From positions 1,056,001 through 1,120,000 of the forward strand of contig OZ241917.1 in the NCBI GenBank assembly GCA_965203805.1: a DNA stretch of 64,000 nt. Direction: 5' to 3'. The number at the start of each line of letters is the position of its first letter. Positions within the stretch are counted from its first letter, which is position 1. The notes beneath the pieces were generated by a model. The model was given only the letters and a program-made list of their open reading frames with translations. It had not been told where the DNA came from and did not search any database. Source of the stretch: Candidatus Latescibacterota bacterium. GTDB lineage: Bacteria > Latescibacterota > UBA2968 > GCA-2709665. Shown piece after piece: positions 1 to 64,000 of the stretch. Made by a program: the position numbers and the translations under genes.

Positions 1-477
1 ACGTTCGTGACCCGAAAGATCACCCGGCGGCTGGCTCGCGTCAAAGTCGGGTTGGATGAATGCGTGTACCTGGGAAATCTCGATGCGATGAGAGACTGGG
101 GCCACGCACGGGACTATGTACGTGCCCAGTGGCTGATGCTCCAGCAGGCCCGGCCTGACGATTACGTCATCGCATCGGGGCATCAGCATTCGGTTCGCAC
201 GTTTCTGAATCTTACGGCTGAGCATCTGGGTCTGGAACTGGCGTGGCGCGGCAAGGGCGCCGGGGAAGTTGCGGTCAATACGGCGACCGGGAGCGCGGTC
301 GTGCGCATCGACCCGCGGTACTTCCGGCCGACCGAAACCCACTCGCTTCTGGGCGATGCGTCGAAAGCGCGCAGCAGGCTTGGCTGGCGACCTGAGACCA
401 GCTTCGAAGACATGGTCAGGGAAATGGTCGATGCCGATCTGCGCCTGGCCGAACGCGAGGCGTCATTTCAGCATTGA
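1..477 (+). CDS. gmd: GDP-mannose 4,6-dehydratase, C-terminal part (5' truncated by window edge)
   Basis: TRKIT...LGNLDAMRDWGHARDYV...DPRYFRPTE...LLGDASKA motifs typical of Gmd. Confidence 0.93.
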   Translation, partial: TFVTRKITRRLARVKVGLDECVYLGNLDAMRDWGHARDYVRAQWLMLQQARPDDYVIASGHQHSVRTFLNLTAEHLGLELAWRGKGAGEVAVNTATGSAVVRIDPRYFRPTETHSLLGDASKARSRLGWRPETSFEDMVREMVDADLRLAEREASFQH

Positions 478-577
478 ACGCGGACCGGGCCTTTCCGACG
501 GTACCGTAAAGGTCCGGGTCGCGGCCCCGGTTCACCCATTGGCAACGCAAGAAAACGCGGGGAGCAGGTTCGGAACC

Positions 578-1861
578 ATGGGCGACAGAACGCTTTTTGA
601 TGCTTCATACGAAAAACGCAGGAACCCGTTGTTAAAGCAGGTACTGGAGCGGCTGTATCCCATCTATTCACCGGAAGAGCGCGAGGTCATACGCATCGAC
701 TCAATCAGCAGGGTCCTGCTTTCTCGCCCCTCGGGTCGGGGCTTTGTCAACCGGGACATCCTCGAAACCGTTCTGGGCAACCTGCTGGAATGCGTCGCCC
801 CCGGTTCACACAACGTACAGGCAGCCGGACCGTCGGACAGCCTCGAGGATGCAATAGGAGAGATCGTCGATCAGATTTACGCGATGATCGTGCAGTCGTT
901 CCTGGCCGCGGAGGGAAACGGCAGGGATATTGAAACGCCGGCCCTGGAGGCCACATTTGCGCTTCTTGCGGACCTTCCAAATCTCAAGAGCCGCGCGCTG
1001 TGGAACCGATTTGCGTCTCTCAAGGATCCGGCGGTATGGGATGCATATGTCGTGGCCAGACACCAGTCCCGTATGGGTACGCTGGCGGACATGGACCACA
1101 GTCACGTGCTGGACAGCGCGATCGATGCCCGCGATTTCGAACCCTATCGGGAGTTTCTGAAGGCCCGAAATCTGGATTGCGCATTCGATTATCTCATGCA
1201 GCTGGTCATCAGCACATATCCCGGCTGGCGGGTGCTCTTCTACCATGACGTCGCCCACGCCCTCACCAGGTCCGGCGCAGCGAAAGGCCTCGCAGACGTG
1301 GTCCGGATGCCGGTTCCCCTTCTGCCCCGCGCCATATCGGAACTCGGCGGCCGGTATTACCAGGCCGACCTGCACCCGGAAACCGTGATCGGCGACGCGA
1401 ACTTTCTGGACCATCCGCACCGGGGACTGACAACCGGGCAGACCGGCGTGATCGGCTCGGGCTGTTACATCTATCCCTGCACGATGGGCGGCCTCAGCGG
1501 CAGAGTCAGACATCGACATCCGGAAATCGGGGACCACGTACAGATCGGTACCGACGCCACCCTCCTGGGACCCGTCAGAATCGGGAATCATTCAACAGTC
1601 GGTCCGAATACCCAGGTCTACGGCTACGTGCAAACCGAGACCGAATGCCGGATCGCCTCGTCGGTTGTCGTCGGCACCGTATTGAGCGGTGACAGGAAAC
1701 CCGGCAGGATTCGTCTGGGCAGGGGCGTCCGCGTGGGAGACGGAACCGTGATCGAGAACAGTACCGAACTGGACCTGATCATTCCCGACAAAGCCGAAAT
1801 CCCGGCACGAAGCCACGTCATCAACGACGGCTTCGGCAATCCGCGATTCGTGAGGGAATAA
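578..1861 (+). CDS. CysE/serine O-acetyltransferase-like hexapeptide-repeat acyltransferase with long N-terminal extension
   Basis: C-terminal DLHPETVIG..FLDHPH.G...MGG...RHPEIGDHVQIG left-handed beta-helix; ATG 578 preceded by GGAG. Confidence 0.7.
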   Translation: MGDRTLFDASYEKRRNPLLKQVLERLYPIYSPEEREVIRIDSISRVLLSRPSGRGFVNRDILETVLGNLLECVAPGSHNVQAAGPSDSLEDAIGEIVDQIYAMIVQSFLAAEGNGRDIETPALEATFALLADLPNLKSRALWNRFASLKDPAVWDAYVVARHQSRMGTLADMDHSHVLDSAIDARDFEPYREFLKARNLDCAFDYLMQLVISTYPGWRVLFYHDVAHALTRSGAAKGLADVVRMPVPLLPRAISELGGRYYQADLHPETVIGDANFLDHPHRGLTTGQTGVIGSGCYIYPCTMGGLSGRVRHRHPEIGDHVQIGTDATLLGPVRIGNHSTVGPNTQVYGYVQTETECRIASSVVVGTVLSGDRKPGRIRLGRGVRVGDGTVIENSTELDLIIPDKAEIPARSHVINDGFGNPRFVRE

Positions 1862-1862
1862 G

Positions 1863-1898
1863 AAAAAAGCGGCGCGTCGGGTTCAGACGCTCCGCTTT
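1863..1898 (-). terminator. Probable intrinsic terminator for the minus-strand operon
   Basis: Hairpin aaagcgg(c)gcgtc/gacgc(t)ccgcttt with adjacent A-run (U-tract on minus strand) between convergent genes. Confidence 0.6.
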
Positions 1899-2034
1899 CC
1901 GGGCAAGCTGGACCAATGGAACAGACTCAGTCCAACCCCGTTCTTCGCGTGCCCATTCCGGGTTGAATGCCAATGCGTTTCGATCGGATCCCGGCAGCAA
2001 GCGCGCCTGCGGGAAGCGCATTTCGGATTCAGCG

Positions 2035-2853
2035 CTACCGCGGCGCATTCTTGTGAAACTCGATATCCGCATACCAGGTCGACGCCCGGCTGTTGGTATT
2101 ATCGGTATCGGTCATCAGGTAGACGCGCAGTATCTTGCCCGGTTCCTCCCCCGGATATCCTCTCTTGTAGTCTTCGTAGAGATTCCGCACTTCCCGCACC
2201 CACCGCTTCATCCGTCCCAACCCGCTCTCCGCGACAATTCGCCGCCACGACAGCTTCCAGACAAACGGAATGATGGTTGTCTCGGACTTGAACATCAGCG
2301 ATTCCGGCAGTGAATTGGACCAGACGTAAGCGATTTCGCGAATGTTGTTGGTGCCCTTCTCCAGGATCGCGACCCCCAATTTTGCGTTGAAGTCGTCATC
2401 CTGCTTCTTCAACCTGTCGCCTTTCTCCAGCCGCTGCCGACCGATCGTCGAATAATCCACCTTCCACCGCCAGGACAAGTACGGGTTCTCTGCCACATCG
2501 ATGAGTGTGTCGAATCCGCGCTTTCTGATAATCTTTTCGAATTGTCTGGGCGGTCGCTCACACCGTGCGATCCACGGATAGCGGCCCGGGTCCAGCGCCA
2601 TGGGTCGGCCGGATTTTGTGGGTATCTGCCAGAGCAGTGCGGCCGACCTTTCGCTCACGAAGCGGACCGAATTATTCGCGTACTGGAACTTGGTCTTCGT
2701 ATCGCATTCGGCCCAATCCCGCTGCAGCCAGGCGCTCATATCTACCTGCAGCCCGCCGCTTCCCGCCTTTGCGAAGGCTTCGCCCGCCCACCAGGTGAGC
2801 GCGCAGCAGGCAAACCAGAGGAACCGCCGGTGGCGTAACATGCCGAACCTCAT
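2035..2853 (-). CDS. DUF3047-like exported protein
   Basis: Signal peptide; P.LSWRWKV, DDF, YVWS, W..E.RNL..DY, MTDTDNT motifs. Confidence 0.75.
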   Translation of the reverse strand: MRFGMLRHRRFLWFACCALTWWAGEAFAKAGSGGLQVDMSAWLQRDWAECDTKTKFQYANNSVRFVSERSAALLWQIPTKSGRPMALDPGRYPWIARCERPPRQFEKIIRKRGFDTLIDVAENPYLSWRWKVDYSTIGRQRLEKGDRLKKQDDDFNAKLGVAILEKGTNNIREIAYVWSNSLPESLMFKSETTIIPFVWKLSWRRIVAESGLGRMKRWVREVRNLYEDYKRGYPGEEPGKILRVYLMTDTDNTNSRASTWYADIEFHKNAPR

Positions 2854-2865
2854 CCATCCTATGAA

Positions 2866-3981
2866 TTATCGCGACAGGGTTTCCTCATAGACCCCGAGGG
2901 TCTTCCGCGCGCAATCCCGCCATGTGTATCCGGCAGCCTGGCGCCGCCCTCTGACCACGAGACGTTCCCTCAATGCTTCATCTCGAATCAAGCGCGTCAT
3001 TCCGCTGGCGATCGACCCGACGTCCATTGGATTGACGAGGACGGCCGCATCACCGGCGATTTCAGCAAGCGACGATGTATCCGACGTCAACACCGGACAC
3101 CCGCAGGCCATCGCCTCGATTACAGGCAGCCCGAAACCCTCCGTAATCGATGGAAACACAAAGAAGGCGGCTTCCTCAAAGCACGCGCGTACCTGGCCAT
3201 CGCTCAGTTGCCCGGTAAATATGACGTTTTGAGCAATCCCAAGGTTCCGTGTGAGTTCGGAAAGGTTCGCGTATCCGTCGCCTCGTCCGCTGATCAGGAG
3301 GGAAAACCCGGGACATCGCCTGGCGACCACGCCGAAGGCCTCGACCAGACGTCGGATGTTCTTGTACGGTTTTGTGTTGCCCAGTGAAAAGATGAACCGC
3401 CTGCCCCGGCAGACGTCTGGCAGCCCGTCGGAATGGTCGTCTCCCGAGGAAGAGCCATCGCTTCCATGATGGATCGTCGTGAATTTCGAAGGGGACTCGG
3501 GATATCTCGCGAGCGCGTCCTGCCGGGTGGTTTCTGATACGGCTATCACGTGATGGGACCTGTTGACAGACATCCCTATCCATGGACCCGCGAACCGGCG
3601 GGCCATCCATCCGCGCCATCGCGCTTCGTACGCAATCTCCGGGGAATTGATCCAGATCAGATCGTGCAGGGTGAGGACAATCCGCCTGGCGCTCACACCG
3701 AGGGGAAGAAGGTGAAAAAGACAATGATATATGTCGGCCCGGAGCGGATTCACGACCCTCGCGCCCCCCAGGAGGTTCCGGCCCGTTGAAATCCCGTAAG
3801 GAACCGCTATATCCGTGAAATTCGGTTGTATCACAAGCGGGCGCGGGTAGGCGGCCCGCCTGAGCAGCAGGTATTCGTTCTCCCGATCCAGGCCGGCCAT
3901 CGCGCGGACCAGGCTGAACGCATACCGGCCGACGCCGGTCTCGACATTCCGGACCTCGCGCGCGTCGATACAGATTCTCAC
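2866..3981 (-). CDS. Glycosyltransferase family 4
   Basis: GTG start after GAGAGGAGG; RICIDAR..TGVGRY, TLHDLI, FPSITEGFGLPVIEAMACG. Confidence 0.92.
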   Translation of the reverse strand: MRICIDAREVRNVETGVGRYAFSLVRAMAGLDRENEYLLLRRAAYPRPLVIQPNFTDIAVPYGISTGRNLLGGARVVNPLRADIYHCLFHLLPLGVSARRIVLTLHDLIWINSPEIAYEARWRGWMARRFAGPWIGMSVNRSHHVIAVSETTRQDALARYPESPSKFTTIHHGSDGSSSGDDHSDGLPDVCRGRRFIFSLGNTKPYKNIRRLVEAFGVVARRCPGFSLLISGRGDGYANLSELTRNLGIAQNVIFTGQLSDGQVRACFEEAAFFVFPSITEGFGLPVIEAMACGCPVLTSDTSSLAEIAGDAAVLVNPMDVGSIASGMTRLIRDEALRERLVVRGRRQAAGYTWRDCARKTLGVYEETLSR

Positions 3982-3994
3982 CGTACCTCCTCTC

Positions 3995-5515
3995 TCACAC
4001 GAGGATCCGTCTGATCCGGCGATAGACCCGCAGTCCGAACTGCTTTTCCTCGTCCTCCATGCCCAGCAGACAGAGGAACCCCCCGAAACACAGAAATACC
4101 AGCGCCGCCCGGCCCAGCACATCCCACAGGGGCGCGGCTGGAGCGGCAGGCCCCGACACCCACATCAGACCCGCAGTCGCGCAGCCGGCAATCAGTGGCT
4201 TGCAGAGTTTGGTCGAAAACGCGTGTACCTTCAACTGTCGAAATACCTGCCAGGACGAGAGTCCCTGCGCCAGAATCGCCGTGGACGCGGCGCCGAATGC
4301 GGCCCCCGTTGGGCCAAACCGGCGAACCAGAACAAACGTACCGATCCCGCCGATCACGAGCGTGACACTTCTGATTCCAAGGAGCGCGTGGGGATACCCG
4401 GTCATCACCAGCACGTAGCCGGACAGTCCCAATACAGCCGTTGCGGCGGCGCCAAGCAGCAGAATCAGCAGCCAGGAATATCCCGCCGGAAATTCCGATC
4501 CCACGAATGCGGCAATCTGGCTCCCGTAGAAGGCGAATATGAGGATGACGGGAATGGATCCCAGCACGACCCAGCGGGTGACAAGCTTGAAGATTTCGCC
4601 CAGCCGCGCAATTTCCCCCCGTGCGTGATATTCGGCAAAGAAAGGATTCGCGATGGGATCGAAGGCGCCGGGCACGGCCCGCACGACCCCGGCCAACTGA
4701 ATCATCACGCCATATACTGCAATGGTTTCGGGTTCGATATAAGACCCGACAATTACGACGTCCAACCGTCCGTTGAGTTCCGCAATCAGATCGATGAGGA
4801 ACATCGACGATGAAAAACGAAAGAGCCTTCGCTCAATTCCCGCCGCCCCATCGGTCCATGTACGCCGGGGATAAAACCTGAAGACCGGAAGGATGGAACA
4901 ACAGAACACGATACCCGTAGCTGCCAGATAGGCCCCGGCTATCCCCCTCAGATCCATCTGAAGGAAGTAGAACAGGATCGCGAAGCCGATCAACAGCGCG
5001 GGTTCGGTGAGTCCCTTGAGGTACAGCTGATATTCCATCACCTTGTGAGCGATCGGAACCTGCAGCAGCAACCCGCCCGCGGTCTGAAAGAAGACAACGA
5101 ATGCCATCCACCGCAGTGCGACCGCCACACCGTCCCTACCGATCAAACCCTCTAGCGCGTCGGAAAAGAACACACAGCCCAGGCTGACCGAAAGGCTCAG
5201 GATTCCTCCGGCGAAAAAAGCAGTCTTGACGCCCCCGAGAGCCCGATGCGTCTCGCCTCGCGAGTGATGGTGGGCGACGTGACGGAGCAATGCCTTGTCG
5301 AGACCGAAAAACGCAAACCGGGAAAACAGATTCACCCAGGTCCAGGAAAGGAAAAAAAGGCCGTAAGTAGCCGTGGAATAAAGACGCGCGGCGAGAAGGT
5401 AGAATACCGGACGGCCCAGCCTGGAGAAGAGGGTCAGAATATTGACGCCGACACCGCGGGACAGCGTTGCCAGGTCCATCTCGCTACGCGCCTGTTCCTT
5501 GACTTCATCCACCAT
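3995..5515 (-). CDS. Polysaccharide flippase (Wzx/MOP family)
   Basis: About 14 hydrophobic segments, ARL....YG motif, located between glycosyltransferase genes. Confidence 0.85.
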   Translation of the reverse strand: MVDEVKEQARSEMDLATLSRGVGVNILTLFSRLGRPVFYLLAARLYSTATYGLFFLSWTWVNLFSRFAFFGLDKALLRHVAHHHSRGETHRALGGVKTAFFAGGILSLSVSLGCVFFSDALEGLIGRDGVAVALRWMAFVVFFQTAGGLLLQVPIAHKVMEYQLYLKGLTEPALLIGFAILFYFLQMDLRGIAGAYLAATGIVFCCSILPVFRFYPRRTWTDGAAGIERRLFRFSSSMFLIDLIAELNGRLDVVIVGSYIEPETIAVYGVMIQLAGVVRAVPGAFDPIANPFFAEYHARGEIARLGEIFKLVTRWVVLGSIPVILIFAFYGSQIAAFVGSEFPAGYSWLLILLLGAAATAVLGLSGYVLVMTGYPHALLGIRSVTLVIGGIGTFVLVRRFGPTGAAFGAASTAILAQGLSSWQVFRQLKVHAFSTKLCKPLIAGCATAGLMWVSGPAAPAAPLWDVLGRAALVFLCFGGFLCLLGMEDEEKQFGLRVYRRIRRILV

Positions 5516-6425
5516 GCCGCCTCACGGTTCCGGATCTCACGCGGGTGTTACGATGCAGGTTGATACCCATCCGGATACCCCGTGCCAGCGCCTGCAGCTT
5601 CCGCGGTATCGTCCACCAGAAGTCGAATGCGCCAAATCGGCCGCGAAGGATGAAGAATCGAACGAACAGATTCAGGACAAGGTACGGCGAAAGCCGCACG
5701 TCGCAGTGTTTCAGCCAGAAGTACAGCTCGTTTGCGTAGGTCAGCGGATCGGCTGCCTGATCCGAAACGCGGCAGCCTCCGGAGGGCGCCGCATGGTGGA
5801 AGACCATGGCTTCCGGATCGAATACCATCCGGCCGCCCCCTGACTTGAGGTAGCGGAGACAGAAATCCGTCTCCTCCCGCAGCTGGCTGCCGGCGAACTG
5901 CTCGTCGAAGCCACCGCAGCGCAACGCCTGGGTCCGGAGAAAGGAGAGATTGCCCCCCCCGCCGTGCGAAACGCTTCGGCGGCGGGTCGCGTGGAAATTC
6001 GAAATCACATGACCATACCATGTCACCACGCCGCAGCGCCTCGGCTCCCGGCGGCGCCGGCTTCGTGAACTGATGATTCGGCCGGCCACAGCGCTGACGC
6101 CTTCAGAGTCGTAATTGCGCACATGATTTGAGATAAAGTCGCCCGGCAGGTCAACGTCGTCGTCAAGACAGAGAATCACTTCCCCGCGCGCAATGTTCAT
6201 TCCCATGTTCTTCGCTCGGGTCCCGCTCGCCGTCTCCGTCCGGAGATACCGGATACGGGCGCGGATGGACGCCAGGAATTCCACGATCTCTGGCGGATGT
6301 ACGTCCGTCTGGTCGATGACGATGACTTCGTACGAGGGGTAGGACTGGCGCAATACCTGCTCCAGTGTCCTCTTCAGAAACCAGGAGCGTTTGTAGGTCG
6401 GGATAATGACCGAAACGTGTTTCAT
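5505..6425 (-). CDS. Glycosyltransferase family 2
   Basis: VSVIIPTYKR, EVIVID, LDDD, GGFDE.F, EETDFCLR. Confidence 0.92.
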   Translation of the reverse strand: MKHVSVIIPTYKRSWFLKRTLEQVLRQSYPSYEVIVIDQTDVHPPEIVEFLASIRARIRYLRTETASGTRAKNMGMNIARGEVILCLDDDVDLPGDFISNHVRNYDSEGVSAVAGRIISSRSRRRREPRRCGVVTWYGHVISNFHATRRRSVSHGGGGNLSFLRTQALRCGGFDEQFAGSQLREETDFCLRYLKSGGGRMVFDPEAMVFHHAAPSGGCRVSDQAADPLTYANELYFWLKHCDVRLSPYLVLNLFVRFFILRGRFGAFDFWWTIPRKLQALARGIRMGINLHRNTRVRSGTVRRHGG

Positions 6426-6487
6426 TCCCGAAGGCAATCCGAATGGGGTTTCGAAACTGAGAGGGCGCCGGTTAACCGGACGGCGTG

Positions 6488-7531
6488 CTAGCGGTCCAGT
6501 ACCGGAAGTTCGGCGGACGGCTCGTCAGAAGCGCAGAACGAGACGACGCGGTCGTGCAGGGCCGGGCCGTTCAACTCTCTATAGTAAATGAACAGGTACT
6601 CGTTCGCGTATCCGGCGTACCTCCCGCCGCGCGCCTCCGCCCACTCGCAGACCTTCCTGGCCGACCCCGCTAAATTGTACCATTCCCGGGCCAATTTGAG
6701 CACCCACGTATCCACGGGCACGGCATTCAGCCGTTCAAGCGCGAACAGGTCGATACACTTCCCGACCTTCAGTCCGACGCCCGTACCCGACCGTACTTTC
6801 AACGCGTCCACGATTTCACGCCAGTCATCCAGCGACAATCTCCCCGGATCGCCGCCCGCGCACTCGGAAACAAAACGGGCCGATGCAGCCACGCGTTCCG
6901 ACCGCCAACCGAAACGATTGGACCTGAAATACGTACCGTTCAGCCGGGCCAGAACATCGGATTCGGGAAACGTACAGTATCTCCTCCCCATAAACTCGAC
7001 TTCGCGGCCCCACGATTCGGCCAGGAAATTGACCCGCCGTTTGGTGAGGTCCATATGGGCCTGCACCGACAGGATATACGAAATCACGCACTCGAAGGGC
7101 ATCTGGCGTACGAACCGGAAACCCTTCAACAGGTCCCGCGCCCGGCGCAGGCGCCCGTCTCCCCGGGGCACGCGAACCCGGGGTCTTTCATTCAGTCTCA
7201 GGTACCACTCGAGAAACCCTGCCACGGGCATCTCGCCCAGATACGTGGCGACGTCTGACGCCCCCGCGCGATATCTGAGCGTCTCGCCTTCCTGGCGCAG
7301 ATGGAACACGGTGTCGTAGGCAACGCCCTTCCACCATCCGTCCACGTCGCGGCCCCACCGGAATACCTGTCCTCCGGCCAGTGTATGCCCCAGGTTGAAA
7401 TCCCGGGTTTCGATCCGGCCTGTTACAGGTTGCCCGGTAGACAACCGGTTCTCCCGCCGGGCCCGGATGTCCCGCGCTCGTTGACGGTCCGGCAGTACCG
7501 GCCTCGATGACTTTGTGGACAGTTCCGCCAT
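6488..7531 (-). CDS. 8-oxoguanine DNA glycosylase (Ogg1-like, HhH-GPD); start uncertain
   Basis: TL..GQVFRW N-domain, RQ.PFEC.ISYILS, GVGLKV..C..LFAL....VPVDTWV with catalytic Lys/Asp, AGYA..YLF. Confidence 0.82.
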   Translation of the reverse strand: MAELSTKSSRPVLPDRQRARDIRARRENRLSTGQPVTGRIETRDFNLGHTLAGGQVFRWGRDVDGWWKGVAYDTVFHLRQEGETLRYRAGASDVATYLGEMPVAGFLEWYLRLNERPRVRVPRGDGRLRRARDLLKGFRFVRQMPFECVISYILSVQAHMDLTKRRVNFLAESWGREVEFMGRRYCTFPESDVLARLNGTYFRSNRFGWRSERVAASARFVSECAGGDPGRLSLDDWREIVDALKVRSGTGVGLKVGKCIDLFALERLNAVPVDTWVLKLAREWYNLAGSARKVCEWAEARGGRYAGYANEYLFIYYRELNGPALHDRVVSFCASDEPSAELPVLDR

Positions 7532-7790
7532 ATCGCTATCCATTATAGGTATTTTGACGGCATGCGGCAAGTCCCCGGTCTTCCCCGCGAACTCCGGCCG
7601 GCTGACCCGTCATTGGGACGTGGACTCGGAGTCCCGGAGACAATGCACGCCAGGGCAGACGTAAAATGATCCGAGTCTTGAGTCTTTGGCTTGACTCCAA
7701 TATCATGCCTGTATATTTTTATATAAGCACCTGCTTTCAAGTCCGTTCCGCCCGATTGACACCCCTTGTCTCGCACGGACAGGATACCAC

Positions 7791-10154
7791 GTGGCGACAT
7801 CACCGTATCCGGCATCCGGCGCGCTCATCCGCGACGAACTGCCGGAATCCGTTCTCTCTCAGCTGAACAATATCCTCGATTCGAGAGAGGAAATCCTGCT
7901 CTCCGCCACGACGGATTTGAGGTTGGACGGTTCCTACGGCCCGGCGTGGCTGGTAGCGACCGGTCGACATCTGATAGGTGTCAGCCCCGCCGAAAACGGG
8001 CGCTGCGAGACCCTCAGCATTCCCCTCGCCGAGGTTACCCGCGTGGAAGTCAGGGAGCTCTTCGGCAGTGGGGTGCTCAGGATACGGACCGCGGGAAATG
8101 GCGCCTCCCTGGCCTTCTTCACCAAGACCCTTCTTTCCAAGTTTTCGCCGGTTCCCTCGCAGATTGAACGTCTCGTCCGGCAAGCCAAACCCGTTCCCGA
8201 GGACACGCAGATTTCCGACTCGAGCGTGGACGGATTTGCCGGCCGAAAGAAGCGGTGTGAACGTTGCCAGCAGGTGATCCCGCACTGGATGGGCGTCTGC
8301 CCGATGTGCCTGGATTCCCGCAGGCTGCTCTTCCGGCTGCTGGGTTACGCGAAGCCCTATTGGCAGACGGCGGTCGGCAGCCTTCTCCTTCTCCTTACCG
8401 CGACGTTCATCGGCCTGACGCCGCCGCTGCTGATGCGCACCCTCATCGACGACGTCCTTGTTGCCGACACGGGCGGCTCGAACCCGGCAGCGACCCTGAT
8501 CCCCGCCGAACCGCGTTCTTCCGTCCCCAGAAGCCAGGCTCCGTCGCCGCCTTCCGGGATGGACAAGCCCACCATGCTCGCCGTTCTGGTGCTGCTCCTT
8601 CTGCTGGTCAACCTATCCAGAAACGGGCTCAGCGCCGTACGAACCTACCTGCTGGCAAAGCTCGGTCAGCGTATCACTTTCGATCTTCGCAAAGAGGTCT
8701 ATCGACACCTCCACTATCTCTCGCTCAGTTTCTATAATGAGCGGGAGACAGGGCGCATCATGTCGAACATCACCCAGGACGTCAGCCGACTTCAGGACTT
8801 CATCTCTGACGGCCTCCAGGAAATTATCCGCGACATCGCCACGATCGTCATCATCTGCATCATCCTCTTTTCGCTGAACCCCGCTCTCGCGGCCTTCGTC
8901 CTGATACCCACCCCCCTGCTGATCCTGTTTACCCGTTACTTCGGAAGAAGGCTGCATGACCTCTATCATGGTCTCTGGCGCCGCTGGGCGGATATCCACG
9001 CTCTGCTGGCGGATACGATCCCGGGGGTGCGCGTGGTCAAGGCCTTCGCCCAGGAAAAGCGAGAGGTAAGCAAGTTCGAGAACAGGAGCTGGGGCCTGCT
9101 CTCGGGTGAAATCCGCGTGGCGAGAGTTCGCAGCACGTTTACGCCCATCATGACGTTCCTCACATCACTGGGGACCCTCATCATCTGGTGGATGGGCGGC
9201 AACAAAGTCCTTGGCGGCACCCTGTCGCTCGGCGAATTCGTCGCATTCACGGGATACATGTGGCAATTCTACGGACCGGTGGAAAGCCTGTGCCGTCTCA
9301 ATCACCGATTCCAGCGCGCGGCGACGTCGGCCGAGCGTATTTTCGAGGTCCTCGATACACAGTCCGACGTTGCGGAACGGCCGGGCGCCGGCGCCATGCC
9401 GCGCATTGCGGGTTCCGTGGAATTCTCCGGGGTCACGTTTTCGTACGAACCGGGTAAACCCATCCTCAAGGATCTGAATTTCAGAGTGGAACCGGGAGAA
9501 ATGATCGGACTCGCCGGTCACAGCGGCGCAGGCAAGAGCACCCTTATCAACCTGATCTGCAGGTTCTACGATATCCAGAAAGGCGACATCCTGGTCGACG
9601 ACCGGGACATCCGGGACGTCTCCCTCAAGTCCCTGAGGGCGCAGATCGGCGTGGTCCTGCAGGATCCGTTCCTGTTCAACGGTTCTGTTGCGGAAAACAT
9701 CGCCTATGGCAAACCCGGCGCAACGCTGGACGAGATCGTCGCGGCCGCGAAGGCGGCAAACGCGCACGATTTCATACTGGACTTTCCCGAGGGTTACGAC
9801 ACGCCCGTGGGCGAACGAGGTCTGCGCGTCTCGGGCGGTGAGCGCCAGCGACTTTCCATTGCGCGCGCGATCCTGAGGAATCCCCGCATTCTTATCCTCG
9901 ACGAAGCAACCGCCAGCGTGGACACTGAAACCGAGGCTCAGATCCAGGACGCCATTGCGCGTCTGATCGAGGGTCGGACCACCTTTGCAATCGCCCACCG
10001 CCTGTCGACGCTCAAGAATGCCAACCGCCTGCTGATCCTCGACAAGGGCGAACTGGCCGAGATCGGAACGCACGACGAACTCATTCGACGGGACGGCATC
10101 TACGCCCGGCTGTGCCGCATGCAGACCGAAATGTCCAAGTTACGCGCCTGGTAA
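7791..10154 (+). CDS. ABC transporter, fused permease/ATPase with N-terminal extension and CxxC..CxxC zinc ribbon
   Basis: Walker A GHSGAGKST, VSGGERQR, ILDEAT, IAHRLST; CERC...CPMC; six TM segments. Confidence 0.93.
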   Translation: MATSPYPASGALIRDELPESVLSQLNNILDSREEILLSATTDLRLDGSYGPAWLVATGRHLIGVSPAENGRCETLSIPLAEVTRVEVRELFGSGVLRIRTAGNGASLAFFTKTLLSKFSPVPSQIERLVRQAKPVPEDTQISDSSVDGFAGRKKRCERCQQVIPHWMGVCPMCLDSRRLLFRLLGYAKPYWQTAVGSLLLLLTATFIGLTPPLLMRTLIDDVLVADTGGSNPAATLIPAEPRSSVPRSQAPSPPSGMDKPTMLAVLVLLLLLVNLSRNGLSAVRTYLLAKLGQRITFDLRKEVYRHLHYLSLSFYNERETGRIMSNITQDVSRLQDFISDGLQEIIRDIATIVIICIILFSLNPALAAFVLIPTPLLILFTRYFGRRLHDLYHGLWRRWADIHALLADTIPGVRVVKAFAQEKREVSKFENRSWGLLSGEIRVARVRSTFTPIMTFLTSLGTLIIWWMGGNKVLGGTLSLGEFVAFTGYMWQFYGPVESLCRLNHRFQRAATSAERIFEVLDTQSDVAERPGAGAMPRIAGSVEFSGVTFSYEPGKPILKDLNFRVEPGEMIGLAGHSGAGKSTLINLICRFYDIQKGDILVDDRDIRDVSLKSLRAQIGVVLQDPFLFNGSVAENIAYGKPGATLDEIVAAAKAANAHDFILDFPEGYDTPVGERGLRVSGGERQRLSIARAILRNPRILILDEATASVDTETEAQIQDAIARLIEGRTTFAIAHRLSTLKNANRLLILDKGELAEIGTHDELIRRDGIYARLCRMQTEMSKLRAW

Positions 10155-10195
10155 CCGCAGGTCGCCCGCGCGCTTCATCAAATTCTGATTCTGTC

Positions 10196-10702
10196 ATGCA
10201 GCAAGCCTATCACCTTGAACAGGAACTGACGCTGCTGGATCCTGGCCGGATTCGCCTGCGTCGGGACGGATTCACGGACCTGATCCTGGAATACCGCGGG
10301 GAGCGGCAGCCGGTTACGGCGCACCGCGCCTTTCCTCTCACGGCGACCGGTCAATTCATCATCCTCAAGAACGAGGACGGCGCGGAGATCGGTGCGATCC
10401 GGGACATTGCGACTCTGGATGAAGAGAGCCGCGAAATCCTGGAGACCGACCTGGAACGCACCTATTTCGCGCCGGTCATTCTTCAGGTGAACAAACTCGA
10501 GGAAAACTTCCACATCCCGAAATGGGACGTGGAAACCGACCGGGGTCACCGCGTATTCGAGGTGCGCAGCCGCAGGCGCGACATTCGCATCCTGCCGGAA
10601 GGCCGCATTCTGCTGAGAGACGCGGACGGAAATCGATACGAGATTCCGGATTACAGAAAACTGGATCCGGTCAGCCGTGCATTTGTGGAAACGTTGATCT
10701 GA
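10196..10702 (+). CDS. DUF1854 family protein
   Basis: RAFPLT...EIG.I...YF.P.I...W.VETDRG...D.DGNRY.IPD...LD..S; follows this ABC type. Confidence 0.82.
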   Translation: MQQAYHLEQELTLLDPGRIRLRRDGFTDLILEYRGERQPVTAHRAFPLTATGQFIILKNEDGAEIGAIRDIATLDEESREILETDLERTYFAPVILQVNKLEENFHIPKWDVETDRGHRVFEVRSRRRDIRILPEGRILLRDADGNRYEIPDYRKLDPVSRAFVETLI

Positions 10703-10923
10703 TCTCACCGCGGCACACCCGCTTGCCGGAAACAGGCGCGCTCGGACCGGTCCTGTGATTGCGCCGGGCAGCGACATGCGCGAGGTCCCCGTGCAGCCGG
10801 CCCGGGCGGCGCATTCGCCGAGGTCACCCGGAACGGTCGTTGCAGGTTGTCAGCCACCGCCCGACATCGTATATTGTGTATACACGCCCCCAATCGCCAC
10901 GCCGAACCACAGGAGACGTTCCG

Positions 10924-12774
10924 ATGAACGCGACCGCACACACCACAACGCCCGCCTCCCTCGACGGCGAAATGATCCCTCAGCCTCCCGGCGAGGATAT
11001 CGACGTCGGCAGCCTCGTCTACCACCGGCTCTGCAGGGCGGATGAATTCAGCGAAGGCGAAGGCAAACCGTTTACCGTCAGCGGGTCCCATATTGCCGTC
11101 TTCCTGTACAACGGCGAGTTCCAGGCCGTCGACAACCGCTGTCCGCACATGGGCTATCCAATGTCCAAGGGGAGCGTCCGGGACGGGGTGCTGATCTGCC
11201 ACTGGCATCACTGGGAGTTCGACCTGAAAACGGGCGGTTGTTTCGAAACATCGGGTTCCGGAAACGACCTGAAGAGTTTTCCCGTCCAGGTCAGAGATGA
11301 CGGCTATCTCTATATCGGTATGGCCGCGGACGAACGGCAGGCGGCACGCAGGCGGATGATCGACCGGGGGCGATATATCCTGGAACAGGGTCTGAAAGAC
11401 AGAAGTTCGCTCATCATCGCCAAGGGTGTGACCGCCCTGCGCCACGCCGGCGCGTCACCGCAGGAGATCATCCAGCAGGGCCTGTTTTACGGGTCCTACA
11501 AGACCACAGACGGTTTCTCCTCGGGCCTGGCCATCCTGACGCTCTGCGCCAACCTCTGGGACGACATCGCGGACCGCGACCACAACCTGTTCCTCGTCCA
11601 CGGCCTCGTACAGATCTCCCGGCGGACGACCGGCGGCTCCCGAAGACAGGGCTTTCCCTTTCCGAAGGCGACGGACGAGCCCGACCTGGCAACCCACAAA
11701 CGCTGGTTCCGGCGCCTGGTGGAACAGCGCAACAATAACGCGGCCCAGCGGATTCTGATCACACTGAATGACCGCGGTTTTCCGAAGTCGGCCATTGCCG
11801 ACACGGTCTTCACGGCTGCAACCGACTTCTATTTCACGGGCGACGGACATGCGCTGGACTTCGCCAACAAACTGTTCGAGGCTCTGGACTACGTCGACTG
11901 GGAGGGCGCCAGCGAAATCCTGCGCCCCATTGTCGTCGACCTCATCACCCGCACCCGTCACGAGGAAACGGCACGGTGGCAGGACAGTGTGCCGATCCTC
12001 GAGGATATCTTCACCCGTCTGGACGACATCTGGAATGATAACCAGCAGAACGAAGCTCCGCTGGATACGTCGGCCTTCGCCAAGGTGCTTCTGGGCGAAG
12101 AGGTCGCGCCGATCGTCTCGGAAATCGAGTCCCTTCTTCGGCGGGGAGTCGATCCCAGGGAAATCTGCCGATCCATGGTCTACGCCAGCGCCATCCGTAC
12201 CGCGCGCTTCCATCTGAAAAACGAAGGCGACTGGCACGACGTGGCCAACATCTACTCCTACGCCCACGCACTCTATCAGGCATTCCAGCGCGCGCCGTCC
12301 GGCAGTCTTCTGCGCGGCATTTTCCACGGCGCCGTATTCCTGACCTATCTGCGCTGGCTCAATATGCCGGCGGCGCGGGTGCCAAAACAAGGCCAGCGTC
12401 TGAACGGCACATTCGAGTCCGAAGCGCAGATGCTTGCGCGCCTGCAGGAATTCGCGGATTTCCAGAAGGTTTACGAAGCGGAAATTCTCGTGAACCAGTA
12501 CTTCGAGGAAAAGCGCGACATCGCCCTGCTCAAGCACGCCCTCGCCCACATTATGTTACGGGAAGACGCCGAACTGCATATGTTTCAGGTTCTGGAAGTG
12601 GCCTTCCGCCACTTCGACATCACCGACGACCCCGAAGAAAAACGAATGCATCTGCTCGCGGCCACACGGTACATCACCGCACAGAAAGTGATGAAAGCCA
12701 TTCTCTGGTCGACCGAAAACGCGGAACGGCTGCAGCGCGGGGATATGCTGAGCGAACGGGAAGACGACAATTAG
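10924..12774 (+). CDS. Rieske [2Fe-2S] domain protein with large helical C-terminal domain
   Basis: NRCPHMG...CHWHHWEFDL Rieske motifs; ATG after AGGAG. Confidence 0.85.
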   Translation: MNATAHTTTPASLDGEMIPQPPGEDIDVGSLVYHRLCRADEFSEGEGKPFTVSGSHIAVFLYNGEFQAVDNRCPHMGYPMSKGSVRDGVLICHWHHWEFDLKTGGCFETSGSGNDLKSFPVQVRDDGYLYIGMAADERQAARRRMIDRGRYILEQGLKDRSSLIIAKGVTALRHAGASPQEIIQQGLFYGSYKTTDGFSSGLAILTLCANLWDDIADRDHNLFLVHGLVQISRRTTGGSRRQGFPFPKATDEPDLATHKRWFRRLVEQRNNNAAQRILITLNDRGFPKSAIADTVFTAATDFYFTGDGHALDFANKLFEALDYVDWEGASEILRPIVVDLITRTRHEETARWQDSVPILEDIFTRLDDIWNDNQQNEAPLDTSAFAKVLLGEEVAPIVSEIESLLRRGVDPREICRSMVYASAIRTARFHLKNEGDWHDVANIYSYAHALYQAFQRAPSGSLLRGIFHGAVFLTYLRWLNMPAARVPKQGQRLNGTFESEAQMLARLQEFADFQKVYEAEILVNQYFEEKRDIALLKHALAHIMLREDAELHMFQVLEVAFRHFDITDDPEEKRMHLLAATRYITAQKVMKAILWSTENAERLQRGDMLSEREDDN

Positions 12775-12913
12775 TCGGGCGGATGGCCCGCATCCACAGG
12801 TCGTGTTGTTGCCTGAGCGCATTGTTGTAGATTAATCCGGCGCAGGAATTCGGGTTCATTCCGATTGCGCACGTCCATCCCAGCATGATTGCAATTTGGG
12901 GATCCTCAGACCG

Positions 12914-15900
12914 GTGAGAATTTCGGAATACGCCATCCACAAGCCCATCACCACGGTGATGGTCGCCATCAGTGTCTTCGTCCTTGGGGTCATCTCTCTC
13001 TTGCGTCTGCCCCTCGAGTACCTGCCGGACATCACGTTCCCCGTGATGTACGTCAACGTCGACTATCCTTCCTCTTCACCCGAGGAAATCGAGACGGAAA
13101 TTGTCCGGCCGCTGGAAGAGGTGATGGGGACCCTTTCCCACGTAAAGACACTGAGCTCGCGGTCTTACGCCAATCGGGGTTACGTGCGGCTGGAATTCGA
13201 GCTCAATACCGACATGGACCTTATGGCGGTCCACGTGAGGGATCGACTCGATCAGGTCAGAAACGACCTTCCCGACGACGTCGAGCGCATCACGATACGG
13301 CGGTGGAACACGGAAGACTTCCCCGTGCTGACCTACGCGCTGAGTTGGCAGGGACAGGATGCATCGGAATTGGCCAGCGTCTACGAATACACGATTCTTC
13401 CACGCTTGCAGAGGCTGGAAGGCGTTGGCAGCGTGGAAGTTCGGGGCCTGCGCGAGAAAGACCTGCTCATTGAGGTCGATCAGAACCTGTTGCATACGCA
13501 TCGTCTGGACATTCGCGCGCTCAACAGAGCGATCGGCGCCAATAACGTCAATATTTCCGCGGGTTACGTCAACGAAGCTGAGAAACGCCTGACCACGCGC
13601 ACGATCGGTGAATTCGAGAACGTGGACCAGATCCGCCGTCTACCGCTGCGCGCCGGCATTGAAGTTGGCGACGTTGCGGACGTCACCTACGACTTTCCGG
13701 AAGAAGAGGACTTCGAACGCCTCGACGGAAGGGACGCGGTGACGGTTGACATCCGCAAGGCCTCGTCGGCCAACCTGGTGGCGACCGCGGACCGCGTGAA
13801 GGCGGAATTCGAGCGAATCCGGCAGGAGATCGGCGGTGACAAGCTCCGCATGCAGGCCATCCGGGACCGTTCGCTGGACGTCACATCGGGGATCAGGAGT
13901 CTCACGCAATCCGCCATCATGGGTGGTATGCTGGCCATCTGCGTCATCTTCGTCTTTCTGCGAAATTTCCGCAGCACCCTCATCATCGGTTCCGCCATCC
14001 CGATCTCGGCTGTCACCGTATTCGTCGTCATGTACATGAGCCGCCAGGTCCTCGGCTCCAACATTACCCTCAATCTGATGTCCATGATGGGCCTCATGGT
14101 AGCGATCGGAATGCTCGTCGACCCCGCCGTCGTCGCACTGGAGAACATCTTCAGAAAACGGTACGACCAGGGCCAGGCTTCCCGCGCCGCTGCTCTTGAC
14201 GGCAGCCGCGAAATCGGAATTCCCGTGCTTGCCGCGTCGCTGACGACCATATGCGTCTTCGTGCCCATCATATTTGTGACCGACTCCCGCAGTGCACTCT
14301 TTATGCGTGATTTCGCCCTCACGGTGTGCATTTCGGTCGGCGCGTCCTTCTGCGTGGCGCTTTCCCTTATCCCCCTCGCGGCATCCCGGGCCTTTAACGA
14401 CAACCGGTCCCGTCTGGACCGCTGGCTGAAGATCGCCCTCATTCTGCTGGCGATGAGCTTTGCGGCCTATAAGGTCTACGGCGAAGGTCCTGCGGCCATC
14501 GCCGCGTGGTTTTCGGATGGCGCAAGCGGCATGGTCGCCGGTCTCTCCGGCATACCGGCCGTGGCGTGGCTGCTGCTCGCGCTCGTGGCCGCGGGCGTCG
14601 CGGGCCTGATTTATACCGCCCGTGCGGCCGGCGGAATCAAGATCCTCTACGCCAGCCTCGTCGTCACCACGCTGCGATATCGATGGAGTACCGTTGTCAC
14701 TGCCTGCGCGTTGTTGGGCGTGGGCGTCTATTTCTATACGTTGATCGAAAAGCAGCCTTATCGCTGGCAACCCACGCGACGGGTTGACGTTTCGGTCGAA
14801 TTGCCGCGAAGCTACGATATTCAGGACGCGCTGACTCTCTTCGAACGGATCGAGGGCCTTCTGCTGCCGTTGAAGGAAAATCTGGACATCGCGGCCATGA
14901 GCAGCCGGTACAGCGACCGGAGGAGCAATCGCATCACCCTTTACCTCGTGCCCGCCGACGAGGGGCGTCTCTCCACGGACGAAGTAACACGCAAAGTCAA
15001 GGCCATGCTGCCGAAAGACATTCCCGGGGTGCGTTTCAAGTCCGGGAGGACCTGGGGAAGCAGTTCCACGGGCGCCGGCGTTGAAATCAAGGGCCGGAAC
15101 CCGGATGTACTCGCCATGCTGGCAGAGGATGTCCGCCTCAGGCTGCAGGACATCCGCGGGATCCACGAAGTCGAAACCAGTCTGGAATCCGGAAACGAGG
15201 AAATCCAGGTCTCCATCAACCGGCGCCGCGCGCGGCGGTACGGACTCACGCCCTGGCAGGTTGCCACCACCGTTGCGAGCGCGCTGGGAACCAGGGGAAA
15301 CAGCAAGTTCAAGACTGAGAACGGGGAAATCGACATCGCCGTTCAACTGAAAGAAGAGGACCGGGCCACCCTCGAGCAACTCAGGAACACGTACTTCGAG
15401 AGCGACACCGGCAACATGGTCTCGTTCGCCAGCCTCGCGGATTTCCGCGTCAGAAAGGGGCCTCAGGCGCTCGAACGCGAGAACCGGATGTCCACGCTGA
15501 CCGTGTTCGCCAACACGGAACAGCGGGCCGTCTACTCCGTTGGCCGGGAAATGATGAGGCGGATGAGGATGATTCCGTTACCGGCGGGGTACTCGTGGCA
15601 GATGGACCGCCGCTTCCGCTGGATGAACCAGGAACAGGGAGAAACCAACTTTACCATGATCTTCGCGGCGCTTCTTGTCTACATGATCATGGCCGCACTG
15701 TTCGAGTCCTACGCGCACCCGTTCACCATCATGTTTTCCATTTGCTTCGCGTTCATCGGCGTCTCGTTCGGCCTGTACGCCTTCAACATTCCCATGGACA
15801 GCAACGCCACCTATGGTCTGCTCATTCTATTCGGAATCGTTGTCAACAACGGCATTGTCCTGGTAGACCATATCAACCGCTATCGGAAACAGGGCCTCTA

Positions 15901-16180
15901 CCGTCGCGACGCCATAATCCGGGGCGGACAGGACCGACTGCGTCCCATTCTGATGACCGCGACCACCACGATCCTGGGCCTGACTCCCCTGGTCCTGCCG
16001 ATGATCTACGGCACCGCGGAAGGGACCGCCCGCCGCTGGGGCCCGATCGGGTTTGTGGTGATCGCGGGGCTGATGGTGTCGACCATCCTGACGCTGGTCC
16101 TCCTGCCAACCGTGTACTCGCTGATCGACGACCTGGCGTCATACGCGAAGCGCACGGCGGCAACCGTGAGACGCGCGTGA
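12914..16180 (+). CDS. RND efflux permease (AcrB/AcrD/AcrF family)
   Basis: LP.EYLPDI.FP, GMLVD..VV.LENI, GIVVNNGIVLVD, RLRPILMT. Confidence 0.93.
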   Translation: MRISEYAIHKPITTVMVAISVFVLGVISLLRLPLEYLPDITFPVMYVNVDYPSSSPEEIETEIVRPLEEVMGTLSHVKTLSSRSYANRGYVRLEFELNTDMDLMAVHVRDRLDQVRNDLPDDVERITIRRWNTEDFPVLTYALSWQGQDASELASVYEYTILPRLQRLEGVGSVEVRGLREKDLLIEVDQNLLHTHRLDIRALNRAIGANNVNISAGYVNEAEKRLTTRTIGEFENVDQIRRLPLRAGIEVGDVADVTYDFPEEEDFERLDGRDAVTVDIRKASSANLVATADRVKAEFERIRQEIGGDKLRMQAIRDRSLDVTSGIRSLTQSAIMGGMLAICVIFVFLRNFRSTLIIGSAIPISAVTVFVVMYMSRQVLGSNITLNLMSMMGLMVAIGMLVDPAVVALENIFRKRYDQGQASRAAALDGSREIGIPVLAASLTTICVFVPIIFVTDSRSALFMRDFALTVCISVGASFCVALSLIPLAASRAFNDNRSRLDRWLKIALILLAMSFAAYKVYGEGPAAIAAWFSDGASGMVAGLSGIPAVAWLLLALVAAGVAGLIYTARAAGGIKILYASLVVTTLRYRWSTVVTACALLGVGVYFYTLIEKQPYRWQPTRRVDVSVELPRSYDIQDALTLFERIEGLLLPLKENLDIAAMSSRYSDRRSNRITLYLVPADEGRLSTDEVTRKVKAMLPKDIPGVRFKSGRTWGSSSTGAGVEIKGRNPDVLAMLAEDVRLRLQDIRGIHEVETSLESGNEEIQVSINRRRARRYGLTPWQVATTVASALGTRGNSKFKTENGEIDIAVQLKEEDRATLEQLRNTYFESDTGNMVSFASLADFRVRKGPQALERENRMSTLTVFANTEQRAVYSVGREMMRRMRMIPLPAGYSWQMDRRFRWMNQEQGETNFTMIFAALLVYMIMAALFESYAHPFTIMFSICFAFIGVSFGLYAFNIPMDSNATYGLLILFGIVVNNGIVLVDHINRYRKQGLYRRDAIIRGGQDRLRPILMTATTTILGLTPLVLPMIYGTAEGTARRWGPIGFVVIAGLMVSTILTLVLLPTVYSLIDDLASYAKRTAATVRRA

Positions 16181-16851
16181 ACCGTCTTGCCGTTGTCCTG
16201 CTCAGCGGCGGTCTGGACAGTTGCGTTACCGCCGCCGTCGCCCGTCAGAACGACGATCTTGCCCTCCTCTTTATCGACTACGGCCAACGCACAAACGCCC
16301 GTGAACACCGTGCGTTCCTGGAAATCGCCGACCATTACGAAGTACCCGCGAGCCGCCGCCTGACCGCACGGACCGACGCATTCCGTCAGATCGGCGGTTC
16401 CGCCCTGACGGACCCAAAGGTTCCAGTTCCCGACGCCGACCTCGACCGGAACGACGTCCCCGTAACGTATGTGCCCTTCCGGAATGCCCTTCTTCTATGC
16501 CTCGGCGTTTCCTGGGCCGAGTCCGTTGGCGCCGCCAGTGTCTATCTGGGCGCTGTCGAAGAAGACGGTTCCGGGTACCCCGACTGTACGCAGGCGTTTT
16601 TTGACGCGTTCGCGCGTGCGGCGGATACCGGTACCCGCCCGGAGTCGCGGATCAGAATCCTGGCCCCTGTCATCCACCTCGACAAGCGGCAGATCATCCG
16701 GCTCGGCCTGAAGCTGGGCGCCCCGCTTCATCTCACCTGGTCGTGCTACAGAAACAGCGACCGCGCCTGCGGTCGCTGCGATAGCTGCATCCTCCGTCTG
16801 AGGGCTTTCGAGGCGGCCGGTGTCCCCGACCCCATCCACGCTGAATCCTGA
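16177..16851 (+). CDS. queC: 7-cyano-7-deazaguanine synthase
   Basis: AVVLLSGGLDS, TYVPFRN, GYPDC, TWSCY....ACGRCDSC; GTGA overlap with the RND stop. Confidence 0.95.
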   Translation: MNRLAVVLLSGGLDSCVTAAVARQNDDLALLFIDYGQRTNAREHRAFLEIADHYEVPASRRLTARTDAFRQIGGSALTDPKVPVPDADLDRNDVPVTYVPFRNALLLCLGVSWAESVGAASVYLGAVEEDGSGYPDCTQAFFDAFARAADTGTRPESRIRILAPVIHLDKRQIIRLGLKLGAPLHLTWSCYRNSDRACGRCDSCILRLRAFEAAGVPDPIHAES

Positions 16852-17102
16852 CAATGCCAGGCGCCGGCCCGGGTTCGTTTCATTGCCGGACCGTGTCAAT
16901 TCCCTTGAGAAACCGTTTCTGGCCGCCCAGGATGATCATGGTCACCGCGCTCCTGGCTGGATGTCGGCATTCATCATCGTGCGCGATACGTGTTGCGCCC
17001 GAATGGTCCCGGGTTTCCGCCAACGGGTCTCGTATCGCCCCGCATCCGGCGACCCGCGCCTAATCGCCGCGGTCGGCAGTATTGCGATGTCATCAGGAAC
17101 GG

Positions 17103-18497
17103 TCAGGCGTGCGCGTGAACCTGAACGTTTCCGGCGCGAACCGCCCCGACCAGCGCTTCGTCCATCATCGCCTGTCTCTCATCCGGAATCGTCCAGCGCC
17201 GCTGAATATCGGGTGACAGACAGTCGATGGGATCGAAATAGAAAAAGTACTTGCCGGGCCGCACCGCGGGGCTTGCAAACACCGCGACGCCTGTTTCATC
17301 GTTATAATACTCGAAGGAATGACCGTCTCGTTTACCGCCGCCGCCGAGTGTGTCCACGATGAAGGTCGGCGTGTTGAACCCGGCCGTGGCGCCGCGCAGG
17401 CTCTTTTCGAGTTCGAGACCGGCTCGCAGCGTGGTTCTTAGATCCTCAACCCCCTGAACCAGATCGTGGAAGAATACGTAGTACGGCTGGACGTTGAGGA
17501 AGCTCAATTGCTTCACCAGATGCTTCATCGTTTGCGCGCTGTCGTTCACACCTCGCTGCAGCACGGCCTGATTGCGAACCACGACACCCCGTTCCATCAG
17601 CAGGTTCATCGCCTCCTGCGTGACTCCGGTTATTTCATTGGGATGGTTGAAGTGGGTATGCAATACCACTTCCTTGTGCAAGCTGCGGCCCCGGTCGACG
17701 ACCCCCACCAGCGCATCCACCCATTCGACGTCGCTCAGGATCTTCCCGGGCATGACCGCGGGCCCCTTGGTCGCAAAACGAAACCGCCGAATGTGCGGGA
17801 TGTCCAGCAGGGAATCGCCCACCTCTCTGATCTGGGCCGCCCGGAGGTTGTAGACGTCGCCGCCACTCACCACCACGTCTTCAACTTCGGGGCGCGATCT
17901 CAAGTAATCGAAAACCTGACGCCAGCGTCTCCTGTTTGCGCTCAGGTGCACTTTTTCCACGCCATCCGTATCGAGCCCCACGGCGTAGCTGCGGGTACAG
18001 AAACGGCAGTAGACGGGGCAGGTATCCAGCGTAAGAAAAAGCGCCCTGTCCGGATACCGGTGAGTCAGTCCGGGAACGGGAGAATCGCCTTGCTCGTTCA
18101 GTGAATCCAGGTGGAGTTCCGGGTGGTCCGGCAGCTGTTGCGAGGCCAATGGCAGGAACTGGGTCCGCAGCGGATCTCCGTACGGATCGTCCCAGTTGAT
18201 CAGGCTCAGGATATAAGGTGAGATCCGTATGCTCATCGGGGCCCGGCGCAACCCTTCGCGCAGGTCGTCGTAGAAGCCCGGCCCGGCCAGTCCGCCCACG
18301 ACGTCCTGCAGACTCTCCACGCTCGTCGGGGAATTGCGGGCCTGGAAAATGTGGGAGTGGAAGGTCTCCGCGCTCACATTCTCGAACGCCGGAATCGTCT
18401 TCCAGAATGCATCCCGACGGAACCGGCGATGCAAATGGGCCTCCTCCTGTCCGGCTGCGATAGCGCCGTCGATGACATCGACGCCTGCAGTTTTCAT
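17103..18497 (-). CDS. KamA-family radical SAM aminomutase (lysine 2,3-aminomutase-like); alternative start 18533
   Basis: HRYPDR, CPVYCRFCTR, SGGD, HFNHPNE, NQAVL.RGVND, GGGGK. Confidence 0.88.
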   Translation of the reverse strand: MKTAGVDVIDGAIAAGQEEAHLHRRFRRDAFWKTIPAFENVSAETFHSHIFQARNSPTSVESLQDVVGGLAGPGFYDDLREGLRRAPMSIRISPYILSLINWDDPYGDPLRTQFLPLASQQLPDHPELHLDSLNEQGDSPVPGLTHRYPDRALFLTLDTCPVYCRFCTRSYAVGLDTDGVEKVHLSANRRRWRQVFDYLRSRPEVEDVVVSGGDVYNLRAAQIREVGDSLLDIPHIRRFRFATKGPAVMPGKILSDVEWVDALVGVVDRGRSLHKEVVLHTHFNHPNEITGVTQEAMNLLMERGVVVRNQAVLQRGVNDSAQTMKHLVKQLSFLNVQPYYVFFHDLVQGVEDLRTTLRAGLELEKSLRGATAGFNTPTFIVDTLGGGGKRDGHSFEYYNDETGVAVFASPAVRPGKYFFYFDPIDCLSPDIQRRWTIPDERQAMMDEALVGAVRAGNVQVHAHA

Positions 18498-18807
18498 GTC
18501 TTCTCGATCCCTCCCGGCGCGATGATTCAACATTCACACCGGTCCTGCGGTTCATTCCGTGGAGACGTCGCTATACGATTCACGCGACAGTCGTGGGCCG
18601 ATAGCCCTTCAAAACGACTCCGACCTGCGGATGTCGTTCCGCGAGGCATACGAAGCATCACATGATATCATGCTCCCTGGAATTGTCAAGGCTTTTCCGG
18701 CATCGGCCCCGTTTTCCGGGAGAATCCGCTTGTTCGGATTATTTATCTTGCTTATATTTCGCAAGTTAGCGAAAGTCTCCACCTGAACGAAGAGACAACG
18801 CGAAACC

Positions 18808-21570
18808 ATGTCAAAACGTGCGCTCAAGTTTGTTTTTCCCGTGGTCGGATTGCTTCTGGGATACACGGGCCTTCGGCTGATCGTCTTCTTCTACACCGAC
18901 TGGCTCTGGTTTCAAAATCTCGGCTACGGATCCGTTCTCGTCACCACGGCCGTTGCCCGCCTGCTTGCCTTTTGCGCCTTCGGCGCCGTCTTCGCCGCGG
19001 CTGCGGGCGTCAATGTCTTTATTGCGCACAAGTTTGGCCGGCACACCCGCGAAATGCCGCTCGAGGTCATCGTGGCCGATGCCGAACCCGTGCTGCCCGA
19101 ACGACGCAAGCGCCGGTTCCTCCTGTGGACCGGCGCCATTGGGCTGCTGGCCTGCGCGACCGGCCTGATCGGCGCCTCGGCCTGGGCGCCGCTTCTGCGT
19201 TTCTTTCATCCCATCTCGTTCGGACTCACCGACCCTGTCTTCAACAACGACCTCGGCTTTTACTTCTTCAGCCTTCCTGTTTACAACTTCGCGCAGGGGT
19301 GGCTGGCATTCGCCGTCATCCTCACCGTCATTCTCGTCTGCTTCTCCTATCACCGGGACCGTGCCCTGCGCAGAGAGAGTCGAGGATGGTCATCCACCCC
19401 CCACGTCCGCGCCCATCTCTCCGTACTTGCGGCGGTTCTATCCGTAATCGGCGCCTGGTGGTACTGGCTCAAGGAATACGAGATCCTCTATTCCTTCCGC
19501 AAAGACGCCTTTTTCGGCGCCGGATATACCGACGTCCACGTTCAGGTATTCGCCTACCGGCTCATGTTGATCCTCTCCATCATTCTTTGCGCTTTGCTGG
19601 CATATAACGTCCGCGCCCGGAAGTGGTGGCCGATCGCCTGGGGCGGCGGCGGCTATTTTTCGGCTATTCTTCTGCTCAGCTGGATTTTTCCGATTCTATT
19701 CGATCAGTTCGTGGTCAAGCCCGATGAATTACGGCTTGAAGAACCCTACATTCGAAGGACCATCGAACACACGCAGCGGGCGTACGGCCTGGACCGAATT
19801 GAGGAAGTCCCGTTTCCGGCGGAGTCCGATCTGGATGTCGAGGATATCCGGAACAATCTTCCCACCATCAGAAGTATTCCGCTTTGGGACCGCAGACCCC
19901 TGATCGCAACCTACAGCCAGCTGCAGGAAATCCGGTCCTATTACCGCTTCGGCAGCATCGACGTGGACCGGTATTCAATCAACGGCGATTACAAGCAGGT
20001 GATGGTGGCCGCCCGTGAATTCTCGCGGGAACAGTTGGCCATTCAGGGGGAAACCTGGGTCAACCGCCACCTGGTTTACACCCACGGGTACGGCTTCTGC
20101 ATGAGCCCGGCCAACGAAGTCGGCGAGGAGGGTCTGCCGGAATTTTACGTCAAAGACATTCCGCCCAGCGCGTCGGTGGACATCCGCGTGGACCGCCCGG
20201 AGATCTATTATGGCGAAGCCATGCAGGACTACGTGATTGTCAACACCAGAACGGAGGAATTCGACTACCCCCGAGGTGACGAAAACGCCTACACCACCTA
20301 CCGCGGCACAGGCGGGGTGCCGGTCAACTCGTTCTGGCGGCGGCTCCTGTTCGCCCTGCGGTTCGGAGATCCGTACCTGCTGGTCACGCAGAACCTGAAA
20401 CCCGAAAGCAGAATACAATTCGACCGGCACATCGGTCGTCGTTTTCGGAACGAGGGCCCCAGGCGGTTCCAGAAACTCGCGCCATATCTCCGCTTCGACA
20501 AAGACCCATACCTGGTCACGGTGAACGGAAGGCTCGTGTGGATGCAGGACGCCTATACTGAAAGCAACATGTATCCTTACGCGGAACCTTACGGCAGGCC
20601 TTACGTACGCGAAGCCAACTACATCCGCAACGCCGTCAAGGCCACGCTCGATGCCTACGACGGGACGGTTACGTTCTACGTGTGGGATCCGGACGACCCG
20701 CTCATTCGGTCCTACATGGAAATCTTCCCGGATCTCTTTCGGCCGAAGGAAGACATGCCGGAGGCACTGCGCGCCCACGTCCGTTACCCGGCAGACCTCT
20801 TTGAAATCCAGGCGTCGCTCTACAACACGTACCACATGGCCTCGCCCCAGGTCTTTTACAACCGCGAGGATGTCTGGGAACCGGCCATGGAAATTTACGG
20901 GGTTTCGGAACGCCCGCGAGTCATGGCGCCGTATTACATCATCGTTAAACTGCCGGACGCCGTACGGGAGGAGTTCGTCTTGATGCTGCCGGCCACACCG
21001 GCCGGAAAGGCCAACATGATCGCATGGCTTCTCGCCCGATGCGACGGTCCCAACTATGGCCGGCTTATGGTCTACAAGCTGCCAAAGAAAAAACTCATCT
21101 ACGGTCCGATGTTGATCGAACGTCGAATCGATCAGGATACGGATGTGTCGCGGGAAATCACACTATGGAGCCAGAGGGGTTCCGACGTGCTCCGCGGCAA
21201 CCTGCTCGTCGTTCCCATCGAAAACGGCTTCATATACGTTGAACCGCTCTATTTGAGGGCCACCCAGAGCGGCATGCCCGAACTGAAGCGGGTTCTCGTT
21301 GCGCACGGCGACAGACTCGCGATGGCCGAAAACCTCGAACAGGCATTGGATCGGGCCTTCGAAACGCGGGAAGCCGGTCCGGTATACCAACACCGACCCG
21401 CGAACGAATCAACGGGATTTCGTATCCTGACTCAAGCCGCCCTGACGCAGTTCGACACGGCGCAATCCCGCCTGCGGACGGGTGATTTCGCGGGGTACGG
21501 CGAAGCCGTACAAAGCCTGCGAAAGACACTTCGGCAGTTGCGTGACAAGGCGGACGCAGAGGAAGAATGA
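18808..21570 (+). CDS. UPF0182 family membrane protein
   Basis: YTDWLWF, DP.F..D.GFY.F.LP, GAGYTDV, DVDRY, HLVYTHGYG, NYIRN.VKA. Confidence 0.93.
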   Translation: MSKRALKFVFPVVGLLLGYTGLRLIVFFYTDWLWFQNLGYGSVLVTTAVARLLAFCAFGAVFAAAAGVNVFIAHKFGRHTREMPLEVIVADAEPVLPERRKRRFLLWTGAIGLLACATGLIGASAWAPLLRFFHPISFGLTDPVFNNDLGFYFFSLPVYNFAQGWLAFAVILTVILVCFSYHRDRALRRESRGWSSTPHVRAHLSVLAAVLSVIGAWWYWLKEYEILYSFRKDAFFGAGYTDVHVQVFAYRLMLILSIILCALLAYNVRARKWWPIAWGGGGYFSAILLLSWIFPILFDQFVVKPDELRLEEPYIRRTIEHTQRAYGLDRIEEVPFPAESDLDVEDIRNNLPTIRSIPLWDRRPLIATYSQLQEIRSYYRFGSIDVDRYSINGDYKQVMVAAREFSREQLAIQGETWVNRHLVYTHGYGFCMSPANEVGEEGLPEFYVKDIPPSASVDIRVDRPEIYYGEAMQDYVIVNTRTEEFDYPRGDENAYTTYRGTGGVPVNSFWRRLLFALRFGDPYLLVTQNLKPESRIQFDRHIGRRFRNEGPRRFQKLAPYLRFDKDPYLVTVNGRLVWMQDAYTESNMYPYAEPYGRPYVREANYIRNAVKATLDAYDGTVTFYVWDPDDPLIRSYMEIFPDLFRPKEDMPEALRAHVRYPADLFEIQASLYNTYHMASPQVFYNREDVWEPAMEIYGVSERPRVMAPYYIIVKLPDAVREEFVLMLPATPAGKANMIAWLLARCDGPNYGRLMVYKLPKKKLIYGPMLIERRIDQDTDVSREITLWSQRGSDVLRGNLLVVPIENGFIYVEPLYLRATQSGMPELKRVLVAHGDRLAMAENLEQALDRAFETREAGPVYQHRPANESTGFRILTQAALTQFDTAQSRLRTGDFAGYGEAVQSLRKTLRQLRDKADAEEE

Positions 21571-21574
21571 CAGG

Positions 21575-22492
21575 ATGGCGGATTTGAACACATCCAAATG
21601 GGCGTCGCTGTCAACCGAACAACGAAATCCCGCCAGCGCGCACATCGACGAGGCATCAACGCTCGGGATTCTCGAGCTTCTCAACCACGAAGACCGCAAG
21701 GTCCCGCAGGCCGTGAATGCCGTTCTGCCGCAGGTCGCGGAGGCCGTCGACCTCGTGGCGGGCGCGTTGAGGAGCGGCGGCCGGCTCTTCTATGCGGGCG
21801 CAGGGACGAGCGGGCGGCTGGGTGTCATGGACGCCGCGGAGTGCCCGCCCACGTTCGGGACCGCTCCTGAAACGGTGCAGGGCATCATCGCGGGGGGGGA
21901 AGGCGCGCTGCTGTGCGCGGCCGAACGCGCCGAGGACCGTCCGGAAGACGGCGCGACAGAACTCCGCCGCCGGCGCCTGTCGGCGCGGGACATCGTGATG
22001 GGTATCGCTGCCAGCGGCGTGACGCCGTTCGTCCTCGGAGCTCTCGCTTACGCCCGCCGCACGGGCGCGTCCACCGTCTTTTTCACGTGCAACCGTGAAG
22101 CAGCGGACCGTGTCGACGCGGATATCAGGATCGTGCCCGATGTCGGCCCGGAAGCCATCACCGGTTCCACGCGCCTGAAGGCCGGCACCGCCACCAAACT
22201 CGTATTGAACATGATCACGACGGCTGCCATGGTCAGGCTCGGCAAGGTGTACGGCAATCTGATGGTGGACCTGGCGCCCACATGCGAAAAACTAAACGAC
22301 CGCGCCCGGCGGATCCTGATGGAAACGACAGGGCGCTCACGCGACGACTGCGGCCGGATGCTCGCCGAGGCAGGCGACCTCAAGACGGCCATCGTGATGT
22401 CAAAACGGGCCGTCTCGAAGGAGACGGCCCGTCAGTTGCTCGTGAAGAACGATGGCGTCGTCAGGCTGGCGCTGGACGACAGGCAAGCTTAG
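21575..22492 (+). CDS. murQ: N-acetylmuramic acid 6-phosphate etherase
   Basis: TEQRN, GAGTSGRLGVMDAAECPPTFG, GPE.ITGSTRLKAGTATK, GNLMVD. Confidence 0.95.
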   Translation: MADLNTSKWASLSTEQRNPASAHIDEASTLGILELLNHEDRKVPQAVNAVLPQVAEAVDLVAGALRSGGRLFYAGAGTSGRLGVMDAAECPPTFGTAPETVQGIIAGGEGALLCAAERAEDRPEDGATELRRRRLSARDIVMGIAASGVTPFVLGALAYARRTGASTVFFTCNREAADRVDADIRIVPDVGPEAITGSTRLKAGTATKLVLNMITTAAMVRLGKVYGNLMVDLAPTCEKLNDRARRILMETTGRSRDDCGRMLAEAGDLKTAIVMSKRAVSKETARQLLVKNDGVVRLALDDRQA

Positions 22493-24040
22493 CTATTGCG
22501 CGCGTGCTGATTTTTCTCCGATGGTGCCGTAGAAGGCTTTGACCATCCGGTCCAGATGTACTTTCGCATTTTCCGCCGCGTCTCTGTCAATTGTGTACTC
22601 GGACTTGCCCACCAGCTTCAGACCGTGACCGTAGTCGTCGAACAGTGACTGGCAGAGCGCCTCGACCGACACGCCGTCGCGCGCGGCAGTCCCGGCAAGG
22701 GCGGACTTTGCAGCATCCGAAAACGTCAATGAAATTCCGTACGCATTCAGAAAATGCGCCGTGTACGACGATATATCCCGGTCTACCAGCAACTTTTGCA
22801 GTTCAAGCGACGGATTTTTCACAACGTCGGCGGTAACGGAAAAGGAACGGATATCGGTTGAAGGAAGCGCTTTTTCGAATTTCAGCAGCGCCCGTTCACA
22901 AACGCTCACCAGCGCTCTCGCCCCGGTCTGTTCGGTTGACGCCTGTTGCGCCAGCCGGCGCAGGGCAGCGTCTTCGAAAGTCAGTTCAATATCGTAGGCC
23001 AGGAAATCCCGCTTCTTTCCAAGAATCACCGAACTGGTGGGACTCTTCAGAATCTGATACAGATCCTCGACGGAAAGCGGTTCCAGCACGGCCACCACCG
23101 GCAGACGTCCAACAAATTCGGACTCGAAGCCGAACGAGATGAGGTCTTCGGTGATCGCCTGCTTCAGATAGGACACGCGGTCCGCTTCATGGTTCTGCGA
23201 CCGTTCCGTTTCGGCCTTGAATCCCAGACTGTTTCGATTGAGACGACTCTTGATCAGATCCTCGAATCCGTTGAACGCGCCGCTGACGATGAAGAGGATG
23301 TTTCGCGTGTTGATTTTCTTTCGCTCCATCTTGCCGCTTTGCTGATATTGCATCATGGCTTCCATCTGTGAAGCCAGATCGTGTGGCGCCTTGAGGTCCA
23401 CCTCGGTCTCTTCCATCAGTTTGAGCAGGTTGCGCTGGACGCCGCTCCGGGAGACGTCCGGACCCACCAGATTGGGGGTTGAAGCGATCTTGTCGATCTC
23501 GTCCACGTAGATGATGCCGTACTGGGCCTTCTCGATGCTGCCGCCGGCCTCCCGCACCAGTTCGCGCACCAGGTCTTCGACATCGCCGCCGACGTATCCG
23601 GTTTCACTGAACTTGGTTGCGTCGCCCTTGACAAAAGGCACGCCGATTCGATGGGCGATCAATTTGATGAGATAGGTTTTGCCCACGCCCGTCGGACCGA
23701 TCAGCAGGATGTTGTTTTTGATGTTTCCGACGGAACGGTGTTCGAATTCGGGATCTTCGCGGTCGAGCTTCATCCGGTTGAAGTGGGTGCAGATTTTGGT
23801 GGCGAGCACTTCCTTCGCCTCGTCCTGTTTGATCACGTACTCATCCAGAAAGGCCTCGAGTTCCTCCGGCTTCAGGTCGAAATCAATCGACTCATCCTGG
23901 GGTTCCGGCGTGCGCGGACCCTCACTGCTCTCCTCGGCCTCCGCCTGCGGAAACACAACCTGGGCGCCGTACTTCTGCTCGATAAGTTCCTTCAGGTCTT
24001 TCTGCAGTTCCTTGGGATCCACGGGTCGTTGTTCCGGCAT
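22493..24040 (-). CDS. ClpX-like AAA+ ATPase lacking the N-terminal zinc-binding domain
   Basis: GPTGVGKT, DATKFSETGYVGGDVE, DEIDKI, DVSRSGVQ..LLKLME, LGF loop, TGARAL. Confidence 0.85.
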   Translation of the reverse strand: MPEQRPVDPKELQKDLKELIEQKYGAQVVFPQAEAEESSEGPRTPEPQDESIDFDLKPEELEAFLDEYVIKQDEAKEVLATKICTHFNRMKLDREDPEFEHRSVGNIKNNILLIGPTGVGKTYLIKLIAHRIGVPFVKGDATKFSETGYVGGDVEDLVRELVREAGGSIEKAQYGIIYVDEIDKIASTPNLVGPDVSRSGVQRNLLKLMEETEVDLKAPHDLASQMEAMMQYQQSGKMERKKINTRNILFIVSGAFNGFEDLIKSRLNRNSLGFKAETERSQNHEADRVSYLKQAITEDLISFGFESEFVGRLPVVAVLEPLSVEDLYQILKSPTSSVILGKKRDFLAYDIELTFEDAALRRLAQQASTEQTGARALVSVCERALLKFEKALPSTDIRSFSVTADVVKNPSLELQKLLVDRDISSYTAHFLNAYGISLTFSDAAKSALAGTAARDGVSVEALCQSLFDDYGHGLKLVGKSEYTIDRDAAENAKVHLDRMVKAFYGTIGEKSARAQ

Positions 24041-24261
24041 CGATCTTCATCTCCACATAAAAATGTGGTCCGCTTAAACTGGCATCCGACTCACGGCTAT
24101 GGGGCCTAAGGATACCAGGTACCTTGAGGATTGTCAAGACATTCAACCTTCATCCCTGCCTCATCATCTGGCGAGTCCGGGCTTGTGTTCCGGTTCCCGG
24201 ACCGGCCATCAGGTGAAGGCCGCAAGCCCACATTTCAGACCCCAAATCCGGATGTTCGGGT

Positions 24262-25989
24262 ATGAACCTCAGCTACTTCACGCTTCGGCGCCTGCGTCAC
24301 GAACTGAACGAGATCCTGCCGGGTAAACGCGTCAGGCACGCCGTCCTCTCAGGCACGCACGAACTCGTTGTCGAAACAGACCACGAGATACGCCTGCTGC
24401 TCTCCGCCTCGCCCGCGACCGGCCGCCTCCAGCGGGTGGACCGCCTTCCCGATCCCGCACACCCCACGCCGCCCTGGGTCGAACACCACCTTTGCAACAG
24501 TGAGATCCTGGAGGTCGCGCAACTTCCGCTGGAGCGCGTCCTTTCATTCGATCTGCGAAAACGTGACCGCATGGGTGGAGAACGCAGATATCGCCTGTTC
24601 GTGGAACTGATCCAGCGGTACAACAACGTGATCCTGACTTCTGAACCGGACGCGCGAATATTAGGTACGCTGCGGCGCGTCGGCGGGAAGAAGAACCGCC
24701 GGCGACGCCTTCTGCCGGGCGAACCCTATCGACCTCCGCCCTCTCAGGATCGGCTCTCACCCCACGATCTCACGCCGGCCGATCTCGACGGCGCGATCCG
24801 GGAGCGCCAGGATCAGCCCGCCCGGACCCTGGCTTCTGCCGTTGCCGGACTGGATACCCTCACCGCCGAGTCGCTGGTCGCGGAAGCGGGCGTCAGGCCG
24901 GACGCGAAACCGACGCACGATGCCGTCGAACATCTGGTCGGCCGGATACGTTCCCTGTTTGACCGGCCGCCCTTTCTGGATCGACCGCAGATACTGAGCA
25001 TCAAGGGTCACCCGGCAACCATCCGAACGCTGCGTCTGCAGCACCGGCCGGGCGAAGTGGAACACGTGTGCGATTCCGTCAGCGAAGCGATCGAACGGCT
25101 CGCCGGCAGGGAGGAAAACCGGCAGCACCACGACGCGGACCGCCAGGAGGCGGTCGCGGCGCTGAACCGGCGCCGCGCATCGCTCGATAGAAAGGTCGCG
25201 CGCATCCGGGTCGATCTGGACGACGCCGGCAATGCGGAACTCTACAAAAAGTTCGGGCATATCCTTATGGCCGGGCTGCACAGGGTCCGCCCAGGCGACG
25301 CGTCCGTTACCCTGCCCGACGTGTACGATCCGGACGGGCCTCCCGCGACCATCCCCCTCAAGGCCAACAAGATGCCGCACGAGAATGCCGCCGCGTACCT
25401 GAAACGGAGCCGCAAGGCGGAGAAAGCCCGCCCCATCCTTGCGCGGCGCCTTGAGTCCGCGCGTGCGGAACTGGCAAGCGTGGAGAGCTTCCTGGAGCGG
25501 CTGAAACAAGCCGGCGGTCGGGACGAAGTGATGGCGATTCGAAACGAACTGGCGGCGTCCGGGTGGCTCAAAAAGCGCAGGCAAAAACCGTCGGCGGGCG
25601 GAAACGCATCTGCGGAAGCGCATCCCAGAAAGTACCTGACCTCGGACGGCTGGACAGTTCTGGTGGGGCGGAACAACGCCGAGAACGATCGGCTCACGAA
25701 AGGGTCTGCAAAAGACGACCTTTTTTTCCATGCCCAGGGATGCCCGGGTTCACACGTTGTCCTCAAGCGTGAAGGAAGGCGCCAGAAGCCCTCTGACGTT
25801 GCATTGAAGGAAGCCGCGAGCCTCGCGGCCTACTGGAGCAAAGCCCGGCATTCGCGGACGGTACCGGTGAATTGCACCGAGATCCGGTACGTACAAAAGC
25901 CCCGCGGCGCGGCCCCGGGGCTCGTTACGATCCGAAACGAAGTCACATTGTTTGTCGCCCCGCGCCAGCTCAAGCGGACTGAATCTTAG
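24262..25989 (+). CDS. rqcH: Rqc2/RqcH (NFACT, FbpA-like) ribosome quality-control protein
   Basis: NFACT-N (ER...F, L.VEL...NN.IL), coiled coil, NFACT-R VGRNN.END.LT, FHA...PGSHV. Confidence 0.88.
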   Translation: MNLSYFTLRRLRHELNEILPGKRVRHAVLSGTHELVVETDHEIRLLLSASPATGRLQRVDRLPDPAHPTPPWVEHHLCNSEILEVAQLPLERVLSFDLRKRDRMGGERRYRLFVELIQRYNNVILTSEPDARILGTLRRVGGKKNRRRRLLPGEPYRPPPSQDRLSPHDLTPADLDGAIRERQDQPARTLASAVAGLDTLTAESLVAEAGVRPDAKPTHDAVEHLVGRIRSLFDRPPFLDRPQILSIKGHPATIRTLRLQHRPGEVEHVCDSVSEAIERLAGREENRQHHDADRQEAVAALNRRRASLDRKVARIRVDLDDAGNAELYKKFGHILMAGLHRVRPGDASVTLPDVYDPDGPPATIPLKANKMPHENAAAYLKRSRKAEKARPILARRLESARAELASVESFLERLKQAGGRDEVMAIRNELAASGWLKKRRQKPSAGGNASAEAHPRKYLTSDGWTVLVGRNNAENDRLTKGSAKDDLFFHAQGCPGSHVVLKREGRRQKPSDVALKEAASLAAYWSKARHSRTVPVNCTEIRYVQKPRGAAPGLVTIRNEVTLFVAPRQLKRTES

Positions 25990-26007
25990 GGAGGACCGCG
26001 AGGATTC

Positions 26008-26772
26008 CTACCAGACCTTCGTATAGTATACCAGCCGGATCTGGCGATCGATTCTTTCCGTCCGCTTGCCGTCTCGAAACAGGTTCTTGACGTCCACTTC
26101 GAGATTAAGCCGTTCGGAGGGCATCCAACGCCCTCCCACGTTCAATCTCCCTCTGCCCGAACCCAGCGAGTTGTCGTCGTTGTCGTTGATCGCAAAGTCA
26201 TACTCCATTAACAGCGCAAAGACGCGTTTCAGTTCGACGTCGGCGCCCACAAACCCCGAAATATCCCCATCTCCGTCTCCATCCTCGAGGCTTCGATTCA
26301 TTCCGATGTGCAGTCCCATATCTCCAAGAGGAAATCCGTAGTTCTTGCTCGCCACCGCATAGATGCCCTTGGACTTGACCGCATACCGTTTCAGTTCCCG
26401 GTCGTACTCCCCGTATCCCTGGGAGTGGTACCCCACGGCAACAGCGGGAACCTTCATTTCCTCCTCGATCACCCGGACGCGTCCGGCTACCTCCACTCGC
26501 GGATTCCACGCAGCCTCACGGCTGCCCACAAGATGCTGTCCCCCGAACGATGCCCCGATGCTGGCCCGGTTGTGTACGCCGACTTCGATCTGCGAGAGAA
26601 TTCCGCTGTCGCCATACAATCGGAGATCCGCTGAAAGGCGGCCGGAGGGCAGCATACCGGCGGTTGGCGCGTCCACCAGCCATCGGGGTACATTGCCCTG
26701 GGCAAGCGCAGGACCGGAATACCCCCACCAGACGGCAATCAACGGCATCATCCACCTCGCGTGCCGAGTCAT
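26008..26772 (-). CDS. Exported beta-strand-rich protein, probable outer-membrane beta-barrel (YjbH-like)
   Basis: Signal peptide, LVDAPTAG.L, alternating beta pattern, terminal aromatic residue. Confidence 0.6.
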   Translation of the reverse strand: MTRHARWMMPLIAVWWGYSGPALAQGNVPRWLVDAPTAGMLPSGRLSADLRLYGDSGILSQIEVGVHNRASIGASFGGQHLVGSREAAWNPRVEVAGRVRVIEEEMKVPAVAVGYHSQGYGEYDRELKRYAVKSKGIYAVASKNYGFPLGDMGLHIGMNRSLEDGDGDGDISGFVGADVELKRVFALLMEYDFAINDNDDNSLGSGRGRLNVGGRWMPSERLNLEVDVKNLFRDGKRTERIDRQIRLVYYTKVW

Positions 26773-27224
26773 GTGTCCTCTCCGTGGTCAAGCATGAATC
26801 TGCGTACACCGGATTCCGGTGTGTCAATCCGGATGCGCAAGGCCCGTGCAGGCAGCAGGGATCCTGCGCGCTCCGCCCATTCGATCAGGCAGATGCCGTT
26901 ACCGGCCAGATAGTCGTCCCACCCGAGGTCGATGAGCGATTCGACGTCCGGCAGCCTGTACAGATCGAAGTGGTAGACCGAAATCGGACGCGACGCGGCG
27001 TCGTGGCCGCGGTACTCATTTACCAGAATGAACGTGGGACTGGTTACCCGGTCCGCCACGTTCAGCCCTTCACAGATGCCCTGTGCAAGGCAGGTCTTGC
27101 CGCTGCCGAGGTCTCCGATCAGTCCGACAGAATCACCCGGCCGCAAACGAGCGGACAACTCCCTTCCGAACGCTCGTGTCTGGTCCGGCGACGTGGAATT
27201 GAATTCTACACTCAAGTTCTGCAT
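26769..27224 (-). CDS. tsaE: tRNA threonylcarbamoyladenosine biosynthesis ATPase
   Basis: GDLGSGKT, VTSPTF.LVNEY, HFDLYRL, LIEWAE. Confidence 0.95.
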   Translation of the reverse strand: MQNLSVEFNSTSPDQTRAFGRELSARLRPGDSVGLIGDLGSGKTCLAQGICEGLNVADRVTSPTFILVNEYRGHDAASRPISVYHFDLYRLPDVESLIDLGWDDYLAGNGICLIEWAERAGSLLPARALRIRIDTPESGVRRFMLDHGEDT

Positions 27225-27268
27225 CCGGGTATTCTCGGAGGGCGGGGATTCCGGGCAGGCGCCTCCTG

Positions 27269-28825
27269 CTATTTGCCCCTCAAAACCGCAACCGGCAGGA
27301 CCATCTCCTCGAGGGATATGCCGCCGTGCTGGAAACTGTTCGCGTAATATCGCTGGTATTCGTTGAATTTCGTGGGATAGACGAAATAGTAGTCCTCCCG
27401 CGAGATGATGTACGTGGTACCCATCCCCAGATCGGGCAGGCGATAGACATGCGGATCCGCGATGTAGACCGCGTGCCGGGCGTCGCATCGAAGGTGTTTG
27501 CCGTATTTGTATCGGAGATTGGTGGACGTATCCCGGTTTCCGTGCGCGACGGTCGCCCGGGTACTCATTACGCAGCCGTGGTCGGTTGTCAATACCACGG
27601 TGGTATCTGTTTCGGCCAGCTTTCGCAACATTTCAAACAACGATGAATGGGAAAACCAGGACCGGCTCAACGACCGATAGGCGGACTCGTTTGGCGCCAT
27701 TTCTTTCAGAATATCCGATTCCGACCTCCCATGCGCCAGAATATCCAGGAAATTGAACACCACCGACATCAAGGGAAAGGACCGGTAAGAGTGCACCTTT
27801 TTGACGAGATGGTTGCCCTCCGCGATGTCCAGCACCTTCACGTACCGGGTGTCCAGCTTCAACGTGGGATCGAGTTCCTGAATCTGGTGATCGAGGAGCT
27901 GATGCTCGTGCCGGTTTCGGCTGTTGTCGTCGTCCCAGCCCGAACGCCACTCCTGCGGATACAACCTGGCGACGTCGCTGGGGAAGAGACCACTGAATAT
28001 GGCGTTTCGCGAATAAGGCGTGGCCGTAGGGAGAATGGAATAGTGGTAGTGTTGCTCGATATTGAATAGTTCGGACAAGAGCGGTGCGATTGCGAGCCAG
28101 TGATCCAGTCGCAGACAGTCCACAACCACGAGGAATACCTGCTGACCCTCCTGAAGCGCGGGTAACACAAACTCGCTCACCACGTCGACGGATAACACGG
28201 GGGAATCCATATCATCCTCAAGCCAGAGGGGATAATTGGCTTCCACGAAGCGTCCGAACGCCCGGTTGCACGCCCGCCGCAAATCCTCGTGCATCTTTCT
28301 CAGTCCGGCGTCGTAAAACCGGTCCAGTTCCAGGTCCCACTCGGAAAGCTTCACATGGATATCGATCCAATCCTGCCAGGTCGCTTCGCCTGCCATCAAG
28401 GCACGGATTCGATTCGACACGGCGGCGTAATCCAACCCCATTCGCCCCGTCACAATCTGGCGTGCATCGAGCAGTTTCTTGCAGGCCGAGAGAATCTGGC
28501 TCGGGTTCACCGGTTTGGTCAGATAATCGTCGATCCGATGGCCCAGCGCCTCTTCCATCAGGCGTTCTTCTTCGTTCTTCGTTATCATGATGACGGGGAT
28601 ATCGGGGTTGATTTCCTTGATCATCGCCAGCGTGGAAAGCCCGCCTCGACCCGCCATCATTTCATCCAGAAGGACGATGTCGAACCCCCGCTGCTTCACC
28701 ATGTCGATGGCGTCGTCCCCGTTCGTCACCGGCGTCACCTTATACCCGCGGGACCCGAGAAACATCGTATGCGACCTCAGGAGGTCAATTTCGTCGTCTG
28801 CCCACAAAACCTGCTTTTCTTTCAT
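27269..28825 (-). CDS. PorX-like response regulator (receiver + PglZ domain)
   Basis: LWADDEIDLL receiver; DCLR.D.W, SILPTATPYSRNAIFSG, TTDHG, FQHGGISLEEM. Confidence 0.9.
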   Translation of the reverse strand: MKEKQVLWADDEIDLLRSHTMFLGSRGYKVTPVTNGDDAIDMVKQRGFDIVLLDEMMAGRGGLSTLAMIKEINPDIPVIMITKNEEERLMEEALGHRIDDYLTKPVNPSQILSACKKLLDARQIVTGRMGLDYAAVSNRIRALMAGEATWQDWIDIHVKLSEWDLELDRFYDAGLRKMHEDLRRACNRAFGRFVEANYPLWLEDDMDSPVLSVDVVSEFVLPALQEGQQVFLVVVDCLRLDHWLAIAPLLSELFNIEQHYHYSILPTATPYSRNAIFSGLFPSDVARLYPQEWRSGWDDDNSRNRHEHQLLDHQIQELDPTLKLDTRYVKVLDIAEGNHLVKKVHSYRSFPLMSVVFNFLDILAHGRSESDILKEMAPNESAYRSLSRSWFSHSSLFEMLRKLAETDTTVVLTTDHGCVMSTRATVAHGNRDTSTNLRYKYGKHLRCDARHAVYIADPHVYRLPDLGMGTTYIISREDYYFVYPTKFNEYQRYYANSFQHGGISLEEMVLPVAVLRGK

Positions 28826-28845
28826 GGCGTTCAAGCTCCAGGCCG

Positions 28846-30186
28846 TTAAGACGCCTTCCGGTCATCCACCGGCCTCACGGGTAGTGAAATGAGGAACGTG
28901 GTTCCCATGCCCGGCAGACTCTCCTGAACGGAAATCCTGCCTCGATGATAGTCTTCGACAATCCGCTTGACGAAGGCCAGCCCCAGCCCCCAACCCCGGT
29001 CCTTCGTACTGTATCCGGGGAGAAAGACCTGCTTGATCAGATGGGGTTGAATCCCTTTGCCATTGTCCCGAACCCGGACGTCCACCCACTCGCCCTCCGA
29101 CCGGACATCCGCCGAGATTTCGATCCTGCCGCCCTTGCCCTCCATGGCGTCAGCCGCGTTCTTGAACAGGTTTTCGAATGCCCAGCCCAACAACTGCCGA
29201 TTCAGCGGTACCGGTGGAACGTCGTAGTCGCGCTGTACGATCCGGACCTCCCGCGAGAGCCGGCCGCGCAGATAGGATGCCGTCTCCTCGACCACGCGGC
29301 GGAGGTTTTCGAGACGAAGCTCCGGCGTGGAGCCGATCAGGCTGAAACGGGAAACGATCTTGTTCAAGCGGCTGGTATCCTCCTCCATCGCGACCACAAT
29401 CTGGTTGAACCGCCGGCGCGTGTCGTCATCCACCGGACCCGGCGAATGCTCGAGTTCCGATTTCATCAACTCTATCCAGCCGTACAGCGAGGAGAGCGGT
29501 GTGCCGAGCTGGTGGGCGGTCTCGCGAGCCATCCCGATCCAGATCGACCGCTGTTCGCTGTTTTTCAGATTGCGAAAACCGAGATAGCCCACCCCGACAA
29601 AGAGCGCGGTTACGCAGAGCGCAACCCAGGGAAGCCACGCCAACCGCCGTACCAGGGGTGAATCGCCATAGTGCAGTACGCGCGGGCCGATCTGCGGGAT
29701 TTCAAACGAGTACGGCGGATTCTCGTTATCAAGACGCCGAACGATCCGTTCCATCTGTTTCCGGTCGTCGGGACTGAGGTCGCCCGGGTTGCCCTGCGGT
29801 ATCTCGATGGCTTTCCACATATGGGGTTCCCCGTTCTCACCGGTAATGACCACGGGGAAATTGGCGTTTTTTATGGTCTGAAATATCGAATTGACGTCAA
29901 GATCCCTGACAACCACGGTATCCTGCGTGGCCATCCCGTAGAAGAACGCAAGCCTCTTGATAATGTCGCGCGAATCCCGACGCATCGGTTCCACAACGAA
30001 GATCTGCATATAGACCAGAAAAGCCAGGATAATGACCGTTGCGGCCAGAAACAGATAGGCTCCCAGGCTGTACGAACTCTTGAGCCCGACTCTCAGCCGG
30101 CCCTTTCGTACCACCGGCGCGCCCATGGGTCCCAGGGTCATTGGCCCGCCTGTTCGATCTGTCAGATCCTTTGTTCCCGCGCCCAT
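28846..30186 (-). CDS. Membrane sensor histidine kinase (start uncertain)
   Basis: Two TMs; ETAHQLGTPLSSL H-box; ENL.KNA.DAM, DNGKG, GWGLGL. Confidence 0.92.
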   Translation of the reverse strand: MGAGTKDLTDRTGGPMTLGPMGAPVVRKGRLRVGLKSSYSLGAYLFLAATVIILAFLVYMQIFVVEPMRRDSRDIIKRLAFFYGMATQDTVVVRDLDVNSIFQTIKNANFPVVITGENGEPHMWKAIEIPQGNPGDLSPDDRKQMERIVRRLDNENPPYSFEIPQIGPRVLHYGDSPLVRRLAWLPWVALCVTALFVGVGYLGFRNLKNSEQRSIWIGMARETAHQLGTPLSSLYGWIELMKSELEHSPGPVDDDTRRRFNQIVVAMEEDTSRLNKIVSRFSLIGSTPELRLENLRRVVEETASYLRGRLSREVRIVQRDYDVPPVPLNRQLLGWAFENLFKNAADAMEGKGGRIEISADVRSEGEWVDVRVRDNGKGIQPHLIKQVFLPGYSTKDRGWGLGLAFVKRIVEDYHRGRISVQESLPGMGTTFLISLPVRPVDDRKAS

Positions 30187-30573
30187 CGGCGGGTCCCCCT
30201 TCTCCTACCTCAACGTCCTGGGTTTCGTTAAGTTCCGTGCTATTGCCCGGACGCCGGCAGCGGATACGAAATCGCGCGGGCCGGCAGAGAAAATGCCGGT
30301 CCGCTCTTCGGTCGCGGAACCGGGAGAATTGCGGCTGTCGAGCGGGACGGAACGGCACGCGGACGCACAGAAAGTATACGTATTTTGCAAGCATCCAGTC
30401 AACCAAAGAAAAAGCGTTTGCATTATCTCTTTCGTATATATATATTTGGAGCCACTAATTTCCTGGAGGACGGGCACGCGCGCGGGAAGCCGGGCCGACG
30501 TCCGGTTGTCGGGTCCTCAGGCGCCACCGCACTGCCGGTTTCCACGGGAAACGGAAAGGAGGGAGTCCAGCTT

Positions 30574-30771
30574 ATGGCCAGGGTTGTGGTGAGAGATGAC
30601 GAGCCCTTTGAAAAAGCGCTGAAGAGGTTCAAGAAAACCTGCGAAAAGGCAGGGATTATGACGGAGATGAAAAAGCATCAGCATTTCGAGAAACCCAGCG
30701 AACGCCGGAAGCGAAAAATCGCGGCGGCAAAGCGGAAGCGCATGAAATTCGAAACGCGATTCAACCAATAG
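30574..30771 (+). CDS. rpsU: 30S ribosomal protein S21
   Basis: E.FEKALKRFKK..EKAG...E......FEKPSE.RKRK; strong RBS. Confidence 0.96.
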   Translation: MARVVVRDDEPFEKALKRFKKTCEKAGIMTEMKKHQHFEKPSERRKRKIAAAKRKRMKFETRFNQ

Positions 30772-30795
30772 ATCGAACCTGGCAGTACGGCAACG

Positions 30796-30836
30796 ACAAC
30801 CGCACCGATTCGCCTTCGGATGCGGTTGTATTTTTT
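30796..30836 (+). terminator. Intrinsic terminator after rpsU
   Basis: acaaccgca-ccga / tcgg-a-tgcggttgt stem followed by a T-run. Confidence 0.7.
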
Positions 30837-30972
30837 GCGTCTCGTTGTTGAGGTCCATCTTTCCGGCCAATGCCGTCGCGGAACCCCGCCCCCGGTTCTT
30901 CCATCCGGACTGGCGTTCCGGAAACAGATCACCGGTTTCCCCGACTGCACACCCCGTCAGACGGAGGACCGA

Positions 30973-31644
30973 ATGAATATTGTCGATCTGATCTTGCTGA
31001 TCGGGCTCGCCTGCATGGTTTTCAGAGGGTGCCGCATCGGATTGGTTCGGGGCCTGGTCGGCCTGGTCAGTTTCGTCCTGGCTTACGGACTGGGCCTCGC
31101 GTACGGCGGTGCGGTCTCGGAGTGGATTTCGGGCGATGGCGTCGGCCATGGCACGGCCCTGCTGGGCTTTTTCTGCATTTTCCTCGCGACGTTGATCGCG
31201 TGCTACCTTCTGGGACGGATGCTTCAGGCCATGCTCAAGGCCACCCCCCTGGGCGCCGTGGACACGTTGGGGGGAGGCGCCTTCGGCCTCGCGCAGGGGG
31301 TGCTCCTGCTGGGGTTGCTGATCCTGTTGCTGAGGGCATACCCCCCTCACCCCCGGGTGAGTAATTACATTGACGACGCGCGGCTGGCACGCCAAGTGCA
31401 GCAGGCCTGCCTTGTTCTGATGGATGCCGTCAGGTCCGCCGTTCCAAGGGCGTCGGAATTCTACAAATATCTGGTGCCCGACCAACAGCAAGAGTCGTCG
31501 ATTCAACCTTTCGTGGACAGTGTGACCAGAGAGACCGGAAAAGCAGGCGCCCGGCTGAAGGGGCTTCTGGAGGAGTCCGGAACGACGGCAAAGGAAACGT
31601 CGGAGAATCCGCCACCGAACGCACCGGACGGCGAACGCAAATAG
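30973..31644 (+). CDS. cvpA: CvpA family membrane protein
   Basis: MN.VD......G...GL, D..GG.FG...G; ATG after GGAGG; sits before mutS2. Confidence 0.85.
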   Translation: MNIVDLILLIGLACMVFRGCRIGLVRGLVGLVSFVLAYGLGLAYGGAVSEWISGDGVGHGTALLGFFCIFLATLIACYLLGRMLQAMLKATPLGAVDTLGGGAFGLAQGVLLLGLLILLLRAYPPHPRVSNYIDDARLARQVQQACLVLMDAVRSAVPRASEFYKYLVPDQQQESSIQPFVDSVTRETGKAGARLKGLLEESGTTAKETSENPPPNAPDGERK

Positions 31645-31718
31645 CGGACGCGGCTGCCGTCGCGGGGTCTCATTGCACCGCGAATCATCCACGGTCTTCC
31701 CAATCGATCCATGACGTC

Positions 31719-34091
31719 ATGACCCTGCCCCCCAAAACCCTCCAGACCCTCGAATTCGATAAAATCCTCGATTTAATCGCGAAACGCACCATTTCCGCTC
31801 TTGGGCAATCCGAAGTCGAAAGCCTGGCGCCGACAGACAGTCCCGAGTGCGTCGAAGCCCGGCTCCGTCCTGTTCTCGAAGCCATGTACCTGATCGGGTA
31901 CGACGATCCCGTACCAATCGGGCGTATGCCCGACATTCGCGCCGCGGCGAATAACGCCTCCGTACCGGGTACGACGCTCACCGTTACCGAACTGATCCAG
32001 ATCGATGAAATCGCCCGTGTGTCACGCCGCCTTCTCGGGTACTTTCTCAAGCGGCGCGCGAATTATCCGCGGCTCCACGCGCTCGCGTCCGGCTTGTCGC
32101 CCCACCCCGACCTGGAAGCCTGCATTCACCGTGCCATCGACCCCGCTACGGAAACCGTCAAGGATTCCGCAAGTACGGAATTGAGGCGGCTCCGGCGCAG
32201 CCTGGAGAGAACCCGGTCGGGCATCCGCAGTTCCGTTGAGGGCATCCTGAGCCGGCTCCCCGACGACGTCTTGCAGGAACGACTGATCACCATCCGGAAC
32301 GGCCGTTTCGTCATCCCGGTACGGGAAAATCAGAAACACCGGGTGGAAGGCCTCGTGCACGATCAGTCGGCCAGCGGCGCCACACTCTTCGTCGAACCCA
32401 TGGCCACCCTGGCGCTCAACAACCGGCTGCGGCAACTCGAACTGGCCGAACAACAGGAGGTGAAACGCGTCCTTCAGGAGCTTACCCGCGGCGTTGGCGA
32501 GGTCAGCGGGGACCTATTGGAAAATCTGCGTATTCTGGGAAAATTCGATGCCGTTTTCGCGAAGGCCGGCTTCTCACACGAACTGAAGTGCAGTGAGCCC
32601 GCATTCAACCGGGAAGGACGCCTCGAACTCCGCGAGGCACGGCATCCCGTACTGGTCGACCGCCTGCGCGATGAAAACCGGTCCGATTCCATCGTCCCGC
32701 TCGGCCTGCAAATGGACAATGACGGCATTCGCACCCTCGTGCTGACCGGGCCGAACGCAGGCGGCAAGACCGTGGCCCTGAAAACCGTCGGCCTGCTTGC
32801 TCTGATGGCACAGGCCGGCCTGCCCGTGCCGGCAGCTGAACATTCGCAGTTTCCTATCTTCAACGGCGTCTTTGCAGACATCGGCGATGCCCAGTCCATC
32901 GAGAACGACCTCAGCACGTTTTCGTCTCATGTGTCGAATCTGGTTGAGGTCACGAACCATGCCGAAGCCCGCTCCCTGGTCCTTCTCGACGAAGTCGGCG
33001 CCAGCACCGACCCCGACCAGGGCGCCGCCCTGGCGATGGCCCTCCTGAGTACGCTCACCGGGCGGGGCTGCCTTACGGTGGCCACGACCCATCACGGCGC
33101 CCTGAAAGCCTTTGCACACCGCACGGACGGGATGGCCAACGGTTCGATGGCGTTCGACGCGGCCACCCTGACCCCGACCTTCCAGCTTCGTCTCAATACG
33201 CCCGGAAGCAGTTACGCCTTTGAAATCGCCCGCCGGCTTCAGATGCCATCCGACATCGTCGACGAAGCCAGGCGCATCGCGGGAAGCGATATCGGCCGCC
33301 TTGAAGCCCTTATCGCGGATCTCGACGACACGTACCGGCATTACAACGACGAACTGGAACGAGCGCAATCCATCCGGAGTGAAATGGAACGCCTGAAAGC
33401 GGAATACGACAGCCGCCTCGAGGAGGTGGGTCGGCGTGAACGCGCGCTCAAACGCGGCGCGGAGGAGGAAGCCAGCCGGATTCTGGACGGCGCCAACGCC
33501 CTGATCGAACGCACGGTTTCCGAACTCAGGCGGCGCAACGCGGACAGGGACTCGATCAAAGAGGCCCGGGCGGAAGTGGCGCGGGCCAGACGCGACCTGA
33601 CCGATTCGGTCGACGCGCCGGCATCGCCTCTGCCGGCGCTCGAACCCGGAAGCCGGGTGCGGGTGCGCAGTCTCGGAAAAGAGGGGACCGTGGCGGCCGG
33701 GCGGAACGAGGGATCGCGGGTATCGGTCGAAGTGGGCAACGTGCGTCTGCAGGTGCAGCGGGCGGACCTGGAACCCGTGGAAACCGCCGGGGAGCCGCCC
33801 TCCGTGGCGGCCCGCTACGGACTCGCCGCGCCCGATAGCGTTGCCGCCGAAGTGGACCTGAGAGGCATGACCGTGGAAGAAGCCGTGGAAGCCGTCGACA
33901 AGTACGTCGACGAACTCTACCTAGCCGGGATGGAACACGCAGCGGTGATTCACGGAAAGGGCACCGGCGCCCTGCGCAGGGCGATCGGCATCCACCTCCG
34001 GAGCCACGAATTCGTCAAGTCACAGCGCCTCGGACGGCACAACGAGGGCGGCGCCGGCGTCACGGTCATTACGCTCGACCTGGATTCCTGA
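31719..34091 (+). CDS. mutS2: Endonuclease MutS2
   Basis: LEFDKI, HDQSASGATLFVEP, TGPNAGGKT, LSTFSSH, C-terminal Smr domain (DLRG...IHGKGTG.LR). Confidence 0.96.
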   Translation: MTLPPKTLQTLEFDKILDLIAKRTISALGQSEVESLAPTDSPECVEARLRPVLEAMYLIGYDDPVPIGRMPDIRAAANNASVPGTTLTVTELIQIDEIARVSRRLLGYFLKRRANYPRLHALASGLSPHPDLEACIHRAIDPATETVKDSASTELRRLRRSLERTRSGIRSSVEGILSRLPDDVLQERLITIRNGRFVIPVRENQKHRVEGLVHDQSASGATLFVEPMATLALNNRLRQLELAEQQEVKRVLQELTRGVGEVSGDLLENLRILGKFDAVFAKAGFSHELKCSEPAFNREGRLELREARHPVLVDRLRDENRSDSIVPLGLQMDNDGIRTLVLTGPNAGGKTVALKTVGLLALMAQAGLPVPAAEHSQFPIFNGVFADIGDAQSIENDLSTFSSHVSNLVEVTNHAEARSLVLLDEVGASTDPDQGAALAMALLSTLTGRGCLTVATTHHGALKAFAHRTDGMANGSMAFDAATLTPTFQLRLNTPGSSYAFEIARRLQMPSDIVDEARRIAGSDIGRLEALIADLDDTYRHYNDELERAQSIRSEMERLKAEYDSRLEEVGRRERALKRGAEEEASRILDGANALIERTVSELRRRNADRDSIKEARAEVARARRDLTDSVDAPASPLPALEPGSRVRVRSLGKEGTVAAGRNEGSRVSVEVGNVRLQVQRADLEPVETAGEPPSVAARYGLAAPDSVAAEVDLRGMTVEEAVEAVDKYVDELYLAGMEHAAVIHGKGTGALRRAIGIHLRSHEFVKSQRLGRHNEGGAGVTVITLDLDS

Positions 34092-34228
34092 GCGCGAACA
34101 CGGATATCATACGCTGGTACGCAGCAACCGCGCCCGAGCCGTTTGACACCTCACCCGGATTCGTCTATATTAAAACCGGTCACGATACAAGCACCGCCTT
34201 TCATCCTCCTTTCGCCTGAATCCGTCCC

Positions 34229-36169
<1,941 letters not shown>

Positions 36170-36283
36170 ACGCCGTTCGCGCCCGATTTGACGATCCACG
36201 TTTCCTTCAGCCACCGTTCGCCCATCAACCATCGCGTTGCGTCTCAGACATCCCCTTATTTCAAGCCGATCGGGAAACCGGCG

Positions 36284-38092
36284 ATGGCCCGAATCCCTGA
36301 AGATACCGTCGAACAGATCCGCGACTCGGTGGATATCGTCGACGTCATTTCCGAATTTGTCGCGCTCAACAGGCGCGGCAAGAGCTATCTGGGCCTGTGC
36401 CCGTTTCACGACGATCGGACGCCGTCCCTGAATGTCTCACAGGAGAAGCAGATCTACAAGTGTTTCTCCTGCGGCGCGGGCGGAAACGCGTTCAGGTTCC
36501 TGATGGACCTCGAACGCATCAGTTTCGTGGAATCCGTGCGCAAGCTCGCGGACCAGGTCGGCATCGTACTTCCGGAATTCGAGTCCCGGAGTCCGGCGGA
36601 AAAGGACCACAACGACGAGCTCTACCGGACGGTCGAGTTCGCGAAGAAATACTTCCGCCATATGCTGATGCGCCATGCGTCCGGCGAAGGCGCGCGGGAT
36701 TACCTCGTCGGCCGGGGCGTTTCCGAATCCATGATGGACGACTTCGCGCTTGGCTATGCCACGACAGCCTGGGACGGTCTGCTCAGCGTGGCCGGCAGAC
36801 GTGGATTCAGCGCGCAGATGCTCGAACGGGCCGGCCTGGTTGTGCCCCGCGAAAACGGCGGCTACTACGACCGTTTCCGTGACCGGGTCATCTTTCCCAT
36901 CGAGTCGCACACGGGCCGGACCGTGGCTTTCGGCGCCCGCGCCCTCGATCCGGAACAACAGCCCAAATACCTGAACTCTCCCGAGACCGCCGTCTACAAC
37001 AAGAGCGCCACGCTCTACGGCCTCTGGAAAAACCGCGAGCCCATCCGTTCAACCCGGTCGGCGGTGATCGTCGAAGGGTATATGGACCTCGTTGCCCTGG
37101 CGCAGTTCGATTTCCACAACGCCGTCGCCTCTTCCGGGACCGCGCTTACCCCGGAACATGCCCGTATGCTCAAACGGTACGCCGACGTGGCCGTGCTTGT
37201 TTTCGACGGCGATGCGGCGGGTACCGCCGCCACCGTGCGCGGCATCGGCGCGATGATGGCGTCCGAACTGGATATCCGTGTGGTCACGCTGGACGGCGGC
37301 CACGATCCGGACAGCCTTATCCGGCAGCGGGGCTCGGACGGCTTTCGCGAGCTGATCGAAAACGCCGCACCGGTCATGGAATTCCTATTCGATTGGGTAC
37401 GGTCGCACGAAGATCTGTCCACGTCGGACGGCAAGACCCGGGCCGTCAAGACCATCTCGGAAATCGTCTCGCACGCGAAAGACAGCGCTCGCAGGCGTTT
37501 TCTTACGCAGGAAACCGCGCAGAAGCTGGGCATTGACGAGACCATCGTGATCGACGCGGTGCAGCGGGCCGCGCGATACCGGCGGAGCGGGCGGTCGAAT
37601 ACCGGCGCGGAGTCAGGCGCGGCGTCGTTCGAGCCGGGCCCGCGCATGGAACGCGAACTGATCACGATGATGATGGCGGACGACAACACGGCCGATACCG
37701 TGTTGAAGCAGGTTGACGCCGGTCACTTTACCAACAGTGTATACCGGCGAATCTCGGGCATGATCGCCGTGGCCCGCAGGGAGGGCCGGACCTCGTCGGC
37801 CGCATCACTGCTGAATCGTTGCGAGGACGCCGGTCTGGCCAGTGCCGTATCCGCGCTGTCCATGGAGACCGGCATCCTCAATCCCGAGGCAAAGTTACCG
37901 CTGCAGGACTATCTCACCAGAATGCAGCTCAAGGCGCTGGACGCCCGCATCGACGCCCTGGAGGCGAAACTTCGCACGGACGGCGGAGGAACCGACCCGA
38001 TGGCGCTGATGACGGAACACAAAGACCTGACCCGAAAACGCAGAGCACTGTTCGCCAGCCGGCACGGCCCGCCTGAAACGGCGACGCCATGA
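36284..38092 (+). CDS. dnaG: DNA primase
   Basis: CPFH...CFSC zinc finger, DRFR.R.IFPI, KYLNSPET, VEGYMD, FDGD.AG, DPD. Confidence 0.96.
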   Translation: MARIPEDTVEQIRDSVDIVDVISEFVALNRRGKSYLGLCPFHDDRTPSLNVSQEKQIYKCFSCGAGGNAFRFLMDLERISFVESVRKLADQVGIVLPEFESRSPAEKDHNDELYRTVEFAKKYFRHMLMRHASGEGARDYLVGRGVSESMMDDFALGYATTAWDGLLSVAGRRGFSAQMLERAGLVVPRENGGYYDRFRDRVIFPIESHTGRTVAFGARALDPEQQPKYLNSPETAVYNKSATLYGLWKNREPIRSTRSAVIVEGYMDLVALAQFDFHNAVASSGTALTPEHARMLKRYADVAVLVFDGDAAGTAATVRGIGAMMASELDIRVVTLDGGHDPDSLIRQRGSDGFRELIENAAPVMEFLFDWVRSHEDLSTSDGKTRAVKTISEIVSHAKDSARRRFLTQETAQKLGIDETIVIDAVQRAARYRRSGRSNTGAESGAASFEPGPRMERELITMMMADDNTADTVLKQVDAGHFTNSVYRRISGMIAVARREGRTSSAASLLNRCEDAGLASAVSALSMETGILNPEAKLPLQDYLTRMQLKALDARIDALEAKLRTDGGGTDPMALMTEHKDLTRKRRALFASRHGPPETATP

Positions 38093-38141
38093 CCACAAAA
38101 AGCTTGTCCTTCCCGCCATAACGAGTAAATTTAACCATCGC

Positions 38142-38218
38142 GGGCCCTTAGCTCAGCTGGTTAGAGCGGCGGACTCATAATCCGTTGGTCGCAGGTTCGA
38201 GTCCTGCAGGGCCCACCA
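38142..38218 (+). tRNA. tRNA with CAT anticodon, most likely tRNA-Ile2 (lysidine type)
   Basis: Cloverleaf: GGGCCCT/AGGGCCC acceptor stem, GCGGA-CTCATAA-TCCGT anticodon arm, GGTTCGAGTCC T-arm, encoded CCA; resembles ileX-type tRNAs more than tRNA-Met. Confidence 0.93.
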
Positions 38219-38224
38219 GAATAC

Positions 38225-38264
38225 AAAAGAAGGAGCCGGAGATTCCTCCGGCTCCTTCTTTTTT
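38225..38264. terminator. Bidirectional intrinsic terminator
   Basis: aaaagaaggagccggag / ctccggctccttctttt inverted repeat with A- and T-tails, between the tRNA and the convergent island genes. Confidence 0.85.
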
Positions 38265-38310
38265 GTGTCGTTGGGGTGACGAATTATATCAGTCGGAAGG
38301 CTCCCTCAGA

Positions 38311-38967
38311 TCAAAAGTCATCGACCGACGCAGTAGACGTGTCCTCCTCCACACGATCCGGGCATTCGGTTGCGGGTATCTTGCAGAACCGACATTCCCC
38401 AAAGCTCGGAACCAACCTGGCCGGATTTTCCGATGCCAACCTGCGTATCAAGTCCACAAACCGCTCGACGAATTTGTCATCAATGGCCGATGAGGGAACC
38501 GGGACCTCCCGCTCTCCGTATACAACCCGACCTTCGAAACCAACATCCCTGTATTTCTCGGGAAAGGCTCTGGGAACGGCATACATGTAAAGCATGACCT
38601 GAACGTGATCCGATGACCTTGGTTGACCCGTCTTGATATCTGCGATGATGCCGCGATTTTGCTTCCTCGCAATTAAATCGGGCTTTCCCCCAACCGTCGC
38701 CGTCCTTCCCTTGAGGTGGAAGTAATTTTGCGTCTCGGTCGACACATCAAAGCCTCTATCTTCCAGGTTTTCCTGATATTTATTTCTCGCTGCCGTGTGT
38801 TCGATCTGCCACGTGGTCGAATCGAAATCACTTGGCAAAGCCGTCCAGCTCTTCCCGTCGTGCTGGGCTTGAAACCAGCCGGCCCACTCACATGACGCTT
38901 CTCCGGTCAACAATTTCGTCAACCACGTCACCCAGATATACGGTAGACCAGGTCTTTTCTCTGCCAT
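38311..38967 (-). CDS. PD-(D/E)XK nuclease, Cas4/AddB-like with probable Fe-S cysteines
   Basis: GKPDL...ADIKTG...QVMLY; N-terminal Cys (ASCEW) plus CRFC......C. Confidence 0.8.
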   Translation of the reverse strand: MAEKRPGLPYIWVTWLTKLLTGEASCEWAGWFQAQHDGKSWTALPSDFDSTTWQIEHTAARNKYQENLEDRGFDVSTETQNYFHLKGRTATVGGKPDLIARKQNRGIIADIKTGQPRSSDHVQVMLYMYAVPRAFPEKYRDVGFEGRVVYGEREVPVPSSAIDDKFVERFVDLIRRLASENPARLVPSFGECRFCKIPATECPDRVEEDTSTASVDDF

Positions 38968-39046
38968 CTTTCTCTCACTTTCGATGCCGGCCCTCGAACT
39001 GCCCATTGTATCCAGACAATTGAGACGATTTCCTCTTCCGCCACGC

Positions 39047-41116
39047 CTACACACCGAGGTCATCCAGAAATTCGGAACCCGGCCGGACCCCGCTGACCGT
39101 CAGAAAGTCTCTGGCCCGGGTACAGGCGACATACAGCAGGTGTCTCTCCGTGTCATATACCTCTTCAAGGTCCGATTCATCAGCGGCGGTCTCAATGCGT
39201 TCCTGCTGCGGGATGACTTCGTCGTCGCACGCCATCACGGCAACGGCTCGAAACTCCAATCCTTTCGCGAGATGCATCGTGGCAATCGACAATCGACCCG
39301 CACCCGGCGCTCCTCCTTCATCCAGAACCGCGAACGGAAACCCTGATCCTTGTGCAGCTTCACGCGCTCTATCCAGTTGCAATTCTGAACGCGCGAATAT
39401 CGCCATTTCGCCGGGGTCGACGCCCTTGTCACTACACCGCTTAAGCCATGCTCCGACGGCCTCGGCCTCCTGCTGTGCGGTATCGTACCGTTGGATTTCA
39501 GGCACTTCCCCGTTGAACGCCGATACCGTTCCTCGTCGATCCTCCGTGTAACCATCCACGTCCGCGACTTCAGAGCCAAGCAGCCGGTCTACATGCCTCC
39601 TGATCTGGTAGGACGTCCGATAGTTGAGGGTGAGTGTCTCGGATCGGCCCGATATATCGACGCCCACCGCCTTCCAGGAAAACGGCGCCTGAAAAATCCG
39701 TTGCCCGAGATCGCCGGCGAAAAACAGTGCGTTTGCCCTCTGCCCGCCCATTGCCGCAAAAAAACGCAGTTGTGGGACGCTGATTTCCTGCGCTTCATCC
39801 ACAACAGTAAAGTCATAAGGCGGATGCCGACGATTTTTGAGGCCATGAGCCAACCGACCAAACATCTCTGCACGCGTGACCAGGCCACGTTCTCCCATCT
39901 GGTCCCTGACCCTGTCGAATATCGACCACAGCCTTGAACGCTGCTCGAGGGGAAGCCGCGGCTTACGGCCGAGTCGTCTGACGTCACGATAGGCCTCCCA
40001 TGTGTCCAACTGACATGCGTCGACGACGTTTTCCCACTCGTCCATCAGAAACGGGACGGAAAAGCGATGTGGTCCATCCTCTTTGGCGTATTCGGCAAGT
40101 AGCCCCCGGACCGTCTCCTTTGGCGCAATTTTCGGTACACCGAATTGCGCCTGATAAAGGCGCTCGCAGACCTGATGAATCGCGGTGACTTCCAGGCGTT
40201 CCATTAGCCGGGGTTCACTCCGAATCAGCCGCCTGACCTTCGTGCGGAGAAAATCAGCCAGGGTGTCTGAAAACGTCGTAAGGAGGACCCGAGCCTCCGG
40301 ATTGGCGCGTGCGAGAAACACAGCCCTGTGAATGGCCACGACGGTCTTGCCCGTACCGGCCGTCCCGGATACACGAAACGGTCCGTTATAGTCCCCCTCC
40401 ACGATTTTCCGCTGCGACGGATGCAGAAAAATCGACCATTTATCCCAGGGAAAGTCAAGCGCAAGCTCGAGTTCCTCCTCGTTCGAAATCGCCTGGAAAC
40501 GACGCTTCGCATCGGGGTGTTCGAACGGGTCTTCGACGACAACAGGCGCTACCGGTTTCGGTGTCTCACCGACGGCTATCTGCAGCAACGCTTCCGCTGC
40601 TTCATCGGGCAGATGCTCCGACAGGTCCAACAAACTGTCTTCATTGGCGTTCCGTACGTCGTGCAGCCACTCCGCCGGGACCCCATAGCTCAGGAGATCC
40701 TCTTCTGAGGTCTCGGCAAACAGGAGCGGCTTGACAGGTGCTTTCTGTTCCGCTTCCACATAAACCGGTACGACGACTTCCTTAACCATCTCCTTTACTT
40801 CGACCAATTGAGCCGCTCCGGTCGTCGGATGGACTTCCATTTTGCGCTTTTCCGCCCATTTGTAGGCGTCGTCGTGGTGATCCACGTAGCACATCATCAG
40901 ACTCTTGGGTGTCCGATGAACAATGACACGAATATCCCGATTGGCGCGAACCGACCAGAAATTCGGATCCCTCGCTTTATCGACCCGGTGGAATTTCAAT
41001 CCGGGCTGAGCCGGGTTCACCTGCAAATCAAAGGCCGTGGTTTTCACGGCCTTTTGTTCGTTTCCCGTCAGCCTCGCGAGGCTGTCTGTGAAGGTGTCTG
41101 CTATTCGGAAGTTCAT
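39047..41116 (-). CDS. UvrD-like SF1 helicase with N-terminal RelE/ParE-like domain
   Basis: GTAGTGKT, VVDEAQE, GDLGQRIF, NYRT, TMHLAKGLEF, LYVACTRAR; N-terminal WSVR...DIR.IV...YVDHHDDAY. Confidence 0.88.
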   Translation of the reverse strand: MNFRIADTFTDSLARLTGNEQKAVKTTAFDLQVNPAQPGLKFHRVDKARDPNFWSVRANRDIRVIVHRTPKSLMMCYVDHHDDAYKWAEKRKMEVHPTTGAAQLVEVKEMVKEVVVPVYVEAEQKAPVKPLLFAETSEEDLLSYGVPAEWLHDVRNANEDSLLDLSEHLPDEAAEALLQIAVGETPKPVAPVVVEDPFEHPDAKRRFQAISNEEELELALDFPWDKWSIFLHPSQRKIVEGDYNGPFRVSGTAGTGKTVVAIHRAVFLARANPEARVLLTTFSDTLADFLRTKVRRLIRSEPRLMERLEVTAIHQVCERLYQAQFGVPKIAPKETVRGLLAEYAKEDGPHRFSVPFLMDEWENVVDACQLDTWEAYRDVRRLGRKPRLPLEQRSRLWSIFDRVRDQMGERGLVTRAEMFGRLAHGLKNRRHPPYDFTVVDEAQEISVPQLRFFAAMGGQRANALFFAGDLGQRIFQAPFSWKAVGVDISGRSETLTLNYRTSYQIRRHVDRLLGSEVADVDGYTEDRRGTVSAFNGEVPEIQRYDTAQQEAEAVGAWLKRCSDKGVDPGEMAIFARSELQLDRAREAAQGSGFPFAVLDEGGAPGAGRLSIATMHLAKGLEFRAVAVMACDDEVIPQQERIETAADESDLEEVYDTERHLLYVACTRARDFLTVSGVRPGSEFLDDLGV

Positions 41117-41382
41117 TTCAGATTGCGTTGGATTCGATCCTTTGCGTGTGTGTGATTGCCGTGAATACATCAGCAAAAACACAAGGCTCCTGGCGTTATG
41201 AAACCAGGCAAGGTAAGTGGTAGCTTGGCAACCAGCGACGACGATCTGCAAGAAGCGATCGGCATGCAAATATTCCCTTGCTGACGGTCGCCAAAAATTG
41301 CACACGTCTTACCTTGCCACACAGAATCCACACTTGCAAGAATCCTATCGATCCTCTCGGCGCCTAACGGCCATCTACGCTA

Positions 41383-41832
41383 TCAGACTACTGCTGGATG
41401 CGTGTGAACAATGCAAGCCGCTATCATGTCACCAATGAGAGCGGCCTGATCGGAATCGCCCGGCGGAAGCCCTACAATTTCACTGTGAGACGGATCGGCA
41501 TCGTATTCCCCTTCGGCATCCAAGGGCTTATTGACGAAGCGAAGGCTTCCGAGTTCACTCGAGATGTACTGTTTTGTTGCGCCGACATTCAATTCTGCAA
41601 GGCGACCACGTTTCTTCATATCCAACCGAGAGAGTCGCCTTACCTCTGCAAGTTGGCCGTCCTTAGTGCAATCGCGAATACACTCAAGCCAGTTAACGGA
41701 CACGCCGGTATCATCGGGCCGATGTGGGCGCAGCCGGAATTCAGATCCATCCACCTTTCCGTCCTCGCGTATGCTTGTAGGCTTAGCATATCGGACCACG
41801 TGATGCCCATCCGGCAGATTGTCGTCAGTCAT
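41383..41832 (-). CDS. Hypothetical protein, possible ADP-ribosyltransferase/RES-like toxin fold
   Basis: VVRY...FRLR...GVSVNW...DPSHSEI pattern; ATGA overlap with the upstream gene. Confidence 0.5.
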   Translation of the reverse strand: MTDDNLPDGHHVVRYAKPTSIREDGKVDGSEFRLRPHRPDDTGVSVNWLECIRDCTKDGQLAEVRRLSRLDMKKRGRLAELNVGATKQYISSELGSLRFVNKPLDAEGEYDADPSHSEIVGLPPGDSDQAALIGDMIAACIVHTHPAVV

Positions 41833-42605
41833 ATTTTCAGGAGTACCTCAAGGTCGAAGTTCCGTACCTGTTGCTTCACACCTTCGAGTGTATCGCGTCC
41901 TGCCACACGCGATACATGTCCGCTTCCCTGACGTCGGCGAAATATGACATACTGCACCATGTGGTCGCCAAGGAACTGAAAGCCCAAATGGCTGCCATCT
42001 CCTCCATCCCAGACAGCGCGTACATTCCCGTTGTCAACGAGCACCAAATCCGCCTTAGCGGCAAAAGGCGTCGATTCGACGAACGACCAGAAATCCTGCA
42101 GTGACTCCTTGTTCACAGTGATACCGTCGAGTTCGCCATCTCTGCGCAGTATTTCAATTCGTTTTCCATAGGCAAAGAAGACTTCCCAACTGATCCCACG
42201 TCTGTCTGCGTTTGCGGGATCACGCATGCTGAGCAGGTCGATCCAACCTGCCCGGTAATGAGATTCCGTAAGTGTAGTTGATGGCTCGTTGGCTATATAT
42301 CTACGAATGTTGGATGCGACAGAATCGATGACTGCTGCGCTCGTAGACGGACGAGACTCGCCTGCCAACAACGTTTGATATACGCCAAATCGGTTCACGG
42401 GAGAATGACCTTGCGATATTTCTCTTTCCAATCGATTCAAATTGGGGTACTGCGAATGGCCATGAGGGTGGTGCCAAGAGAAATGTACGCGTGGTTGATT
42501 TGTCTCACTTACCAACTCCGGGTCGAACGCATTTGCATTAATCCTCGGGTCCGACTGCGGCCAGTCTGATGCGAATACAACAGAAGACGAAGACAAGTTC
42601 GTCAT
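41829..42605 (-). CDS. Hypothetical protein (low-complexity N-terminus, compact C-terminal domain)
   Basis: ATG after AGGAGG; ATGA overlaps at both ends. Confidence 0.65.
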   Translation of the reverse strand: MTNLSSSSVVFASDWPQSDPRINANAFDPELVSETNQPRVHFSWHHPHGHSQYPNLNRLEREISQGHSPVNRFGVYQTLLAGESRPSTSAAVIDSVASNIRRYIANEPSTTLTESHYRAGWIDLLSMRDPANADRRGISWEVFFAYGKRIEILRRDGELDGITVNKESLQDFWSFVESTPFAAKADLVLVDNGNVRAVWDGGDGSHLGFQFLGDHMVQYVIFRRRQGSGHVSRVAGRDTLEGVKQQVRNFDLEVLLKI

Positions 42606-43393
42606 ACAACGTCCTCCTTGAGATGCCAGAGTCGATCTTGAATTTCCTGGCTGGTCATTCCCACAAAACAACTGATGACGGCATCATGGGCACGCTCGAA
42701 CCATTCATCCGTTCCCGGTTTTGCCAACTGCCCCACTCGGCCGACGGCCTTGATTTCAAAAATAAGCACCGGCACATTCTCCTGCGCCTCCCTGACCCCA
42801 CTGCGGATGTTGACGTTAACTTGCAGATCGGCCGCAATTATGTACGCGAAATTGCAATTGAAATCTGGAGAACCCAAGGAGCTTACGCCGGAATCCACAA
42901 TCGAGAACGATGGAATAACTTTGTTCGTTTCTTGTGGCCCCGCCCAGAACTCACAATGTTCCAGGACATTGATGTAATTCAACTCACAGAGTTCAATAGA
43001 GGGTTCGGCAATCTTAATTTCCGTTCTGACAAATTCGCTGAATAGGCTATAGATTCGATCAAATGTCGGCTTGATATTCCCGTGAAAGCGTGGGTATTCA
43101 CGGTCTCTACGGCGCCAATTAAACATAAAGGCACTTTTCTGGATTTGAATAAGGTTGATTTCATCATCTGCAATGAACCAATATCTGGGCATTGGAAACG
43201 GCTCTTTTTCGCTTAGCTCCGGTGCGATTCCCACTGGTGGTTGTTGGCGTACTTCAGGAAACTCGTCCTTAATACGTTCCCAGAACCGGCCGATGTGCTC
43301 GCTGCGCATTTCGGACAATTGTGGGTTGAAGTATGTGGATATCACAACTTCATTTATTGGCGGATTCCCGAAAGATATGTCTCGTGGTTTCAT
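42602..43393 (-). CDS. TIGR04255-like protein
   Basis: F.NPPINEVV...F N-terminus, RYWF, IQ......NWR....YP.F, L.YIN, WFE.AH; RBS AAGGAG. Confidence 0.75.
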   Translation of the reverse strand: MKPRDISFGNPPINEVVISTYFNPQLSEMRSEHIGRFWERIKDEFPEVRQQPPVGIAPELSEKEPFPMPRYWFIADDEINLIQIQKSAFMFNWRRRDREYPRFHGNIKPTFDRIYSLFSEFVRTEIKIAEPSIELCELNYINVLEHCEFWAGPQETNKVIPSFSIVDSGVSSLGSPDFNCNFAYIIAADLQVNVNIRSGVREAQENVPVLIFEIKAVGRVGQLAKPGTDEWFERAHDAVISCFVGMTSQEIQDRLWHLKEDVV

Positions 43394-43625
43394 GAAAGTC
43401 TATTACTCCTTAAGTACTCAAATATGTGCAAAGGGCGATGGCTTGAATAGACCAACCCGACAAGCCCGTGAAGGACATTGACTTCCGGATGATCGATGAC
43501 GGGTCTATAGTTGAAATGCGATACACGCGCACTATAGGACTCGAAGTACTGCCACATCCTACGTCAATTTACACGGCTAAGGAAGTAGTTGCTTCATTCT
43601 ATATTGGCACACGTGGGATTACACA

Positions 43626-43831
43626 TCACACCCGAAACACCTTCATCACCTTGTCGCCAAGGTGATTGATTACTTTCACCGCGATTTGGCCTGATTTCGG
43701 CTTCGCAAAAGGCCTTGAGGTGTCGCTGTGGAGGGTTTCCGGGCTTCCTGATTAACCTCAGCCTTTAGGGTGGTTTTGAGCGATTTATAGGGGTCGTTTG
43801 CGCCGAGGAAATAGGCTTGGCTAGTGAAGAG
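43626..43831 (-). pseudogene. Frameshifted relic of the 3' end of a type III mod gene
   Basis: Encodes QAYFLGANDPYKSLKTTLKAEVNQEA/ETLHSDTSRPFAKPKSGQIAVKVINHLGDKVMKVFRV*, nearly identical in protein to the mod C-terminus at 45418-45620; 1-nt deletion. Confidence 0.9.
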
Positions 43832-43913
43832 GCAACGCTCGTTTGTGGCCGTTTCGACAACATAACGGCGGGTGAGGCAATGTTGGGTGGCTGTTGATAC
43901 CACTGATCTATTC

Positions 43914-45095
43914 TTAGATCGTGCAGAGATCAAACGTCACCCTGACGTACCCACCCTTGTCATCCTGAAATAAACCAGGTTCGGTTCCATTGAAGTCGAG
44001 CATTGACTTACGCATCACGGGCCATCCCCGACCCCGCTGCTCCATGAATCCCTTGACAACCATAATGTTCGCCATGAGTTCGTTTCTCGATCTTGGATGA
44101 GCTCCCGCGCGGACACTCTCAACCGTCATATGATTCGGCAACGAACCGGGACTACTCACATCGACGTGCTGAGAGAAGACTTCAAGAAGCACCTTTGATC
44201 CTGTGATCGCGTAATCCCGATGCACAACGGCGTTGACTAACGCTTCCCGAAGCGCTGCTTCGGGCAATAGCAAACGGTCTTTCCTCGTCAGTCCACGATA
44301 CGACTCAAATCTCCCAAGACCGTGAAACCAACCGACAGCACGTTCGACCTGTTCATCCAATCGACCAGTCACGTCTGCTACCTGAAGCGTATTCGAAGCC
44401 CGGTCCTCTCCTTCATAAGCGACACATTCTATCCGAAAGCTGTGCGTTTGTGGGTAGCGCTGCGGTTCCCTGCCGAATGCCAGTACACCGTAGAGGGTGG
44501 GGTGCAAACCGTCTCCCAAATGTGCCACCACTCCCCGATTACGGAGGTCGTCAATGTCTTCTGGCTGAGGTTCTCCGGGAATTTCGAGCCCATTTGCCTG
44601 GAGATACTCGCGAAAGCACTGGAAATCGATATCGTCCGTTGTCGCAGCCTGAATCGGGCGTTCCTCGGTCATAATGTAACCGAAAGCGTTGTAGAGTTCC
44701 TGTAATTCGCTGGGTGATGGCTCGACGTTGTTGCGTTCCCTTCGGACCCAAACCCGGCCATCGTAGCGCATCGGCTCGAAACTTCGCTGCCGAGGAATCT
44801 CAATCCAATGTACCCAACCTTTCGGATCCTCATGCCACCCGCGATGTGCGGTGACCGGCGAGCTGCAACCCACTTCCAAGAAAGAAGTCAACCTCTCCTG
44901 AACTCTCTCCGCATCCTCTCTGACCCCGACAATTTCCTGGGCAGGGTCGATGCCCAGAATAACAACGCCTCCGTCGGTGTTTGCAAATGCGCATATCGCT
45001 TTGCCGATCGCAGTCAGGTCGCAGGGGCCGCGTTTGAACTCGCTGTGCCGGTCCTCGCCCAATTCGACTCGCTCAAGGATGTTTAGCCAATCCAT
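43914..45095 (-). CDS. AlbA_2/Schlafen-domain protein with HATPase-like (RecG-C-type) domain
   Basis: GE....EFKR, ICAFANTDGG..ILGI, ALREALVNAVVHRDY, SPG.LP, RN. Confidence 0.85.
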   Translation of the reverse strand: MDWLNILERVELGEDRHSEFKRGPCDLTAIGKAICAFANTDGGVVILGIDPAQEIVGVREDAERVQERLTSFLEVGCSSPVTAHRGWHEDPKGWVHWIEIPRQRSFEPMRYDGRVWVRRERNNVEPSPSELQELYNAFGYIMTEERPIQAATTDDIDFQCFREYLQANGLEIPGEPQPEDIDDLRNRGVVAHLGDGLHPTLYGVLAFGREPQRYPQTHSFRIECVAYEGEDRASNTLQVADVTGRLDEQVERAVGWFHGLGRFESYRGLTRKDRLLLPEAALREALVNAVVHRDYAITGSKVLLEVFSQHVDVSSPGSLPNHMTVESVRAGAHPRSRNELMANIMVVKGFMEQRGRGWPVMRKSMLDFNGTEPGLFQDDKGGYVRVTFDLCTI

Positions 45096-45737
45096 ACTGA
45101 AAGACCTCAAGACCCACATTTCAGCCGGCGTCGGCAAGACGCTTCGGCACCAGCGTCAACGGTCCTGACACGATGGCGTCGCGGACGGCCGGTTGCTAAA
45201 TAGGCCCGGCACACGCTATGCGGCCTTGATATGCCATCGCCTCCAATTGGATTACTTGATGCGCGTCGCCATTGACGACGACTTTCTCCAAGCAAGTGTT
45301 CCGACTGTCAACGGTGTCCGATAGCGAAGCCCGTTGGAGATCAGATGCTGATTTCGTCGACGCGTCAGCTAATCTTTCACGCTTCTTGCAACCGAATAAT
45401 ATACAATGCAGCGAAACTCACACCCGAAACACCTTCATCACCTCGTCGCCGAGGTGATTGATTACCTTTACCGCAATCCTGCCGGACTTTGGTTTTGCGA
45501 ATGGCCGGGATGTGTCGCTATGGAGGGTTTCCCAGGCTTCCTGGTTGATTTCGGCTTTGAGGGTGGTCTTGAGAGATTTGTATGGGTCGTTTGCGCCGAG
45601 GAAGTATGCCTGGCGAACAAAGAAGCTCTCCTCGTTGTAGTCGGTATCCACGAACCAGCAAGCGATTCCATCAGCGTTGTCGCTGCGGACCTCGCCGGTG
45701 TTGGGGTGAAACACATCTACGCCATGGACGGTGACCT

Positions 45738-45760
45738 GTGACCAGTGGCCGGTGGTCAGT
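45738..45760. repeat. Heptamer-repeat arm downstream of the nested gene
   Basis: gtgaccagtggccggtggtcagt, inverted relative to 46174-46196. Confidence 0.8.
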
Positions 45761-45782
45761 GAAAGCGGGAAATCTGAGCTAC

Positions 45783-46151
45783 TCAGGTCCTCGAGTGCAG
45801 CGAGCGTTTTAGCCCGTTGAGCATACGTCCGATTTCTCCCGTTTGACTCAGTAGCTGATTGACCTGTTCCGTCGTGGCCATCCCCAATCGGCGCACCAGA
45901 ATCAGGTATGTCTCCGTCTCTGCCAGAGACCCGCTCGCGATCCCCAGAAACCGAAGAAACTCCCTGGTCCCGTGTCGTTCTGCTCCCTCGGCGATGTTCG
46001 CCGCGATCGAAATCACCGATCTCCGTATCTGGCTGCTGAGACCGTACTTCTCGTCCGGCGGAAACTGAGCAGAGACTCGATAGATCTTCTCTGCCAAGTC
46101 TATTGATTTCTTCCAAACTTCCAATTCCTGATAACTCTTCAATGTGCTCAT
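45783..46151 (-). CDS. Four-helix-bundle protein (23S rRNA IVP / bAvd-like family) nested inside mod
   Basis: SYQELEVWKKS...FP.DEKYGL.SQIRRS..SI.ANIAEG......EF.RFL.IA.GSL.E.ET signature; own ATG after AGGATGG; +1 frame relative to mod. Confidence 0.93.
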   Translation of the reverse strand: MSTLKSYQELEVWKKSIDLAEKIYRVSAQFPPDEKYGLSSQIRRSVISIAANIAEGAERHGTREFLRFLGIASGSLAETETYLILVRRLGMATTEQVNQLLSQTGEIGRMLNGLKRSLHSRT

Positions 46152-46173
46152 AGTTCGCCACCATCCTGCCTCT

Positions 46174-46206
46174 ACTGGTCACCAGCCACTGACCACTGAC
46201 TACTGA
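46174..46206. repeat. Heptamer-repeat arm (TCAGTGG-like on minus strand) upstream of the nested gene
   Basis: Minus strand TCAGTAG TCAGTGG TCAGTGG CTGGTGA CCAGT. Confidence 0.85.
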
Positions 46207-46859
46207 AATATCCGGCTCCCCGAAGACGACAAATAGGTTTCCGTTGCCGGTGTTCTTAAGGTCTTCCGCCATGTGGAGGTCTGCATTCATACGCGCTTTG
46301 AGAACCGGGACGCGGCCAGCTTTGTTGAAATCCGAAGCATGGGCATCGTAGTTGAAAGCACAGGCGATTAACACATCAAAATCGGCATCGGCTGCCTCCC
46401 GGGCGGCCTGTACCAGATCGGGGCGGGAGACCGTGCCGAATTCGGGCCCAACAAAGATACCCGCGCGTTTCTCGGAACCGTATGAGGCGTTTCCCTCAGC
46501 GTAAGTTCCCTCTGCGCAGACAAGATCGCCGGGCCAGGGTCGCATCCCTGAGAAAAAAATCCGGTCCTCTTTGTGCGCCTGCTGGACGCCCGCGTTCTTG
46601 AGATTTTCCAGGATTATCTCCGCGAAGTCCGGCTTTTCTCCGTAGCCGAGTTTCGCCTCGGCGACGTTGTCTATCAATGCATCGTCTTCGTCGACACCGA
46701 GAAGTCGGTGCGGCGACAGACTCTCGACCGTGAACGGTCCCGCTACCCGCACTTTCTTCTTGTCCTCGAACGGCTTGTCGTAAAGATACTCGTAATCCGC
46801 TTTGGCGGCTATGGATGCATCGATTTCCTCTTGACGGGCGATGCGATAATCCCAGAATT

Positions 46860-46995
46860 CAGTGAGCAGTGGCTGAGTGGCCGGTGGCCAGTCTTCCGGC
46901 TTCTCACGCGGCACCTCCCATTCTTCCAATGGCCGGCCGATGTTTTGTGTCCCTTCGCGGCCTCCCGACCACTGGCCACTGACCACTGACAACTG
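46860..46995. repeat. Second inverted pair of heptamer-repeat arms inside mod (46860-46893 and 46967-46995)
   Basis: Minus strand CAGTTGT CAGTGGT CAGTGGC CAGTGGT ... GACTGGC CACCGGC CACTCAG CCACTGC. Confidence 0.75.
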
Positions 46996-48723
46996 TTCCC
47001 GCAACGTCTCCAGCGTTTCCTGGTATTTCTCCCAGATTACATCGATTTCGGCGTTGTTGGCGATGGACTTAAGGGTAATATGTGGAACGCGCTCGTACAC
47101 GAAACCCTGACGAATATCGTTACCCGTGGTCGCTTCCGAGGGAGCTTTTCGGGCGAGCGCGGCTTCCTTGATTTGGCCGTCGCGGCTGTCGGAGAGCAGG
47201 TAGTAGGGATAGCGTGCACCCATGACGCGGGCTCGGGCGAGCGCGAGGGCGACGCGGGAGGTGTCGATTGTGATCCAGCGGCGACCCCACTGCTCAGCGA
47301 CGTAGGCCGTGGTGCCGGAGCCGCAGGTGGGGTCGAGGACGAGATCGCCGGGGTCGGTGGTCATTAGAATGCAGCGTTCGACTACTCGACGTGCTGTTTG
47401 AACGACGTAGACCTTATACTCACTCCAACCCGCGATGGCTGTATCGTTCCACGCATTATTCAATGGCAGGGCGGGGTAATCGCTAAGGTATCGTACGTAG
47501 TTCACTGAAGATGAACGGACATAGAGACGATTGGCCTTGTCGAGCCTTCTCATACCGCCCACATTGGTCTTCCACCCTCCAGATCCAGGACGGAAGCACC
47601 GGCCACGATAGGAGTATTCGAACCGAGTGGTGTCGCCCCCCGATTGGGATGTCAAGTTATCGATTCTCAGGCAGTCTCTGGTAGTCTTTGGGTCGACTAA
47701 TTCAGAGGCTGCCAGCCGTCTAATCTCCCCTCCGTCATCACGCACGTAAACATATTCCGCAGCACCCTGTGTTTGGTGGGACTTGCTTCGTTTCAGACTA
47801 CGGAATTTCATCATCTCCTTGTTTCGTGAGTACCAGATAGCACAGTCCGATACGCTCGGAATAAAGGCAGATGTGGCGCTTGATGTCTTGGCGAACGAAA
47901 TGGTGCTCACATGATTCATCTCTCCAAACACCTCGTCCATCAACGCCCGCACCCGGTGCACATTCTCGTCGCCAATCTGGACGAAGACCGACCCACTCTC
48001 CGTCAACAGATCCCGCGCCACAGTCAGCCGGTCCCTCAGATATGTTAAGTAGGAATGAATCCCGTCCCGCCACGTATCCCGAAAGGCCTTGACCTGCTCA
48101 GGCTCGCGGGTGATGTGATCGGCCTTGCCGTCCTTGACGTCGCGGCTGGTCGTTGACCATTGGAAGTTTGAGTTAAACCTGATGCCGTACGGCGGATCAA
48201 TGTAGATGCACTGCACTTTGCCGCGGAGCCCCTCTCGCTCCGTCAGCGACGCCATCACCTGTAGACTATCGCCGAGAATCATCCGGTTCGACTAGTTGGC
48301 ATCGTGCAGGTAAAATTCCGTCTGAGCGTCCGTACTCGGTAGCCCGTTGAAATCCGCGAACAGGTCGGGTTGGGTGCCCGATTCGCCCTCCGTTTTCCCA
48401 GTATCCGATTCTTTGCTACGCTGCCGCAGGTCGTCGATTAACACCTTGGGTTGAACCTTTTCCTGAATAAACAGCGGCGGTGCCTGCACGACAAGATCGG
48501 ACCAATTCTGCTCGTCCTTCCCCCGCCACACAAGTTGTGGATCCAGATCCCGGTTCCGTCGTTCGTACGCCACCTTGATCGGATTTCTATCGTCATCCTT
48601 TATTACCGCCTGATATTCAGCCGTAGGGATGTTCTTTCTCGTCGCGTCCTGATGTCGAATGGCTTCGACCTGTTTGGTTTTTCGTGCTTTTCGCGCCATC
48701 TAAGGTTTCACTCCTCCACATTT

Positions 48724-48912
48724 CTACCTGGTCGGTTCTACTCCGAGATCGCGGCAGATCTTTCTTGCCAACCAATCGTCGATTTCTCGATGGCGTGGAA
48801 TCGCAGAACGACGGCCATTTCGGTCGTTACGCCACCAGGAATGCCTCCCGCCTTCACGGATCAAGGCGCATCCGTGCCGCCGAAGGTGTTTAAGCAGGTC
48901 AACCCGCTTCAT
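48724..48912 (-). CDS. hicA: HicA family toxin
   Basis: MKR.DL.KHL...GC...REGG.H..W.N......IPRH.EI...LA.KIC..LG. Confidence 0.9.
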   Translation of the reverse strand: MKRVDLLKHLRRHGCALIREGGRHSWWRNDRNGRRSAIPRHREIDDWLARKICRDLGVEPTR

Positions 48913-49118
48913 GTTATCACGACCTTCTCCTCATGATAGTCCTCGCCCGCCGCATCCAAAGCTTCGCGCCGGTTGAATTTCAATGCCTCGGAGAGGGTTT
49001 CCACGAGGCTCTGCCTTAATTCTTTATGGGTACGTTCCTGGCAATTCACGCCAGGTACTTCCTCAATCCAGCCAATCCACCACTTACCTCTGCGTTTCAC
49101 GACGGCTGTGTATTCCAT
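48909..49118 (-). CDS. hicB: HicB family antitoxin (short form)
   Basis: YTAVVK....WWIGWIEEVPGVNCQE.T..EL; ATGA overlap with hicA. Confidence 0.9.
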   Translation of the reverse strand: MEYTAVVKRRGKWWIGWIEEVPGVNCQERTHKELRQSLVETLSEALKFNRREALDAAGEDYHEEKVVIT

Positions 49119-49120
49119 GT

Positions 49121-49259
49121 TCACCTCGTAGTCTTGACGGAAAGGCAACCTTCGACGGCGTCATAGAGGTTTGTCAGAAACTCCCCAAAGGATTCACCTT
49201 GCGTCGCACATCCAGGGACGGGGGTACTTGCACCGATGGATCACAACTTTCAATTTCAT
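49121..49259 (-). pseudogene. Second hicB-type antitoxin gene, internally deleted and frameshifted
   Basis: MKLKVVIH, then a shifted frame VPGCATQGESFGEFLTNLYDAVEGCLSV; RBS GAGG; 139 nt is not a multiple of 3. Confidence 0.8.
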
Positions 49260-49336
49260 TGTTACCTCATCGACCAGTTCGAGGTCGCTGTTCACCTCAA
49301 TCATTACGCTACCCCTTCCGCCGAAGGTGCAGCAGT

Positions 49337-50116
49337 TCACGCCGCAACACGTTGCAAGACCTTCCGATTGAAGTCTTCTCGGGAAGCCAGAGATGATATC
49401 ATATCGCCGCCGACGTCGGAGAGTCTCGCCAGATCCCTCCTGGGGATCTCCGCCTGATCTTCGAACACGAGAATGGACTCGAAGTGGAGGTCGTGCCGGT
49501 GGAAATGTGAAAGCATGATCGTCGTTAGACGTGCCTTGTCACGGTTTGGTACACCGTAGAGGAACAAAGGAACGTCCCCCTTGCCCTCGATGCGGTAGTC
49601 CACGGGGTAGACCTCGGCGTTTGGTACCCGCGGTTGGAAGTCCCGTTCGATCTTGGCTTCGTCCACCATGCTGAAAAGAAGATCGGTCAAGTCGTCGTAG
49701 AACGTGGAACCGACGTTCGAGCGAGACAGCATCGTCAGGTCGTAGACCCTGGTCAGCGCCTGTCCAAAGGAAAAGATGGCTTCCGGCAGCCGTTCAGGTG
49801 ACGTCTCCAGCGAGAAGGCGCCGCCGTCCCATTGAAGTCCGGTTTCACCCATGATGCGTTCAAGGAGCATCCCCCGCGTTCCATCCAGAAATGCGTCCAC
49901 GTCATGCTCGTAGCTGATGTGCATGAGTGTGTGTCCGCGATCCGACAGCCGGAACCCGCCCGACCCCACTTCGGCAAGGTGAATCGGATAGCGGTCTCCA
50001 TCGGGAAACTCGAAACGCGTGCGAAGCATTAACGCTCCGTCAGGGCGTTGTTCGACTCCTACGTCTTCGCAGAGACGTTTGCATAATAGCTCTCGAAGCG
50101 CGTCGAGGTCGATCAT
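49337..50116 (-). CDS. DUF1828-domain protein
   Basis: T.F.FPDGD...I........LSD.G.T; C-terminal VDY.I nuclease-like segment. Confidence 0.75.
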   Translation of the reverse strand: MIDLDALRELLCKRLCEDVGVEQRPDGALMLRTRFEFPDGDRYPIHLAEVGSGGFRLSDRGHTLMHISYEHDVDAFLDGTRGMLLERIMGETGLQWDGGAFSLETSPERLPEAIFSFGQALTRVYDLTMLSRSNVGSTFYDDLTDLLFSMVDEAKIERDFQPRVPNAEVYPVDYRIEGKGDVPLFLYGVPNRDKARLTTIMLSHFHRHDLHFESILVFEDQAEIPRRDLARLSDVGGDMISSLASREDFNRKVLQRVAA

Positions 50117-50240
50117 TAGAGCATCCGCTTCGGCATTGACCGGAGTCCTGCAAGCTCCTCGTCGGTATATAGCTTGGTATTCACGTACAATCGCCGGCAG
50201 GCTCATTCGAGTGATGAACCTACCTCGCCTCCCTTTTTGC

Positions 50241-53200
50241 TCAGGCTTCGACAGTCTGCTGGTTGCACCTGAGTATTTCGTTCCGGATCATTTCATCAAA
50301 CGTCGCTTCCACTTTTGACTCGAAGTCTGCTTGCATCTCGTAAACGTCGGAGAACTCTGCGAACGCCCATCGCCCGTAGTTCTCGAGGTTGTTCACGCCA
50401 GGGACCCAGTAGGTGTCCATTGTGGTCTTCTTCTGCTTGGCGTCCTCGCCTCGATAGCCTTTGATTTCCACGATGAGGTGCAGAGGATCATCTTCACCTC
50501 GTCCGTCGTCAACGACGACGATAAAGTCGGGGATGTACGTCCGTGTTTTCGAACCATGTCTGTAGGGTACTTCGAGTCCCAGATTGTGATTCTTGACGTA
50601 CGATTTTACCTGGGGATGAGATTCGGCAACACGGCAGAATTCCGCCTCCCAGTCGCTGTCCAGTACCACCCAATTGATGTGGCAGCGACGTGGATCCGTT
50701 TGATATCGTCTCGTTTTGGTCGTATTGAAATTCACCTCGGCGGTCGATCCGAACGGGTTGTAGGGATCGAGCACGGCCTTAACAGGACGACTGCCAATTT
50801 GCGCCTGGGTGATGGCCGCCGTGATTCGATTGCACGCGTCGTCTGCAAGCGCCTGGTACATCAATTGCGCCGGGTAGGTGCTTCCCTTGCAGATAAGACA
50901 GTTATCCAACCATTTCCTTGTGATGCTCTTCAGTTGTCCGAAGAGATGGAGCTTCGGTTCATCTCCCGGATCCCGCCATTTTGTATACAATAGCCTCTGG
51001 GTAAGGTGGAACAAGAGTGTGGATTGCCGAAGATCGTTTGTATGGATCAGGTTGAGATCCACGCCTTCACCAATAATCCCCTGATTGGTGGTAATGGACG
51101 GCCCGATCAGATCCGGCGTCAGTTCCATAACGGAGTCGTCGTTGAACTCGGCCGTAAGCCTCTCTTCGGGCAATTCCACGCGATATCCGGCCACCCGGGG
51201 GAATCGTATCTCAAGTGCGTCCCTCTCCGGCCGCATCGCGCGTACCTGGACAGTTTCTCGCGGGGCAGGTGGAGCAACCACGACAGGTTTGGCGGTAAAG
51301 TCGAATGGTATGCCCAAGACGTCAGCATACTCCACGTCGAACAAGCCGATGTCATTGAGATCGTAGGACTGACGGCGCAGGGCGCGGCCGACAACCTGCT
51401 CACAGAGCAACTGAGTGCCGAATGCGCGGACTCCCAGAACGTGGCTGACGTTGTTCGCGTCCCAGCCTTCGGTGAGCATGGACACAGAAACCACACACCG
51501 AATGGAATCCCCGAGCCGGCCGGCCTTGCCGACCGTGTTCATGACCTCACGGAGAAGCTCCTGGTCGGAGATCTTTTCAGCCTGTTGTCGATCCCCCGTT
51601 CGTTCGATAATCTCTCGCCTGAATCGTTCGATTTCATCGGCGGCCATCTTCCGGAAACTCGTGTCCAACGCGTCGCCGGACTCCAACTGCTCGCTGTCTA
51701 TAAGTAAAGTACGTGGCCGAGCGAACTTTTCTCCATATTCGTCGAAGTTGCGAAACAGATCGAGGCGTCCCTGAACAAAATTCGACGAACCTTCGTCGGT
51801 CTCGCGATAGAATCCGGAGATGTAGTCGTAAACCAGCTTGGATGTCGACGTATTGTTGCAGACGACGATAAAACACGGCGGAACGGTTATGCCCGCGTTT
51901 TCCATCACTTCAAAGGTATTCTTGTAATGCCCGTAAAGCGCCTCCAGCGCTGTCTGCAGTTCAACGGGAAGGCTCAGCGGATCGAGATGCTTGCTCTTGC
52001 CGCGTCCCTTCTTTGGCATGGCAGGACGAATGTGTTCCCAGAGGTTCCTGAACTTGGGCATGTCCCCACCGGGGATGTTGTCCGCTACGGGCACGCGGGG
52101 AAGTTTGACGATGCCGCACTCAATCGCATCCATCAACGAAAAGTCGCACATTGTCCATGGGAACAGTGTCCCTTCCGCATATCCGGAACCACGCAAGAAG
52201 AAAGGCGTGGCTGAGAGATCCAGGACACGGCTGATGCCAAGCTTTCTGTCAACCGTCTCCAGTCCCGAAATCCACAGACGCGCGGCTTCCGTGTTCTTCT
52301 CGGCTTCTTTCCTATCGTCACCCTTAAGCGTGCCTTCCTCCCCGCGCCCCGGCTTTTCACGGTAGCAGTGATGGGCTTCGTCATTCAGGACGATGACATT
52401 CTTGATCCCCATCAGTTCGGGCATCACCCGCTGGAGCATCTGACCCTCTGATTCCAACGTCGCCAATGGTTCGCCACGACCTTGAAGTAATAAACGACCT
52501 CCCTTGGAAAGGTCAAAGCGCTCCCGCAACTTGAACGCGTGGTAATTGGTGATGACGATCTTCGCCTGTTGAAGATCCGCCAGCATGTCGCCTGGGACCA
52601 ATTCACGTTGTTTATAGTAGCTGTCCGGATCGTTGGGTTGCAACACACGCAGCCGATCCTTGATCGTGATACCGGGCGTGACGACGAGGAATCCCCGCGT
52701 AAATCGCCTGCTCTGCGGTCGGCGTACGGCGTTGATGGTCTGCCATGCGATCAACATCGCCATGACCGTGGTCTTGCCAGCCCCCGTCGCCAGTTTTAAC
52801 GCCAGTCGCTGCAATCCTGTATTCGCTTCTTTGTTGGCGCTGGCCAGATGGTCGAGGAATCTCCTGCCGGTCGCGCCGGCTTGCGGGGCAACCTCTGTCA
52901 GCCAGATAACCGTTTCCACGGCTTCGATCTGACAAAAGAATGGCTTAATATCATTAAACGGATGTTTCCGCCAGTACTCGAGCAATCGGGCAGTTTCGGA
53001 TGAGACCTGCCATTGTCTGGGATTCGGCAGTTTTCGCCAGCGGTCGACCTGAAGTCGTACGCCGTTGATAATTTCGGTCAGGTCGTATTGCTGGCCTTCT
53101 GTCCCGAGTCTCCTGGCAGCCTCGTCGAAGACCATCGCCGTTTGATCCGTTGAAGATCCCGTTCGCTTTCTCGGCAATGGGATGGGCGAAATAAACTCTG

Positions 53201-53327
53201 CCCGCCTTCGACTTTCGACGACATTCTGTGTAGGCTGGCCGGTCTCATCCAGCTCCCAGTGTCTGCTCGGGTACTCGTACGGCGAGTTGAGTATCGGTCG
53301 TTCGAAGAATTGATCGCTCAAATCCAA
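50241..53327 (-). CDS. res: Type III restriction endonuclease Res subunit
   Basis: PILNSPY, LATGAGKT, NDEAHHCY, SATP, MLTEGWD, QVVGRALRR, YIPDF...VEIKG. Confidence 0.93.
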   Translation of the reverse strand: MDLSDQFFERPILNSPYEYPSRHWELDETGQPTQNVVESRRRAEFISPIPLPRKRTGSSTDQTAMVFDEAARRLGTEGQQYDLTEIINGVRLQVDRWRKLPNPRQWQVSSETARLLEYWRKHPFNDIKPFFCQIEAVETVIWLTEVAPQAGATGRRFLDHLASANKEANTGLQRLALKLATGAGKTTVMAMLIAWQTINAVRRPQSRRFTRGFLVVTPGITIKDRLRVLQPNDPDSYYKQRELVPGDMLADLQQAKIVITNYHAFKLRERFDLSKGGRLLLQGRGEPLATLESEGQMLQRVMPELMGIKNVIVLNDEAHHCYREKPGRGEEGTLKGDDRKEAEKNTEAARLWISGLETVDRKLGISRVLDLSATPFFLRGSGYAEGTLFPWTMCDFSLMDAIECGIVKLPRVPVADNIPGGDMPKFRNLWEHIRPAMPKKGRGKSKHLDPLSLPVELQTALEALYGHYKNTFEVMENAGITVPPCFIVVCNNTSTSKLVYDYISGFYRETDEGSSNFVQGRLDLFRNFDEYGEKFARPRTLLIDSEQLESGDALDTSFRKMAADEIERFRREIIERTGDRQQAEKISDQELLREVMNTVGKAGRLGDSIRCVVSVSMLTEGWDANNVSHVLGVRAFGTQLLCEQVVGRALRRQSYDLNDIGLFDVEYADVLGIPFDFTAKPVVVAPPAPRETVQVRAMRPERDALEIRFPRVAGYRVELPEERLTAEFNDDSVMELTPDLIGPSITTNQGIIGEGVDLNLIHTNDLRQSTLLFHLTQRLLYTKWRDPGDEPKLHLFGQLKSITRKWLDNCLICKGSTYPAQLMYQALADDACNRITAAITQAQIGSRPVKAVLDPYNPFGSTAEVNFNTTKTRRYQTDPRRCHINWVVLDSDWEAEFCRVAESHPQVKSYVKNHNLGLEVPYRHGSKTRTYIPDFIVVVDDGRGEDDPLHLIVEIKGYRGEDAKQKKTTMDTYWVPGVNNLENYGRWAFAEFSDVYEMQADFESKVEATFDEMIRNEILRCNQQTVEA

Positions 53328-54000
53328 TGAACTCCCTGACGCAAGGGAATCGGGTTGAACCGTCTGCTGCCTGTAAAATCCCGGATATTCGGACGTTTAC
53401 TCACGGGGCGACCCGGCCACGAGGACTGCAACAACCCAAGCATACCTCGCACGTCCGAACGGACGCAAGCCTGGGTTGCGAACTCTGCCGACGGCCGCGA
53501 ACCAGATTTCCCTTGAACCATTGGAGAAAGCCTGAGGATTTCCAACGTTCAGGCCAAAGATTACGGGGAGCGCTGTATCGTTGACACGATACTTCTGTGC
53601 AGGCGTGGAAAAAGTCAGGTATTTGACGCTCCTGGTAAGACAAAATGACACCAATAACCACAATGCATGTCAAGGCAAAACTGCACCTTCTTCGTGATAG
53701 TGGCGAACACTCGCCGTGATGACGGTCGTAGTACGCGACGCCCTCGGGAATTCCGCACGCTCACGGTCCACATTTGCGAACGTCCCGGCGAGTCTCGCCG
53801 TACGCGATCCACCGCCGCGCATCCAATCCGAATACCCTGGCCTGGCCCGAAAAAGCGCGCAACTCTCAGGCGGGCAAGGCGTCTGACTCAATGCAGGCAA
53901 TGATCATCCTTTGGGACAGGAATCCCGGAGGACGTCGAACGCGATTTCCACGATGAATTTCATGGAGGATTGCATGGACGCGACGAGCATTAGATCGACC

Positions 54001-55329
54001 ATGATGGGAATTCGAAACACGTTCGGACGGTGGTTTCCCGCCGCCGTTGCCGCGGCCCTGATTGCGTCTCACCCCGGATGCGGCGGGGAATCGCCCCTCG
54101 ATCAGACGCCGCCCGTCTCGGAAGAGGTGCGGTCCGAAAAGGCGCGAAAGACCTCACTGTCCGCGTCGGACGTGAAGCTGGGCGATCTTGTGCGGGGAAA
54201 CAGCGCGTTCGCGTTCGACCTGTACCACGCCCTGCGCGAGCGGGAGGGCAACCTGTTCTATTCGCCTCACAGCATCTCGGTGGCGCTGGCAATGACGTAC
54301 ACGGGCGCGCGGGGTGAGACGGCTCGCCAGATGAAGGAGGTACTCAACTATTCACTCTCTCCGGATCAACTGCATCCGGCCTTCAACGTCCTGGACCTCG
54401 AGTTGGAATCTCGCGGCAAAACGAGCAACGGCCAGGATAGCGCGCCTGTTCGGCTGAACATCGCCAATGCGATCTGGGGACAGAAAGAATATCCGTTCCT
54501 CCCTCAATTCCTCGACGCGCTGGCAGAGAACTACGGCGCCGGGATGCGGACCGTGGATTTTATCAAAAATCCAGAGGTGTCGCGAACGGCGATCAACGAC
54601 TGGGTCGCGGACCAGACCGAGGAAAGGATCAAAGACTTGATTCCGGAGGGCGCCATCGACGTTCTGACGCGGCTGGTCCTGTCCAACGCCATCTATTTCA
54701 ACGCGGCATGGCACCTTCCCTTCGACGAAAAACGCACCTCAACCGATTCATTCTATCTGTTGAGCGGCGACCGGGTCGACGTGCCGATGATGCAGCAAGA
54801 CGATGTATTCAACTTCGCCTGGCACGAGGCGTATCAGGCGCAGGTGGTGGAGTTGCTCTACAGGGGTCGTGAAATATCGATGATTATCTTACTCCCCGCC
54901 GAGGGGGAATTCGAACGATTCGAATCCCTGTTGACTTCGGATCTCGTCAGTGAGATTTTAAAAGGCATGAGCCCCGACCGCCTGAGGCTGTCGATTCCGT
55001 CTTTCGAGCTCGAATCCGGTTTCGAGCTTTCCCAAACTCTCGCCGGGATGGGAATGCCGGACGCATTCAACTCGAAATTGGCGGATTTTTCCGGAATGAT
55101 CGAAAAGAACGACGAGAATGACGACCTGTACTGCTCTGCGGTCGTTCACAAGGCCTTTGTCAAGGTGAACGAAAGGGGCACGGAGGCCGCCGCGGCCACG
55201 GGCGTGGTGATGGGGATAGAATCAGCCATGCCAACGTTTAAGGCCAATCGCCCATTTATCTTTCTCATCCGGGATATTCCGACCAACGCCATCCTGTTTG
55301 TCGGGCGGATGCTGGATCCGGAAAAATAA
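54001..55329 (+). CDS. Serpin-family protein, probable lipoprotein (start uncertain)
   Basis: N.FYSPHSI, INDWV..QT..RI.DL, NAIYF...W, V.E.GTEAAAAT hinge, F.ANRPF.F.I, LF.GR; signal peptide ending in PGC. Confidence 0.93.
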   Translation: MMGIRNTFGRWFPAAVAAALIASHPGCGGESPLDQTPPVSEEVRSEKARKTSLSASDVKLGDLVRGNSAFAFDLYHALREREGNLFYSPHSISVALAMTYTGARGETARQMKEVLNYSLSPDQLHPAFNVLDLELESRGKTSNGQDSAPVRLNIANAIWGQKEYPFLPQFLDALAENYGAGMRTVDFIKNPEVSRTAINDWVADQTEERIKDLIPEGAIDVLTRLVLSNAIYFNAAWHLPFDEKRTSTDSFYLLSGDRVDVPMMQQDDVFNFAWHEAYQAQVVELLYRGREISMIILLPAEGEFERFESLLTSDLVSEILKGMSPDRLRLSIPSFELESGFELSQTLAGMGMPDAFNSKLADFSGMIEKNDENDDLYCSAVVHKAFVKVNERGTEAAAATGVVMGIESAMPTFKANRPFIFLIRDIPTNAILFVGRMLDPEK

Positions 55330-55373
55330 ACTTGCGGCTGCCCGCACCCGAATCCGGCAGGTCTCCCGCTCGG

Positions 55374-55408
55374 AATCCGTACGCCGGCAGGGCGTGCGGA
55401 TTTTTTTT
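55374..55408 (+). terminator. Intrinsic terminator after the serpin gene
   Basis: aatccgtacgcc / ggcgtgcggatt stem followed by a T-run. Confidence 0.75.
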
Positions 55409-55441
55409 GCGGCACGGTTCGTCCGATAGACAGGAGGCGCT

Positions 55442-55819
55442 TCAGGCAGGATCCGATTCGCGCTGAAAAAGCTGGAGGAGGACGTCGTTCGGACCGTTGA
55501 AGAAGCTGAGCCGGATATCCGTTCCCTCCGCGTCGAACGGCGCCACGGCAACGTCCACGCCGGCAGCCTCGAGATCGCCGGCGCTGTCGTCCACGTTGCC
55601 TACTTTGAACGAGATATGATGAAAGCCCACGTCTGCCTGCATGGTTTTTTGGGGCATCAGCTCCAGGATGATGTTCCCGGCCTTAAGAAAGACGAAGTCC
55701 TCATCGTCATCATTCGGAAAACGCTCGAGCTCGGTCAGGCCGAGTGTCTCCGTATAGAAGCGTACGGCGCCTTCGATATCGTCGCTCACGACGGCGATTT
55801 TGTGAATATTGTCGATCAT
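55442..55819 (-). CDS. VOC/glyoxalase family protein
   Basis: IA.V.DD.E.A..FY...LGL, LEL, HHISF.V, F..GP....L.L. Confidence 0.88.
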   Translation of the reverse strand: MIDNIHKIAVVSDDIEGAVRFYTETLGLTELERFPNDDDEDFVFLKAGNIILELMPQKTMQADVGFHHISFKVGNVDDSAGDLEAAGVDVAVAPFDAEGTDIRLSFFNGPNDVLLQLFQRESDPA

Positions 55820-55895
55820 TGCGTTCTCCTGTGGTTACGAGGATCGGGCTCCCACTCGTATTTCGATTTCAGAACGCGAATTCGCACGGGCGGCC

Positions 55896-57017
55896 TCAAT
55901 ACAACAGCTCGCGCAGTCGCGGGGGAAGCGATCCCCGCTGTGCAGAATGAAGGTGCGTCAGATCGAGGAGGTCGACGCCATAGAACTTCTGAAATGCTGA
56001 ATGGATCTCCTTTTCGTGGTCGGTTATCGCCGGCAGCGGCAGGTTCAACCAGATCCCGTCCTTGCCGGCCGATTCACGGACACCCATCAGGACTTCGATA
56101 TCCCTTCGGGCGTTGCATGCGCCATATTCCAGGGCCTTGCCGTGAACCGCGGCATCGTACAGACTGCACCAGGCCTCGGCGATGGCAATGCCGTCTTCGC
56201 CCGGCAGATTGTAGGCCTCGAGGGGTCGCTCCCATACGACCAGGGGCGCAGATCCCGCGACGGATCGATGTGTCGTCCCCTTCAGCGCGGCGCCCCGATC
56301 CCCAGTGACGATTTCCAGTTTCCTGTCGTCGCCGTAAAGGTGCAGTTCCAGTCCCCGTATGGCCCCTTCCGTGCCCAGAATCTCCCAGTAACCTTTCTTC
56401 TGCAGATGGTGTTCGTACGTCCCGCGGACCGTGTCGGACCAGCGGATGATACCCCGTTCTCTCACATCCTGTGAGGCCGGGCGGGCGCCTGAAACAGACA
56501 GGGGTCCGGATCCCAGAATCGATCTGATTGCGCTGATGCCGTGGTACGAGCCCGAGGTGTAGGAGAGGTAGAATTCCTCAACCTCGCCGATAAGCCCCTG
56601 CTTGACAATCTTCTGCTTCATCCGTTCGCTGGGCCATCTGCGGGCGTTCTCGGAGACTTCCAGAAAAACGCCGTTATCCTCCGCGGCCCGGATCATCATG
56701 TCGGCGCAGGGCAGCGTGTGGGCGATCGGCGTCTCGGTGAGGATATGGACCTTTCGTTCAGCCAGCACGCGGGCGATCGGGTGATGAATCTCCGGCTGGA
56801 CCGCGATCAGTGCGGTATCCAGCGCCTCGGAGTCGAGCATCTCATCCAGATCCGTGTACGCGTTCGCGCCCAGCTTGCCGGCGACAGAACGCGCCTTCTC
56901 CGCGTCGATATCGCACACGCCGACCAACCGGTACCGGTCGGAGAGGATCGGCAGAACGGCCAGATGCGCGCTTGATCGCCCGCCGAGACCAATGACACCA
57001 GCATTCAAGATTGACAT
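55896..57017 (-). CDS. Gfo/Idh/MocA family oxidoreductase
   Basis: GVIGLG, VGVCD, H.L.ETP, V.EN. Confidence 0.85.
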   Translation of the reverse strand: MSILNAGVIGLGGRSSAHLAVLPILSDRYRLVGVCDIDAEKARSVAGKLGANAYTDLDEMLDSEALDTALIAVQPEIHHPIARVLAERKVHILTETPIAHTLPCADMMIRAAEDNGVFLEVSENARRWPSERMKQKIVKQGLIGEVEEFYLSYTSGSYHGISAIRSILGSGPLSVSGARPASQDVRERGIIRWSDTVRGTYEHHLQKKGYWEILGTEGAIRGLELHLYGDDRKLEIVTGDRGAALKGTTHRSVAGSAPLVVWERPLEAYNLPGEDGIAIAEAWCSLYDAAVHGKALEYGACNARRDIEVLMGVRESAGKDGIWLNLPLPAITDHEKEIHSAFQKFYGVDLLDLTHLHSAQRGSLPPRLRELLY

Positions 57018-57261
57018 GCAACCACATCCTCCCGTTACATGGTCGCAAAGTTGCTGACTCGATCGCCGGCCACGGCGGAACCAGTCGGCGATCGGTACAG
57101 CCGTTCGGAAGGGCCCTGACTGACAACGTCGGGAAGCTTCGGATCTCCCAGCCGGTGCGATTGCCCGCACTCCCGGATCCGCCGTGAATCCGTCCGCGAT
57201 AGAGAAAAAGGCACTCGAAGAGCGCCTCGCGTCGTGTCACCGTATCCAGCCCGCTTGAGGG

Positions 57262-57909
57262 TTACCGGTCCTTTGCGGCCGCCTCCCTCAGCATCTCGAC
57301 AACCTCCGTCTTGTCGCGGTACTCCGCCAGCCAGAGCGCGTTCTTCCCGTTTCTGGCGACGGCGTCGGCGTCGGCGCCCTCATCCAGCAGGCGGCCCACC
57401 ACGTCCGTGTGGCCCCCGTAGGCTGCGTAGATCAGCGGCGTCCAGCCCGAACGCGCGGAGGCATTCACGTCCGCCCCCGCGGTCAACAGGACGTGGACCA
57501 CGCCCGTCAAACCCGCGTCGGCGGCGAGCATCAAAGGCGTCCGCTGGTTCAGATCTCTGACATCCACGACGGCGCCCGCCTCCAGCAGGATCTCGGTGAT
57601 CGTGGAATCCTTCTTGATCGCCGCCTCCATCAGCGCTGTCCGCCTGTAGAGATCGTCATTGACATCGGCGCCGGCGTCGAGCAGGAGTTGAACCACCTCG
57701 GGGACGCCTTTCTTTGCGGCTTCGATCAATGGGGTCGTCCCCCCCTTGCCATCTTCGTTCGCGTCGGCGCCTTCATCAAGAAGCTCCTTTACCCCCTCTT
57801 CATCTCCCTTCCTGACCATGGCGATCAGATCCGTGTCTTCAGCGGATTTGCATGCCGAAAACACCAGAAGCGGGACCAGAACCACAAGATTCAACGCACG
57901 ACGCGCCAT
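57262..57909 (-). CDS. Ankyrin-repeat lipoprotein
   Basis: Lipobox FSAC; repeated TPL..AA..G...VV..LL..GADVN. Confidence 0.9.
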   Translation of the reverse strand: MARRALNLVVLVPLLVFSACKSAEDTDLIAMVRKGDEEGVKELLDEGADANEDGKGGTTPLIEAAKKGVPEVVQLLLDAGADVNDDLYRRTALMEAAIKKDSTITEILLEAGAVVDVRDLNQRTPLMLAADAGLTGVVHVLLTAGADVNASARSGWTPLIYAAYGGHTDVVGRLLDEGADADAVARNGKNALWLAEYRDKTEVVEMLREAAAKDR

Positions 57910-58133
57910 ACGAACACCGGTTTTCGAACCATGTTTTACGCTACAAATCCGCCTTGTGGAAAACGACCGAAACAACACGCTCCTCGCCGAGCCACTCTTC
58001 AAATGCAAATGCCATTGTACGTTCGGCATCTGGAAATCATCAGCGTCACGAACACACCGACCGCCGCTTCGTCCGGAACAACCGTTGGGCCTTCTTGCCG
58101 GATCCGTGGGCCGTCTCGGAATCGGTTTGGCGC

Positions 58134-58556
58134 CTATTCGCCGGATTTGGAGAAAACCAGCGTCAACGTCTGCGCCTGTCCGGCCACCTGCGCGGAAATC
58201 AATATGGTTATCGTATTACCCCCATCCGATACCTGGCCGGATTGGGTGCCGCCGCCGTCGGGCGTGAGCGTCAGGTTCGAACCCGATGAGACGTACCCTC
58301 CCGTCTGTGCGACCCGTACCACGTCATCTGAACCCGCAGTAACGAACGATGCCACAACCGAATACCGGTTTTCGGTCAAGGTCATGATCCCGGAAGCGTC
58401 AGGAGGCGATACTGCCGAGCCCCCGGAAGGCGTCAACCTCAAAAGATCGTAGGACCCCGCCAGCGACCCGGAAGCTACGGGGTTGTTTTCGTCGTCATCG
58501 CCCCCGCAGGCGACAAGGACACAAATCGCCAGCAGACCCAACAGGATGGGCTTCAT
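58134..58556 (-). CDS. Lipoprotein, lipocalin-like beta-barrel
   Basis: Lipobox LVAC, acidic linker, LAGSY.L, beta-rich; RBS AAGGAG. Confidence 0.7.
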   Translation of the reverse strand: MKPILLGLLAICVLVACGGDDDENNPVASGSLAGSYDLLRLTPSGGSAVSPPDASGIMTLTENRYSVVASFVTAGSDDVVRVAQTGGYVSSGSNLTLTPDGGGTQSGQVSDGGNTITILISAQVAGQAQTLTLVFSKSGE

Positions 58557-58842
58557 AAATACGTTCTCCTTCTGGATTTCCGGCGCGGCACCCACACGCG
58601 GAGGGTCTGAACACGCCGGGGCAGCGTTCAATTTCAATATAAATTGCGTACGAGTCTCCGGCAAGCGTTCTTTTGGGCCGCTGGACGTTTCGCACCTCGT
58701 CACCGCCCTCGACAGAGTGGATGTGCAGACGAATGAATTCTCATTTTAAAATTCTGTTTTTTTTGGTGTTGACATTGGAAAAAATCCGAGTTATCGTTGA
58801 CCCTTCCATAGCTATCGGAATCGGATTTATCGGGGGAAACGT

Positions 58843-59154
58843 ATGGCAACGATCACCAAGGCTTCTCTGGCGCGTTATCTTTCGGACAACATCGGCCATC
58901 CCAAAACCAAAGCCTTAGAAGCCGTCGACGTCCTGTTCGAAGCCATGACGTCCTCCATCTGCAATGGAAAGCGAATTGAGATCCGTGGTTTTGGCTCCTG
59001 GGAAGTGAAGGAAACAAAGGAAAAGACCCAGGCGCGCAATCCCAGCACCGGGGAAACGGTTTACGTGCCCGCGCGTCGCAAAGTCATGTTCAAACCCGGT
59101 AAGATTCTGAAAAAGGTGCTTTCCCAGTCCCTGGAATCCGGAGCATCGAAGTAG
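58843..59154 (+). CDS. HU/IHF family DNA-binding protein
   Basis: TITKA.L, G.RIEIRGFG.W, ARNP.TGE.V.VP......FKPGK. Confidence 0.93.
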   Translation: MATITKASLARYLSDNIGHPKTKALEAVDVLFEAMTSSICNGKRIEIRGFGSWEVKETKEKTQARNPSTGETVYVPARRKVMFKPGKILKKVLSQSLESGASK

Positions 59155-59183
59155 ACCTGCGTCCCGAAACGCCGAAACAGCGC

Positions 59184-59990
59184 ATGCGATGGCGTGAAAA
59201 GCTGAACCGGTTTCAGACCGACGGTCCGAACAGGCTCCTGGTGGTCAGCGACTGGGACAGAACGCTGACGCGAGCCACGGCGGAGGACGGCAGAGATCAG
59301 TCTACATGTTCGGTCATTGCGAACAGCGGGCATCTCGGACCGGCCTTCGGACGTCGTTACCGGGAGTTGTTTGACCGCTATCGCGGAATCGAACGCGCGT
59401 CGGATCTACCACGGCACGAGAAGTTGCCCCACCTGCGTCAGTGGTGGACCCGCCAGTTCGATCTGCTGCTCGAATACAAACTCAACGTTCGAATCATTCA
59501 TCGGATTGTCAGCGAAAAACGGCCGCGCCTCCGAGAAGGTGCGCGCCGTTTTTTTTGTCGCCTTCACGACTGCGGCATACCCCTGATCATTCTGTCCGCG
59601 GGCATCAGGCAGATCATCGAAGCCCGGCTCGCCGCTATTGGCGTACCCACCGCAAATGTCGTCATCATCGCCAATGTACTCGACTTCGACACGAAAGGCG
59701 ATGCGGTGGCGTACCATATGCCGCTCATCCACAGCCTGAACAAGACCGGGGCCGGCGCCGAAGCGTTCCCCGGACGCCGGAATCTGCTTCTCCTGGGCGA
59801 CACGCTTGAAGATATCAACATGGCGGCGGGCATCAGCCACGAAAGCCTGCTCAGCTTCGCCTTTCCCGTCGATTTCGACCACATTGAAGACTTTCGTTCC
59901 TTATACGACGTGGTACTCACTCCGGAAGCCTCACTGGAGCCTGTGAATGCAGTCCTGAACGACATATGCGCGCCGTCTCGCCGGCATTGA
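59184..59990 (+). CDS. HAD-family pyrimidine 5'-nucleotidase (cN-III/UMPH-1-like)
   Basis: SDWDRTLT, K...L.QWW, LREG, LSAGI, IHSLNK, LLGDTLEDINM. Confidence 0.8.
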   Translation: MRWREKLNRFQTDGPNRLLVVSDWDRTLTRATAEDGRDQSTCSVIANSGHLGPAFGRRYRELFDRYRGIERASDLPRHEKLPHLRQWWTRQFDLLLEYKLNVRIIHRIVSEKRPRLREGARRFFCRLHDCGIPLIILSAGIRQIIEARLAAIGVPTANVVIIANVLDFDTKGDAVAYHMPLIHSLNKTGAGAEAFPGRRNLLLLGDTLEDINMAAGISHESLLSFAFPVDFDHIEDFRSLYDVVLTPEASLEPVNAVLNDICAPSRRH

Positions 59991-60231
59991 CCGGGCGCGA
60001 CGGGCGTCAAGGTTGACGGCCGGTCTCCCGGACCGGGACGGATGCGCGTGCATCCGCCCGCGTGTAGATATGCGGACCGTTCAACGCGCGTCCTGTTGAT
60101 GCGTCAACGGAACCCGGACGGGCCATGGCGCGTGGCCTGTCCCGCGAAGGAAAGGAGGCGAATCATGAAGGAGATGAATACGCGGAGGGTGGCCGGCCGA
60201 TAAGGACGGCCGACATTCCTTCAGAAAGTCG

Positions 60232-60266
60232 AACCGGGCGCCCCGCAAAAGGGGCGCCCGGTTTTT
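60232..60266. terminator. Intrinsic terminator, possibly bidirectional
   Basis: Perfect 13-bp stem aaccgggcgcccc/ggggcgcccggtt with T-run. Confidence 0.85.
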
Positions 60267-60292
60267 ACTAAATGCACCTGTCCTGTTTACGG

Positions 60293-61660
60293 CTATTCCA
60301 TTCTCATCGGCATCAGAATCGCCTTCCGGTCGGGATGATCCGTGCAGACAAACAGGAGAGCCTTCAGAGGGTCGGTAAAGAAAATGTCCAGCTCTCCATC
60401 GGCCTCGAGCCCGGACACCACGTCGACAAGCAACCCGTGATTAACACCAGTCCTGAATGGGTCCGGACTTCCTTCCAGGTTTACCTGGCCGTCCACCGTG
60501 ATCGCGAACCTCCAGTACGGAACACCGGCCCAGGGGGCATCATCGTTTGAGACCGGAGAACCGGCTTTCTCTTTGGAGACATTATATCCCATGTCTCTCG
60601 ACGTGATCAGTGAAAGCGTCCCGGTTGTCTCGGCAAACTGAATTTCAACTTGCGGCATATACGTCCAGTCATCGGAAACCGGATGGCGAGGTTCCAGATG
60701 CTCTTGGATCAGATCAATTGCTCGCAGCAATTCGCCTGCAGCCAACCTGACGTGAATGCCCGACGCGTTGGGAACAACCGCTTCGTAGTTTACATAGGGC
60801 TCGTCGATAATCGGAATTTTTCGTTTCTCCTCGCCATCGATGCATAGCTCCGCCACCGTCTCGTGGATGGAAATCGTGGCGCGTTCCGCGCCTCGTTTTT
60901 CCAATACGAAACCCGGCCCCAGGAGCACCTGCGACTCCAGGTCCTCTGTGCCTTCAAGTGTGCGCAGCAACAACCTTGCGCCGTCGCCTGAGACGATGCG
61001 TCCGCCCGAATCCAGGCAGACTCCGCAGAGTTTAAGGCGGGATTCGTCGTTGCTCACTAACCGGGTCGCCCAGTGGAGGGCGCTGAGATCCTGTGCGGTA
61101 AGATCGTAGGTTTCTGCGATTCCTGTCATCTCGCTCATCTCCTTTCGGATCCGCTGCCTCGCCTTCTGCAGGCGGCTGCGGACCGTGTTCAATTCGAGGC
61201 CCAGTTGGCTGGCCGTTTCCTTGTAGGAATGGCCCCTGATATAGTGATATTCGATCACGTCCCGATGGGCTCTAGAAAGCCGGCGAATCGCCTGTCTGAT
61301 CATCATCCGAGCTTCCCGCTCCGCCTCCGAATCGTCAACTGCAAGTTCCCGCCATTCCTCGGTCAACAGACGTTCGAATCGAACCTGAACCATCCGTCGC
61401 CGGTACCACTTTCCGGCCGTGTTTTCCGCAATTGTCGAAAGCCACGGGGAAAACCGGCTTGCATCCCGAAGTTGACCCAGGCGCCGAAACGCCTGCAGGA
61501 ATACCTCCTGCGCCAGGTCTTCGGCGTCGTCCGGTTGCCTGACGATTCGGCGGATTCTCGCGAAAACCAGGCCGCCGTGGCGCTCGACGAGGCAGCCGAA
61601 CGCCCATGTCTGTCCTGAACCTGCAAGCCGGACCAGGTCCCGGTCCTCAAGTGGTTCCAA
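60293..61660 (-). CDS. ECF sigma factor fused to a C-terminal DNA polymerase III beta-clamp-like module
   Basis: Sigma2 DAEDLAQEVFL..F..WL..IA.N, sigma4 SY.E.A..L.....TVRSRL.KAR; C-terminal S.DESR..L.GV, V.GDG.RL, Y.NY..V.P, G.N...L.DV, ILMPMR. Confidence 0.85.
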   Translation of the reverse strand: MEPLEDRDLVRLAGSGQTWAFGCLVERHGGLVFARIRRIVRQPDDAEDLAQEVFLQAFRRLGQLRDASRFSPWLSTIAENTAGKWYRRRMVQVRFERLLTEEWRELAVDDSEAEREARMMIRQAIRRLSRAHRDVIEYHYIRGHSYKETASQLGLELNTVRSRLQKARQRIRKEMSEMTGIAETYDLTAQDLSALHWATRLVSNDESRLKLCGVCLDSGGRIVSGDGARLLLRTLEGTEDLESQVLLGPGFVLEKRGAERATISIHETVAELCIDGEEKRKIPIIDEPYVNYEAVVPNASGIHVRLAAGELLRAIDLIQEHLEPRHPVSDDWTYMPQVEIQFAETTGTLSLITSRDMGYNVSKEKAGSPVSNDDAPWAGVPYWRFAITVDGQVNLEGSPDPFRTGVNHGLLVDVVSGLEADGELDIFFTDPLKALLFVCTDHPDRKAILMPMRME

Positions 61661-61846
61661 ATGACGCCCCCCTGCAGGTGTGAAACATCACGCACGCGAC
61701 ATGAATACAGATACCCGGCGTGACGGAAAGTATCCTGCGGAAGAAAAAAATCCCGGCGCCACACCTGCTCGCGTTCCTCAAACAAAAAAGCCACCCGATA
61801 CGGGCGGCAGCTTGCCAGATGCATAATGAAAACGAAACGACGACCG

Positions 61847-63925
61847 TCACAACGCGACCGCGAGGCTGCTGACGGGACCCTTTACGCCGGCGCTGTTGAA
61901 AGATCGCACCCGCAGGGTGTTCAGCCCGCGGTTCAGATGCCAGTCGAAGGCCTCGGGGCACGATGTCCACGCCTCCCGGTCCATGCTGGACAGAAATCCC
62001 GAGAAACAGGGCGTCTGCGTCTCCAGGCTGACCCTCAGCAAGGCAGCGCTTCGCGTTGTCTCCACCGTGTACCGGGTCTGGTTCATCGACGGATAGAAGT
62101 CCGAACGCCGGTTCGTGTGACGCGAGAAGTGCGGCAACGGCGGCACGTTGTCATCGGCCCAGTTGAGATACCCGTCCCACGCCCAGACCTCCGTGCCCTG
62201 ACTCACCGGAAGCGGCCGCGACTGGCTGAACACGTTGCCGCGCGGAATCATCCGGAAGTGGCAGAAGGAACGGAACAGAAAGTGCGCGCCGTCGGTTGTG
62301 GAAAACTCGTGGCGGCCTTCCCGAATCCCGATCGGCAGGTCGCGAACCAGGGTTTCCAGGTCCTGCCGGAACAGATACGGACGATCCCAGCGTTCGACGT
62401 CCTCGAGCCTGTCCACGAGGACCCGGTGCACCTCGAGCGTATCCAGCGGCACACGCGTTTCCGGATCGTACCAGTAGAAATCCCGCGTGGCGTCAAGATG
62501 GACCCACTTGCCATAATCGTTCGACCAGACCTCCGCAATCTCGTGTCCGGTCATGCCTTCGCTGTGAAAGTTCACATGACGCGCCGGGAAGCCGAAGCTC
62601 AGACACGCGACCACGAGCGCCACGTTCGGATACAGGCACATCTTGTCGCGCCGCCGTTCCCTGTACCGATTCATCACAATCGCGCCCGATTCGTCCCGCT
62701 CGAGCACCAGCCAGTCCAGGACGTTCCAGGGATAGTGCCGGCACGCGCCCAGCGGAACGGCATACGCCCACGCCATCAGACGCTCGATGGCCTCGAATTC
62801 CGTCTGTGCCCCGGCGACAACGGCATCCAGTTCGAACCGTTCGCGCAGTTCGCGCAAGGTGGCGTGGTTGTAGTCTTCGTCCGCGGTCCAGTAAGAAGAC
62901 CGCCGGATGGCCGCGTTCTCGGCGCGGACGACCCGGGGCGGCGCATCTCCTTCCGGGCGCACGTCGGCCATGACACGCATCGCCTTCAGGACGGGCGTAC
63001 GGGCAGCGTGGGACGTCTGTAACCGCATCCGCCACTGAAGGTAACGTCCCTGCAGGCGCGTTACCCTTGACCCGGGGTCACACGACTGCCATTCGCTCCA
63101 GCCCGCCCCGTTCACAACCGGGCCGGCCCCTGTGCGTACCTCACAGCCGACAGCAGTTCCGCCGGGGACGTCCGCGTCCCAATCCAAACGCAACTCACGA
63201 ATGGATTGGCGCCGTTTCACGCCTTCGCGTTCGCCCGCGGCATCGATGACCGGCGACACGACAACCCCTTCGTCGCGGTACCCGTCCACGATCAGCCGGA
63301 TCACGTATTCGCCGCGTTCGGGCTCCCAATCGCCGTTTCGACGCGTACGACTCGACGCGGGCAGCACGACCGGGTCCGCCGATCCCTTATCAAAGTCCCG
63401 GTAATCCGCCACCATCAGGCTCCATCCCACCCTCCCGCCGGCCACGTCGACAACCAGATGGTTGTCGCCCTGCCGCAGACATCCCGGCGGAAGTTCCAAG
63501 TAATACCACCGGCTCCAGCTCCACGCGCCTTCATCGGGCGCCAACTCCCAGTACTGCCGGGCGTCGGGGGTCGCCAGCGGGGACGGCGGCCGCAGCGCCT
63601 CCCGTCCGTTGACGTTGAATCGCAATGTGGCCGAATGGCCCCGCCGCTCCCTTGCGATAAAAGCGACCTGTGCCTTCCCGGGAGGACGCTGCGCCAACGT
63701 CAGTGTCTTCTTCAGCGCCACGCGGCCGGATAATGCCAGGAACGGATCCTCGTCCAGGTCGTCCGACCTTCCGGCGCCGGGGCTGTCGTTCTCCGCCACC
63801 GAACCTCTGAAAAGGCGGATCCCGTCTTCTTCGTCCCCCATCCAGAGATCCGTAACGTCCGAGGCGCCGTAGATCTCTCGCGCGGGAAAGCGGGTCTCGA
63901 TCCGCTTGTATCCCTCGTCAGCCAT
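61847..63925 (-). CDS. Transglutaminase-like domain protein
   Basis: MC......V..C.S.G.PAR.......GHE..EVWSN.Y.KWV.LD Cys-His-Asp arrangement. Confidence 0.7.
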   Translation of the reverse strand: MADEGYKRIETRFPAREIYGASDVTDLWMGDEEDGIRLFRGSVAENDSPGAGRSDDLDEDPFLALSGRVALKKTLTLAQRPPGKAQVAFIARERRGHSATLRFNVNGREALRPPSPLATPDARQYWELAPDEGAWSWSRWYYLELPPGCLRQGDNHLVVDVAGGRVGWSLMVADYRDFDKGSADPVVLPASSRTRRNGDWEPERGEYVIRLIVDGYRDEGVVVSPVIDAAGEREGVKRRQSIRELRLDWDADVPGGTAVGCEVRTGAGPVVNGAGWSEWQSCDPGSRVTRLQGRYLQWRMRLQTSHAARTPVLKAMRVMADVRPEGDAPPRVVRAENAAIRRSSYWTADEDYNHATLRELRERFELDAVVAGAQTEFEAIERLMAWAYAVPLGACRHYPWNVLDWLVLERDESGAIVMNRYRERRRDKMCLYPNVALVVACLSFGFPARHVNFHSEGMTGHEIAEVWSNDYGKWVHLDATRDFYWYDPETRVPLDTLEVHRVLVDRLEDVERWDRPYLFRQDLETLVRDLPIGIREGRHEFSTTDGAHFLFRSFCHFRMIPRGNVFSQSRPLPVSQGTEVWAWDGYLNWADDNVPPLPHFSRHTNRRSDFYPSMNQTRYTVETTRSAALLRVSLETQTPCFSGFLSSMDREAWTSCPEAFDWHLNRGLNTLRVRSFNSAGVKGPVSSLAVAL

Positions 63926-64000
63926 CTTCCGGCCTTTGCCGATTCGCAGGTTCGCCGCGGGCGGCGTACCGTATGCGGGGTGGACAAAACACCGCCTATT

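Follow-up and report, generated by a model that had tools for sequence, protein, structure and literature searches.

A four-helix-bundle gene nested out of frame in a predicted Type III mod gene lies in an intervening-sequence-like cassette that is probably translated through

A predicted Type III mod gene that stays open across an insert

We analysed a 64,000-nt stretch of DNA (contig OZ241917.1, assembly GCA_965203805.1), here called the window; all coordinates are positions in it, and all features described lie on its minus strand. The ORF list, a Pfam search, PADLOC and homologues identify a gene at 45418-48282 for a 954-aa Type III-like Mod DNA methyltransferase, whose frame is open across the insert described below. 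PF01555 matches the protein at aa 23-347 (E 2e-30), the PADLOC model MTase_III PDLC03632 matches it with 1204 bits, its homologues share 65-79% identity with it, and the N-terminal part resembles EcoP15I Mod (4zcf). The Res subunit of the same restriction-modification locus is encoded at 50241-53327 (PF04851 ResIII and PF19778 RE_endonuc). Based on the methyltransferase domain, the Mod profile and the adjacent Res gene, the host gene is predicted to encode the Mod subunit of a Type III restriction-modification system.

The N-terminal 135 codons of the gene lie apart, at 48292-48699. Comparison with homologues shows that they are split off by a TAG (48292-48294), which corresponds to codon 136 of full-length Mod and to Trp in the homologues; in homologues of ~1085 aa this part is fused to the rest of Mod. 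Over the N-terminal part, two short-read contigs (X1 record 8, X3 record 14) show 0 differences. Given the upstream TAG, the Mod of the window may be inactive or N-terminally truncated.

The cassette contains an intact PF05635 gene in the +1 frame

The GEPDI and QVTVHGVDVF motifs of Mod are separated by 468 nt, a multiple of three, with zero stops in the Mod frame. This bears out the first-pass annotation of this DNA, which had described an insert of ~465 nt and an open Mod frame. Anchor mapping and empty alleles, in which the usual loop at this site measures 27-84 nt, mostly 30 nt, place the 468-nt cassette at 45739-46206. DNA homology to an empty allele from the same genus stops at 46208 and resumes at 45741. 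Judged by the comparison with empty alleles, the junctions are those of a loop replacement, and the cassette has no target-site duplication.

The ORF list and profile searches place a nested gene at 45783-46151, which starts with ATG, encodes 122 aa and is in frame +1 with respect to Mod. Its product matches PF05635 over profile positions 1-106 of 106 (E 3.9e-40, 136.8 bits, cut-off 33.8) and TIGR02436 with 132.5 bits (cut-off 24); among solved structures XCC0516 is the closest (2gsc; E 3.8e-24 over residues 5-119), followed by 2rld (E 2.5e-7). It is thus predicted to be a four-helix-bundle member of the PF05635 / TIGR02436 family, the 23S rRNA intervening sequence (IVS) protein. A Shine-Dalgarno-like AGGA (46164-46167) lies 12 nt upstream of the nested ATG and probably serves as its ribosome-binding site, so that the intact gene with its own start signals, as claimed earlier, is found again. 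Most copies of the cassette have a purine-rich leader, the Balneolales copy has an A-rich one, and the leaders of the nested genes match the translation-initiation style of their hosts.

Independent short-read contigs from two samples, which may be the genome's own source data, span both junctions with 0 differences (X1 record 3, X3 record 10); these metagenomes also contain empty alleles of other organisms. A joint 45765>46173, which would represent an arms-only form, was not counted, since its shorter side comprises 22 letters at 85% likeness. A scan for sigma-70 promoters, with a model that may not suit the host organism, returned 0 sites. An Rfam search of 45000-47200 gave no match better than E 0.9 and no intron or ribozyme family, and a Pfam search of the Mod-frame protein gave only PF01555 and two weak methyltransferase matches, and no intein splicing domain.

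Heptamer arrays at both ends are complementary

The nested gene is flanked by two arms. The 5' arm (46174-46205) is an imperfect heptamer array of the GTCAGTG / GTGGTCA type, read in the Mod frame as SVVSGQWLVTS, and the 3' arm (45738-45762) is an inverted heptamer array of the ACTGACC / CCACTGG type, read as SLTTGHWS. Between 46174-46196 and 45738-45760, 21 of 23 positions pair, three of them as G-U, exactly as had been claimed. Because the arms are heptamer arrays several registers are possible, and those 7 and 14 nt off pair about equally well. The arm stem closes the cassette in both the minimum-energy and the centroid fold of a 496-nt RNA; the fold of the whole insert has a z-score of only -1.71, and 5 of 100 shuffles fold equally well. 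That the stem hides the ribosome-binding site was suggested by one fold, is absent from the fold of a slightly longer stretch, and was rejected.

The 5' arm is kept in all 16 filled alleles described in the next section. Over these copies, 84-88% of cells are paired, versus 24-55% with a slid partner, and the covariation score is matched by 0-2 of 500 shuffles, controls that relatedness of the copies can inflate and for which the register of the stem is ambiguous. The arm units vary from host gene to host gene with their complementarity kept, and in 6 of 10 cassettes the own partner arm scores best of its row. The terminal complementary sequences are therefore predicted to form a stem that closes the cassette, as in an IVS.

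A further in-frame heptamer array of ~3 units, without a nested gene, lies at 46969-46992. Comparison with homologues shows that it adds 11-12 aa (SVVSGQWSGG...) relative to most of them and is common to P0001, P0002 and P0055. This solo array may be related to the cassette; it was rejected as a hairpin, as it folds no better than shuffles (z 0.08).

Filled alleles keep the Mod frame and are scattered on the Mod tree

We found 16 Mod loci, including that of the window, with a cassette at this site and 66 empty ones. Aligning Mod homologues, as the first-pass annotation had proposed, defines 13 of 79 homologous Mod loci in species-representative genomes as filled, all of them in frame and stop-free, and 66 of 79 as empty. 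Relatives from the same order add two filled alleles, one of them open, the other put out of frame by one heptamer too many. Of the 16 filled alleles, 15 combine an open host frame with an insert length that is a multiple of three. The annotation had named stops or frameshifts as the usual state of filled alleles, together with arms lacking compensatory pairing, as evidence against its own reading; with 15 of 16 alleles open and 84-88% of arm cells paired, neither is what we observe. The inserts measure 441-468 nt. In L010, L019 and L020 the nested gene has internal deletions or stops, and the Mod frame is still intact across the insert. The frameshifted allele, L096 from relative G024, has a run of perfect GTGGCCA copies that is longer by exactly one unit. 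The canonical nested ATG is kept in 12 of 13 full-length Mod-nested copies; L001 has ATA where it is expected.

Mod frames are full-length from stop to stop in 11 of 13 filled loci other than the window. Damage somewhere in the gene affects 4/16 filled versus 4/66 empty alleles, a comparison in which related genomes are non-independent samples. The damaged filled alleles are those of the window, L011 and L019, which are truncated upstream, and the frameshifted L096. The insert may thus be costly, or its host genes may be in decay. At the protein level the insert lies inside one continuous protein in 110 of the best 120 protein clusters, from many phyla, in a ranking biased toward filled, open forms.

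A tree built from the flanks needs 15 changes between the filled and the empty state, versus 14.8 expected at random, and branches whose SH-aLRT support is at least 95% force six or more of them. Monophyly of the filled alleles is rejected (delta lnL 339, AU p 1e-4), and the hosts of the 441-nt insert class do not form one clade (AU p 0.023); both AU tests rest on fast tree searches under LG+G4, and recombination of the flanks alone could scramble the flank tree. An empty allele is present in a genome of the window's own genus. The filled alleles are scattered on the Mod tree, which suggests that the insert moved between Mod alleles or was lost repeatedly.

The two frames are constrained in different ways

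Divergence among the nested genes is 0.29, 0.23 and 0.53 at codon positions 1, 2 and 3. Over the same bases, amino-acid identity is 63% in the nested frame versus 38% in the Mod frame, and dN/dS among the Mod-nested copies is 0.16-0.19 in the nested frame, with apparent values of 1.1-1.9 in the Mod frame. Shuffling of synonymous codons, a further check proposed at the outset, predicts a mean of 1.0-5.3 host-frame stops per copy for 11 copies; the probability of zero stops ranges across these copies from 0.018 to 0.31 by permutation and from 0.0014 to 0.15 with host codon usage. For the window copy it is 0.05 (synonymous permutation) or 0.016 (host codon usage). A stop-free frame is thus not rare for one gene, and the case therefore depends on its recurrence in homologues. 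Free-standing PF05635 genes of relatives, by comparison, have 2-10 stops in the equivalent frame in 22 of 24 cases. Taken together, these patterns argue that both frames are constrained, the nested frame by its amino-acid sequence and the host frame only by the need to lack stops and to keep a length that is a multiple of three.

An AlphaFold2 model of the Mod-frame product, modest in quality with a mean pLDDT of 61.8, gives strands 99-112 and 252-269 a block pLDDT of ~70-86 and puts residues 154-228 under 50.

Other genes also contain similar cassettes

We surveyed 80 metagenomic relatives for nested genes in open host frames, again as suggested by the first-pass annotation. Zero stops are found for 18/80 in the -1 frame and for 0/80 in the other frame, and 10/80 are nested in long host frames, in the same relative frame as the window copy. 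Their hosts comprise two Mod-type families, Eco57I/N6_Mtase-like methylases, leucyl-tRNA synthetase (LeuRS) and the DNA polymerase III (Pol III) alpha subunit; 4 of the 10 are not of the Mod type, namely LeuRS, Pol III alpha and two Eco57I/N6_Mtase-like methylases. All seven nested ORFs scanned match PF05635 (E 1e-36 to 6e-42). The LeuRS and Pol III alpha of the window genome are colinear with the cassette hosts except where the cassette adds 133-160 residues. The host frame of L146 terminates within the 3' arm.

Among 93 free-standing copies (24 in relatives, 69 metagenomic), nine are stop-free outside long host frames. L092 and L098 were not accepted as nested copies, since their stop-free host-like frames are only 227 and 155 codons long, nor were seven further stop-free metagenomic copies that have no long host frame. 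The window genome contains only three PF05635 genes, and the flanking repeat units at each are different and unrelated. By eye, many free-standing PF05635 loci have paired flanks. That all of them do was rejected: in a 120-nt duplex-energy test 6 of 23 loci reached ≤2/100 shuffles, a test that is blunt because shuffles of repeat arrays retain their composition. Among the papers listed in literature searches, with those naming the family covered by title and abstract, no account of a PF05635 gene nested in a coding gene was found.

Discussion

The reading we favour, to which we assign a probability of roughly 0.78, is that the mod gene carries a cassette similar to a 23S rRNA IVS that is translated through, whose two frames are both constrained, and which has been exchanged among alleles and also occurs in other genes. 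It would be an intervening-sequence-type element in which a PF05635 gene with its own ribosome-binding site lies between inverted arrays of 7-nt repeats, and it would sit where the C-terminal domain of Mod has a variable surface hairpin loop. The cassette would not be removed: ribosomes translating Mod would pass through it in the host frame and add ~156 residues, the arms modelled as a beta-stalk and the centre as mostly disordered. The same mRNA would also yield the four-helix-bundle protein, translated on its own from the +1 frame. Diverged Mod alleles would have exchanged the cassette segment, most simply by homologous recombination after horizontal transfer, and in similar cassettes inside other genes the host would always be read in frame -1 relative to the nested gene.

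Processing of the RNA might instead be the main mode. RNase III would then cut the arm stem, freeing the four-helix-bundle mRNA and splitting, and so down-regulating, mod; or the insert would be spliced out or bypassed. Either could coexist with read-through, as a layer of regulation. Such processing would fit the arm complementarity conserved over 16 copies with covariation above shuffles, the stem that closes the cassette in both folds, arm units that are host-specific yet complementary, and the published account that the PF05635-bearing IVS of 23S rRNA is cut out by RNase III (PMC4990558). We nevertheless consider it unlikely, because under removal or constant cutting nothing would hold the frame open or the length divisible by three, as they are in 15 of the 16 Mod alleles and likewise in the 10 nested copies elsewhere. 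Moreover, RNase III cuts without religation, so the Mod message would not be restored, no Rfam intron or ribozyme family was matched, and the covariation controls are open to inflation by relatedness, with an ambiguous stem register. Thus, of the original proposal of an IVS-like element in a coding gene, the part that saw it tolerated as an in-frame dual-coding insert gains support from the open alleles, and the part that saw it removed or bypassed at the RNA level is disfavoured. For its suggestion that the element regulates the restriction-modification system we found support in neither direction; 66 of 79 homologous loci do without the insert. A slipped-strand switch, in which gain or loss of one 7-nt unit in the arms changes the Mod reading frame and thereby switches the methylase off or on, is less probable still. 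Repeat-driven phase-variable Type III mod genes are well known (PMC5909438) and provide a precedent, and L096 is frameshifted by exactly one GTGGCCA unit. It is, however, a single case among 16 alleles; the arrays are short, at 3-4 units, and for the most part imperfect, contigs matching the window, which drop rare variants, contain no +7 or -7 forms, and the nested gene and the 3' arm would be left unexplained.

We regard it as very improbable that the insert is a mere Mod domain or linker and the four-helix-bundle frame an unexpressed fossil. The parts of the insert adjoining the arms are modelled in the Mod frame at a block pLDDT of ~67-86, the nested ATG is lost in L001 and three copies are internally deleted, and the ORF of the Coxiella IVS is reportedly decaying and not synthesised in vivo (PMC4990558). 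Against this, most variation falls on third positions of the nested frame (0.53), dN/dS is 0.16-0.19 there versus 1.1-1.9 in the Mod frame, the latter as if unconstrained, 12 of 13 full-length copies keep the canonical ATG, and the leaders suit the initiation style of the host. A chance open frame or an assembly artefact peculiar to the window genome could appeal to the single-gene probability of 0.016-0.05, which is not extreme. Contigs from two samples span both junctions with 0 differences, though, and the arrangement is repeated in 110 protein clusters and at 15 further DNA loci; this recurrence refutes it.

The translated-through cassette that we prefer has its closest parallel in the IVS of 23S rRNA. 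That of Leptospira has a PF05635 ('S23p') ORF. A Coxiella IVS of 428 nt likewise contains a PF05635 ORF and has a patchy distribution suggesting horizontal acquisition (PMC4990558). The cassette encodes the same protein family within the element, is of similar size, has terminal inverted sequences forming a closing stem, and lies patchily distributed at a fixed site in a transcribed, conserved host gene. It differs in that its host is the protein-coding Mod frame and not a 23S rRNA helix, that it is open in the host frame with a length divisible by three, that its arms are tandem heptamer arrays, and that the evidence points to translation through the element over excision. Rickettsia palindromic elements (RPEs) also lie in frame in unrelated coding genes, and the host proteins are predicted to retain a workable fold and function (PMC10969869). 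Like RPEs and MITEs, the cassette is in frame, has inverted ends and, to judge by the open frame, would be read as part of the host protein. Unlike RPEs, which are ~150 bp long, lack an independent gene and are multicopy per genome, it contains, in a second frame, a whole gene that is conserved and belongs to a known family; unlike RPEs and MITEs, it forms no near-identical multicopy set (there are three PF05635 loci) and has no target-site duplication.

Avd is the accessory protein of diversity-generating retroelements (DGRs). The kinship to Avd that had been put forward earlier holds as a weak sequence match: the nested protein scores 32.5 bits against bAvd (PF22296) and 31.8 bits against NF033474, in line with a distant relation in fold and below the curated cut-offs of 40 and 80, and the only RVT_1 match in the window genome lies ~580 kb off (C1:1679761-1680147). 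Inteins are in frame and removed as protein, introns are removed as RNA, and both encode their own mobility enzymes. Like inteins and ORF-bearing group I/II introns, the cassette would be a selfish, non-destructive element that sits at conserved sites of essential or defence genes and spreads between alleles. In contrast to them, its gene does not share the host frame, searches detected neither a splicing domain nor an intron RNA family, and its protein is a small helical bundle without a known nuclease or maturase domain. With overprinted same-strand genes it shares one DNA stretch, two frames and asymmetric constraint. Overprinting creates a new ORF in an old gene, whereas here a gene of an old family would have been imported and the host frame overlaid on it.

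A possible, on balance doubtful extension of this reading is that PF05635 cassettes, with inverted heptamer arms peculiar to each lineage, are widespread mobile intervening elements of rRNA, intergenic sites and the coding sequence of defence and essential genes (Mod, Type IIG methylases, LeuRS, Pol III alpha), always in the read-through frame, and that the protein binds its own arms, as RNA or DNA, keeping the host message usable or promoting the copying of the cassette into new alleles. Binding of the arms might then shield the stem from RNase III or couple nested to host translation.

PF05635 is a large family with several solved structures, known since the 1990s, and to our knowledge without an assigned role outside DGRs. 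The nesting in coding genes would give the family a testable context in the architecture of the cassette, the frame rule and the lineage-specific arms. Since the long host ORF is as a rule all that gene callers report, nested copies would be absent from annotation and the host proteins would show unexplained insertions of ~150 residues. Work on overlapping genes would also gain natural cases in which a long stretch is coding in two frames. If our reading is true, bacterial coding genes, including essential ones, can for long host a whole foreign gene in another frame, and selfish DNA would have, besides introns and inteins, a third mode of residing within genes, in which the element is translated through.

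A complete four-helix-bundle gene lies within the open frame of a Type III-like methyltransferase gene

The Mod open frame spans 954 codons on the minus strand (45418-48282), carries the N6/N4 DNA-methylase domain PF01555 (Pfam scan, E 2e-30) and very strongly matches the PADLOC Type III methyltransferase model (1204 bits). Between its conserved motifs GEPDI and QVTVHGVDVF lies a 468-nt cassette (45739-46206), across which the Mod frame is free of stops and which is bounded by heptamer arrays in inverted orientation. Nested in the cassette on the same strand is an ORF of 122 codons (45783-46151), which starts with an ATG 12 nt downstream of an AGGA, is in the +1 frame relative to Mod and encodes a full-length PF05635/TIGR02436 four-helix-bundle protein (E 4e-40). 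Among solved structures, XCC0516 (2gsc, E 4e-24) comes closest to it. The first-pass annotation had proposed an intact nested gene, read-through of the insert by the mod frame and arms with 21 of 23 positions paired, three as G-U wobbles; the first two are borne out by these data and the third by a recount.

The gene order on the minus strand is Res (50241-53327; ResIII and RE_endonuc domains by domain scan), a DUF1828 gene, a HicA/HicB pair and Mod, the DUF1828 gene and the HicA/HicB-like pair (48724-50206) interrupting the restriction-modification locus between its res and mod genes. A TAG at 48292-48294 (minus strand), also present in short-read contigs, occupies a position that is Trp in homologues (..HDAN*SNRMILGD..) and cuts the first 135 codons from full-length Mod, so that the window's own host gene may be dead or shortened. 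Homologues P0002, P0003 and P0031 likewise begin at or just past this position. Within Mod, about 790 nt upstream of the cassette, a solo in-frame array of the 5'-arm heptamer (46969-46992, minus strand) adds about 11 residues (SVVSGQWSGG..). More in-frame inserts resembling translated heptamer arrays are seen at other Mod sites in the homologue alignment (P0098, P0012, P0006 and P0004), and the Thioflavicoccus mobilis homologue contains a ~130-residue stretch with repeated GDQWPV.GGRQDPSP... Finally, the last ~230 nt of Mod (45418-45651) are duplicated 1.79 kb downstream at 43626-43858 with 74-83% identity, and a gene for an AlbA_2/HATPase_c_4 protein that also matches PADLOC pAgo-associated models (43914-45137) lies between the two copies. 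The duplicated end resembles what another mod allele or a cassette swap would leave behind.

Filled and empty mod alleles

Aligned Mod homologues take two forms, with either a short loop (GEPDI-DILDAEDGQI-KVKVNG; empty) or an insert of ~156 residues (filled) at the identical position. A DNA-level survey of 80 homologous Mod loci, one genome per species, recovered both flanking anchors in 79, and at all 79 the site is in frame and without stops. Sixty-six of them are empty (site length 27-84 nt, mostly 30) and 13 are filled (insert length 207-468 nt). Two additional filled alleles come from same-order relatives; one is open, and in the other (L096) the 5' arm is one 7-nt unit longer, which shifts the Mod frame. 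With the window included this defines 66 empty and 16 filled alleles, and the Mod frame is open in 15 of the latter; filled alleles thus do not usually carry mod-frame stops or frameshifts, a pattern that would have spoken against the first-pass annotation. The extra unit of L096 (G024:C1, about 3382404-3383493) is a GTGGCCA within a run of perfect heptamers, and the frameshift is possibly a slipped-strand on/off event.

Judged by record titles, filled loci span many phyla, among them Pseudomonadota, Chloroflexota, Lentisphaerota, Balneolota, Latescibacterota, Poribacteria and Planctomycetota. The insert is present within one continuous protein in 110 of the best 120 protein clusters, a list skewed to filled, open forms, and, with the window set aside, a full-length stop-to-stop Mod frame is present at 11 of the 13 filled loci. 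The nested gene is broken by internal deletions or stops at three loci (L010, L019 and L020), where the Mod frame is nevertheless open and the length still a multiple of three. Damage anywhere in the gene is commoner in filled (4/16) than in empty alleles (4/66), from which we draw no conclusion, the genomes being related and not independent. One 'empty' allele (L046) has a 72-nt loop holding a short GC-rich palindrome (..CTCCCCTCTCCCGCCGGGAGAGGGG..); the Mod loop therefore takes other small inserts too. In metagenome contigs from other studies (runs X4 and X6), window position 45765 is joined to 46173, with 8-9 different letters replacing the nested gene; as the shorter side has only 22 letters, this is a weak hint of an arms-only form in some relative.

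An AlphaFold2 model of the last 365 Mod residues, based on 44 aligned homologues, both filled and empty (mean pLDDT 61.8), shows a long hairpin in which the arm-encoded peptides prolong the strands on either side (99-112 and 252-269; block pLDDT ~70-86). Short helices follow, and residues 154-228 have a pLDDT below 50. Loop length varies among empty alleles too. The model fits a site that would be a surface loop tolerating a floppy addition.

Cassettes in other host genes

Searching metagenome contigs with an alignment of nested proteins yielded 80 loci of 43-69% identity. The -1 frame, which is that of Mod, is stop-free across the four-helix-bundle gene in 18 of them, the other same-strand frame in none. 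In 10 of the 18 it continues for at least 100 codons on either side of the nested gene, or as far as the contig end. Nested genes in open host frames with heptamer arms, for which a survey had been proposed, do recur. In an eleventh case (L146) the host frame terminates within the 3' arm. A Pfam scan covered seven host frames (that of the partial case L146 among them). L131 and L132 belong to the window's Mod family, judged by both flank anchors only. L133, L135, L137 and L201 are at the homologous site in another Mod-type family, whose C-terminus is related (PF01555 in L133 and L201; by alignment in L135 and L137). L169 and L192 are Eco57I/MmeI- or N6_Mtase-like methylases, the match of L192 being weak. 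Moreover, L185 is a leucyl-tRNA synthetase (LeuRS) with the cassette just after the editing domain, and L200 a DNA polymerase III alpha subunit with the cassette between the helix-hairpin-helix and OB domains. The window genome's counterparts of these two hosts (LeuRS and Pol III alpha) match them on either side of the cassette and have 6-9 codons in its place, compared to 142 (L185) and 167 (L200) residues. In L185 the peptide encoded by the 5' arm (GLGTGDWGLG) occurs again ~170 residues upstream of the cassette, a parallel to the solo array in the window's Mod.

All seven nested ORFs scanned are PF05635 members (E 1e-36 to 6e-42). A start codon of its own, a leader rich in purines and inverted arms built of a heptamer are common to all the cassettes, and the unit depends on the lineage: GTGGTCA-like in the Mod copies, GTTTTGA in L137 and L201, GCGAGCG in L169, GGGGACT in L185 and GGTGTTA in L200. 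When each 5' arm was matched with each 3' arm, the cassette's own partner was best of its row in 6/10 cassettes; in the remaining four the unit is common to another cassette of the set or an arm overlaps the stop codon. Of all the evidence, this matrix points most strongly to selection on arm complementarity itself.

The window genome has just two further PF05635 genes, both outside the window and in intergenic positions (G000:C1:3573050-3573364 and C1:3083809-3083970). Inverted arrays flank them too, but the short repeat units differ: GCTGA-type heptamers, and 8-mers (GAGAAGAC/CTCGTTCC). PF05635 genes in two relatives (L092 in G002, L108 in G014) have direct arrays of a ~47-nt purine-rich unit on both sides, not inverted heptamers.

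The arms form a robust yet slippery stem

Scored across the 16 copies in two registers, the arm stem has 87.5% and 84.2% of its cells paired, compared to 24-55% when the partner is slid by 1-3 columns. Both-sided changes occur in five or six pairs of the stem, in keeping with compensatory pairing; the covariation score was matched by 0-2 of 500 shuffles, a control that is lenient for related sequences. In the predicted fold of the 496-nt RNA, the arm stem closes the cassette in both the minimum-energy and the centroid structure. RNAalifold and single-sequence folds place it in registers 7 and 14 nt apart. High pairing in differing registers thus indicates a stem that is robust yet slippery.

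Selection on the two frames

Across 11 full-length nested copies, the first, second and third codon positions of the nested frame have diverged by 0.29, 0.23 and 0.53, mean identity is 63% for the nested protein versus 38% for the Mod-frame translation of the same bases, and Nei-Gojobori dN/dS is 0.16-0.19 in the nested frame versus an apparent 1.1-1.9 in the Mod frame. Selection thus conserves the four-helix-bundle protein; the Mod frame is unconserved in sequence, yet never gains a stop in the 11 copies. With third-position divergence near 0.5, many substitutions have already been screened.

Synonymous-codon shuffles holding each nested protein constant predict a mean of 1.0-3.1 (permutation) or 1.8-5.3 (host codon usage) Mod-frame stops per copy, and the copies tested have none, in line with stop depletion, for which such a shuffling test had been proposed. 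Any one copy would be stop-free with a probability of 0.018-0.31 by permutation and 0.0014-0.15 by host codon usage; since the copies are related, these values cannot simply be multiplied. A natural control agrees with this: among 24 free-standing PF05635 genes from 40 relatives, 22 have 2-10 stops in the corresponding frame, and the two without stops lie outside long host frames.

History of the insert

On a tree of the Mod sequence flanking the site (~240 residues before and 106 after), the 16 filled alleles are dispersed among the 66 empty ones. Fifteen state changes are needed, compared to 14.8 with shuffled labels, and at least six are forced by branches with SH-aLRT of at least 95%. In AU tests on fast tree searches, a single clade of filled alleles costs 339 log-likelihood units (p 1e-4). 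There are two insert classes, of 468 nt and 441 nt, with nested proteins 51-58% identical to that of the window, and the hosts of the 441-nt class do not form one clade either (AU p 0.023). Often a filled allele has as its closest neighbour an empty one from the same kind of organism, and a genome of the same genus carries the empty form, with both flanks 88-89% identical at the nucleotide level. Comparison of filled and empty alleles shows that the loop is replaced, not simply inserted into, and revealed no target duplication at the junctions. The simplest reading of these sequences is that a cassette-bearing segment would be swapped between mod alleles via homologous recombination; a site-specific insertion mechanism is a possible, less simple alternative.

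A probable intervening-sequence-like element in protein-coding genes

An identity of the nested protein with Avd of a diversity-generating retroelement was rejected: its scores are under the cut-offs, and the genome's only reverse transcriptase match is ~580 kb away. PF05635-family genes have been noted within cas loci (PMC3936711). The Coxiella 23S element is described as 428 nt long, with an S23p ORF, and as excised by RNase III (PMC4990558). Because the protein family is the same, the size similar and a closing stem present, the cassette is most likely of the 23S intervening-sequence type, differing in that it lives in protein-coding genes. This agrees with the first-pass annotation, which had suggested such an element, either in-frame and dual-coding or removed or bypassed as RNA, and had known of no description of it; a literature search covering few subscription journals found none of a cassette in a coding gene. 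That the small nested protein binds the repeat arms is an unproven working guess. In a coding gene, the cassette would survive through its readability in the host frame, a strategy it would have in common with the Rickettsia palindromic elements as described in PMC10969869, with the difference that the cassette additionally carries a whole gene in another frame.

Follow-up and report, generated by a model that had tools for sequence, protein, structure and literature searches.

Fused regulatory extensions are known from ECF sigma factors; to our knowledge, however, a domain derived from a replication clamp has not been described among them, and the links between sliding clamps and transcription that we know of so far come only from the phages T4 and Mu. 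The closest described sigma factors, ECF41 (SigJ/SnoaL), ECF42 (TPR) and ECF238 (CorE), as presented in excerpts of PMC8999054 and PMC7826278, have in common with the protein analysed here a sigma2–sigma4 core with an extension of more than 50 residues and the lack of an adjacent anti-sigma gene. In ECF41, the extension contacts a group-specific linker motif and blocks core binding (excerpt of PMC8999054), and a group-specific conserved linker motif is likewise found here. In contrast to all three groups, the extension of our protein is homologous to beta-clamp (DnaN) domains II–III, not a SnoaL, TPR or Cys-rich domain, and its linker motif resembles a clamp-binding motif (CBM). Given the clamp fold and the absence of a SnoaL-like fold, the protein would at most work like ECF41 and is not a member of that group.

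In the T4 gp45–gp55–gp33 and MuC–beta clamp systems, a transcription factor or sigma-family protein is also tied to a sliding-clamp pocket through a CBM. The CBM of these phage systems is located on a terminal tail, however, and its receptor is a distinct clamp ring loaded on DNA. In our protein, receptor and motif are on one cellular polypeptide, the motif lies in the sigma2–sigma4 linker and the clamp part is of the beta type and probably not a ring. A clamp- or DnaN-type extension is mentioned neither in the main text of PMC7671368 nor in the main text of PMC7826278 and the searched part of its supplement (in that part, the lone mention of 'polymerase III' refers to the genetic context of ECF30 and not to a fused domain), and the literature searched contained no prior description of a sigma–clamp fusion.

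Architecture of the sigma–clamp fusion

We characterized the gene within its window (the whole stretch of 64,000 nucleotides that was analysed; Table 1). An earlier note, made from the DNA sequence alone, had described a complete ECF sigma factor at the N terminus, and domain searches with Pfam and NCBIfam TIGR02937 (94.6 bits; cutoff, 42.9) bear this out for residues 1–178. Regions 2 and 4 scored 54.1 bits (cutoff, 24) and 48 bits (cutoff, 25.7), respectively, no match to Sigma70_r3 or r1 was obtained at E ≤ 10 when the whole protein was searched against Pfam, and the sigma2–sigma4 linker is short (approximately 29 residues between the Pfam domains). By domain content, the N-terminal part is a member of the ECF (group 4) sigma-70 factors; binding of core RNA polymerase and promoter-specific initiation are predicted indirectly, from a conserved upstream GGATAC-N17-AWCTDT element. 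Orthologues at full length have 453–455 residues. The genome encodes 17 ECF ORFs, and all nine of the long ones that were scanned have a C-terminal extension (six with a recognised domain), indicating that fused regulatory extensions are a habit of this organism; the C terminus of the nearest ECF sigma paralogue (449 aa) is unrelated to the clamp module.

The same note had read the remainder of the protein as DnaN domains II–III without domain I. All five DnaN motifs that it quoted are present in the translation in the order stated, the module aligns only to residues 122/123–366 of E. coli beta, and no PF00712 match was obtained. Single-sequence searches with the C-terminal 275 residues were marginal (Pfam DNA_pol3_beta_3, E 0.14; PDB beta clamp, E 0.021), and the gathering scores of DNA_pol3_beta_2 and DNA_pol3_beta_3 were not reached (PF02768, 12.4 bits; cutoff, 27). 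A profile built from 11 orthologues matched at least 34 distinct beta-clamp sequences at E ≤ 0.011 (best, 1.7e-9, among solved clamps), and did so in register, with profile positions 11–139 corresponding to clamp residues ~134–270 and positions 212–274 to the clamp C terminus. The AlphaFold model used here (alignment A3; mean pLDDT 84.8, module mostly >90, pTM 0.59) supersedes a first model from the shallow alignment A1, in which residues 174–270 were below pLDDT 50. Foldseek, which the note had proposed as a check, returned only beta clamps as top matches to the model (E 1.8e-14), and VIA-align superposed residues 180–455 on E. coli beta with Z 24.1 and an rmsd of 2.6 Å over 233 residues. Profile and model thus identify the module as a homologue of DnaN domains II–III with the clamp fold. 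Among other libraries, the sole PHROGs match was a phage processivity factor family (E 5.9e-10), the PADLOC defence-system library gave no match for the module, and the best ESM Atlas score (0.86, below 0.9) is a lead only. Compared with DnaN, the module has in common the fold and sequence register of domains II–III, the CBM pocket and the C-terminal MPxR strand, and differs in the absence of domain I and of one channel helix, in a lower channel charge, in a dimer-interface edge rebuilt by two insertions and in Pfam scores below the gathering thresholds.

Table 1 Features of the sigma–clamp fusion gene and its flanks (positions in the window)
Feature	Position	Strand	Remarks
Hairpin and T-run ending the upstream 692-aa gene	61781..61810	-	Separates the 692-aa gene from the sigma gene
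Promoter-like element GGATAC-N17-ATCTGT	61707..61735	-	47 nt upstream of start; putative autoregulated ECF promoter
Whole CDS, ECF sigma and pseudo-clamp fusion	60293..61660	-	455 aa plus stop; TTG start
Sigma region 2, residues 24–89	61394..61591	-	Pfam PF04542 Sigma70_r2, E 1.4e-14
CBM-like linker motif V91-Q92-V93-R94-F95-E96	61373..61390	-	Directly after the RRR that ends sigma region 2
Sigma region 4, residues 119–171	61148..61306	-	Pfam PF08281 Sigma70_r4_2, E 1e-12
Clamp domain II-like half, residues 181–300	60761..61120	-	Without second channel helix; profile, model, superposition
Clamp domain III-like half, residues 301–455	60296..60760	-	Profile, model, superposition
Insertion EPRHP..W.Y.P, residues 320–336	60653..60703	-	At the end of the DnaN dimer-interface helix; family-specific
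Aromatic-rich loop MGY...PYWRF, residues 355–385	60506..60598	-	Family-specific
C-terminal pocket strand I-L-M-P-M-R, residues 448–453	60302..60319	-	Equivalent to E. coli beta V360–R365
GC-rich hairpin	60235..60260	.	33 nt after the stop codon

Retention of the peptide-binding pocket

Pocket residues listed in an excerpt of PMC11139829 were compared in an alignment of 39 family members, E. coli DnaN and 66 other DnaNs. Judged from this alignment, the CBM pocket between domains II and III is retained, with the majority of subsite I and II residues kept in 26–37 of the 39 members. Residue by residue, R152 is kept in 32, L155 in 31, G174 in 36, R176 in 30 and L177 in 31 of the 39 members; the further counts are 32 for V247, 36 for N320, 32 for Y323 (as Y or F), 33 for M362, 37 for P363 and 27 for R365. 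The surface residues R152, R176, N320, M362 and R365 are kept in members that are only 25–43% identical to the query. In the diverse alignment, conservation is 0.66 at the pocket versus 0.44 elsewhere in the module (reached by none of 20,000 permutations), a value that is inflated because some pocket residues also determine the fold; in the close clade, the enrichment is weak (0.86 versus 0.78; permutation p 0.076). The window's clade differs from E. coli beta at T172 (G), H175 (A), P242 (V) and Y323 (L), and the window's own protein departs from the E. coli pocket at T172, H175, P242, R246 and Y323.

Loss of ring features

The segment aligned to the second channel helix of DnaN domain II is shorter than in DnaN (15.1 versus 18.3 residues), acidic and not helical in the model, and the two channel segments have net charges of −1.18 (+0.94 in DnaN) and −0.87 (+0.79), the second being helix A of domain III. 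In the joint alignment, the site of the EPRHP insertion has a median length of 18 residues (9 in DnaN) and the aromatic-rich loop one of 35 residues (15 in DnaN), the latter with a lower pLDDT of 67–84. The equivalents of I272 and L273 are E/P and H/F/Y across the family in an uncertain region of the alignment; in the window's protein they are E320 and H321, which are flanked by insertions and lie where the alignment is poor. Given that domain I and one channel helix are missing, that the channel charge is lost and that insertions lie where DnaN dimerises, a DNA-encircling ring is unlikely. Complex prediction with three copies of residues 181–455, run without controls, scored 0.06 and 0.00 (mark, 0.42) and weighs neither for nor against a ring.

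A CBM-like motif in the sigma linker

New in this analysis is a family-specific motif, Q-aliphatic-x-aromatic/Leu, that sequence comparison places in the sigma2–sigma4 linker. Five of its six positions are invariant among 38 close orthologues, with V or I at position 93, and among 41 diverse fusions Q92 is kept in 39, an aliphatic residue at position 93 in 34 and F, L, W, M or Y at position 95 in 39. Of 34 fusions, 29 have the core motif and 6 a complete canonical CBM; canonical CBMs in the linkers of divergent members are QLRLF, QMELF, QLHLPF, QLGLPL, QLKLF and QAQLRL. Residues 91–96 are the most conserved part of the linker (0.97 versus 0.77 in the close clade; 0.58 versus 0.37 in the diverse set), and the motif occurs in none of 15 other ECF sigma factors of the same genome. 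Motif position 4 and the H175 equivalent did not co-vary significantly (5/6 versus 2/14; Fisher p 0.084, uncorrected for phylogeny). A second candidate CBM, QLGLEL in sigma region 4.2, was rejected; it lies at the usual position of the HTH, and the Q varies across the diverse family.

Promoter and neighbourhood

The sigma factor appears to act on a GGATAC-type promoter of its own gene. The block containing the element is kept in 10 of 10 close loci, and GGATAC lies upstream of the gene in 8 of 11 divergent loci. In the genome, the strict form of the element occurs once and looser forms give 2–20 scattered matches; a scan for GGATAC-N16-18-AWCTDT gave 10 matches versus 2 in the reversed sequence. 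Intergenic matches other than the gene's own promoter are found close to unrelated genes, including a 1208-aa ORF, and to a repeat region that contains small ORFs, and no coherent regulon emerged from these genome scans with the promoter pattern. The hairpin downstream of the gene may be a bidirectional terminator, given the T-run on its + strand side. Consistent with the earlier note, Pfam searches of the flanking genes gave no anti-sigma domain. Synteny of the neighbourhood is limited to the window's own taxonomic family, and no conserved partner gene was found in the neighbourhoods compared: outside that family only PhyH dioxygenases recur, which we judged to be uninformative.

Proposed regulation and alternative explanations

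We propose, with a probability of about 0.5, a one-component ECF sigma factor in which the linker is held in cis by the pseudo-clamp, on the model of ECF41, until ligands that compete for the pocket release it. The C-terminal extension would be a monomeric pseudo-clamp in which the ring-forming and DNA-channel features have been lost and the CBM pocket kept. The linker, which has to be inserted into RNA polymerase on holoenzyme formation, bears the CBM-like Q92-V-R-F95; by capturing this peptide in cis, the pseudo-clamp would keep sigma2 and sigma4 under conformational control, probably in an inactive state, and the switch would be competition for the pocket by CBM-bearing replication or repair proteins or by pocket-binding small molecules. 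That the linker docks in the pocket is our inference, as are the signal, the regulon and the direction in which activity is regulated. The suggestion of the earlier note that the clamp mimic is a sensor or regulatory extension fits the retained pocket and is strengthened by the CBM-like linker peptide, which that note had not seen; an antibiotic, a toxin or clamp-binding proteins as the signal for the pocket would be pure conjecture. Several observations count against docking in cis. QVRFE, the motif of the window's protein, does not end in F/L as a canonical CBM does, the window's clade differs from E. coli beta at several pocket positions, the co-variation is not significant, and residues 67–104 form one long helix in the full-length AlphaFold model, in which confidence is low around the motif (pLDDT 54 for the block of residues 91–100 and <50 for residues 97–117). 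Alternatively, contact with RNA polymerase could account for the conservation of the linker motif.

The combination of the pocket and a matching CBM-like peptide on one protein points to a mode of sigma-factor switching that has not been described. It provides a simple and testable model for the intramolecular control of a sigma factor; replication or clamp-pocket stress might reach transcription by this route, and the natural peptide–pocket pair could find further use in sensing clamp-pocket ligands. It would also mean that clamp domains II–III can survive as an independent peptide-binding module. More tentatively, the protein may be a transcriptional switch built out of a replication clamp, with the pseudo-clamp freeing the CBM of the sigma factor on pocket competition (from griselimycin-type natural products that target the clamp, or from clamp-binding proteins that are free) or on hand-over to DNA-loaded DnaN. 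If this were so, gene expression would report the state of the cell's clamp-interaction network, and the protein would be a cellular counterpart of the clamp-coupled transcription of T4 and Mu, with a sensor made from a mimic of its target.

Of the alternative explanations, the most probable, although rather unlikely, is a replication-coupled sigma factor, in which the linker CBM would bind DNA-loaded DnaN left by replication or repair, recruiting or activating the sigma factor, and the pseudo-clamp would mask the motif in cis or compete with DnaN. The canonical CBMs of the divergent members are in line with this explanation, as is the normal DnaN of the genome, which ends in the pocket strand LLMPLR, and there are phage precedents: the CBMs of T4 gp55 and gp33 bind a hydrophobic patch on gp45 (excerpt of PMC7892883), and late transcription by MuC requires the MuC CBMs and the beta clamp (excerpt of PMC12867686). 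By itself, however, it leaves a fused, conserved, pocket-bearing pseudo-clamp unaccounted for, and a CBM in the linker would be buried in RNA polymerase at initiation, unlike the free tails of gp55 and MuC. It is improbable that the module is an adaptor in trans without autoinhibition, its pocket recruiting or being titrated by CBM proteins (polymerases, Hda or MutS/L-like) and the linker motif being kept for another reason, which corresponds to the detector suggested by the earlier note; retention of the pocket would fit, and the solved beta clamps matched by the model include, by their structure titles, griselimycin, mycoplanecin and peptide complexes at the pocket, but the linker CBM, specific to the family within this genome's ECF sigma factors, would be unexplained and the neighbourhoods compared contain no conserved partner gene.

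We consider it similarly doubtful, and a little more so, that the clamp-derived domain is only a structural or stabilising appendage, with the pocket conserved for the fold and the linker motif contacting RNA polymerase. Several pocket residues (G174, P363 and L177) are also core residues and the pocket enrichment in the close clade is weak, as this explanation would have it, but it is at odds with the surface pocket residues kept in distant members, with the textbook CBMs of six members at the same linker site and with conservation as a single, vertically inherited copy in four families of a class, which argues for a specific function. PCNA is built of two-domain clamp subunits in a trimeric ring, and the earlier note had raised a sigma factor assembled on such a ring; three modules making a six-domain ring round DNA, and hence a sliding sigma factor, would match the clamp-like fold of each half and the homotrimer of two-domain subunits formed by T4 gp45 (excerpt of PMC7892883), but are very unlikely in view of the deleted channel helix in a shortened segment, the two channel segments turned net negative, the E/P and H/F/Y replacements (in the uncertain part of the alignment) and the two conserved insertions at the domain III interface edge.

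Distribution and other architectures

The earlier note had left it open that the fusion might be a one-off; homologues are present in 65 of 168 genomes of the phylum, one copy each. Canonical DnaN is encoded separately, adjoining recF. Among 50 divergent representatives, 32 are sigma fusions, and one is from Lentisphaerae. In a subfamily ending in TMPMA, three close metagenome relatives are all in-frame sigma fusions, indicating that the stand-alone calls with this ending are probably gene-call artefacts. Two further proteins, P0072 (with a Zn ribbon) and P0080 (with a SEC-C tail), look like real alternative architectures. The Zn-ribbon variant P0072 contains the sequence QVQL N-terminal to its clamp module.

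Domain architecture of the fusion protein

The 455-aa open reading frame proved to be present as the earlier note described, with a TTG start and the quoted motifs in its translation. Residues 1–178 are a complete ECF sigma, as had been claimed for residues ~1–175, given Pfam matches to regions 2 and 4 (see table) and a TIGR02937 score of 94.6 bits (NCBIfam; cutoff, 42.9). Neither region 3 nor region 1.1 was found in this part; by domain content, the protein is an ECF sigma. M178 is invariant and lies just ahead of the C-terminal module, and the 278-aa database entries that start there may be gene-call artefacts or a hint of an internal start that gives a free module.

Searched alone, the C-terminal 275 residues showed marginal clamp likeness (PF02768, E 0.14; beta clamp 8xla, E 0.021). 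A profile (A2) built from the C-terminal parts encoded in the window and at ten genome loci matched at least 34 distinct PDB beta-clamp sequences at E ≤ 0.011 (best E 1.7e-9), with profile positions 11–139 on clamp ~134–270 and 212–274 on the clamp C-terminus. Residues 174–270 were poorly modelled by AlphaFold when close orthologues served as input; a second model, from 41 diverse fusions, had a mean pLDDT of 84.8, with the module mostly >90 (full-length pTM 0.59; linker residues 97–117 at pLDDT <50). Foldseek, which the earlier note had proposed for the module, returned solely beta clamps as top matches (E 1.8e-14), and VIA-align placed model residues 180–455 on E. coli beta 122/123–366 (Z 24.1, rmsd 2.6 Å, 233 residues). 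The in-register profile match, Foldseek and this superposition together identify the module as DnaN domains II–III with domain I missing, which bears out the original reading. The fusion is not itself a DnaN—it lacks domain I and the channel features and falls below Pfam thresholds. It occurs once in the genome, where a canonical dnaN lies separately, adjoining recF.

Features of the fusion gene, its surroundings and related loci (window positions unless stated)
Feature	Position (strand)	Remarks
Fusion gene	60293-61660 (-)	455 aa
Sigma70_r2	residues 24-89	Pfam E 1.4e-14
Sigma70_r4_2	residues 119-171	Pfam E 1e-12
M175 and M178	61127-61138 (-)	match of several 278-aa entries (P0009, P0022, P0029) starts at M178
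692-aa protein gene	61847-63925 (-)	in 10/10 related loci (77-91% identity), directly upstream of sigma gene in 9
Hairpin + T-run	end of upstream 692-aa gene	
GC-rich hairpin	after sigma gene's stop codon	
UMPH-1-type pyrimidine 5'-nucleotidase	59184-59990 (+)	PF05822 E 1.8e-43; convergent with sigma gene; conserved in window's family
HU/IHF-family gene	58843-59154 (+)	neighbour of ankyrin-repeat gene
Small conserved protein	58134-58703 (-)	neighbour of ankyrin-repeat gene; no family match
Ankyrin-repeat protein	57262-58029 (-)	N-terminal hydrophobic, lipoprotein-like leader
Promoter-like site	23058-23084 (-)	TTTCCGTC + ATCTGTA in common with sigma gene's promoter; spacing different
Promoter-like site, same genome	G000:C1:865803-865831 (-)	upstream of short-repeat region with small AbrB-like, GxxExxY-like ORFs (labels by eye)
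Orthologue, same family	G059:C228:986-1834 (-)	in-frame TAG inside module match
ECF extension, ankyrin repeats		759 aa ORF
ECF extension, HEAT+DUF2087		685 aa ORF
ECF extension, GNAT		604 aa ORF
ECF extension, TPR		490 aa ORF
ECF extension, DUF1080-like 3-keto-disaccharide hydrolase		400 aa ORF
ECF extension, WG repeats		381 aa ORF

Distribution

The fusion is not the one-off that the earlier note had allowed for: 65 of 168 genomes of the phylum carry exactly one match (E ≤ 1e-15; open frames of 370–510 aa). Counts by family are f1, 17/21; f2, 15/31; f3, 2/3; and f4, 30/76; the other ten families together give 0/36. Within the window's genus, each of the 14 other genomes carries the fusion. 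A word-indexed search returned 42 clusters, nearly all of 453–455 aa with modules 63–86% identical to that of the window, the exception being one internally deleted 394-aa relative (module, 47%). Clusters with a source name were labelled Gemmatimonadota, whereas titles of the genome loci give either Candidatus Latescibacterota or Gemmatimonadota. An exhaustive profile search gave 1627 matches at E ≤ 1e-3 (71 at E ≤ 1e-10), headed by diverse non-DnaN proteins, with ordinary ~365-aa DnaNs from about E 1e-12. Among 50 representatives scanned with Pfam, the module is preceded by sigma region 2, region 4 or both in 32, and 14 had no sigma domain; the others were two three-domain DnaNs, one central-domain match only and one unrelated protein. 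The representative P0090, labelled Lentisphaerae, is a divergent fusion. Three metagenome relatives of a subfamily that looked stand-alone each turned out to be an in-frame sigma fusion. The module is also seen without sigma, in P0072 (N-terminal Zn ribbon in the sigma's place, then a 'QVQL' motif) and P0080 (C-terminal SEC-C motif).

Retained pocket and linker motif

Most of the residues listed for the clamp-binding motif (CBM) pocket in a review (PMC11139829) are kept in 26–37 of 39 aligned family members. In the diverse alignment, conservation is higher at pocket positions than elsewhere in the module (0.66 versus 0.44; reached by 0 of 20,000 permutations), with a weaker excess in the close clade (0.86 versus 0.78; p 0.076). 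Within the window's clade, the equivalents of T172, H175, P242, R246 and Y323 are substituted.

In the window's protein, the sigma2–sigma4 linker has RRRMVQVRFE immediately beyond the basic end of region 2. Of 41 diverse fusions, 39 have Q92, 34 an aliphatic residue at 93 and 39 one of F/L/W/M/Y at 95; V91, Q92, R94, F95 and E96 are invariant in 38 close orthologues. By regular expression, the core motif was recovered in 29/34 fusions, and three of the five misses are anchoring errors (the family alignment A3 has QLQL, QLSY and QLTL there). For comparison, CBM consensus forms include QLxLF and Q-phi-x-[L/M]-x-[F/L] (PMC11139829); full pentameric or hexameric CBMs occupy the linker in 6/34 (QLRLF, QMELF, QLHLPF, QLGLPL, QLKLF and QAQLRL), and the motif of the window's clade is non-canonical as a CBM. 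The motif was found in the equivalent segment of 0/15 other ECF sigmas of the genome, and co-variation of its position 4 with the H175-equivalent pocket residue was not significant. The retained pocket and the CBM-like peptide thus place a clamp pocket and its kind of ligand on one polypeptide, an unusually suggestive receptor-plus-ligand arrangement within a sigma.

Proposed mechanism and alternatives

On the basis of this analysis, we propose, with a probability of about one half, that the pseudo-clamp is a regulatory extension that binds the linker motif in cis and governs how sigma2 and sigma4 reach core polymerase. Switching would come from competition for the pocket. Control through contact with a linker motif is described for ECF41 extensions (PMC8999054); the fusion lies outside ECF41 because its extension has another fold.

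The linker motif might instead target DNA-loaded DnaN, for which T4 (PMC7892883) and Mu (PMC12867686) offer clamp-targeting precedents; we regard this as unlikely. Less probable still is a role as trans adaptor or as sensor that involves no docking in cis. That the module is a mere scaffold is slightly more doubtful again, set beside the pocket conservation.

The PCNA-like ring suggested in the earlier note is very improbable. In an alignment that sets 39 modules of the family beside the DnaNs of E. coli and of the window's genome and 65 other DnaNs, the second-helix segment of domain II is shorter (15.1 versus 18.3 aa; the AlphaFold model has no helix within residues 235–260), two of four channel-lining segments lose positive charge (net −1.18 versus +0.94 and −0.87 versus +0.79), the I272/L273 interface equivalents, which lie where the alignment is less certain, are E/P and H/F/Y, and domain III has two conserved family-specific insertions at its interface edge (18 versus 9 aa and 35 versus 15 aa). 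As read from sequence and model, these differences argue against a DNA-encircling ring.

ECF sigmas with a fused regulatory extension are a known kind; a clamp-derived extension with pocket and linker peptide appears to be new, as does the CBM-like motif in the sigma2–sigma4 linker. In literature searches on sigma factors, clamp-like domains, CBMs and Latescibacter, none of the papers listed describes a sigma–clamp fusion, and the searched text of ECF classification papers (PMC7826278, PMC7671368) does not mention it.

Promoter and genomic context

A block, GGATACTTTCCG-N9-G.ATCT(G/T)TAT, is conserved upstream of the fusion gene in 10/10 close loci, and its strict form occurs once in the genome. 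GGATAC is found upstream in 8 of 11 divergent loci (GAGATAC in one more). Six loci, the window's own and five of these divergent ones, have A(T/A)CT(G/A/T)T ~17–18 nt beyond it, as read by eye. From its sequence, the block looks like a putative autoregulated ECF promoter, presumably akin to the GGAAC/TCTGA type. Pfam detected no anti-sigma domain in neighbouring genes, in agreement with the earlier note, and synteny is confined to the window's family. The sole Pfam match of the 692-aa protein is a sub-threshold transglutaminase-core (E 7e-4), and the UMPH-1-type nucleotidase belongs to a mostly eukaryotic family.

Of the 17 ECF-type ORFs in the genome, nine long ones outside the window were scanned, and every one has a C-terminal extension, with a recognised domain in six and three unrecognised. 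This is in keeping with a general tendency towards one-component ECF regulation.
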